A stretch of 64,000 bases of DNA, from positions 2,005,334 to 2,069,333 of the forward strand of contig MU004185.1 in NCBI GenBank assembly GCA_010093605.1. Reading direction: 5' to 3'. Positions 1 through 64,000 of the stretch are shown in pieces. Both the position numbers and the translations under genes were made by a program. The DNA is from Lophium mytilinum. Taxonomy: Eukaryota. Position 1 is the first letter of the stretch; every line of letters begins with the position of its first letter. Under the pieces are notes generated by a model. That model had not been told where the DNA came from. It ran no database searches and saw only the letters and a list, made by a program, of their open reading frames with translations.

Positions 1-11502: not shown

Positions 11503-11706
11503 GCTGGCGGAGCGAGTTTTAATAACTTGTGTAGGCTCTCCTGCCAACGTTTGAGGTGCTTCGATGTGTTGTGTGGTTGTGGAAAAGTGATAGCTTTTGG
11601 TATAGCTGTGGAACAATGGGATGAGTTTCGATGATGGGGATCGGGGGATGTAAAGGTTGGAGAGGAGAGTGGAATGGCGTAATGTTTTGTGTACAGAGCG
11701 CTTGCT

Positions 11707-14700
11707 CTAGTATGGTTTGGAAGGATGAGTCGGCATCGATTGGGATAGCACTCTCGCGGCGATCTCGATTGCCTCTTCTGGGAGGCCTAGCCATTCTTAC
11801 GTTAGAGAAGTCGCGTTACTATGAGAGGAGGGACATACCGGCTACCCTGGCCACTTTCAAGGCATGAGACTGCCTATTGACTCCTTTTCGAAGTCTGTGA
11901 ACATAAGAGAAAGTCCCATCGGGTTCTTCTGCAACGTCTGTGCAGTAGCAACCCAGCGACTCGAAATCCTTGGTCATATCGGCGAGTGCATGGAAATGGG
12001 TCGCGAATAATGCACGGCACTGATTCACATTGTGAAGATGATGCAGACAGGCATAGCCGACTGCTACGCCGTCTTCGGGAGTGGTGCCGCGACCGACTTC
12101 GTCCATGATGACCTGACATAGTGAGCAGCTTTATCATGAGGTTCTAGAGAGTAGACTTACAAAGGAACGTGGTGTAGCTTGCTTGAGGATCTGAGCGGTT
12201 TCAAGCATCTCCACCATGAATGTGGACTGGTCTTGATACAGGTTGTCTGCGGAGCCAACTCTGCTAAACACCTTGTCCACCAATCCGATTTCTGCATACT
12301 CGGCAGGAACAAAGGATCCCGTCTGGGCCAAGATCGATATCAGTGCGTTCTGGCGAAGGAATGTGCTTTTACCGGCCATGTTGGGCCTAGCTAGCAATAT
12401 TAGTTTTGTTTCAGGTGAATTAATGCTGCCTACAACGCCTCATCATAGATCTGTGTACACTTCTCTGCCACCGCCTGGGGTACTTCATGGTGTATTCGAG
12501 ATTCTAAATCGGATGGAAGTTGGGCATTTTGAACAACTCGTTAACCCGTGGGTCCACCCTAGACAGCGGCAGAACGGTGTACACGGATGAGAAGTGTGTC
12601 CGTCGCTCCGGATTAGTTCTAGTGCGTTGAAGCACTACGAGCGGTGGCAAAGACGAGTACTCGGATCTATGACGTGCTGAAGAAGTTCGGACTCACCCGG
12701 TGATCAGCCAAACACGTTCATCGTCTCCTACTGCACAGTCGTTGGAGGTAAAATTACGACCCTGATCTCCAAGGCCAGCCTCAACAACTGGATGCCTTCC
12801 ACCAACGATGTTATGTGTCGTACTGCCGCCTGTTAGCTAAGATGTTGACGAAACACGAATCTGATTCCAATTACCCCGAATTCAAAATAGGCCGAACGAG
12901 ACTCTTTTCCAGAGCCAGAACCGCAAAAGAGCAAGCGACATCAAGCTCGTCCAACACCGCAGCGTTTCGTCTCAGCTTCACCAGGTTCTGAACCACCTCC
13001 GCGCGAAGGTCTCCTAGTGCCCTAGTCTCTTCTGATCGAATCCGAAACCTTGTCTCGTCAAGTTGCGTTCCCAAGTGTGTCCATTCTGGAAGGTGGAACG
13101 ATCGCGTTGATTTGGTGCTGCTGACACTCTTCGCGATTTGAGCTGCGGCACGTGCGACATCCTTCCCCTTGACATGACATATATGACCGAGGTTTGGGGT
13201 CCATTTCAATGTTAGACTTTCGGCACCTTGTGAGAATTAGATTTGATAGGATCGTTGAACAGGGTCTTTGTACTTAGACTCTTCTTGAGGCTGGACTCAA
13301 GCTCCGTTTTCTGTCGAGTGAGATGATCTAATGCCTCGTGCAATTTGGTCAGGCTTTTGCTGGCGCTAGGTGGGATTAGTCACTGCGGACGTTCAGATGA
13401 TATGAACCGCTATACCTTCGTCTCATGATCCAGATGTCTTCTCTACCGTCAGTTGCGCTTTTGAAGCTAGGCGCTATGGCGTTAGATTTTGGTCGGATTT
13501 TCTTTGGCATTTGCTTCAGGTCTTCTTCTCCGGCTTCTTGACCAAGCACCTCTTGAGCCATCTCAATTATTGCGCTCTCTTCGTCATCTTCAAGCCTGTG
13601 TCGCTCGGACAACCCGTCTTCGTCGATAGCTTCCAAAATCCGGGTTGCGAGCTTCATAGGTGAAACCAGATCAAACCGGTTAGACAGCGAAGAAAGACAC
13701 CCTCGGCGGCGTGTATCAGCTTCGGTTGCTTCAGCGTTCAATGGAATAGCGTTACGGGATGAAGAGTGTTCCGTCACCAGATTAGCGATGTCGGTAGTTC
13801 TGAAAATTGTTTTCGATAGTTCAACGAGGTCATCCGCATCGCCTCGGCCGAACGAGAACTTTTGAACCAGCCTGAGAGTGTCGAAAGTACGGCGGAGCTG
13901 GATAACGAGATCCTGCTGTAGTTGAGGATATTCTAGCATCTCCTCGACGAGATCGAGTCGATCATTGATGACAGGTAAGGACATCGAAGGCTCAGCTAGT
14001 AAGAGTTAGTAACTTTGTCTTCCTCAATCAGTTCCTTTCTAAAAGAAAGCAAATACACTTACTAAGTCTCTCAATTAGAAGTCGTGTACCGCTTTTCGTC
14101 ACAGTCTTTCTAAGTGTGTGAAGCAAGCTGCCTTCCTGTCGTCCATCTCTCATCGTCGTCCGAATCTCCAAAGCTCTCAAACTGTTCCTGTCGATGCTCA
14201 TAAAATTTTCAGGTTGGTGGCTGATTGGAGCTTGTAGCCTCGCCTTCGAGCCTTGTAGTTGCGTATTGACATAATGCAGTAGAGATCCACCAGCAGCGAC
14301 TTCTGCCGGACTAAAGTTCGTCGTGTCAAAGTCCTCTATCACATCTTCAAGCATCGGGATCCAGTCTGCGAGTGCGAGCTTCTGCCCCAGAGGCTCTTGA
14401 TAAGTGATAACATAACCATCCTCTTGGAGCATGGACACAATGCGTGACTCCCGTTGGTCTTTGAAGCTGCTGTCCAGAATAATCTCTCGTGGTCCGATTC
14501 GCGCAACAGCTGATGGTAGAGAGGCTACATCCGTACTTTGCGTGAGGAAATCCCCGCTTGAAAGATCGACCCACGCCAGGCCCACTTCTGTACGAGGTAG
14601 ATTCAGTACCGAGGGCACTTTGTCCGTACCAGGCGTATCTTGGACAGGACCGAGTGATTTGAGAGCTTCATGGTCAACATGGATGCTGAGCAAGTAATTG

Positions 14701-15465
14701 TTCTTCCAGGGATCCATGAAGCTCTCATCAATCAACGTCCCGGGAGTGATGATGCGCGTGACTTTGCGATCAAACTTGAGCTCTCCAGACTTGACTTTCT
14801 TCGAAGCATCATTCGGGATTTCTTCGCTGACAGCAACAGACTTATTCTGGTCCTGGACTAAAATCTTAAGAAAACGCTCAAGTTGATGGGCAGGAAACCC
14901 AGCCTAGAAATTGGTTAGCGCAGTAGATAAAATCTGCTCACGTGCTCATACCATAGGTACAGCGCTGCCCTTTCTTTTCGAAACTTTCAAGTTCATAAGA
15001 GGTCCATAAGTCTCGGCATGGTCGAAAAACAGCTTCAGATATCATTAGCTAAGATTGAAATGCAGCCAGGTGCGTAAGTACCTCGTAGAAGCCACCAACG
15101 CGAGTGAGGACAACGCAGTGGCCAAACTTGAGCATGTTGTTCCGCGCCTGTTGGACAACGGTTGGATATTCCGGTACTTCATCTTTTCCTGGTCTCTTCT
15201 CAAGGCCTGCTGTGATGCTGGCTTGAGGTAAATCACCAAGAGAAAGGTCGTCAAACTCCACTGTAGATTTAGTTTTTGCGCCCCTTCGGCAAATAGATGG
15301 ATAGCATCTCGCCAATGGCTTCAAGGCACGCGCTGCAGGACGCGAAGCAAGCAAGGGGTACGAGAAATTCTTGGATGGGTGTTGACCAGAATGCACAGTG
15401 CGCGTACAGATCAACCGCAATGCTTTAATGCTGCTTCGACGCGCAACATTATCGATGAGCATCAT
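11707..15465 (-). CDS. MSH1: Mitochondrial MutS homolog Msh1 (multi-exon)
   Basis: MutS motifs: [22 protein letters not shown], Walker A ITG|PNMAGKS (split by intron 12387-12696), [21 protein letters not shown]. Basic N-terminal presequence. Last exon [14 protein letters not shown] ends at TAG 11707. Confidence 0.93.
12387..12696 (-). mobile_element. 310-nt hairpin-forming spliceosomal intron, candidate introner-like element (homologous to ATP1 intron 55470-55712)
   Basis: GTGAGT donor, CTAAT branch, TAG acceptor. Arms 12628-12669 and 12432-12481 are mutually complementary and align with the ATP1 intron arms. Confidence 0.6.
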
Positions 15466-15656
15466 CTGAAGGCTGACGGATTGTGTGACGTTTTGATGGA
15501 CGGAGATATCTGCGTGGTGTTGCTCTTCGAGATACAGGGGTAATATCTAGTCTAACTCGAATCGAAACTAGCGCAACGCGGGGAGCTGGTGTCATCGAAT
15601 TCGAAGTGCTCGGCCTCGGAGTTTACATAGACACCCCCACCAACAACCTTGACACA

Positions 15657-16960
15657 ATGGCGCCGCAATTCGAGAAGATGAAGAACGATCTGCTATTAAG
15701 GACGGCAAGAGGTAGTCTTCATCTCCCCCCAATGCCTTCGTGGCCACGGGCTAATCAATGGAGCAGGGGAGAAGGTGGAGCGCCCGCCCATGTGGGTTAT
15801 GCGTCAAGGTAAGGTATATAGCACACGAGACTGAGCGTTGCTAATATCATTCTACAGCTGGAAGGTATCTCCCCGAGTATCATGAAGCAAAAGGGAAGAG
15901 CGATTTCTTCGAATGCTGTCGCTCGCCCGAAATCGCCTCTACTCTCACTCTCCAACCCATCGAACGCTTCGCCGGTCTTATCGACGCAGCAATCATATTT
16001 TCGGACATTCTGGTCATTCCACAAGCAATGGGCATGGAGGTGATAATGGTGGACAAGAAGGGGCCGCATTTCCCGGAGCCACTCAAGTCGCCTGACGACA
16101 AGCAATACAAAGAGGTCATGGAGCGCAAGGTCGACGTCAAGGAGTCGCTTGACTATGTATACAAGGCCATAACACTCACAAGACAGAAACTAAAAGGCAG
16201 AGTCCCCCTAATAGGGTTCTGTGGCGCCCCTTGGACGCTGCTCAGTTACATGGTGGAAGGTGGCGGGAGCAAGATGTTCATACAGGTCAAGACTTGGGTT
16301 TTCAGGTATCCCAAAGAAAGCCAGGCCCTTCTACAAAAGATAGCCGAGCTTTGCGTGGAATACTTAGCTCTTCAAGTAGTTGCAGGGGCACAGGTACGAG
16401 GTGTGCTTTCTCGAGGCCCCCAGGTTTACTGACGGGAAACAGATGATCCAGGTATTTGATTCGTGGGCCGGGGAACTTTCACCAGCATCGTTCAAAACTT
16501 TCTCGCTCCCGTACTTGAACTACATTGCCGACCACCTGCCGGCGCGACTAAAGGAGTTGGGCCAAGAACCGGTTCCTATGACAGTGTTTGCTAAAGGCGC
16601 GTGGTATGCGTTGGAGGACCTCTGCGAGTCGAACTACAACGTGATCGGTCTCGATTGGCTCCAAGACCCGGCTGCGGCATATAAAATTGCTCAAGCGAAA
16701 GGGAAGGTGCTCCAGGGAAACGCAGATCCTGGAGTTCTGTATGGCGGTAGGGAAGCTATAACGAGTGTCGTGAAGCAAATGGTGACGGGGTTCGGGGGAG
16801 GGAAACAGGGGTGGATTGCTAATCTCGGACACGGTGGGTTCTTCCTCGTACTGGCTTTCATGCCCTTCTCTAACACAACCTAGGTATCACTCCTTTCGTC
16901 AAACCAGATGATTTGAAGTTCTTCTTTGAAGAGATCCATAAGTATGCTGGATCACCGTGA
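15657..16960 (+). CDS. HEM12: Uroporphyrinogen decarboxylase
   Basis: [13 protein letters not shown] across exons, [47 protein letters not shown]; canonical introns. Confidence 0.95.
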
Positions 16961-17026
16961 TGCGTATCAACACAAGCGTCAATGAAAAAGTTCTTTGTTT
17001 ATATTAGATCCAAAAGCCAGCGAAAG

Positions 17027-17653
17027 CTATAGCTCCTCGCCTATGTCTTCATTCCTGATAGATGTATTAGCATTTAGTCTATAGAGAACATAGTCCGTAA
17101 CGAACCAGTCATCAGGTTTCTCCTTGATAAACTTCTTCATCAACTCCTGACACTCGTCGCTCTTCAGGACGACCACCTCGACCCCTTTCTGCTTGAGATA
17201 ATCTTCGCCGCCTACAAACGTCTTGTTTTCCCCTTGAGAGCGCGTTCAGCCTATTGTGAACAGTCTCAACACCGGCACCCAGGCCTACTTACCAATGACT
17301 ACTCGTTTCACTTGGTACATGACACAAGCTCCCGTGCACATGTCACACGGCGAAAGTGTGGTGTACATTGTGGCACCCCGATATGTTGCAGCCGGCAATC
17401 TTCCAGCATCCTCAAGCGCTGATATTTCCGCCTGATACAAAAGTCAGGGTCAAGGAACCACTGCAGCTCCTGCGGTGAAACCACCGCGACTCACATGAAG
17501 AGTGGCGCTTCCCTTTTGAATGCGCTGATTATGGCCTCGACCCAGAATCTTTCCGTCGGCGGAGACCAGGGCAGCTCCAATTGGGACTCCACCCTCTTTG
17601 CCGCCTTGCTTCGCCTCTTCCAAGGCTGCTTTGAAGCCGCTGTCAGTCTCCAT
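17027..17653 (-). CDS. FCY1: Cytosine deaminase
   Basis: EGGVPIGAALV, GRGHNQRIQKGSATLH|AEISALE, TTLSPCDMCTGAC zinc motifs; 3 introns. Confidence 0.93.
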
Positions 17654-18484
17654 TATCAATACCGATGGAAGGAAATGGAACGGCAGAGGTGGGGAGACAG
17701 CGACACCTGAAGCAGTCCCTGGACTAATCACTCATTATTGCTGGCACGCCGTCACTCGCCGTTGCCCGCCAATCGGCGACGATAACGCGGCTGCGTTCTT
17801 GGAATAGCTCTCACTCTGATTTGCTGTGCTGGCGCGGCTGCAGGTGGTCGCGCCTATGACTTCTACTGCTCCAGGTGCACACGCCTTTAAATGCTTCCTC
17901 ACGACTCCTGCACGCCTCCAGCTCATAAATTCGTGATCGCAAGCTCTGTTTCGCCGCTTCGCTCACCTCATCGTCACTTGTGAGGCACTTGCTGGGGCGT
18001 TAACGTTGCGCAAGGCTGCAGCGCCTGGTGGAAGACGATCGAAAGAATTGGAATCTTGGCTCGGCGCCGCATTCTACCCGTGGAACCTTCAACATCTACC
18101 TACGGCTCCCATTATTCACCCACAACTTTTCGACATCTTCTCACTCCAAATAGCACTCCGACCGAGTCGCTTTACACCCACCATTTCCATCCTCGAACTT
18201 GCAGCACACAGTCCCACCACCACAGCAGCATAGCCTTGGTACCTCGACCAGGTCAGTTCTACCTCCGTCAGCCTGCTTGCGCATGCTTGTGCGAGACAAC
18301 AACCCCAAACAACTCGCCAACCGGACCCTCCTCTGCGGCGCACTTGGCTGACCTTCATCTTGCAACAGTGCCAGTGCGAACAGAAGCTTCGCAGACGCTT
18401 CAACCCTCTCCACACTTCGCCTTTCTCCCCGCCACTTCCCCTCATCGAACCGTCGAGTAGCCGGAAAAGCTCCAGATCGCAATT

Positions 18485-19906
18485 ATGGTAAAGGAGACAA
18501 AGTTTTACGATATTCTGGGGGTACGGAGAACTTTCTTTGCGTACTTTGAACACAGTGCTAACCTAAGCAGGTTCCCCCAGACTGCACAGAAGCCCAGCTG
18601 AAGTCCGCCTACAAGAAGGGCGCACTGAAGCACCATCCAGGTACGGACCCACGCATGCAACGTATCCATTTGACAGATCTCTAACCGCGGCATTGCAGAT
18701 AAGAACGCCCACAACCCAGATGCCGCCGATAAATTCAAGGACCTTTCACATGCCTACGAAGTCCTATCGGATCCCCAGAGGAGGGGTCTCTACGATCAGT
18801 ATGGAGAGGAGGGTCTTGAGCAAGGTGGCGCAGGTGGCGGCATGGCCGCTGAGGACCTGTTTGCCCAGTTCTTCGGTGGGGGCGGAGGACCCTTCGGGGG
18901 CATGTTCGGCGGCGGTATGCGCGAGACGGGCCCAAAGAAGGCGAGGACAATCTCGCATGTCCACAAGGTCTCCCTCGAAGATATTTACCGCGGCAAGATC
19001 TCGAAACTCGCTCTGCAGAAATCAGTCATCTGCCCCAAATGCGATGGCCGTGGTGGCAAAGAAGGAGCGGTCAAGAAGTGCACCGGTTGCGACGGCCGTG
19101 GTATGAAGACCATGATGCGCCAAATGGGTCCCATGATCCAACGCTTCCAGACTGTCTGCCCAGACTGCCAGGGTGAGGGCGAGATCATCCGTGATCGCGA
19201 CCGCTGCAAGCAGTGCAACGGCAAGAAGACCACCATCGAGCGGAAGGTTTTGCATGTTCATGTTGACCGCGGTGTCAAGCCTGGCACTAAAATCGAGTTT
19301 AGGGGCGAGGGTGATCAGCTCCCCGGTGTTGAGCCTGGAGACGTGGTCTTCGAAATTGAGCAGAAGCCACACGCTCGATTCCAGCGCAAGGACGACGACC
19401 TCTTCTACCATGCCGAGATAGACCTTCTGACTGCCTTAGCTGGCGGCGCAATCCACATCGAGCACCTTGACGAGAGATGGTTGACCGTGGAGATCACTCC
19501 AGGAGAAGTTATCAGCCCAGGTAAGCATACTGAACTCTGTAGCTCGAAGACAAGGAGATTTTAACCTCGAACAGGTGAAGTAAAGGTCATCCGTGGTCAG
19601 GGTATGCCATCTTACCGCCACCATGACCATGGAAACCTCTACATCCAATTTGACGTCAAATTCCCCGAAAAGATCACTGGTCCTGACGACGGCCCAATGA
19701 CCGAGGAGGCCAGGCTAGCTTTAGAGCGGATACTACCCCCACGAAAGCTCGACGTCCAGCCACCTCCTGATGCCATGATGGAGGACTTCACCCTGGACTC
19801 CGTTGATCCTACTCGAGAACAGGCACGCGCCAGAGGTATGGCCATGGAGGATGATGATGACGATATGCACCCAGGAGCCGAGCGTGTGCAATGCGCATCT
19901 CAATAA
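18485..19906 (+). CDS. YDJ1: Type I Hsp40/DnaJ chaperone Ydj1/Mas5
   Basis: J domain with HPD split by an intron, G/F region, four CxxCxGxG repeats, C-terminal CaaX CASQ. Confidence 0.95.
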
Positions 19907-22900
19907 ACGTCTTAGCGGAAGAGAGTGACGAGTTACGAAGGTTTGGGACAAAAGACGAGACACACGAACGAAAGGGTCTCATTGGGCGGAGCTGAGGGAA
20001 CTTGACCTCGTCATCCCATGTCGGATGACGAGAAGAAAAGAGTCGGTTCAAGAGACTGAACTTACTCTTCACGGAAGTGCTTTGGCTACTCCATAGCTCT
20101 TTTGCTTGCATTGTCTATTTCCTGCTTTCTTTCAGTCGGTTTATGCGTTAGACGGGGCGGGACGGGGTTTGTCGTCTCAACCTAATTTCTCTATGATTCA
20201 ATGCACTTCTGACGGCATCTTTCATTTGTCACGCGGTGCTCACCTACGGCGTTCACATTGCAAAAGACGTGCTCGGTAAGAAGTTGGTGTGGAGGCACAT
20301 ATTAGTGAGTGCGAGCAGAACTTCATTCACCCGATACACTTGCCCGAATTTCCATGACCGTGACATTGCAGGCAGGCCACCCCCTACAGTGGTGTCGAGT
20401 GAGCAACTTCGAAGCCAAGCAGTGACAGATACGTGTGCCCAGACTTATGGCCTAGTACTGTACAATACCTCTGAGTTGCATTTCCTTCTCGAGCATCCAT
20501 GAGTGAGTCCGCTAATGTTCCAACTATCGATACCATATAGTTATGCGATTATCAGCACAGTACTGACCAAGAGGAGGTCGGACAACAATCGAACACCTAG
20601 CCATATGACATAGCTTATCATTGTGCTCCCACCTCGCCCAGAGTCTCCATGAGAGTGTTCTGAGATCGGGATTCCGCAGTACCTCTTGGGTTAGGCCAAG
20701 CCGCAAAAACCTTAAAGTGCGTGCAAAGCAATAAATATAGCATTATAGGAAACTCCCTCGTTTACATCCTCCATACCATAGCTACTCCTTCAAGATCATT
20801 CATCATTTATCATCTCCAGAATCGTCGGTTCAATCCCCATCAATACCACACCCGCAGTCCTGCACCTCGCAATCTTCTATCCAACAAGTATCAGAGCCAG
20901 CAATGGACCACCTCCGATGATCCACGTTCGATGGAACCTCAACTCAGCACATCAAGACACCCCTAGCATTTTGGGGGCCGGTCGGACTCGGGAGTGTCCA
21001 TGGTTCCTAGTCCGTGCACTTGTTCAAATGAGGCTGAGCACCTGGCCTTATATTCTGGACATGTGATACCGCTAAACATGTATAACACCAAGCCACAAAT
21101 CCTTGAACATTCTTACAAAAGTTCGGCAATAACCGTTCGCACCCTCGTTCTCTCCCGAGCTGACTGCGGCTCGCTATAAAGCAGTCCGAAAGCGGCTCGG
21201 GAATAGCTCTCAATATAGGCAACTCCTTGTGATCAAGAAGCGGCTAGTGTGGTCGCGTGGGAACAACACATTCCCGTGTGACGGCTCTGTGCACACTCTT
21301 CTGCCTCTCGACCCTTTCAGAGGCCTAAAAACATAAAAATCGGCTTTTGGAGCCATCTCGAAAACTCTCTAGACGATGTCGGAAAGCTTGCTCCATCTTT
21401 CAAAAGGAATATCACACATACTGACTGATATTTGGAATTGTACCGAACCCCTTCAAACGGTGGCTGGTAAGCGCTCATATGTTTACAACCAGGCATCATA
21501 AACCCTAGATCCTGACCCCGACAGCATGGCGTAGTACCCCGGGGTGACCTGAGTATCTACGATGGTCGACGATCTGGAGTGGCTGCCGGATGAGAGTAAC
21601 GTCTCGATAATTGCAAGGCACTCTCCTCTGCTGTCGAAACAAAGCGGTTTCCAAAGTTTGCTAACCAATACAAGTAAAATTCGCCCGCGAAGTGCCGGCG
21701 ATCAATTCGTTGGATGCTCATCCCTGCACGGCTAGAGTGACAGAAAAGGAAGGCAGACATGGTGTCTCCGTTTAAGGTTTCCCCTCCATTCAACTGCATC
21801 CACGGATAGTAGTGTAAGACCACGACGTCAAACTGCACGTTACTGCCCGATAATGTGCGGTATCAGGCCTTCTCTATAGCGTTTATTAAGCTCAGGTCGA
21901 AGGAAACCACTTTTATTCTCGGATCGCGCTCGTAAGGAAAGTTCAAAACGCCCAACCAGTTGCAATGATGGGATCTAGGACCCTCAACGCAGCCTATTTT
22001 CCAGGGTCTTTCGAATGCCGAGGAACTCATGCAATGCTAGCTGTCGATCAGGGTCATCTCCCGGTAGATGTAGGTACCGATTCTCCACCTAGCACGCACT
22101 GCGCGCGTACTGACCATTAGTGTGCTAGCAGCATCAGGAGAGCGATCGGATGTTCTTCTAATAGGAAAATAGGCCCACTAGCGCCATAATGTTGATTATA
22201 TCTCCTTCATTTATACCCCTGGCGTAGCACGGCTACCTTCCAGTTACTCTCACCGTGCCCGCTACATCTCCAGGTCGGAGTCTGGTGTGCAGTGGCGTGC
22301 GTCCCGTGTGGTACTCTTTCGTGGTTGTCTCTTAATCAAGCAGATGGAACGCACCGAATCCTTCGCGCATTCTCCACCTTTCAACACAGCCTTCTTTAGA
22401 GTCGGAGACGAAGCATCTTTTCGAGGGCCTGTTTCTACTAACGAACCGTGTGACTGGCCCCCACGTCTTTTTCCCGTCCTTCACGCACCTATTGCGGTCA
22501 GAAACTAGCACTGCTCCGATTGACGTCCTATATAGGACGTCCAGATTGCACAAGAAGGCGAATATGATTGTGCTGCGAGTTGCCGTAAGTCCTCATCGTA
22601 CACTCATCTTTCATTGCTTCGAGCACTTTAGAAGAAATTCGTAATTGGGAAACGGCGCGGCCGCATCGTTTTAGCCGCTCAAGCAAGTCGCCGGGCTACC
22701 CCAGGCGGCGCCTTCGCCGATGTTCGCATTTGCGCGAGCTCCGAGTAGAACGTTACGTTCCTCCAGTCTTTCCATTACGTCCTACCCCAGTCAGTCTTCC
22801 AATAGCCCCTACATATTTACCAAGCCACAATGCTGATCCTTGATAGAGTTCGATGTAACCAGAGCTCTATACCGGCCTGGTGTGGATGTAGGTAGAAGTA

Positions 22901-23165
22901 GCTGCCGCAGGTTGTCTTGAAGTATGATTGAGAATAAGTATATAAGGCAGCGTTATACTCCCAACATTATTCTTCATCACCTTTTGAAGTGTCGTTCCTT
23001 ACCCACTGTCTTTTCTTCTCGGCCACTCATTTGCCTCTTACTGTCATTGCATTCCTTTATAGCCACTCATTTAGTCCTCTAGGACGCTATTCAATCATTA
23101 CTCGCACAAGTTCTCGCACTCTTTGTTCAATTTGAGAGCCCAGACATTCTTATACATACACCGAA

Positions 23166-24527
23166 ATGCGGGCTTTTGCTACTCTAGCATTTGCTACCGC
23201 GGCTAGCCTTATTGGACAAGCCCTGGCAGCACCTATCTCCGGCAGACTGATATCAAGATCCACGGGCATTGTCGTAACTCCTGGTACCGTCGATGACGTT
23301 ATAATCACCGCTGACAACACTGTTAACGGTACCGTTTACACCGGTCATAACGGGACGGTCACTGCGCCTCGTATCCAAGCCACCGAGAAACTTTCATTCG
23401 CACTAGTCAACAACTTCGACGGAGCCCAGATAAACGCTTATGTCACCGGCCGAGATGCGAGTGACAACATCGTGATGCTACAGGCTGACGGAAGCTGGTA
23501 CTTTCCAAATCCCCAAGGTTCCACAACACCAGTTGCCATAACAGGCAACGTGAACATCTCTCTCGGTGCCAAAGGAAGTACCACCAACATTCAATTACCG
23601 GGCTACATCTCCTCTGCCCGAGTCTACTTCGCCGAGGGGAATCTTCAATTTTTTGTCGTCGCAATAGATAGCAACGGCGGCGCCGGGCTCGTCGAACCAG
23701 CCGCGAACAACCCCTCCGATCCCAATGCCGGGGTCAACTGGGGCTTCGTCGAGCTCACAAACAACGACGGCGGACTCTACGCCAACATCAGCTACGTTGA
23801 CTTCGTCGGCCTCGTCCTCTCCATGTCAATGATCGCTGGAGACGGCAGCGTCCAAACCGTCAAAGGCCTCCAAGCCGGCGCCGCCTCTTCGATCTGCAAT
23901 GACCTGACCGCTGTAGCCGGGCAGGACGGCCAGCCGTGGGACCAACTCTGCATGAAAGACAGCAGCGGTAAGCTGCTTCGTGTTCTTGCGCCGACAAAGT
24001 ATCTTGACTTGGCCCCGGACGCGTTTTCGACTTACTTCACGGACTACATCAACACCGTTTGGAGCACGTACTCGACGAAAGACCTCACAATCAACACCCA
24101 GAGTACTTCTGGCAACGTCGCTTGCAGGACCTCAGGTGATGTGTTGAACTGCGCTGGGGATAATCGCAGCTACGCGAAGCCAGTTCCCAAGGATATCTTC
24201 GGGTGCGATAGTGGGACTTTTTACATCGACCGTGCTAACGATAATGCGATCCATTATGCTGTGGCGCCGCGACTGTGTGCTGCCTTTGCTCGTACGACGT
24301 TACTGCTTTCAGGTGGCGATGTGCAGCCTTCGCTGGATAGTGGGAGTTATTATACCACCGCGCCGACCCATCGTTACAGTCAGTATGTGCATAAGTACGA
24401 GACTGACAACAAGGGCTATGCTTTCTCATACGACGATGTCAACCCCTCCGGCGAAAATGCGGCTGGTGTTGTGTCGGATGCGAATCCTCAACTCTTGACG
24501 ATATACGTTGGTGGATATGCAGGTTAG
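23166..24527 (+). CDS. Secreted GH64 beta-1,3-glucanase
   Basis: Signal peptide; NWGFVELT, ANISYVDFVG and GYAFSYDDV motifs typical of GH64; single exon. Confidence 0.9.
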   Translation: MRAFATLAFATAASLIGQALAAPISGRLISRSTGIVVTPGTVDDVIITADNTVNGTVYTGHNGTVTAPRIQATEKLSFALVNNFDGAQINAYVTGRDASDNIVMLQADGSWYFPNPQGSTTPVAITGNVNISLGAKGSTTNIQLPGYISSARVYFAEGNLQFFVVAIDSNGGAGLVEPAANNPSDPNAGVNWGFVELTNNDGGLYANISYVDFVGLVLSMSMIAGDGSVQTVKGLQAGAASSICNDLTAVAGQDGQPWDQLCMKDSSGKLLRVLAPTKYLDLAPDAFSTYFTDYINTVWSTYSTKDLTINTQSTSGNVACRTSGDVLNCAGDNRSYAKPVPKDIFGCDSGTFYIDRANDNAIHYAVAPRLCAAFARTTLLLSGGDVQPSLDSGSYYTTAPTHRYSQYVHKYETDNKGYAFSYDDVNPSGENAAGVVSDANPQLLTIYVGGYAG

Positions 24528-24906
24528 ATAAGGCTGCAGGCTCCCCGGTATTTCGCAAGTACGGAATGCAACCCTAGGGGGGTTGTTTGGAACTTTTGTA
24601 GGCTCGACTCACTACACTCATTTCTACATATTTCGCTCTCGATCTTTCCTGTCACTCGCTTTTGCAGTCACTCGCTTTTGTAAATATCGTTATTTTCGCA
24701 TTGGATACGGGAATGATGGGATGTTTTGTAACATATTGCGGACCTCTCTTTCTTACATTCGTTTGGTACATATTCACTCGCGATATGACATGCCTTGAGG
24801 AGGACGTTGACATGGCATGTATCATCTTAGTCACTTCATCTTATTCATGTTTATAACTTTCTACTTTTGTACATATCAGAACATATCACATTTACTACGA
24901 ATCTGC

Positions 24907-25757
24907 TTACTGAACAACGCACTTCCGGGAAGCCTTCTTAGTCTTATCGAAGTCTTCCTTCTTAGTCTCATAGATGTCATCCTCCGGGCTCCAGATGCCT
25001 CGCTCTTTGGGGGTCAGTTTCGGCAACTCATCTTTATCTCTTTCCTCGTCGACCGGGGCCTCGAACAAATCGCTTAGATGATCCTTGGGCAAACTTTCAT
25101 CCATCCCTCGAAGCGCGTCCTTGATCTGTTCAACAGTCTCGGGCTTCGCCACATACTTTATCCCTGTCCCCTTCTCAACCCTCAGCCTCGTTGACAGAAT
25201 ATCAACACCAGCCGAGTCGTCTCCAGCCGCAGGTGAGTACAACACAAGCCATTGAGAGCGCCAATCGCCACGAACTTCACCTGCACAACTCAACGTCAGA
25301 CATCGATACCCCTTCAAAAGTCCCCCTACTACTGATGGAAGCATCACTAACCCGAAGAATCCGCAATCCCATACTCCGTCTCCTTCATCCAGCCCTGCAA
25401 ACTCCCCTCCTTCCCCGTCCCGAGCACGACATAGCGATCCTCGATAGCATCAGCGGGTACGCGCAATCGCTTCACCTCCTCTCGATCCACCGCTTGCCAT
25501 GACCATTCTAGCTCTGTTGCCTGGGCATCTTCTTGCTTCGCTTTTACCCAGCACAACCGCACATTCCGCTTCCCTCTCCAGCGCTCATGCGTCGAATGCG
25601 AGAGATACCAGGTCCCCCATCCAAAGGGTACCTTCGATGACTGTGGAGAAAGAGAACTCGCTGAGTCACCCGGTGCGCGAAGCGTCACGTACGGTGGTCT
25701 ACCGCGCTCGGCGTTGGGGAAGGGGTCTTCTGATCCGTTCCAGAAGCGAGCTTTCAT
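24907..25757 (-). CDS. Calycin/lipocalin-like fungal protein (2 exons)
   Basis: GTWYLSHST...KRNVR and AGVDILST resemble a fungal lipocalin-like family. Intron 25281-25351 (GTTAGT...CTGAC...TGCAG) joins the two ORFs in frame. Confidence 0.6.
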
Positions 25758-26349
25758 GTTGCTTTGCTCTTGGCGAAGAGTAGGTAGGGATCGTAAGGAA
25801 GCGTGTGGGGTTGGGGTGAGGGCAAGGATGCTGGAATAGGGTTTTTTAAGTGTCCGAGTCCATGGGTCCCTCCGCCGTGGGTGCGGGGCCGTTCGCTAAA
25901 ACCCTGTTGCGGGAGCTGGGTTAGGAGGGGGATGGACGACGACACGCTTACTTGGGATCGTATAGAGGTGCGGTGAGCCGCACTGCTAATCTATTTTAGT
26001 GGGGATGGGAATTGATACGATCATCTTCTAAGACAACCAAGAGACTAGCTTGTTCATAGGCCCCTTCGCCCCTCCACACCAAAGTTATTTGCTTTTCCAC
26101 TCAGCTCAGTCTATACGCATGCGTGTACTTCTACAAGAGGAAATCATTATCCGTGGACACCCTCCTAGGAGACATGTCCTACCCCCTAGACCTCAAAAAG
26201 GTAAGATAAAAGGCCCGGCCCATCAAATGCTGCGTTTGATACTCACTCGCCGACATCGCAGGATGTCCCTACTTCGCTCCTCACGGTCTGCGAGTTTGGT
26301 AAGTCTTTCGCACTTGATCTTTCCGGTCTGAACTTTGACACTAACCCTG

Positions 26350-27056
26350 ACAGGCAGATACGAGGACATAGACGGCACAACACTGCCATTGACTGCTCCA
26401 AGACGATCTGGATAATGGCAACCAACCTCGGGAATCCCTTATCGAAACGTTCTACGTGAACAAATTGGAGGAGAAGTCTGACGAGGAGCGCGACAAAGTT
26501 CCCATAAATCCTTTGCAAGACAACCTGAAAAACTCTTCAGCCAGCATTGGAAGGTACGTTATCATCCTAGACCGCAGAACATAGATAGCGGCAAAGGATA
26601 AAAGCTAACATTTATTAGCCTGCTCTTACGAGCCGAATAAAATTAGTGGTCCTGATCTTTCCCTTCAGTCGGGGCGAAGCTGCGGTCGTCACCCACAAGT
26701 TCTTTTTGGACCTGTTCGATCATGTTACGTAGGACGTTGTAGTAAAGACAGCACCCCATCACTGGGTGGGACATTGCCACTTGACTGCGAAGCAGACAGA
26801 AGTCTGCGAGCACATTGCTAAAGAAAAGTACGACTGGGCATTCGGCGCCCGAGTGCTCGGAGACGCGGTCGCTGATATTAAGAGTAATCTTTGTATCTCA
26901 TACACCGGGCTTGGTCCAGATGAAGAGATCTTCGAAGGAACAAACGGGGGCCCCTTGCAGAGGTTCGAAGTCCAACTTCGCCCAAAAGAGGAAGGCAGTT
27001 CAGAGATCGTCGTGTTACCTAAGGGGCAAATCGTGCTGCCAGTGGAATGGAAGTAG
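26350..27056 (+). pseudogene. Disrupted ClpA/B-like AAA+ ATPase fragment
   Basis: Pieces IDCSKTIWIMATNLG, FPFSRGEAAVVTHKF and VCEHIAKEKYDWAFGARVL resemble the C-terminal part of fungal ClpB-like AAA+ proteins. Frameshifts and an in-frame TAG; no Walker A part seen. Confidence 0.55.
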
Positions 27057-27356
27057 ACTGGATTGCGTAGAAGCTAGGACGGGTGGCGGCGACGGTGGAC
27101 TGTCTATGATTTAGCCTTTCTGGTAATATAGAAACGAACTCTGTTGAATGCTGAACCATCCCTACATCCTTCCCTTCCTGTGCTGTTCCCCCTGCCTGTC
27201 TAACTATTCGAATGCAATAAGCCAAAAAACTTCCAGGATCCAGGAATATCATAGAAGACTCTAGAAGCTTGCAAGTGCCCTTTGACTCCGCCCAAACATG
27301 CCGTCGCTCAGATCCATGTAACTCGACCTAGCCCACTCATCTTACCACCTGACGAA

Positions 27357-28232
27357 CACGTGCCTGATCACACGCGCCATGTTTTCTGGCTTCCTCAAGG
27401 TATAAATACCCCTCATCTCCATGGGCCCTCCTCCGTCGTCCAGGGAGGCAATGGCAAGTGTGCAAACGACGGTAGAACACGAGCCGATGGCTTTCGTGGT
27501 AGATTCTGCAAAACTGACCGAAAATGTTCAACATGGCTGGGCTGGGCTCGCGGTGTGGGGTACCGAAACGTCAGGGAGAACAACAAAATGGATCGTGGGT
27601 GCGGTGTGGGAGAATCAAAACGCATGCTTCAGCAGCTCATGGTTCGCGGTGCTCTTTTGGGGATGTAGGGCCGCGAATGCAGTGATGATGACCCCCTCCA
27701 CTCAGACTAGACATCCACATCATCGTACTAACAGGGCACCTTCAAGCGATTTCTCCAGCTCACTGCCAGCATCTTCGACCCATCGAGCTGCACGCCATCA
27801 TCATCTCCGCCTCTCGACCCACCACTCCATGGTATCCCTTGATGCGCACAGTTGATCCAACCACCACTGCCCCACATATGACACTAAAGACCGTGGTTTG
27901 CCAGACAACGACTCCATGAAGTGCCGGCAAAACTCCTGTTGATCAAACCCACACCACCACATCCTTCTTTTCCTTCACTATCTTCGCACCACAAGCAGAT
28001 CCATCGTCAAGCATCATGCCTCGCGATGTTGCACCACTGCAACCACCATGACCATTTGCTATCGTACTTTTCCACTCAAACACATGTGACCTGTCCCTTG
28101 TGTCTTTTCAGACTGCTTCCTCCGACCCGACCATGATGAAGAAACGAGCGGGAGTCGCTGCTTAAATACATGAAGGGAAGAGTAGATGTTGGGTGCTTAG
28201 TCAGATTCACGTGGCCGATAGGCATCCACGTG
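27357..28232. other. Convergent-promoter non-coding cassette 4
   Basis: + module: CACGTG 27357, TATAAATA 27401, GGAGG 27444. - module: CACGTG 28208 and 28227, GCTTAGTCA 28195, TATTTAAG from 28168, GGAGGA from 28123. Confidence 0.5.
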
Positions 28233-28743
28233 ATACCTAATGCTCGGACTGGGTAGGGAGTAGAAGGGAAGCTGGTAAGTAGGTAGTGGAGGGACCTTCA
28301 AAGCAAGGCTCAACTGAAAGATGCTGCAGGTATGTCACGAGGACATGGTATATGCGTACAAGCGGCCACAAGGACGCCTATCCAGAAGAAAGTGGACCCA
28401 TTTCATTGAACGACACGTAGAAGAAGCAATTAGGAAAGAGACGTTGGGAATGAGAGTTCCTACAACACGGACGGCTTCGATAGGACTTTACATTCGTCCC
28501 ATGTCCGCTGCGTGGGGAAGCCTTTTGCGACTACTCTGCGTGCGAAAGTAGACTGATATTCCTCCTCACATCTAGTGGGTAGCGAATGTACACATTCACT
28601 AAAATTCAACTCGCACCTATTGCTGATCCTTAAATTGCATCCGGAGACTTCAAAGTCAACACTCCGAAGACTTTGAACGTTAACACCTCAGTGTATACAT
28701 ATTTATGCTACGGTACTGTATCCATGACTCTGTGAAGTACCAC

Positions 28744-30199
28744 CTACTGCTTCTCATTCTGCGCGTAAATGAAGTTGGCGCCTAAGGATGTTGATTAGCT
28801 TCATGGACATGCCCGAGAAACAAAAGAAACCGCAACCGCAACCGCAACCAGCAATCTCCTCATCTTCCCTGTCTCGCATCAGGAGCATTTCTCCTTGACC
28901 TCGACAACTGACTCCATGGGCTGGACTTCTGGTGCTTCCTCAACTCTCTTCGTGACAGAGACTTCAGAGGTTTGGGTAGTAGTAGTTGAGGGACGCGAAG
29001 ACGACATCCTTCCATCTGCAAGTCCCTGAATGAAGCCCACTACCTTCCATGGGAGCTTATACACGTCTTTCAAGCACTTGAATGCCTCCTTTGCGTTGTC
29101 CCTTACCGTCGTCCCGCCCAAGCTTTTTATACTCGATGCCAGCATGGCGCTCAACCCATTTAAGATGATCATCATAATTAAGTATAGAGTGGGCCAGTAA
29201 AGTCTGTCCCACGCCACACACGCAAGCAAACCCATCAGGAGTAGCATTGACACGATGTAGACCGAGACATTGTCGCAATTAAACCAATAGAGAGCTGTAT
29301 ACTGACCGACAGTGATAAGTCCATTCAGCCCCGCCCACCAGGCAGCACCGAATCCCTGGGTGTCGCTTCCCCAGTGCTGGCGGTCGCTCGGTTTGGTGAG
29401 ATTGAGGGGTTCCGTAGTCCCGTTCTTCGGTGCAAAGACGAGGAAGACATATCGGTGTTTTCCGGTCTTGGGCGGAGGTCCGGGTGCTTTGTACGGCATG
29501 ATGGTTTCGGTCTTGTTGGCAGCCTGGAAGGCTTAGACATTGAACATTGGCAAATGGAAGACATCTCGAAGAAAATTTAAGACATATGAAGGAAGTCGAG
29601 ACGAATGAACGTAACGGAAGAAGAAGGAAGATCATACCCCAGCAACAATCCAATGGCACATCTCACTCCACTTCGGATTCTTTCTGGACGGCGCATCCGG
29701 ATCCGTGAGTGCAATGACATACGTCATGTTCTTCTTGTCTCCCAGATTCAGCATATCCAGGAGAGTAGAGCCATCCCCACCCTTCAGCGTAACCGTGGGC
29801 TCGTCTTGCACGTGCTTGACCTTAAGGACATTGCCCAGCTCGGCGTCCTTCTTGGGCCAAGAGACATCGAGGGTGACGATGGGGCAGAAGTCGTCGATGA
29901 CTGGATTATTAAATGAGTGGGTCTTAAGGGTTGAGATAGGATAAATACCTGTCGGGATGATCTCTGCTTCCTTAAGGCTGCGTATTCGTTAGCGCGGTGA
30001 GGAGAACAGATGGAAGCTCGACATTGGGAAGAAAGAAACGAAGTGAAGTATGGGCGACGTCTTACGCATCTCGCACGCTCGAAAGGCTTCCATCAATCTC
30101 CTCGTTCAGTGGCTGTTGATCCGTTGGAAACGCATGACTGAACGCGGACAGCTGAAGCAGGTGCACGAAGAGAAGGCCGAAAGAGAGATAGCAGCGCAT
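28744..30199 (-). CDS. Secreted phosphatidylethanolamine-binding protein (PEBP/Tfs1-like)
   Basis: Signal peptide MRCYLSFGLLFVHLLQLSAFSHA; LTDPDAPSRKNPKWSEMCHW and GPPPKTGKHRYVFL; last exon GANFIYAQNEKQ* after the 525-nt intron 28782-29306. Confidence 0.88.
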
Positions 30200-30712
30200 T
30201 GTCGGTGATGCTAGAACTCAACAGCCTCAAACATAGCGTCAAAAGAAAGTTCGCTTGCCAATTGGGGCACAACGATGGTGCTTTGGAGAGGTTGGCAAAG
30301 AGGAAAACAAAGCCATCGGATTCCGAAAATGCCATATTGTGAAGTGCATCGTTCCTCCCCGCAATCATTTCGTCATCCGCAGATCACCCCTGCCTACATT
30401 AATTGCACAGCATTGCACATTTCATTTTTACAGTAGAATACACGCACTTCTCTCATTCAACATCAGCACCACCGTCTATGTAACAGCTCTCAACTAGAAA
30501 TGAGCCGCGAATCAACGCCCTAACCCTCCTCCTACCCCAATCTCCAGGGCGGGCCAAAAGAGCAGAAAAAAGCCGGTGATTAGAGGTCCGCAGCAGCTGT
30601 AGCGACCGCCTCCAACGCCAGCAGGAGGAACCAAGTGGAATGATGATGACTATGCACAATATGATCCTACAGTGAAAATACACATCCTTCCCCGTCCAGA
30701 TGAGCGCTCGAC

Positions 30713-33311
30713 CTATAGCACCTCGCCGACAATCTTCGCAGCCTCCTTGTACGTTTTGAGGAGCTTCTCGCATTTCTCGCGCTCCGCTTTGATGGTATCG
30801 TCCTCGTAGAGAAGTTCTTGGAAGAGGTCTTCCTTGTAGAGATGGCTGACGAGGCGGTTTTGAACTACGTCTTTGGAGTGGTTGACAAGGAGGTGCATGA
30901 CGGCTTTCGGAACCTGGTCGGCGATAGTCTCACGGACAATGTTGAAGTAGGATGAGATGAGGCGCCGAATGAGTTCGGTTTCGAGGGCCTCGCGCTCGGT
31001 GAGGGCAGGCGGTGCGTCTTCTTGGGGCTGCTGTGGGACTATTAGTCTCATATGTAAACAACGTCGACATTAGGTTACTTACGAAGGGGGTATAAGGACT
31101 ATCGTAATCTCGAGATGATAGATCGTACTCATCTGGCACTATCTCCAGGATGTGTCTATCCGGCTGACGAGTATCCCCTCTACGGAAACTCGCCGAGATA
31201 CTTGGTTCGACATTGGAGCTTACTGATCGGCTCACCGGACGATCGGAAGACGACGACATTTGAGGTGGTGCGCTTGATGGCATCTGGCCCTCTTTGCCAA
31301 AGAAGTAATTTAGGAAGCTGTCTCGAGTACCGCCCTGCTGACTGAAAGTCGGAGAGCGTGAATGAGCTCCGTTCAGTTGACCTGCAATACCGTAAGATCC
31401 GTTCGCAAGACGGCCAACTGCTGGAGACATACTCCTGCTAGATTTGGGGTTGTGACCGCGAATGGGGATTCCAGCTTTCTTCTCTGCAACGCCCTCTTCC
31501 CCATTTTCTTCTTGAAGGCCGTCGCCGTTTATGCTTAGTTCTTTCATCCGCCTCATTTCTCGCCTCTTCCTCTCCTCGGCTGCTGCCATCTGCTTTTCGC
31601 GCTCCTGCTTATCATTGATCACGGACGACATGGCAGCGGCGGCTCCTAGGAAGTTGGGGTGGTTCGTGTTGATATATGCGCGCTGAATGTCAATGAGAGA
31701 CGCAACATACGAAGAGGATGGCCCGAGTTGCTCGCGAAGAAGGTCGGACACAACTTCAATCAACTTTCCTTGCAGGCGAGGGTATCGGCTAAGCTCGGTA
31801 GATCCACAAGTGTGGCAGATCTTGATCAGTTCTTCGTAGACAAGCTCCACACATCGCTGACTGGGGATTTCCAAGAGTTTGATTTGTGGTTTCACAAGCA
31901 GGTCAAAGGCTAATTCTGGCACGAACAAGCTTGGCCTGGGTCCGGTCGAATTTCGAATTGCTGTCCGGATATCGAGGACGGAGAGGTTTGTCGTGGGATC
32001 AATGGTTTCCAAAGAGTTGCCGAATACCGAGTTGAAGATGTAGTATATCCTCGCACCTCCACATAATTCCTTGGTTGAGATCTCTGCCGATGTACCGTCG
32101 ATTGAGGAGATGAAGGAGGATGCGAAGCGGGTCATGAGCTGAAGGATCAGGGAGCCACGATGTTCCTTTCCGGTAAATGCAACATCTCCGTAACTGGCCA
32201 GCTCTTGTTGCGTTTGACCCATCAGAGTGTTCAAGCGAGCTTTGATATCCGGTAGTCGATCTCGAATGTGGGTCATGAGAGTGGTGTTAAGACTCTTCGC
32301 TAGAAACTGGGTTCCACATCGACTGGCCATGTTCCTGTATGCGGGGTGGTGCTTGAAAAAGTCGCGTTCTGCTCCTAGAGCCTCTGCCAAAGATTTGTTG
32401 CCCTGAATATCCTGTTGGGACCGGTTCACTACTCCAATAAAGCCCAGCTTCAACGGGTACACACGTCCTTGCAGAATATCCAATGCGTTTGTTCCGTGGT
32501 CCATGAGATCGATTTTGGTGAGGACGCCGATCGTTCTCCTACCCATGGGATCCACATGCCGGGCGAGCTTGAGTGCTTCCGAATTAACGATATCGACATT
32601 TGCGGGTGACACTGCCAAAATTATACTGTTGGGTTTAGCAATATACTCGGAGATGAGGTTTCGGGTCTGTTTCTCGATGTCTGATGGCTGGTCGCCGATG
32701 GGGACCTAGAAAGTGGGTGTTAGCGTCGTCTAGAAATTTTGCACAGGCTATGGCAACAAACTTTTGTCAGACCAGGCAGATCAACCAGCGTCAAACTGAG
32801 AACGTGAGGAGAGTAGATCTTCAGATTTATGGGCTGTCGGTTGATGCCCTTGTTGTTCCCTGCTATGCGCGCTGTCTCGTTCTCGATCTCCCGCTTGACC
32901 TCGGAAAAGTCGTAGAATCGGCGGCCGGATATGTGATGGAATTCCGCCCATTCTTGCTGGCCCGCGACGCTGGCGGGAGTATGGGGTATGTGCACTTCAT
33001 CCTCCTCTGGCTTGTCGTCGCGCTCGCTAGGTACGTTGATGAGTTGAAGGATGAGTGGCCGCCGAGTAACGATGCCGCTTCCACGAGGTAGAAAGTCTCG
33101 ACCAACAATGTTCTCAAGCACCGAGGACTTTCCAGATGACTGCGATCCGACGACCACCTGTTACAGACTGTCAGTATAGGCGCGGCATTCCCGAGACTCG
33201 TGGGGGGCGTACAATTTGCGGCAAGTCCAAGGAGTCGTTTCCGATGGTGTTGAAGACCAAGTCCTGCAACTTGTTCACTATGCCGAGCAAGTCTTCGCCC
33301 AGCGCTGCCAT
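30713..33311 (-). CDS. DNM1: Dynamin-related GTPase Dnm1 (mitochondrial fission)
   Basis: [17 protein letters not shown] and TKID motifs, middle domain, insert B with [11 protein letters not shown]. Confidence 0.95.
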
Positions 33312-34199
33312 TTTGATGATGGTGGATGTCGAAAAAGCGGCCGACTCCTGATAGCTGGGACTTTCTTCCGCGTAAACAAGGCCGAGAGGCAAGGAGGCAA
33401 ACAAAGCCTCCGAGGGAGTAAGGGAATAGTAGCTATGAGTGGGGTCTGTGAGAAGAGGAAGATGCCGGTATGACGTTGGGCACACCGTACGGTGAATGTC
33501 AATGCCACGGGGAGGTACGGGGTGAGTCTTGTGCCTGTCCTGGCTGGTGACGACGGTTCCAACTCAAGAATCTCTTTGGGTGCGCTAGCAAAAACGGGTT
33601 ATTTGAAATCAATGCCGAGGGCAACCCGGTAACCCTTATCTATCCTACTCTAGAGCACATACCAGTTTAACACCGTCTGAGGTAGCCTGGAGCGCTATTA
33701 GGTGTGCCAAAGCTGGTACTTCATGAATAGCAATAGCATACTGAAGGGCCTCTAACGGTGCTAAACAATCATAAAAGTATTGGATATACTTCACAATTTG
33801 TAGATTACAAATTTCTACTGCTACTTATCTACTACGCTTCTTATAGCTGTACTACCTAGTAGGTCTAGTAGGTGCAACTGTCTGCCACTGCTTAGAGTAC
33901 TTCAAGAAGTTATAATATAGTGAGGGCTGCCTTCACGTGGTCAATCTCAGCCAATCAGCGAACACAGACCACCGGGAGGTATCTCCGTGTTTGAGAGGTC
34001 ATTCATTTGGTTCAACCTGCAGAAACACGGACAGGGGATGCTGTGCTGCTGACTGGAGTTTCGCGAAGACGAGATGAACTTAGAATTGGTATAATCTGGG
34101 ATATCAGGTTATACTCGAGAAGAGCCCTCAAGTCCCGTACCCACCAAACGCTAAGGTCTCAACATGCAGCGCTCGCTCATTACCATTCCTTCACCACAG

Positions 34200-35066
34200 C
34201 TACCCTAACCTCGACGGTACCCTCGTCACATCCACCCCAGTCTTCTCAGCGACATCCCAAATAGCATCAACCACTCTTTCCACATCCTTACTCTTAATCG
34301 GTATCCGATGATTCCCATCCCACTCCAGCAACGTCGCCGTACCAGGCGCACAATACTGCTCCAACAACCTCCGATGCAAATGCAGCCCCTCATCCGCCAA
34401 CCCATGCACATGCACCGTCGGCGTCCTCAACACCGCCTCCTCATCCACCTCCCCCACAAACTCAAACCCCTCACTAATCTCCGCCGCCGACACGAGCGCC
34501 TTACTCGACAGCAACTCCGGCTGCCCCGGACACAGATTCGCCAGCGGCGCGCGCCCCGCCATGAGTATCCCAAACCGCCAGCGTATACCCGCGTCCTCCA
34601 ACAGCCCCGGCGCCAGATCGTCCCCCGTCGTCTGCGCCTGCCGGATCCGCGCCTCCTGCTCGAGCAGCATCGACGCAGCCAGTTTCGCGCCCTGCGAGAA
34701 CCCAACTAGTCCAACCCACTCCCCCGTCGCGTGCTTCGCGTCGTCGGCCGCCATTGCGCTGCGGATCGCGTAGCTGATCTCGTCGACGGCGCTTTCGGCG
34801 TCGATGTCGGAGTGCTCGGGCAGCCAGCGCAGCCAGCGGCGGAAGGGCGCGTGCGAGGTGTAGACGGGGATGATGGCGTGGTGGGGGTCGCAGAAGAAGG
34901 GGCCGTCGGCGAAGACGAGGCGGAAGGAGGGGCGGAGGTAGCGCATGAAAGAGCGGGCTTGGGCTTCGAAGATGGAGGCCGTGACGCCGCCGCCGTGGAG
35001 GCAGAGGAGGCGCGGGAGGGTGAGGTCTTCTTCTAGCGGCGGTGGTGCTGTGAGATGGGGGGCCAT
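34200..35066 (-). CDS. FSH1/DUF341 serine hydrolase (LovG/CtnB-like esterase)
   Basis: LCLHGGG, GFSQG nucleophile elbow, PTVHVHGLAD, WDGNHRIP; single exon. Confidence 0.9.
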   Translation of the reverse strand: MAPHLTAPPPLEEDLTLPRLLCLHGGGVTASIFEAQARSFMRYLRPSFRLVFADGPFFCDPHHAIIPVYTSHAPFRRWLRWLPEHSDIDAESAVDEISYAIRSAMAADDAKHATGEWVGLVGFSQGAKLAASMLLEQEARIRQAQTTGDDLAPGLLEDAGIRWRFGILMAGRAPLANLCPGQPELLSSKALVSAAEISEGFEFVGEVDEEAVLRTPTVHVHGLADEGLHLHRRLLEQYCAPGTATLLEWDGNHRIPIKSKDVERVVDAIWDVAEKTGVDVTRVPSRLG

Positions 35067-35569
35067 TGCGGCGGGTGAGGTTGGTAGTGGACCTGATCGG
35101 ATGGTGTTGTTTGATCAGGAAGGGCTCGATGCAGAAGTAGTGTTCGGCAGCTACACGGTAAGCCAAGCTCTTGGTATGAAGAGATTAATGCGCATGACTG
35201 AAGACGAACAAGTGAAGATCAAGTAGAAATAAGACGGCTACAGGTCGGCTTCTGATCCATCCCCTCGGAGTCCGAGACCATCGCCGGGTAGGGCTCGTAA
35301 GGCTGCATCAGAGCCATGGTACAGAAGCTAGTAGGCTATTGGTGTGAGACATAACTAGGCGAGACCTATAAGGCGGCCATTGAGCCTTACCTGCACAGAG
35401 GCTTCTTGGATAGGCCTTCTACGAATGTATGAGTGGTGCTGTGTTCATGGAGGAGGCATGAAGAATAGGACATGTGGGGCCGCACATCCCTGTCTAGCGC
35501 TTTAGCTTCCCGGCGAGATGCTCGCTGTGCATCCTCGCTCTATTCTGCTGACAATATCGATTCAGCATA

Positions 35570-35917
35570 CAGTAAAACCTGGTTATAGTGTTTTCGGGTT
35601 ACAGTGATATTCTCTATAGAGTGATAAATTTCGACTGACCGTGGGCTTTTATATGGGGTATAGTAATAAGCTGGTTACTATAGTATCATAAGCCCCGGCT
35701 CACCAAGATCACTCTAACCAGAGGGGAATTTTGTATGGGCGGGTGGTCCGTGGCACCTTCAACCCCTTCGACCCCCCTTCAAACCCCCCTAATTTCGTGT
35801 TTTTAGGAGGCCTGAAGCTTACCAACCACCAGCACGTGACATTGGATACAGTGATACTCTCTATACAGTGATACGACCCTTCGGCACAAACCGCATCACT
35901 ATAACCAGGTTTTACTG
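35570..35917. mobile_element. Non-autonomous Tc1/mariner-superfamily MITE (348 bp)
   Basis: Perfect 21-bp TIRs CAGTAAAACCTGGTTATAGTG (35570-35590) and its complement (35897-35917); TA on both flanks; internal 26-bp direct repeats 35601-35626 and 35848-35873; no ORF. Confidence 0.92.
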
Positions 35918-36183
35918 TATCAAGTCTCTCATAATCCTTGTATCAGGCCAGCCATCAAGCTGGATGCACTCTCGAAGTGTTGTCAGACGGCTTATATAGA
36001 ATTGCATCGAGACACTGTCTCTGCACGATTGGTATATGTCTACCACCATTTCCAATGCGTCTAAACATGTCTCGAAAAACATGTGATCGGAGGTACCAAA
36101 CCTACCATATATGCAAAAACCCAAAAACCCTCCTAGCCGATGCCCCAACAGCCAAAGCTTAGAGCGATTCCCCAAACCACCCC

Positions 36184-37824
36184 TTACGCCTCCTTACTCT
36201 TATCCTCAGGCACAGGCAACTGCACCGCTCCTCTATCTCCACCCAACCCCAACTGCCTTACCCCCAACTCGTCCACTTGACTCCCCGGCCCCTTCTCCCC
36301 CACCCCCTCCTTCTCAACATCCACCTCCACCGCCCTCGCCTTGAGCTTCTCCACGTCGGGCGGAGCCACCAAATCCCCCACATTCCGCACCACCCTCACC
36401 TCCGCCGCCCGACTCAACCGCAGCCCCCTCTTCCTTTTCCTCTCCTGGTCTGCCTCTTCCCCACTCCCCACGCCCTCCAGCTCCACCCTTTCATCATACG
36501 CCTCCATCTCAACCGCACACGCCGCCGCCGTCTTCGCGAGAACCGCCTGCATGGAAGCCAGGACCTTGCTCGTCGCTTGCGCAAGTGGCAAATGCGCAGC
36601 CGCAACATCGTCCGGCGATTTCCAGGACGCCGTGTTTTGGAGGTTTGCGGCAACGGTGGCTTCGCGGAGGCGGGCTACGGTGAGCGCGGCGAACATGTCG
36701 CCCGTGCCGGAGAAGTAGAGGGAGTGGGCGGGGACGTCGATGCGGAAGAGGCGGGCGGTATGGGTGGAGGTTGCGGTGGAGCCGATTATCGTTAGCGTAT
36801 TAGGGTATTCTTCCTCTTCCGGTTCTTGTTGGGGCGAGGGGTTGGATTCGGACGTTGGCCAGTTGCTGGGATGGGACGTCGCTGCGTCGCGGTCTGGTGT
36901 AGCGGTGCGCGGGGTAGGCGCTGAGGACTGCATGCGTGAAGGCGGTCGAGAGGGGAGGGTTTTGTTTGTCGCGGAGAGGACGAGGGAGGTGATGATTATG
37001 TGGGGGACTTGGTATGTGCGGTGGAGGATCTGGATTGCGGTTCCGAGGGAGGTGAGGTCGGTGATTTTGGTGTCGGAGAGGAGTCTGGTGTCCTTTAGCA
37101 CATGGAGTAAGAGGTTGGTATGGGGATCTTACTCTGCTTCAAATTGGTTCGGGAGTATAAGATCTGCTTCTCGTAGCAGATTCTTATACTGCGGCACCTC
37201 GTCTTCCGGAATGTAAAGTCTGCCTTCATCGCCCATCACCGGGTCCAGAACTGCATCTAGTCAACACTGCCCTCAGATGCATCGGTCCAGCGGAACAACC
37301 TCACCCCAAAAGAATGAGCCTGGCTTGGTTCCGGCATTGAACTTCAGCTCCCTCCCAATCTTTCCTACTGTCTGGACAGCGTCGGCGCTGGGTAGATATC
37401 CGGAGAGTAGGACGTCGAAGTTATTGAGGTCTGACTGCTTAAGCCCGTCGTAGAGATCTTGGATCTGTTCGGCCGTGGTCTTGGTGCCCTTGACCTGTTT
37501 ATAGCCGGTATGGTTGCCTGTGTCGCTGCCAATCAGCCTTTTGCTTGATGTATCGTCTCGAGTTTCGTCCTCGCGTACTGTAGTTGACTGTATTTATCGC
37601 GGATACGTTGCAGCCCAAAGACATGAGGACAAACGACACCATTTTGTTTCCGACATAACTCAAGATTCAATCAGCCCCGGGTCGCTCTAGAGGATACAAT
37701 TGCGCCTACCCGTAAACAACCTCTCAAAGTTAGCAATTGCAGACCTCCGGAGCTTCATCAACAGCCTTACATGACTAGCAATGGCGAGAACGCGTGTCTC
37801 TGGGACCGCAGGCCCTGAAGCCAT
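36184..37824 (-). CDS. BUD16: Pyridoxal kinase Bud16-like
   Basis: [45 protein letters not shown]; several short introns and an 11-nt microexon. Confidence 0.92.
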
Positions 37825-38187
37825 GTCTGCAGATAGAGGGAGAGTGACTTCAAGAAAGAATGCGCGTCGATAGTTGCATTTGCCTCACACGAGCAAGGGA
37901 GAGGGGTTTGTAAGTGTGAATCATTTTTTCCGATTACCTATCTGAACACCCACGTCCAGGTGACGTTTGGCGGGGCAGCAAAGGCCGATCCACTCCCCGA
38001 AAACCCACGCCCAAGCAGCCCAGCAACCAACCCATGCTGCATGCCGATATGTGATCCCATACACTAAAAGGAACTGCATTATCGCAAAATCTAAACATCC
38101 TGCCGAATGACGCGCCCAATGCACCGCCGATCGTGTTCTTCGCATGGCCGAACGTCTCCGAGCATAATCCTGCCCGCCGTGGGGAGA

Positions 38188-39187
38188 CTACTCCTCGTCA
38201 CCGATCTGTTGTGAATATGTTAGATTATTGGGTAACAATACAGATAGGGCACTATGCGGTACCTTTGGCGCGAGGTAGAATCTCAGGTAGCTGTTGTTAG
38301 CCAGCGCATACTCGACAAGCAGGGGCACCTCGTTGGAGAGGCACAGCTTGACTTGACCAGAGAGGCTGCTGGCCTTGCAGAAGCCGACGAGGTACTTGAG
38401 CGAGAAGGTGAGGGAGACAGGCTCTGTCAGGTCGATCTCGACATTCATCTCTGGCTTGTCGACGTTGGTGTGACTTCGTAGCGTGACGGATCCAGACCCG
38501 ATGTCGCCCTGGCAGGCAAACTTCACGCCTTCCTTGCTGCACTCGATGGAGACTGCAGCGAGGTCAGCAGCTATCTCAGGATAATAGTAACCAATGTACT
38601 TTAACTGACCGGATTCTGATAGGGCCATCAAGTCTCTGCAGATGCGTTGGAACTCAGCCGAAGGCATCGAGATGGTCGCAGCGTACTCCGTTTCGGGAAT
38701 GCCCAGATGCTCCTGGTCGATGTCCATGAGCTTGATGTCATATTCGCTGATTCTGTCGCTCTCGGCGCTCTCAAACACGAGGTTCACAACATCTGGCGCG
38801 TCCTCCGCTTTCAGTGTCAGGATGTCCTCATTCTGTGCGGCTCGCAGGACTTTGGTGAGCGAGGTGAGGTTGATGCCGAGGGCAATGTTTCGGTCGCATC
38901 GGAAGGGTGAGAAGCTTTCCGACTTGAGCATCATGGACACGAGAGCGACGTGGGAATTGTCCATGGCCTGGAGGGCGATACCAGAGTCATTGCAGTCGAA
39001 GTTGCAGTCCTGGACCAAGTCCTTGATGGCATCGACCACCTGGAGTGGTGTTAACAAGTGGTACATTCAAGGTAGATGTGACACCCGAACCTTCTTGAGG
39101 AGATTGGCCTGTTCTAAACGTGCTTCAAGCACTGCACCGCGAAGTTAGTATTCCAGCCTGGGTTGTAGGAGGAGAGCATTGCATACT
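38188..39187 (-). CDS. POL30: Proliferating cell nuclear antigen
   Basis: [42 protein letters not shown]. Start codon split A|TG by intron 39132-39186. Confidence 0.96.
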
Positions 39188-39940
39188 GGTGATAGTGTGA
39201 GGATCAAGGAGGACGAGTAAAGCAAAGTATGCGTGTGTCACGGTGTGAAACTGAGGATTGGAAGCAGAAGGTAGGCTGTTGTTGTATGGGTCAGTTTTGG
39301 TGGGATCGAAACACGAGAATCGAAACCCACGCGACGCGATTTGGCCGCTGACTAAGAAAATCAATTAACAGTCACGTGAAATCAGATGCTTGACCTCGAA
39401 ATTTAGTTTGAATTATGTTAGTGTAGAAGCAGGGACACGGCACCGAGACCACATTACCGGCTAAGTGGAATGGATGTGTTGACTAACTCCAAGCAGTAGT
39501 GGGGATGACAAATTGTTTAAGACCATCTTATTCACGTTAGTGTGCATGCGTTCATGTAGAGTCTTTATGATGCCCTAAAGCGTGCTGAGGAGCCGCGAGC
39601 ATGGGGTATGTAATTGGTCTAAGTGCTATACAAGCCAGTATGCGCGGACGGATGCCCTATCCAATAGGTATGCGTAAGCCCACCTTCGACGTCTAGTCCA
39701 GCTACTCTATGTCGGAGGAGTCATCGACGGCCTTCTCCGTCGTTCCATATTATATCTCGTCGCTCGTCCGGGGATCAAGCTAGACGGAACTTCCCCCGCC
39801 ACATCTCGAAGCCTCCCCACGCCATACCGATCGGAGGCTCTCTAGGCATCTTCAAACCCTACACCGTCCCCTCGCCACCGTACGCACCATGCATGATCCC
39901 GCATCTCTTTCCAAATGGAGTTCCTAACCCGCCTCCATCC

Positions 39941-40339
39941 TCATGCCCGAACCAGCCCATAAAACAACGTCCACGTCAACACAAACCCACTCATCCCACC
40001 AAACACCTCGCCCAGCCACAGATCCCCAAGCGGGCTATGGAAGTACTCGGAAGCCTTCCCCTCAGCCCGGAAGGCGAATATGAGGACCGACACCAGCAGC
40101 GACGCGGCCAGGTAGAATATGAAGCCGGGGTAGGACTCTAGTCCGAGGGTGCCGGCGGCGACGCCGAAGAGGGACGCGGTGAGGCTGCGTATGTTCGAGA
40201 TAGTCTAGAGGTGGCGATGTGAGCGGGAGGCTGGGGGGGACTGGAAGGGATGACACGAGCGGTGTTGAAGTACCTGCGCGTTGTGCTGCACGCTTGACTG
40301 CACGATGGGGCTTATGGCTAGTTCTCGTTCGTCGAGCAT
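39941..40339 (-). CDS. EMC6: ER membrane complex subunit 6 (Rab5ip family)
   Basis: MLDERELAISPIVQSSVQHNAQ|TISNIRSLTASLFGVAAGTLGLESYPGF...GFVLTWTLFYGLVRA*; one intron. Not in the ORF track. Confidence 0.88.
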
Positions 40340-40939
40340 GATGGAGGCTGTGCTACGGAAGGTGCCGGAGAGGCTGGAACAAGGGGCGAGTTGCTTCTTG
40401 GGCCGGTAGTTCGAGGTGGTTCGTGGGCGTTCGGGGGTGAGGTTGCGACAGCAATTGCTCGGCCGCGCTCGGATGGGGTCGAGTTGCGAATGTCGCGAGC
40501 GGGTCTTACGGGCTTAGCGGACGGATCTTTCAGCTCTGGGACCAGCGTCAGATTCCAGAAATCGGCGGTAACGAACGATGTACTGCGGTCCTATCGCTGT
40601 GTGGTGTACGTACTGCGATGTGATGTCGGTGACGGTGGAGTTTGGAATCACAATGCGCCGAGCCGAAGAACCGGCCGACGTCTGAGCGCGAAGTATCGGC
40701 TTGCCGACTAAACCTAGTTCTGTGGGTCCCGGCTATCCTTGCACCGTCACTTCATTGGGCCATTTTCACCACAGAGAAAAGAGATACGGGGAGAGGGGAT
40801 AGTAGATTCTATGTATTGCTATTTTGAAACACATCGCTAGAACTCGGGCACCAGCGCCGACCATGGGTATATTGCGACCATATCAATGTACAATACATCC
40901 CAAACTCCTGCTTATTCTGGGAGAAAGCAATCAGACTTT

Positions 40940-41864
40940 CTATTCTGCTAGGAGATCACTGTAGTCGTCAAGATACCTGATGTATGTTAGTCTACGGCTC
41001 TGTACCTTTGATTGAAGTACTCACTGCTGCAAGTGTGCCGGAAGAGTGTAGCCAGGCACGTTATGGGCCAGTCTCAGATATCTGAGCGCTTCACGGAAGT
41101 ATCGCTCATTGACTCGCGCATATGACACGTTCCCCAAGCTCATATAAGCTTCAGCGGCCTGAAAAAGTCTTGTTAGTGTGTTTATAGCATGTCCGGACAA
41201 GGAGAAAGACGTACAACAGTCAGGAGGCTTCCGGTCTGATGCCCCTGAGCTAGTGCTAAGTCAACTGCTCGGCCTAGATACTCAATTGCCGGCAAGAGTA
41301 GGCCTCGTGCGACCACATAGTCTGCTGTATGCAATCTCTCCTCGGCCTCCGCTGCAGCTCTAGCTGACCGTCTTTCATCCTCACTCCTAGTCACTGCCGG
41401 CGAAGATGTCATAGCTCCCATGCTACTTCCGCTGCTGCTTGAGAACCCATCCAGCTGGTGTATTCTTGCCAGGTTTGGCTGGGCCCTTGAGAGCCAGTTC
41501 TGACCTATTACTACGCGGAGTCAGTAGAGAGCTTTTGATGATAGATCGGGATCTTACATCTCATGAGATCAACTTCTCCGGGCGCAAGTTCCAAAATAGT
41601 GAGCGCTTGTCGTAGGCACCAATTTGCTATATCAGGTACACCCTCGCTATCTGTGTCGGAGTAGGCAAGTCTTTGGAGGACACCAATGAGCCAGATCTGC
41701 CACTGTCTGCTTGCATACTCGTGATGCACATTTGTGAGCTCCAGGTGTGCAGTGATATGTCTTGCCGCGACAAGATGTTCCCTCCACTGATGTGGCGCCG
41801 TGTCGATTACTATGGCGATCCGGTCCACTGTGGCCGTCGCGGTTTCGAAACTCGGGGCTTCCAT
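40940..41864 (-). CDS. Conserved fungal hypothetical helical (TPR-like) protein; 5' end uncertain
   Basis: Exons at about 41557-41864, 41210-41500, 41025-41160 and a last exon YLDDYSDLLAE*, with canonical splice signals. Confidence 0.65.
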
Positions 41865-44642
41865 GAGGCCTGATCGCCCAGGACACGCTAGTGAAGCTAA
41901 TGGGAGCTGTCTCAAGATGATAGTGTTCAAAAGAGAGATGATGAGGGCGGTTTAGTGACGTAAGTACAGAACCAACGACCTTCGATGATACTTATACTGT
42001 TTTGAAATGGACTTCAGTTATAACGCTGTCCATAGACCTTACCACTTTGGATAGTGTCAAAAAGCAGTGGCGACTGACCGCAGGATGGGAAAAAGCGGCA
42101 TGATAGGCTTCAAGGAAGGTAGACAGGCAAGGGAAGATGAGAAACAGGGCGGCAAGTCGGACATGAATGTCGACGGCTTAATGGAGCATAATATCCCTCA
42201 GCCATCGCGAAAGAAGATTAGAGGGCTGACTCTTCTGCCTGCACCTGTGCAAGTGAACATTAGGGCTTTGCCACTATGCAAGTCTTACGCCGGTGTCTAG
42301 GTAGTCGGCGTATGGTTGTCGCGAATGAGGTCGGTCGGCCGACCCAGTCGGTGATGGCTCCTGGCAGCACCGTCTGTGTGGCGATGGCTGGGCCCCCCTC
42401 ACGATAGAGAACCAAAAGGCCTCGAGCAATGCAGGCCCTCGTAGTTTGGATGCTTGCATGGTGCCAAACCTGAAAAAAGCCCCTAGATTGAGTTGACGGC
42501 CCTCGTAGTAGGCCTTCTAAACACTCGGTCAGCAAAACGCCAGCGGCGATCATACTGAAAAGAGAGAAAAACGACCGTAGACCAACGTGGACAGAACTAC
42601 GGAATGGAAGGGGAGAGAGTAGTGTAGGCGTGAAGTTGGAGGTCGGGGTTTTGTCAGCACCCTCGTCCCGCGAGCGTCGGGCCCCGATCAGTTTAGCCAA
42701 GCATCGCCATGTCATAGCGTGCAGGCGATGAGGTGTGTACCTGATTACATGTACGCGATGGGGAAGCCTAGGAGATAACATAATCAGCAATAATAGCCCT
42801 GGCACGTCATGCCGTCCCCGTTTCGCGCCGTATCTTGACGCCTTGCAAGGCTACGCGGAAGAGTGCCGTGCTGCCGAACTGTCTCGGGCGGTGTTAAGAG
42901 CGAGAGCGCTAGCGAGAGTAGACAATAGATGCCGACGCGACCTTGAAGCAGCCTCTCTAAAGTTGACAAAATACATTCGTGTGGTATTTTCGGATGAAGA
43001 TGTGGAGTCTTGCGCCTACACGAATTGTTAGATATAGGCTTCAGGTGCCTCCAAATGGAGACTCGGTTCCTGTCCAGCAAGTACCCACAATTCAAGACGG
43101 GCTGTGGGTCTCTTTGGTCAGGTTCTATTTGAAGCAAACACTTTAGTCAGCCTCTTCTGCTCCAAATACTCCCACCCACCCTCCTTGATCAATGTTCTTG
43201 CGCAGGACGACTATCGACAAGTCATGAGGACCCCACGATCGTCAACCCCATGACAAAGCGCAAGTGAAAGTCGTCTAAGAGTCCAGTTCGTCCACGGGAA
43301 CAGCGAGGTCGTACCAAAAGCGCCTCTGTTATTATCCTACGATTAGTATCTTTTCGTGCCGGATCGGAAAGAAGTAGGACTTCGTTCCTGGAGTTGAACG
43401 ACGAAGTAGACTGTTAGGGCCGTCCTTGCTCCGAATAGTGCCCGTGGTGGTCGAAGTTCGGCACCGAAGACCAGACAGGACGAGTTGCAGCTGTGTAACT
43501 TGAGGGAGCCAGTGTTGTCGCGGCACGCTGATAGCAGAACCGGAAACTTACAGCTCTAGACGCATGCTGTGGTTAGCATGCAGGTGGCTGCGAGGGTTAA
43601 ATACGGTACTGGGAGCTGACGAGGGAGACTTCATTGGCCAGAATAGCCTCTTCAGGGTTATAAAGCCTTTTTGTTAAGCAGCATTTACAAGATACGCTAA
43701 CCATAGCATGCGTTTAAGGGCTGTACACCCACAGTCTTCCCGCTGCCGAATGTGTTCTCTCTAGTAATTCATATGCATCCTTTGGCACGATGACTTAAAC
43801 ACCGACTTTATACAAACGCAGCGCCAATTTATTATCAAAAGCACTTCTCCAATAGGGGTACGTACTCCTTTCTCAAGCTTATCTGAGCCTATACTCGATC
43901 TCATAGCTTCTACGGGCAAAATCTGCTCTACGTTCCTACAATCACTAAGAAGACCTCTGGCTTCAGCATTAATGCGTCAACTATCACTCTCCCATCGTCT
44001 AGCAGCCATGCTTCTTCCTCTCTTTCCTACTTCTCTTCGAGCTTTCTCGATCGAGTCCAAGACTATCTGCGCGCCTCTCTCGACCCAGCACTCACCACAT
44101 CACCCCTCAGCCCATTGACTTCTCCAACATCGCCAGCTGCCCTACACCACCGCTTCCACAATAAGCCCAAACGTCGCCCAGCTGAAGCCTGTAAAGCTTC
44201 AAATTATATTTCAGAATGCTTGGAAATCGCACCGTCCTATTCGTACCTGCGTGTGTATATGCTTATGATGTTAAATTATATAGGGTAATTAAGAAAACAG
44301 GAAAGGGACAACTCTACCTGTATTTTGAGTCTCTTCGACCTATAGCGTACCCTCATGCCACAGCGGCTGCCTGAAGAACCCGGTGGGATGACAAGGCAGG
44401 CTGAGTTCAGCCTCGCGGCGTCTCCAATAAGAAACTCCCACGGAACTCATGTATGCAGACCCATGTCACTGCATGATTGGCACAGCCTCTTCTTTCAGCC
44501 TGATCGCTCAGCTAGAGAAGTTGAACGTCAACCCACTTTGCACTTCTCATCAGCGAAATCCAACTCTCAGCGCGAAAAGCTTCATTTTCTGGCTGGAAAT
44601 CTCCCAAAAGCAGGCAAGAGCTATTGGTTAAATCTGGTGGTG

Positions 44643-45167
44643 ATGTCGACCTTGCCAAAGACGCCAGTATGCGCGGGGGATAGCCCGCTCTCGATTACCG
44701 CCAACATATTCGGGATCCTGACATTCGCCTACGCCCTCATAGTCGGCGGAATATTATATTCCAACCCGGTCACAAACTCCATGCGGAATGCTCCACGGGA
44801 AATAAAGGACATGTTCGACTGGAGTGAGAGAAGATACATGGAATCAATTCAGCTATATGCCGCTCTCCAAACGGTAGGGGATTCAGTACGAGTAAGGGAA
44901 AGGGCACGCATGGCTCTGCCCCTGCTCGGTGATCTCAGGATCGAGCTGGCCGAGTTTAGAGATAGGGCACACAAAATGGGAAACCCTAGAGACTTTAGTT
45001 ACTACCGGAGGCGAAGTCTGATCCACTCATATAGAAGCCGCGCCCGCTTTCTGCTCGAGAAGGAGAAGTTGGAGAAACTGCGAGAGAAAATCGACAGCAA
45101 GTTTGCGGAGGCTAAAGGGCATGCAGAGAAGATTGACATACAGTATAACCCCGAAATACCCATCTGA
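44643..45167 (+). CDS. Hypothetical protein with N-terminal DSPLSITANIFGILTF hydrophobic segment and coiled coil
   Basis: ATG 44643 inside the 270-aa ORF; the N-terminal motif resembles a fungal accessory-protein family. Possible frameshifted continuation to about 45700. Confidence 0.6.
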   Translation: MSTLPKTPVCAGDSPLSITANIFGILTFAYALIVGGILYSNPVTNSMRNAPREIKDMFDWSERRYMESIQLYAALQTVGDSVRVRERARMALPLLGDLRIELAEFRDRAHKMGNPRDFSYYRRRSLIHSYRSRARFLLEKEKLEKLREKIDSKFAEAKGHAEKIDIQYNPEIPI

Positions 45168-46724
45168 CCTAGGGGACCGTCTTACTGATGCGCAATGGTA
45201 TAGAACAGACCCCAACGTTCAAATACGCGAGATGCTATACGGCATTATCGAAGTCGTCCATAATACCCAGGACATGACCCGTTTCCTTGTCGAGCCACAG
45301 CAGTAAGTCCTTGTAGTTGCATTCTCCATTAAAGGATACGGGGTTCTAATTGCCTGCTTTTTTCCAGTAATAAGATGACCACGATGGAGCAAATGGAGCT
45401 TCTCATACGCCAACAACAGGCTCTCGGACAAAGACTAGAAGAGCTTCACAAATCGTTGTTGGTGTCAGAACGACAATATCCGCCAACGGAAGACAACGAA
45501 ACCGAAAGCATTCGTCAACAACTATCTGTTGGCCAAAATGATTCAGCATCGATTGGTGAAAATGGCGAAGTCGATGATAGAACTCCAGCTGGGCGTGAAA
45601 ACGCGTAAGTCATACATGAACCTTTTGAAATAGGCTTCTGTACTGACTAAACTTCTTTAGAAGAAACGAGTATACGTCCTACGAGGAGATGGGCCTAATG
45701 CGTCCCATATCAGCGGTTGGTAAAGAAACTCAAGGGACGAGCGATACAGGCCCAATCGACAAACAACCTTAAATGGCAGGCGAAGACGAGGCATCCCCTA
45801 TAAATCCAGAGGGCATGAATATCCTCACAGCTTCGATCACTCCTGAAGCTTCTATAACGCCATCTGGAGCTGACAACTCTGGCCCGGCCCTCAAAACGGA
45901 ACCGGGCGGCCAAAAAGATTGAAACGCAGAATGATGCAATTGGGCACACCACCTGGAAACCTATTTCTTTTTCCAGCTATCGAGTTTTAGCTTCTGGTAT
46001 TCTAGAGCATGGACGCTTGTTATAATTTGCACATGACTTCGCGAGGATCTTGCTGTGGGATGTGATGCATGTAGAATAGTTCACGGTATTTCACGAACTA
46101 GAGGTATGAATTAGAGCCTTAGTCTGGGCTCAAAGATAGAACATTGAGGCGACTGCTGGGGGTCGAAGGAGTACAACGAGCCCGTAAAAGCTAGGCCTTC
46201 ATGAAGTGAATAAAATTCGGAGATGAAGATTAGACTTATCTTGCGCTATTCAAATTGTATTATATGATAAAATCACAATGCATGTATAGATAAATTCGTA
46301 AGAGCATCCCCGCTATGACCCGCCAGGCATGGAATCACATTAAATGGAACTCTCGCTTAGTAAACCGAGCCCCAACGTTATGAATTTTCCTGTGCTCCAG
46401 CATTTGTTAAATTTTCTGAAATTAAAGGGAGCTATAAGCGGGTGCTAGGAGACCACAGCGTAATTATTTCAAGTTATGCATCCTATATTGCGTGGTTGAA
46501 AGGTACCAAAAGTATTTCACTGCCCCCAATTTTGGAGAGTTCCATTTAATCTGATTCCATGCCTGCCGCATGACGTCTAAATGACCCCTCCCTCTCCAGT
46601 CCCAAACCATGACAGCTACAATGATCATTCGAAAAGATCTACATTCCCAAAACACATCCACAAACTTCTCGTCCTCTCCTCTCTACCCTCCTGAATTATT
46701 CCAAACCTCTCAAAAATCATCATC

Positions 46725-47810
46725 ATGGCCAACGCTACGAGAAAAGAGCTAATCGGCAAGGTATACAAGATGATACCACCAATGCTCGAGAGCTTCCACA
46801 AAGGCACTTCCCCCATTGCCCACTCCACAGCTTGAAAACTACCATACTAACCTCCCCTCAGGTCAATTGGGCCGCGTAGCAGTCATAGGCGGCAGCGAAG
46901 ACTACACCGGCGCCCCCTACTTCTCCGCCATGGCCTCCGCAAAGCTAGGGTGCGACATGGTAATCTCCCCCCTCCCCCTCCCCCTCCCCCTCCCCCCTCT
47001 TTAACTTTCTCCTAGAGCCACGTAATCTGCGAGCCGGGCGCCGGCGCCGTGATAAAAACCTACTCCCCAAACCTAATGGTGCACCCGTACATGCGGCAAT
47101 CCAAAAACCTCGCGAGCACGGAATCCCTCGACAGCGTCGCCTCCGAAGTCGTCGGCATGCTCTCGCGCCTCCACGTCGTCGTCATCGGACCGGGTCTCGG
47201 CCGCGACAAACTCATGCAGGACACCTGCGCGCGCGTCATCGCCGAGGCGCGCAAGCAGGGCATCCCGTTCGTGCTGGACGCGGACGGGCTGTTCCTGGCG
47301 CAGACGCGGCCGGAGCTGGTCGACGGCTGCAAAGAGTGCATCCTGACCCCTAACATAGTCGAGTTCGGGCGGCTGGCCAAGGCGAAGGGCGTGGATGTGG
47401 CCGAGGGGAAGCCGGAGGAGCTGTGCGCGAGGCTGGCGCGGGCGTTTGGCGGCGTGACGATTATCCAGAAGGGGGCCAAGGACTATATTAGTAATGGGAC
47501 GACAACGCTGGTGTCGGAGGGCGAGGGCGGGTTGAAGAGGAGTGGTGGGCAGGGGGATACGTTGACGGGGAGTCTGGCGACGCTGTTGGCGTATCGGAAG
47601 GCGTATCTAGATAAGATCTGGGAGCATGAGGGGGATTTGGGGAGTGAGGAGACGCTGGCGTTGGCGGCGTATGGGGGTAGTGCGATTACGAGGGAGTGTT
47701 CGAGGTTGGCGTTTAAGGAGAAGGGGAGGAGTTTGCAGGCGGCGGATTTGACGGAGCATGTGCATCAGGCGTTCCTGAATGTGATTGGGGAGAAGGAGAG
47801 CAAACTTTGA
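46725..47810 (+). CDS. NNR2: ATP-dependent (S)-NAD(P)H-hydrate dehydratase (YjeF-C/carbohydrate kinase family)
   Basis: [52 protein letters not shown]; introns 46804-46861 (GC donor) and 46960-47015. Confidence 0.92.
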
Positions 47811-47991
47811 GGAGGGTCTTCTCTCCCGTGTATTATAGTAACACTTGCAAATTGTAACAAGCGTCGATGCTACACTGAAATCTAGCTAAAGTTTCGGAAC
47901 TAAGTAGCTCTCCAATATCGCCCTCCATAGAAATACAGATAACCCCGGCCCAACACCCCCAATGCCCAAAACGCCAATGCCACCGACCTAA

Positions 47992-50815
47992 TCAATGTTT
48001 CCGCGTCTTGCCATCAACCTGTATGGGCACTGCATGCTCTATGCGCAACCACTCGCCGTTGAACGCGTTGACGAGCCAGCTGCTTAGTTCTGCGAGAGCG
48101 TTAGCTATACTCAAATCATGTCGGTGGACTGCGCTTACTATCATAGACGATGCGATTCGCGTTGTGGAAGTAGATGCTATGATCCGAGTCCGGGAAAACG
48201 TGCACGTCGTAATTCTCCACACCTCCCAGATCTAGTTTGTCTAGTAGAGTTAGGGAGTTCTGCATGTGCACATTGTCGTCCGCAACGCCATGCATCAGGA
48301 GGAAGCGGACGTTCTTGGCGAGGGATTGGACGTCGTGGATGGAGGAGTTGTCGTAGCCGGCGGCGTTATGCTGGGGGGTGTGCATGTAGCGTTCCGTGTA
48401 GATGGAGTCTGGTTTGATCAGTATAACTCATCAGACAAAACAGGGAAGCAGTGTTCTACCGTAAAATCTCCAGTCAGTGACTGGCGCAACTGCCATGCCG
48501 TACTTGAAAGTTTCTCCTGCGTCAAGCTCCAAAGTCTTGAGCGTCATGAAACCGCCATAGCTCCAGCCCCAAATCGCTATCCTCTCTTCGTCGACGTAGC
48601 TCTTCTTTGACCATAGCTTCGCTACTGAGATCTGATCCTCGGCTTCGTGATAGCCAATGATACCACGAACGATAACGCGCAGATCCCGCCCGAGATAGCC
48701 GGTGCCGCGTCCATCGACCGTGACAACGATGTACCCAAGACTGGAAGCAACATAGGCTTGGAAATCCACGTGGAACTTCTTCTCCACCATCTGCGACCCA
48801 GGTCCTTGGTACATGTAGAACAGGACTGGATACTTCTTCTTTGGATTGAAATGTGGGGGTCTGCGCTCCAGCACGTTGATGTCAAAGCCGTTCACATGGA
48901 CTGTTTCATACTTCAGAATAGGAAGTTCGTGCTCCCTTGCGAGTTTCTCCAGAGCCTTGTTCTCTTCTAGTGTCTTTTCGTAATGGTTGCTGTTGCTTGG
49001 AGTGCTGATCACTTTCTGCCACGGGATGCCAGGGCCTTCGTATGATAGCAGGACGTATCCACCGCCTGTGGAGAAAGAAGTATCGTAGTACCCTTCTTTG
49101 CTAGTATCGGTGATTGCTGTCATGCCAGTGCCATCCAGTTTTACATAGTATGCGTGGCGCTGGATTGAGCTCTCCTTGGTAGAGACGAAGTAGACGAGAT
49201 TCTTGTTGAGGTCTACGACTGACGGAGCATCAACGACTTCCCATTTGCCTGATGTGAGAAGAATCGGCTTTGGGTTGTCAAGAGGCGTGAAATATCCAAT
49301 GTGGTCATAGCCTTCGTGTATGATGGTGTCTATGTAACCGTCATGCTGGCGGCCTTTGCCTGGGTCCGAAGGGATGAAGGTTGTCTTTTGGGAAACTTCG
49401 AACCAGCCTCCATCGATAGCGTTCACGTCGACAGTCCTAACAGTCTTGCCGGTGCGTCTCTCGACATCCATAAGAACAACTTTGAGGATGTCGCTTTCTC
49501 GGTTCGTTTCTCGCACCAGGACCTGCTTGCTGCGGCCAGCCCATATGATTTCGGTGATGAGGCGATCAGGGTCCGCAAAATCATCTTCGATATCCACCGA
49601 GAAGACTTCGTTCTTGGCAACATCGTAGAACTGTAGCGTTACGGTAGGGTTCGGCGCGCCAGATTTGGGATACTTGATGTTTCGGACTTCTGGATAGTTC
49701 TCTTCTCCAGGCTTTGGTTTCTTTCCACTTGGCCTGGAGAGGAAATACTGGACGGGAAACGTAGGAACAGCAGACTCGTCGGTTCGGAGGAAAGCAATGT
49801 ACTCGCCATCCTCAGACCACCAGGTTGCACTGTTACCAGAGAAGACCTCCTCTTCGTACACCCAATCAGGAACACCATTGAAGAGCTCCGAGCCGCCGTC
49901 TTTGGTGATTTGAGTAACCGAGTCGGAGCCCAAGTGCCGTAGGAACATGTTGTTGTCCCTGGTGAACACAACGGCATCTGACTGTGGCGACCAAGAAGCC
50001 AATTGAATCTTTGTCCCCGGTTTCGCAGGATCGAGCGCTTCGCCAGTTTGCTTTTCTACGTCGAAGATCCAGTACAGCCCGATGAAAGAATGTCTCCAGT
50101 TCTTCTCCTCTTCGGACAACACGAGTACTTTCTTGAAATCTTTACTAGGCCAGACCCTGCTCGGGCTCACGAATTTGTCCCCAACAAAGAATGTCCCCGA
50201 CTTCATGAGCGTAGTCTTATCATCAGAAGATACATCGCCTTCTGCGCGCCGAATGTCCTCCACGACGAGATAGTCCGACCCGAATACACCACCACGTTCA
50301 AGCAGCAACCCGTCCTCGCCCTTAGGGCCCGCGATCCAAGAAACGCTTTCATGACGAGGTCTCCATTCCCCATTCATAACCTGATCCAGGGTAACCTTCT
50401 TGCCAGAGCCCCTCGAAGCCGTCGCGAGAGGGTCGTGGGGCCGCTTCGAGGCGTGCTTGTAGCTGCCTCCCATGACGAAGACAACCAGCGCAAGACCCCA
50501 TCCCACGGCGCAGACCACTCCCATTATCCATAAGAGCCGCCGTGCTTTCCTGTCTACTGGCTGGATGGGAGCGAAGCGCGCATCTTCCACGTCGAAGTCC
50601 TCCGCCCGCCTGTCATCATCGTTGTGGTGGTCATCTCGATATTTCTCTTGGGGTCGCGAGGTCGCCGCTTCGCCGTTGATGTGCTCGAGGACGAGGGATG
50701 TGGTCGAGACCGAGGATATTGAGGCGTTAGAATCGTCTTTGGAGGTTCGCGAGGGTATCTCTTCTTTGGTGAGAGGCAGAGTCTCTTCGTCATTCACGGC
50801 GCGTTCCCTAGGCAT
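47992..50815 (-). CDS. DAP2: Dipeptidyl aminopeptidase B (S9B, type II membrane protein)
   Basis: N-terminal TM segment, DWVYEEE, GWSYGG nucleophile, [15 protein letters not shown]; 2 introns. Confidence 0.93.
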
Positions 50816-51365
50816 GATGGGGTCGAGGTCGAGGGCTGAACGTTATCTCATGGTCTAGTGGAATTCGAATATGCAAATATTCAGAGGTAAGAACAATTGT
50901 GGCTTCAGTTCAGTCTAGGATTCGAGGTTGGCATGCTGCTACATGGCCTGTAGCGGATGGGTGCATTGATGTTCGGAGGTGAAGCCAGGGTCTCTCGGCC
51001 CGGCGTCTCCATAATTGAGAGGCACTAGCCACTTGCTTTGTTGTGAGCATCTAGAACACTAGAAAGAACGGTAGCTATTGAGAACCAGATTTGGAAACAG
51101 AAGTTTCTTTGTATTATTGATAGTTGAGGGCTTTTGCCTCGTTATGACAGTGTCTAAATCTAGCTATGGGAGTAGTAACCATGCGGGCTTAGCTCAAAAG
51201 TAGGTATCCAATCGACGTCGGACAGGCGCGTCGTGGTCCAGCAAAGCTCCTGCCACTGCACTGCTTTTCACGTGGCGCCCTGAAGAAAGCATCTCCTGCA
51301 TATAGCCCATATTTCAGGTGCAACTGGTAGCGGTTGAGACCCGCAAAACTCGTCGAACAGGCCAT

Positions 51366-52095
51366 TCAGCTCATCAGAGGTCTAAAGTGCACTGATTATT
51401 AGCACATCATTCTCACACACGTTGATCTTGCATGATCTTACCCGAGGTAGTCCTACGCACACTGAGTTAGCAATGGTTAAAACAAAATAGGTTGGGATAC
51501 ACACCTCCTTCATTGTCCCAATGGCAAACATTTTGTCCACTTCAGACCGCAGACCCTTGATCTTGATGCGGATCTGCGTCCCCTTCTCAATGATCTGCTC
51601 CGCGTTATCGGTCCACTGGGGAGGCGTGGCGTTCGCATCGTACTTGATCTCTGAGGGGATCATCTAGCGACAATGAGTTATTGTTCGCAATGTACAAGAT
51701 CACGGCAACTTACACTTCTTCCTACGAAAGCTTGGAGAGAGCCGCATTCAACGAAAAATCCGGAGCGGATGACCGAGGACACGACACCATCAATCTGCTC
51801 AAAAGTTAACAGGAGCTCACGTCGGCGCAAGTATAGGTGCACGCACAATCTCTCCGCGGAATGGTCTCCAGACCACGGCCTTGTAGTGGACCGTGTATTC
51901 AGCGTGTCCAGTTCCAGCAACAACTTGCCCTTCCGAGACCTCGAACGAGTCCAGAATGCATACTATGGTGTATTTCCCTGTGTTGGAGCCCTCTTCCTTT
52001 GCGAGCAGCTCCCTGTGGATGTGCGATCGGATGAGAGGGCCGAAGAAAGAGGGATGCAGCTGGATCGTCTTCTCCAGCTCGTAGAGGAAGAACAT
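51366..52095 (-). CDS. RPB7: RNA polymerase II subunit Rpb7
   Basis: MFFLYELEKTIQLHPSFFGP, WRPFRGE, AIGTMKEDYLG across 5 exons. Confidence 0.92.
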
Positions 52096-52813
52096 GGTGG
52101 TGGTCTGGCGCGTTCACGGCAAGTGAGGAGAGGGTCGAGGAGGCGGTAAGGAGAGCGCTTTGGACACGCTTTTGCGGCAGTGCGCTCCTCGCTGCTGGAG
52201 TTCGCTCGACAGTCTCTCTGCTTTTGTATTCACCCAGCGTCTCGAAGCTCTTTTAGGGCTGCTACGAGATGCGCGCTCGTCCCTGTGCCCGTGGCAGTCC
52301 AAGAGCGCCTCTATGTAAAGTATGTCACCGTCCGACCCAACAGTCCATGCGCGCCGGCGCAGTCGATGCCAGCGGTGGTCGCGGCTATGCCCTGAACGCC
52401 TTGCTCTCCCAAGGGCTCGTGGAATGGGGGGTGGAGAAGGGCGCGTCGAGGAGTGGTTGGAGGCAGAATGTGAGGCAGCGTGGTCCGTCGCGCCTTCTTG
52501 AGAAAATGGGATCGGAGCAGGTTTCACCGGGCGCCGGCCGCCAGGTCATGTGAATAGTGGCGCGAGGAACAACGCAGTCCTCGGCAGAAAACGAGCGAAC
52601 GACCGACGATCCTCTGCAGGCCGCTGACGGGTGTAGTGATGCAGCTTGCAACCTTCTTGTGAATCCTCAGTTCGTTCTTGCGCTGTCGTCGGCCGCCCTT
52701 CTGGCTGCTTTGTCTCCTGTCTCATCAAAGCATGCACCCAACAGCTGCAACACGCTGCCACTCTTGTTCTTTGTCTGCTTGAGGGAAACCTAACCCGAAA
52801 CAACATTCCTGCC

Positions 52814-53566
52814 ATGTCGCTCAACCTCGAGAAGCAGCTCCTCTTCGTATGTCCGCCCCAGATAACCTATGCCATAGCCGAGTCTAACTAGCAGTGCGCA
52901 GTATGGAGCCTACCACTCCAACCCAGTGAGCCCGCCAGACGCACCTGTCCGCCGCATGACGACTAATATACGATGTGAAAGGTCAACATTCTGATTCACA
53001 TTACATGCGTCCCAATTCTGCTGGTGACGTTCATGCTCCTTGTAAGACACTATATACTGCATCTACCCAAGGGCACCCGCTTATGCATCAGCGTTGAGGC
53101 TACCAATTCTCCGGACATCCCGCTACCCGCATGGCTCTCCATACCCTACTATCCCTTGAATCTGGGCACCGTGGCTGCCCTGCTTTACTCCACCCTCTAC
53201 ATCCTGATGGAGCCCGTGGCTGGGACAGCGCTGTCACTCTTCATCATCCCTAGCACGGCGTATTCGAACTACCTCACTTCGACCTATGGAGCCACTGTGA
53301 ACTATTGGGCTATGGGAATCAACGTGGTGTCCTGGATTGCCCAATTCATTGGCCATGGGAAGTTCGAAGGCAGAGCCCCGGCGCTGTTGGACAATCTCGT
53401 GCAGGCCTTGTTTCTAGCTCCGCTGTTCGTCTGGCTCGAAGTCTTGTTCTACTTCGGGTACCGCCCTGAATTGAGGCGTCGGCTGGATAAGGGGGTGGAG
53501 CAGGAGATTCGGAAGTTCAAGCAAGAGAAGGAGGCCAAGGCGAATGGTGTGAACAAGACGTCCTAG
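52814..53566 (+). CDS. MPO1: DUF962/Mpo1-like 2-hydroxy fatty acid dioxygenase
   Basis: MSLNLEKQLLF|YGAYHSNP|VNILIHITCVP and WIAQFIGHGKFEGRAPALLDNL. Confidence 0.88.
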
Positions 53567-54171
53567 TTAGAGACGCCCTAAGAAATGGACTTCCTAATGA
53601 CACGGTGATGGACGAGCAGATTGGCATGGGCAAGCGCGGCCTTGCTTTGGGGGAAGTGGGGGTAAATGTTCGATGGAAATTATAGCTAGGAGGGGCCGTT
53701 TTAACAGAGGAAACTCCTCTCTATGTTTGATGAAGTTAAATTGCATCAAAATACGAATGAGCATCCCTATTCGGAGGAAAGATGCTAGGAAAGGCATTCC
53801 GGGAGTGACCGGAGGAGAGTAGGCATTTCTGAGCTGGGCAACAAGCTGTCCGATACTGCGAGCATTTCGTGCATATCACAAAACTATATAAGCATTCAAT
53901 TCAAACACGTCAATTCTATGAACTGTAGCTATGAGTATAGCTTTGAGTGCAGGTAGTGCGTAAAATAACGCTATCCTGGAAAAACACTGGCGGCGCGAAC
54001 GGATAAGCACGTGACCGTCTAGAGGACCTTGAATCCGCTTGAGCGAGCCGACGCTCCTGCTTCTTCTCCCAGCAGCTTCCATCGCACCCTCCACCAATCT
54101 CCCCTCTATCCGTCCTGCTTCAATCTCAATTGATAGCAGTGCTATCCGAATAGCCTCTTGAGCTCATCACC

Positions 54172-56546
54172 ATGTTCTCGAGAGCCATCCGCCAGTCGAG
54201 CCGGGTCGCGGCAATCTCTGTCTCGGGCAGAATTGCATCGGTAAGTTCATCCAATGCGCCTGCAATTGGCGTCCTGCTTCATCTCGGACCTGCCTGCAGC
54301 TTCGCTCTCACCTCATGGCCGACTACGGTTCGACGGTAGAGCTTCGTTGTGGTGCTGGCGCCGCTGGGCCCAAGGAGGGCTTTTTCTTCTCGAGCCGAGC
54401 ACTGACGCTTCACCATAGACCCGATCCATCCCGGCCGTTTACAACATCGCATCCAAGCAGGTTCGCAACTATGCCGCCGATGCGAAGGCGTCCCCGACCG
54501 AGGTGTCCTCGATTCTCGAGCAGAGAATTCGAGGCGTGCAGGAGGAGGCGGGCCTTGCCGAGACCGGCCGCGTTCTCTCTGTCGGGTATGTTTTGGATAC
54601 AACAACAGCATTGCCTCTGGCTTGCCATTGCAAAGGGACACAGCTGACAATTGGTGTCTAGTGACGGTATTGCCCGTGTCCACGGCATGGCCAACGTCCA
54701 GGCTGAGGAGCTAGTCGAGTACGTCCCAATATCAACAAACCCATTGCGGGCCACAGCATACTAACAGCTACACCAGGTTCGCGTCCGGTGTCAAGGGCAT
54801 GTGCATGAACTTGGAAGCCGGCCAGGTCGGTGTTGTGCTCTTCGGTTCTGATCGTTTGGTCAAGGAGGGCGAGACCGTCAAGCGGACTGGCGAGATTGTA
54901 TGCATTCCTCTTAAGCTCTCATTGAGCTCAGCTAACGCATTGTAGGTCGACGTCCCAGTCGGCATGGAGCTCCTCGGTCGCGTTGTCGACGCCCTCGGCA
55001 ACCCCATCGACGGAAAGGGTCCTATCAAGACCACCGAGAAGCGTCGTGCTCAGCTCAAGGCTCCCGGTATCCTGCCCCGTCACTCCGTCAACCAGCCCGT
55101 GCAGACTGGCCTCAAGTCCGTCGACGCCATGGTGCCCATCGGACGTGGTCAGCGTGAGTTGATCATTGGTGATCGTCAAACCGGCAAGACCGCTGTTGCT
55201 CTGGACACCATGCTCAACCAGAAGAGGTGGAACGCCGGCAACGACGAGACCAAGAAGCTCTACTGTGTATACGTTGCCGTTGGCCAGAAGCGATCCACTG
55301 TTGCCCAGCTCGTCAAGACCCTGGAGGAGAACGACGCCATGAAGTACTCCATTATTGTCGCTGCCACTGCTTCCGAAGCCGCTCCTCTCCAGTACATTGC
55401 TCCTTTGTAAGTAACGCTCGTCCCTCATGAGTAGAGATCAGAGTACTAACGCCATCACCAGCACCGGCAGTGAGTAAACCCCTACCCCGATGCAGGTGGG
55501 AACACCCACAGCTCTTAGTCCGTGTACAATTCCTTGCCACTGTCAGGGGTGCCCCAATACAAGGTCAAAATTGCAAACGAGTCGGTTTTGAACAACCAGT
55601 AACCTTGTTCGGCCACCCCAGACAATGGTAAGGAAGGGTCCACAGACTATTGATGTGTTGTCTTAATAGGGTTTCGAAAGACTGTACAGAACTTTGCTGA
55701 CTTTATCTCCAGCCTCAATGGGGGAATGGTTCCGTGATAATGGAAAGCATGCTTTGATCGTGTTCGACGATCTTTCCAAGCAGGCTGTTGCCTACCGTCA
55801 AATGTCCCTCCTGCTCCGTCGTCCTCCCGGACGTGAGGCTTACCCCGGAGAGTAAGTGATTAACGTGAATCACATCCGACTTATCCAATATCTAACGCGT
55901 ATACAGCGTTTTCTACCTTCACTCTCGTCTCCTCGAGCGTGCGGCCAAGATGAGCGACAAGCACGGCGGCGGATCCCTGACTGCCCTCCCCATCATTGAG
56001 ACCCAGGGTGGTGACGTGTCTGCCTACATTCCCACCAACGTCATTTCCATCACCGACGGCCAGATCTTCTTGGAAGCCGAGCTTTTCTACAAGGGTATCC
56101 GACCTGCCATTAACGTCGGTCTCTCCGTGTCCCGTGTCGGTTCCGCCGCCCAGCTCAAGGCCATGAAGCAAGTCGCTGGTTCCCTGAAGCTCTTCTTGGC
56201 CCAATACCGTGAGGTCGCTGCTTTCGCCCAGTTCGGTTCCGATTTGGATGCTTCTACCAAGCAGACTCTCAACCGTGGTGAGCGTCTGACCGAGCTTCTC
56301 AAGCAGAAGCAATACTCCCCCATGGCCGTCAACGAGATGGTTCCACTCATCTACGCCGGTGTCAACGGTCTGCTCGACGATGTCCCCGTGGCCAAGATCC
56401 TCTCGTGGGAGGCGGACTTCCTTGCCCATCTCCGAAGCAACGAGTCTGATGTACTGGCTCAGATCGACCGGGAAGGTGCCTTAAGCAAGGACCTAGAAGC
56501 GAAGCTGAAGGACATCATCCAAAGCTTCACCAAGTCTTTCGTGTAA
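54172..56546 (+). CDS. ATP1: Mitochondrial F1 ATP synthase subunit alpha
   Basis: Presequence [55 protein letters not shown]. Seven introns, including an 8-nt microexon 55462-55469 giving APF-TG-TSMGEWF. Confidence 0.97.
55470..55712 (+). mobile_element. 243-nt hairpin-forming spliceosomal intron, candidate introner-like element (homologous to MSH1 intron 12387-12696)
   Basis: GTGAGT donor, GCTGAC branch, CAG acceptor; nearly the whole intron folds into one rod; arms align with the MSH1 intron arms. Confidence 0.6.
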
Positions 56547-57253
56547 AAGAAGGATGAACAGTGTATTTCTTAACAAAGCTTTGGTGTCAGTTATGCTGAT
56601 GGTCATCCGCATAGATGTGTAATATAGCATGCGTCCCCCCATCGGCTGTCTGAATATGGAACTCGTGTCTCGCATGGCAACGTGCTTTTAAAATCAAAGT
56701 CCGCCCACTACTCATATCCGTTTTATCCGCTGTTGATATGCATCTCGATTCTTTTGGAAGCAAAATGTGGATGCTGCTAGGGCCCTGTATTTATGCTCAA
56801 TCTCCGTTTTTCGTTCATCTTTACTCTATTCTTATCGTGACATAATCAGTGTTGTCCGCCACGTGGGGCATGAAAAATGTGGTACACTCAACCCGCATTC
56901 TTCTCCTTATACACCTGGCTGCCGCCGTTTGTGGTGCTTCAATGCATTTTTGGAAATCCGAAAGAGATAATCACTCTTAGCTTTGGGCTATCTGAAAACT
57001 TGCTGACGCACTCCAAGCAGTGGTAGACAGGTGTACACACGGCCGCGAAGACAGATCTTGATGAATGTGCCACTTTTTCCTGCCCGGCGTGTCCGCCTGC
57101 CAGAAATCGTGACCTGGCAATACTCACCGCTGTTCTAGATGTCCACATGGCACTCCAGTGTGAAGGTTGGTACCTTTGGTCATACCTATATCCAATCGCT
57201 TCGCCTCCGTTTACCAGATCTCGATCTGTCCTACATAACAGCACGATAGTATA

Positions 57254-58726
57254 ATGCCGACTACAAACAAATCTTATATATACAGCGAGAGGATCTCCGA
57301 AGCCGACCTGGAAGACATGCCCAATACTCTATTGCGCCTCTCACAGCGCCTGCAGGCATCGGTCCGCCGAGGAGGCAGCGACAGCGGCATCTCACGATCG
57401 AAAGATGCAGCTCTTAGGAAGGCGGACAAGGGAAAGGGGAAAGCGGCCGATCCAGAGGAATCCGCCCAGCCAGTGCAAGCCGTCGTAGTGCCTGAGCTCG
57501 CACACCTGGTTCATGCCACTGGATTGCAGACGCTGAGTCCGAAGCCCAAACGCCCGAGGAAGAACCCTCTCGCGTTGACTTTGCTACCAGTTCCCCCCAA
57601 CCCAGACCTCCCAAACGGTGCTTTCAATCCCCGAGCTATCAAATCGTCAAAAGGCAAGCTACCCGAAACTCGCGACATATCCTTAGGAGACGGCATCGCC
57701 GGTCCATCAACCCAGCATCCCTCCACCGACCCAACCCTCTGGCCACCCACCCACGACCCCACCGTCGACGGCGCCGTCAGCAAGAAAAATAAACCTACCG
57801 GCGACTCCACCTCCTCATCCCCATCCCCATCCCAGACCCCCACCCAGCAGCACAACGAGAACGACAACGACGAATACACCCTCCTCCCCCCTTCAACCAC
57901 CTCCACCACCTCCCCCTCCTCCCCCACCACCCGCCTCCACCAAACCCAATCCACCCTGCACACCGCCAACGCCCTCATCCGCGCCCTCCACACCTCCGTC
58001 GACGCCGAGCGCGAGGCCAAGGAAGACGCCCAGCGCGCCCTCGGCTACTACCTCCCCTCCCACGACCACACCGCCGAGCACCTGCACGCCGTGCTCGCGC
58101 GGCAAGCGCGCCTGATCGCGGCGCGGGACGCCGAGATCGCGGACCTGAAGGAGGCGCTGGACTACGGCAATAAGCTGCTGTCTGGGAGCTACCGGCGGCA
58201 GTGGGAGATGTGGCGCTGGGTGGATGGGCTAATAGCGGCGGAGGTGGCGGCGGAGCGGAGGCGGCGGTTTGGGGGGTTGGGGCGGTTTGCGTCCACGCGG
58301 AAGAAAGGGAGGGGGGATGATTTGGCCGCGGAGGGGGGCATGCCGGCAGGGTGGAGCTGGGAGAGTTTTGGAGGGGAGGGGGAGGAGCCGCCGGGGTTGC
58401 CGGGGTGTGGGGAGGTTTTGGATGGGGTGGAGAGGGAGGAGAGGATGCGGGAGGTGTTGGAGAGGGTGAAGAGGAGGGAGATGGGGTTGAGGAGGATGGG
58501 GGAGGTGTTGGAGAGTGGGGAGGGGAGTGTGGCGTTTTTGCCGTATGAGGAGGGGGAGTTTGAGGGGCTGAAGGTGCCGAGGACGGAGTTGGAGAAGATT
58601 GAGGGTATGTGTGCGGAGAATGTCAAGACGATGAAGTTGGGGGTGGTGAGGATGGTGAGGTTGGTGGAGAGGATTAAGGGGAGGGGGGCCACGGGGATTC
58701 AGGAGCCGGAGGAGAAGGTGATGTGA
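57254..58726 (+). CDS. Hypothetical protein (490 aa, low complexity plus coiled coil)
   Basis: Long single ORF; extreme C-rich first half and G-rich second half; no family recognised. Confidence 0.65.
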   Translation: MPTTNKSYIYSERISEADLEDMPNTLLRLSQRLQASVRRGGSDSGISRSKDAALRKADKGKGKAADPEESAQPVQAVVVPELAHLVHATGLQTLSPKPKRPRKNPLALTLLPVPPNPDLPNGAFNPRAIKSSKGKLPETRDISLGDGIAGPSTQHPSTDPTLWPPTHDPTVDGAVSKKNKPTGDSTSSSPSPSQTPTQQHNENDNDEYTLLPPSTTSTTSPSSPTTRLHQTQSTLHTANALIRALHTSVDAEREAKEDAQRALGYYLPSHDHTAEHLHAVLARQARLIAARDAEIADLKEALDYGNKLLSGSYRRQWEMWRWVDGLIAAEVAAERRRRFGGLGRFASTRKKGRGDDLAAEGGMPAGWSWESFGGEGEEPPGLPGCGEVLDGVEREERMREVLERVKRREMGLRRMGEVLESGEGSVAFLPYEEGEFEGLKVPRTELEKIEGMCAENVKTMKLGVVRMVRLVERIKGRGATGIQEPEEKVM

Positions 58727-59484
58727 TGGATTTGAGGAGAGGTGGTTGATATTCTGTGGGGTTGGTGTTTGGGCTGTGATTTGGGTTCTATTTCGGGGTT
58801 GGTTTAGGAGTGGGATCTATGGTGTATCATACATATGCAGGCTTTAGGGCCTGGAGGTCGACGGTCTGACCTTCCTGGGTAAATCCTTGATCTATGAATT
58901 TTTTATAAGAACATAGGTTGACTAGTAAGAAACTTGTAAGACATGAATCAATACGGCTTCTCCTTGTGAAGTCCCATACCTTGCCTATCTCTCTTGTATT
59001 TCATAATATCACAGAAAAAATTGATTAGATAGATGATTGGCATATTGAACAGCTACTGGAATCGCGAGGCTTACCTAGCATCGTGTACAGACACTAGCTA
59101 TAGCGAGGTGTCGTACGTCACTTACGGGTCACTTTGCTGATCAGAACGGATCTACCAAATACTCGTAATTACACTACCTAATGTATCCTTTATTGCCCAC
59201 GGCATTACTACCTGTGGTATAAAGTTCATTGAAGACATCGCTGATCCTCGACCGTCTTATGCCGAAAACACAAACATGGACGCCTTGCTAATGTCATGAC
59301 CCGCCGAGACCAAGCCCATGCACCGAGCAAGTATGCAGCAAACTCCGTCCAGTCTGAAAACAAAGACATAGTGCTCTCTAAACCGAGAACTAGAAAAGAG
59401 CAGCCAAGGAAACAATCTGAGAGGAATCCGAAAAGACTGGCAATCCGAAAGGGCTAGGAATCCGAATGACCATAATCACAAGGC

Positions 59485-60681
59485 TTAGTTGTAACCCTTC
59501 CTCTTGCGCTCTGCCTTGAGGCGCTTGAGCTCGTTCTCCCGTCTCAACTCCTCTTCGTCTTCCTTCTTAGCGGACAGGAGTGCCTTGCGTTCTTCTTCCT
59601 CGACATCCCAAGCTCCCGCCTCCATGTCAGAAGACGCGTCAGATCCATAGTCATCCTCGTCCTCGTCGTCAAGATCTGACTGCGAGTAGTAGGCGTGACC
59701 AGCCATCCTACCACCCTTTTGTGCTGCTGCTTTCGGCTTCACAGCGAGAGAACCGCTTCGACTCCGGTCAAAGCTTTGCTTTCGAGCTGGAGGACCGGTT
59801 CCAGCCCGTCTAAGTGGTGGGGGTGGTCCACCGCGCATCGTGCCCTGATAGCCCGATTCGACAGTTGGCTTTGGGCGCATTGTGCCTTGATAGCCTAGGT
59901 CCACGGCTTTTGGCTTCAGCTTTTCCTTCCCTGCTGGGCCTGCTTTGGTACGAGAAGCCTCGTGGCCCGGGGCGGCGTGTCTGTTCGGCACAGGTTTCTT
60001 GTCTGTCCCAACCGGTGTCCTAGTCTTGGCCTCGGCGTGACGTGCTAGTCTCTCCTTCCTCGTCAAGATCTCAGCTGGTTTGTGTTTGAAGGTCGAGACT
60101 GCGGGATTCGCTGCTGCTTCCTTGGCTTTTGCTAGAATGGCTGCATAAGAACCGGCTTTTGGAGGCACTGGGGGAGCCGCAGGCTTCGTTGCGGGTTTCG
60201 CTGTGGGTCCTGAACCGGTATATGTGGACTGAGTTCCTGTGCTCGGTTTGGAGGTAGGATCCGGAGTTCGCTTCTGAGGCTTCGATACATTCAGGGAATT
60301 TGTAGCTGACGTTGCGGTCCCGCGATATGGCAGTGGGTCTGGAGCGCCTGGTGCCTTTGGCTTCGACCCGTTGACACCGTGCGCAGGTCGAACTGTGCCA
60401 CTCATTCCATTTGGCGCATCTCGACGCTGGACCTTGTTCGGAACCGGGGTCGCGTCGCCCTCGGCTTTGCGCTTTGTCGGTTGTGTCGAGGCGATCCCGT
60501 TGGTCGGCACTGCTTGAATCTGCACCGGTCTCGGGGGCTTGGTAGCCTGCGGTGGTTTGACTGAGGGAGTCGGGGCCTGCGCCGCGGCGCTAGGATCGAT
60601 ATCAGAGAGAAGCGATGTGAGGAACTAAAGGGCTCAGAGTCAGCAGAGTCATAGTTTTAACGCGGGGTGCCTTACGCTCAT
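59485..60681 (-). CDS. SPT2: SPT2 chromatin protein
   Basis: ATGAGC|GTAAGG 6-nt first exon, Lys/Pro-rich body, C-terminal SDMEAGAWDVEEEERKALLSAKKEDEEE SPT2 signature. Confidence 0.85.
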
Positions 60682-61099
60682 GTCTGCGGCGTAGCAGATA
60701 GTGGGTTTGACTCAGAACTACCGGTCGTGTCGGTGGGCAGGCAGCACGCACATGCTGCGCTTGGAGGGTGAGGAGGGTGGAAGAAGAATGAAAGCTGTGA
60801 CCCGGACGAGCTTTATAGGCAGCACAGCGAGAGTCGGCAGGCGAGTGTGCGAGCGAGTGGCGTGGAAGAGTGACGGGTGAGGTGGGCAGAAGAGACCAAG
60901 GAAATGGCCATTCGCGCTAAAGAAATCTCTTGGCGCCCACGTGACCCACGAACTGATCTCCAAATTGAGGCGGCCGCATTTTGCGTTGCGACTCCACCAA
61001 CAACCACACCTCAGGACTCGTATTCTCAGTCTCCGGCCCCGCGGTTAAATCGATTGAGTCTCTAGTTCTCTCAAGCCTATCCCCCAAAATACAACCAAA

Positions 61100-61639
61100 A
61101 TGAAGCATCTCGCAGCATACCTTCTCCGTCAGTAATCTCGCGCCTGGTCGCCGGCTGTGACTAACTTTTCGCGCAGTCGGCCTCGGTGGAAACACCAGCC
61201 CTTCCGCAAAGGACATCACGGAGGTTCTCGAATCCGTTGGGTTAGTGATATCGCTGTAGAGTGAAAACAAAGTTACTTATAATTTTAGAATTGAGGCCGA
61301 TTCCGACCGTCTCGAGAAGCTCTTGAGCGAGCTTAAGGGCAAGGACATCTCCGAGGTATGCGATGGACTGGAAGCGCTCAACAGCAGGATCACGCTGACA
61401 CAACTCTAGCTCATCGCCGAGGGTTCATCCAAGCTCGCTTCCGTGCCGTCTGGTGGCAGTGGAGGTGGAGCCCCAGCTGCTGGTGGTGCCGGTACGGATC
61501 TTCCCTGCGCTATCACGTTGCTCAAACTAACTGATATTCAGGTGGCGCTGCTGCTGCTGACGAAGAGGCTGCCGCGCCGGCTGCGGAGGAGGAGAAGGAG
61601 GAGTCCGACGAGGATATGGGCTTCGGTCTCTTCGACTAA
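61100..61639 (+). CDS. RPP2: 60S acidic ribosomal protein P2
   Basis: MKHLAAYLLLGLGGNTSPSAKDI...EESDEDMGFGLFD across 5 exons. Confidence 0.95.
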
Positions 61640-62094
61640 GCGTGTCGTTGTGGGGTTTCGTCAACACATTGCATGGAAAGGAAAACGGTGTTCGCATTAC
61701 GGAATATACGACGAGTGGCATGCGGAGGAGTTTGGAAGCCGTTGCGCGAGCTGGATGGCTCGAATTTGCATGTCAATTCAATGCCAGCAATCTCTAGAAT
61801 CTACTAGATGGTGCTGAGCGCAAGTCGCTGCCAATGAAACAGTCGTACTCTTCCAATTTTGAAATCCAAGTGAATATCGTTCTAGTAGTGACGTTGCAAT
61901 CGATATATCGAAATGAGCTCGACTATGCCAAATTTTGTGCACGGCCGGTTTCATGATTCGCTTAGCTACCCGAATCGGGGCTAGTCCGCCCACTCAAGAC
62001 TCGCGGCGAGGTCCAACGTCCTCTGCACGCTCGCCCACGACCTCTTCATTGCAACCCGAAGTCATCTCGTCCGCCACCTGAAGACTTCGCAATC

Positions 62095-62893
62095 ATGGCT
62101 GACGAATACGTATGTACCCTCGCGAGTGGTCTCTTGCCCGCACTGAAATGCTGACCCTGATTTCTTAGAACGCCGAGGAGGCTGCCGGTATGCCACCCCA
62201 TTCCACTCCCTTCGCGAACAGACCTTTCCCACATGATGCGCGCACTCGAGGAGGAGATGAGGAGTGAAATGGAGAAACAATTGCACTGGAATATTGCTTG
62301 GGTGGTGGCTGACTCGACTTTCCCACAGAGCTCAAGAAGAAGAGAGCGTTCCGCAAGTTCTCCTACCGCGGTGTGGACCTCGACCAGTACGTTCTGCCAA
62401 CCCCAGGATCACTAGCATTGGAACTTGGCAACCAGAAAAATGGAGGGTGCTAACGGAAAACTGCCAGGCTGCTCGACCTCTCCTCCGAGGAGCTCCGCGA
62501 TCTCGTCCATGCCCGCGCCCGTCGTCGATTCAACCGTGGTCTGAAGCGAAAGCCCATGGGTCTCATCAAGAAGCTACGAAAGGCCAAGCAAGAGGCCAAG
62601 CCGAACGAGAAGCCCGACCTCGTCAAGACCCATCTCCGTGACATGATCGTCGTACCCGAGATGATTGGTAGCGTCATCGGTATCTACTCCGGCAAAGAGT
62701 TCAACCAGGTCGAAATCAAGCCGGAGATGGTTGGACACTACCTAGGAGAGTTCTCGATTTCATAGTACGTATTTTCAAGCACTTTTGAGATGGATCTTTG
62801 GAAGATATTCTAACAATTTACAGCAAGCCTGTCAAGCACGGAAGGCCGGGTATCGGTGCCACCCACTCTTCCCGTTTCATTCCTCTTAAGTAA
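62095..62893 (+). CDS. RPS15: 40S ribosomal protein S15 (uS19)
   Basis: [61 protein letters not shown]; 4 introns. Confidence 0.96.
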
Positions 62894-63518
62894 TTGCTTT
62901 GGGTACCCGGTTTGCATGGCTGCTTGAGGGAAAATGGACTGTACTTGATGAGATCATAACGAATCAATCGAGTGCGCTGAACGAATCGATTCTGGTGTCT
63001 CTTGGTGACCAAGTAACACATTCAAATGACCATCCTGGTCATAAAATGAGCCTTTTTGATTTGGACTTTCCCTCTCCAAAATTCCCTTCACAATAATATC
63101 CAATGCCTTGCCGTAGATGGACACGGATTTTATTGCTAGTGCTTGTGGGGCTTCGACGTGTGCTTCCAAGTCTGTACAAAACCAAAGTCTATCGGGTTTG
63201 AAATTCTTTCAACTAACCAGGCCGCCGCATAGCAGTATATCCTTAGTATCGATCACTTCCATAATACTCATGAGTTTCGAAACTACATCGAAGCACTGTG
63301 AGCATGACAAGAAAGGGTACAAAACTTAACACAGCTCTCTAACTTGGACTTCCCTGGAACCAACCTCACTTCTACTCTCGAGGCCTCATCATTTATAGTA
63401 GGACTGCAGCATGTCACCCACACCTTTTCATATTCTTCTCGCAGGCCATCTGATGCCCTCTCACTTGCACCTGCCTTCCTCTTTCTTCAACCTCATCTCG
63501 CTCCAGTTCTCCTTCCCT

Positions 63519-63593
63519 GACTTTCTTAAACGGGACTTTCTTAAACTGGACTTTCTTAGACTGGACTTTCTTAAACTGGAATTTCTGAAACTG
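63519..63593. repeat. Minisatellite, 5 x 15 bp GACTTTCTTAAACTG
   Basis: Units start at 63519, 63534, 63549, 63564 and 63579, with 0-2 mismatches each. Confidence 0.9.

Positions 63594-64000: not shown

Follow-up and report, generated by a model that had tools for sequence, protein, structure and literature searches.

Related hairpins in two introns of Lophium mytilinum are most likely copies of a lineage-restricted palindromic repeat with MITE anatomy

Two introns in a 64-kb stretch of Lophium mytilinum DNA (hereafter the window, meaning the whole stretch that was analysed) raise the question of why long hairpins of similar sequence should lie inside two unrelated genes, one on the plus strand at ~54.1-56.5 kb that encodes ATP synthase alpha (ATP1) and one on the minus strand at ~15.5-11.7 kb that encodes a MutS protein. 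The initial annotation of this DNA took the two hairpins as homologous and offered two readings, an old introner-like family with a maintained structure, or a regulatory RNA or mirtron shared by two nuclear genes for mitochondrial proteins. The analysis reported here points elsewhere, since each hairpin is most likely a copy of one and the same palindromic DNA repeat, which is non-coding, confined to this lineage and built like a MITE. MITEs are miniature inverted-repeat transposable elements, that is, non-autonomous class II DNA transposons.

The borders of the ATP1 introns were taken from RNA contigs of a strain that is almost identical (run X3), in which every joint is of the GT..AG type (Table 1). 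One such joint leads from position 55406 to 55713 with the eight letters of a micro-exon between them, at a depth of 13067, and a second RNA contig with a depth of 174 retains intron 6. The element-bearing ATP1 intron is real and spliced, as had been assumed from the sequence, with the correction that the RNA contigs now set its borders and place the micro-exon directly before it. Its hairpin has 42-nt arms that are 79% complementary and lie 50 nt apart, and without the palindrome 108 nt of intron are left (46 and 62 nt on the two sides).

In the minus-strand gene, MutS domains I-V were found on the open reading frames that flank the intron, and an NCBIfam match of the MutS1 type begins at PNMAGKST. 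The models matched are those of bacterial-type MutS, which is compatible with MSH1 and fits a putative MSH1-like gene. The reading frame runs through ..VWLITG into a 310-nt GT..AG interval and continues with PNMAGKST, so that the interval must be an intron inside the Walker A motif, which it cuts into LITG and PNMAGKST. Without the palindromic copy, 80 nt of this intron remain (24 and 56 nt). The hairpin had been described with two arms; three were found. The 45-nt arms B and outer A are 78% complementary with 140 nt between them, and the inner arm (12556-12588) can pair, at 76% complementarity, with the 3' arm that the outer one pairs with. The observation that both introns are unusually long holds, with 243 and 310 nt against 48-178 nt in the other six ATP1 introns. 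The GTGAGT start that they share, also pointed out earlier, represents no more than the donor consensus.

Table 1. Features of the 64-kb window discussed in the text (positions count from the first letter of the window).
Feature	Position	Strand	Details
ATP1 introns 1-4	54240-54417, 54585-54660, 54719-54776, 54898-54945	+	RNA contig joints
ATP1 intron 5	55407-55461	+	55 nt; RNA contig joint
ATP1 micro-exon	55462-55469	+	8 nt, between introns 5 and 6; RNA contigs
ATP1 intron 6, element-bearing	55470-55712	+	243 nt, phase 1; 10 nt past the Pro codon of ..QYIAP
ATP1 intron 7	55852-55906	+	RNA contig joint
Palindromic copy in ATP1 intron	55516-55650		arms 55516-55557 and 55608-55649
MutS/MSH1-like intron	12387-12696	-	310 nt, phase 2; borders from reading frame and GT..AG
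Three-arm palindromic copy in MSH1-like intron	12443-12672		arm B 12443-12487, inner A' 12551-12588, outer A 12628-12672
Young full-length copy	56861-57089		229 nt, end-to-end palindrome
Old degenerate full copy	10101-10243		weak with arm HMM; in CM training set
Old degenerate full copy	33650-33782	-	CM 36.5 bits, E 1e-7, not in training set; between dynamin-like and FSH1-like genes
Solo arm	33875-33905	+	intergenic; nhmmer E 1.4e-4
Solo arm	11237-11274	+	downstream of MutS-like stop (~11707); E 1.9e-7, in training set
Solo arm	11526-11563	+	downstream of MutS-like stop; nhmmer E 1.1e-3; same orientation as the arm at 11237

The homology of the two hairpins itself is well founded, at the coordinates originally proposed. 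In a blastn search of the 64-kb window, the MSH1-like intron matches the ATP1 intron with 64% identity over 143 nt (E 1e-7), and the same search returns additional matches at about 56.9 and 11.2 kb. Eight arms, those of three full copies together with a solo arm, could be placed in a gap-free alignment; a profile HMM of the arm was trained on these eight, and a covariance model (CM) was built from four full copies. Within the window, nhmmer with the arm HMM recovers the eight training arms and two more, the solo arms that begin at 33875 and 11526. The CM scores the MSH1-like copy, a member of its training set, at 138.8 bits over 12447-12589, and a search of the window with it, a CM search of the genome having been suggested earlier as a check, also yields a fifth, non-training copy between the dynamin-like and FSH1-like genes. 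The census of the window amounts to five full copies and 3-4 solo arms, with weak candidates at ~21283-21484 and 20415-20444 (E 0.06-8) left out, so that the idea of a multiplying element is borne out and mobility survives the test of whether further copies exist. Confirmed introns hold two of the ~9 family loci, and the remaining ones are located downstream of stop codons or in intergenic DNA, the copy at 10101-10243 aside. As an outgroup set, the ATP1 loci of 80 other fungi were drawn from metagenomes (exon identity 77-88.5%). The arm HMM has no match at E<=1 in the 362,116 nt of these loci, and the CM none in the 250,782 nt of the 42 longer loci among them. Ten arm matches at E<0.002 in the 64-kb window thus compare with none in 362 kb of related DNA, and the family is limited to this lineage.

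The anatomy of the element is seen in the young full-length copy, which lies ~315 nt past the ATP1 stop codon and ahead of the next open reading frame and which aligns with its own reverse strand from model position 2 to 225 (E 4e-14). In the outer 25 nt, 21 of the 25 positions are matched between the two ends (p<0.001); terminal inverted repeats are thus shown for the young copy, the old intronic copies having no definable termini. Identical 8-bp direct repeats abut it at 56853-56860 and 57090-57097, with an estimated chance of ~1e-3 and for this one copy only, and no flanking duplication is recognisable around the old copies in the window. A related species (X5), ~5-8% diverged at this locus, lacks the young copy: in one of its DNA contigs 4 letters separate 56857 from 57106, an empty site that is not letter-perfect, being ~7 nt shorter than expected. 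On a 3.4-kb stretch, 130 contig pieces of the source run align at a likeness of at least 80% and pile up over the young copy, 2 of them at 99% or above, 7 at 95-99%, 38 at 90-95% and 83 below 90%. Summed depth, which is no copy number, reaches 3834-8909 over the young copy against 158.8 beside it, and the related species has a similar pile-up (8101 against 146). Another contig is identical to the young copy over 118 nt (56920-57037), and an RNA contig runs through the copy, which is therefore transcribed as UTR or by read-through. The family has been active after the split from the related species, and in structure as in behaviour the young copy corresponds to a MITE-like DNA transposon that was active not long ago.

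What the two intronic copies have in common is the core of this palindrome. The young copy aligns to them over model positions 38-190 of 229 only, and outside the core the flanks of the two introns, compared in every orientation, show no similarity to one another or to the outer arms of the young copy (all p>0.1). All splice signals, from donor through branch point to acceptor, lie within these unrelated flanks, the splice borders being 24-63 nt outside the recognisable element and not conserved between copies. A likeness of the intron ends to the outer arms of the young copy, seen by eye, was rejected because no flank pair beat the shuffles, and the exon-intron borders of the MSH1-like and ATP1 introns show no duplication visible by eye. 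The sense-versus-sense alignment in the initial annotation is probably not the homologous orientation either. The loops of the ATP1 and MSH1-like copies match on the plus strand of the window only (score 13, p<0.001, against 8, p=0.16, in a 44-column alignment), where the MSH1-like counterpart of the ATP1 loop, both read on that strand, is 12488-12550, and blastn likewise prefers both copies on the plus strand (46.8 against 35.4 bits); the young copy aligns equally to the MSH1-like copy in both orientations. From the loop match and the blastn scores, the MSH1-like copy is probably antisense relative to the ATP1 copy, and the two intronic copies would then be opposite in orientation to transcription.

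The ATP1 site offers a comparison between species. In a contig of the related species (X5), 314 nt of the window (55404-55717), comprising two introns, the micro-exon and exon edges, are replaced by 70 letters, which leaves room for a single ~54-nt intron and not for two and which implies that an intron was gained or lost at this very site. That the difference between the species is the whole element-bearing intron is one option. Among the 80 other fungal ATP1 loci, 76 were informative. No intron was found in the 12-nt Pro-Ser codon stretch of 54 of these (33 on contigs of at least 5 kb; some of the short contigs may be cDNA), the window's offset-2 intron is present in 0 of 76, and an offset-10 intron is present in one (L027), whose candidacy as a relative of the window intron or of the element was rejected, the similarity being not significant (p 0.05-0.4). 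At 13 of the 76 loci an intron lies at offsets 7-10, that is, within 3 nt, with positions at seven loci read by eye. These 13 loci are scattered over a poorly resolved ATP1 tree, in which the window falls into no supported clade and the trait requires at least 11 changes; between supported sisters the intron position is shifted by 1-2 nt. In eight related loci the introns at this site are long and form no hairpins (z -2.4 to +1.3). The pattern fits either an old, wobbling and often-lost intron or a hot spot of intron gain, and the orthologue comparison proposed earlier gives a divided answer: the widespread occurrence of an intron near this site supports a pre-existing ATP1 intron, whereas the single case at offset 10 and the 54 loci without any intron count against it. 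The ATP1 copy has just ~1-2 extra contig-equivalents at a likeness of at least 80% and looks old, so that the related species may have undergone no more than an intron loss.

The explanations that compete with insertion of a repeat into existing introns differ greatly in how well they account for these data. That two GC-rich hairpins resemble each other by chance is hardly conceivable: the identity of just 60-65% would be in line with it, but the E value of 1e-7 within the window, the ten arm matches against none in related DNA and the match of the CM to a copy outside its training set are not. A functional structured RNA, such as a regulatory hairpin or a mirtron-like precursor selected in two nuclear genes for mitochondrial proteins, is suggested by the predicted folds and by the co-variation of the arms. 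The RNA of the MSH1-like intron folds at -97.0 kcal/mol (z -3.25; equalled by none of 100 shuffles) and that of the ATP1 intron at -83.8 kcal/mol (z -3.68; none of 200), and a further shuffle test of both element introns gave z-scores of -4.85 and -5.8. In the four-copy alignment, both-sided changes, taken within copies, occur at 7 of the 23 helix pairs against a shuffled mean of 3.4, a value of 7 being reached by 8 of 500 shuffles and slid controls giving 0-3, which upholds the original claim that the arms co-vary. However, compensatory differences between arms do not require selection at the RNA level, since co-varying arms are expected of any palindromic repeat with subfamilies; the matched arms may be the legacy of a palindromic progenitor, or they may have been kept alike at the DNA level. 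In both element introns, moreover, the antisense strand gives a more stable fold than the transcript (minimum free energies of -76.9 sense and -85.0 antisense for ATP1, and of -97.0 and -102.2 for the MSH1-like intron), and the covariation term of RNAalifold is unfavourable (+1.06). The comparison with Rfam returned nothing relevant for either hairpin, with no match at E<=1 to Rfam 15 over 55300-57300 and, over 11000-13000, one sub-threshold snoRNA model (19.1 against 50 bits) that lies outside the element. A selected RNA is also at odds with the occurrence of the same element in intergenic DNA, with its absence from the ATP1 site of the related species and from the other fungal ATP1 loci (362 kb), and with the probably opposite orientation of the copies in the two genes. 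A shared regulatory RNA or mirtron is accordingly very unlikely.

A stronger competitor, possible if doubtful, is that the element acted as a MITE-type introner: the ATP1 intron at offset 10, and perhaps also the Walker A intron of MSH1, would have arisen when it landed in an exon, and the splice signals would come from sequence that adjoined or derived from the element and that has diverged in the meantime. A fresh intron 8 nt from an old one would give the micro-exon in one step, and where the related species has one ~54-nt intron, two surround an 8-nt micro-exon here. Offset 10 is rare among relatives (1/76), the family was active once the two species had separated, both element introns are the longest seen here and consist mostly of palindrome, and transposon-derived introns are established in other eukaryotes, according to the portions of two publications that bear on this (PMC9860276, PMC12130899). 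On the other hand, no homology was detectable for the flanks that carry splice sites and branch points, whether one intron is compared with the other or either with the ends of the young copy. The exon-intron borders lack a visible duplication (by eye), the intergenic copies have no intron function, and relative to transcription the element probably points in opposite directions in the two genes. The thirteen introns within 3 nt, scattered and shifted by 1-2 nt between sisters, fit an old wobbling intron, the ATP1 copy looks old, and intron loss in the related species may suffice. The fuller version of this scenario, in which an ascomycete introner of the DNA-transposon type gave rise to the ATP1 intron and its micro-exon by inserting 8 nt downstream and split the MSH1 Walker A motif by a second insertion, is unlikely; if true, it would provide a fungal counter-example to the published picture of ascomycete introners without inverted ends and target duplications.

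Insertion of a MITE-like DNA transposon into introns that already existed is the probable explanation. The copies range in age from very old to very recent and occupy introns, UTR-like sites and intergenic DNA. The element would have been mobilised by cut-and-paste with a transposase supplied in trans, and the intronic copies would be old insertions into introns older still. An ordinary-intron remainder with its own splice signals (80 nt in the MSH1-like intron and 108 nt in that of ATP1) supports insertion into existing introns. Ordinary splicing would take the element out along with the intron, so that intronic copies would be harmless, and the hairpin may ease tolerance further by drawing the splice signals of the lengthened intron together. 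Membership in an introner-like family, as first proposed, is not borne out, as splice sites, branch points and flanks are unshared, copies occur between genes and in UTR-like positions, and the young copy ends in inverted repeats and is flanked by a direct repeat.

Taken together, the finding most likely represents ordinary transposon debris in introns and not a special intron family or a regulatory RNA, and as such it is an everyday case of repeat biology: introns and spacers harbour a small family of palindromic transposons and tolerate it. The case carries two cautions, namely that arm co-variation among copies of a palindromic repeat mimics selection on RNA structure and that repeats lodged in introns mimic introner-like elements. 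In addition, with its micro-exon, its one intron in one species against two in the other, and its shifts of 1-3 nt, the ATP1 site provides a concrete test case for an element-born ascomycete intron.

Among known systems, the family is closest in anatomy to MITEs, with which it shares a length of ~135-230 nt, the lack of coding capacity, many dispersed copies of differing age, inverted-repeat ends that are here stretched to a near-complete palindrome, a flanking 8-bp direct duplication (in one copy), presence or absence between related species and frequent residence in introns and UTRs. The family departs from MITEs in the common occurrence of solo arms, and of a copy with three arms, within the window, and the MITE termini and duplication are documented here for one copy only. 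Duplications of 8 bp are typical of hAT-type elements, and this general rule is the single pointer to a hAT affiliation.

Introner-like elements (ILEs) have been characterised, in the part of the source drawn on here, as near-identical, high-copy introns with canonical signals that exceed regular introns in length and in degree of structure, and repeats inserted in regular introns were treated there as false ILE calls in fungi and excluded (van der Burgt et al., 2012; Collemare et al., 2013; PMC3609843). It is by such published descriptions that the present element was set apart from ILEs. It resembles them in its long introns with stable predicted structure, in its related copies in unrelated ascomycete genes and in the decay of sequence and length. 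The similarity among ILEs, however, is near-identical and includes the splice signals, while here it covers the internal palindrome only, at 60-65% identity. Fungal introners are further described, in the relevant excerpt, as biased towards genes and free of target duplications or inverted ends (PMC9860276), unlike a family that has copies outside genes and a young member with inverted-repeat ends and an 8-bp repeat on either side.

The MITE-type introners of Micromonas, Aureococcus and others take one splice site from the element end and the other from the duplication, as the available sections of two reports have it (PMC9860276, PMC11282704). With the algal examples in those sections the present family shares inverted ends, a target duplication, residence inside spliceosomal introns and occurrence in either orientation, but in the algal case the intron border is the element border, whereas in the present introns 24-63 nt separate the borders from the recognisable element. 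The symmetrical introns and (stw)introns of Hypoxylaceae, which appear at new positions and have terminal inverted repeats of 45-55 nt, are likewise fungal introns with inverted repeats able to form double-stranded intron RNA; as far as the excerpted account goes, their repeats sit at the intron termini together with the splice signals and without flanking duplications (Fekete et al., 2021, PMC8469720). In the two introns of L. mytilinum, by contrast, the palindrome is internal, and it belongs to a family with a flanking duplication and intergenic copies.

Two further copies of the palindromic, MITE-like family found in introns of ATP1 and MSH1 lie approximately 1.2 kb apart on a single 18-kb contig of X1, the sequencing run of the source assembly, and one of them is identical over 118 nt to the young, full-length copy located between the ATP1 stop codon and the next ORF in the window. 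This identity, together with the pairing of the copies on the X1 contig, points to a very recent duplication or transposition. Immediately downstream of the young copy runs an open frame of 495 aa, which is without match in Pfam and NCBIfam.

The MSH1 copy, in the MutS-like gene, carries an extra inner arm with a 39-nt spacer and hence has three arms in total, which suggests a partial duplication or a half-element nested within the palindrome. Beyond the 3' end of the coding sequence, two solo arms in like orientation, set about 290 nt apart, enclose a small ORF resembling a short membrane peptide.

In ATP1, spliced RNA contigs reveal an 8-nt micro-exon flanked by introns of 55 nt and 243 nt; the position of the upstream 55-nt intron was found in none of the 76 related loci examined. 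Various fungi carry introns within the F-T-G codons at offsets of 7, 8, 9 or 10 nt after the Pro codon of QYIAP, just past the end of the match in each locus (metagenomic loci L008, L010, L013, L042, L053, L070, L074 and others). Within the supported sister pairs L013/L010, L070/L074 and L042/L053 the offset is shifted by 1-2 nt, and the variation could reflect either intron sliding or a hot spot of intron gain.

Coordinates of the features in the window
Feature	Position	Strand
Solo arms, 3' of MutS-like stop	11237-11563	
Small ORF	~11340-11500	minus
Extra arm and spacer, MSH1 copy	12551-12627	
Distinct palindromic element	46321-46568	
ATP1 micro-exon region	55407-55469	
Young copy, segment compared with X1	56908-57037	
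495-aa frame	57239-58723	

A distinct palindromic element is found 5' of the NAD(P)H-hydrate dehydratase gene. Its 34-nt terminal arms, 180 nt apart, are 94% complementary, and it looks like a second MITE-like family, unrelated to that of ATP1 and MSH1.
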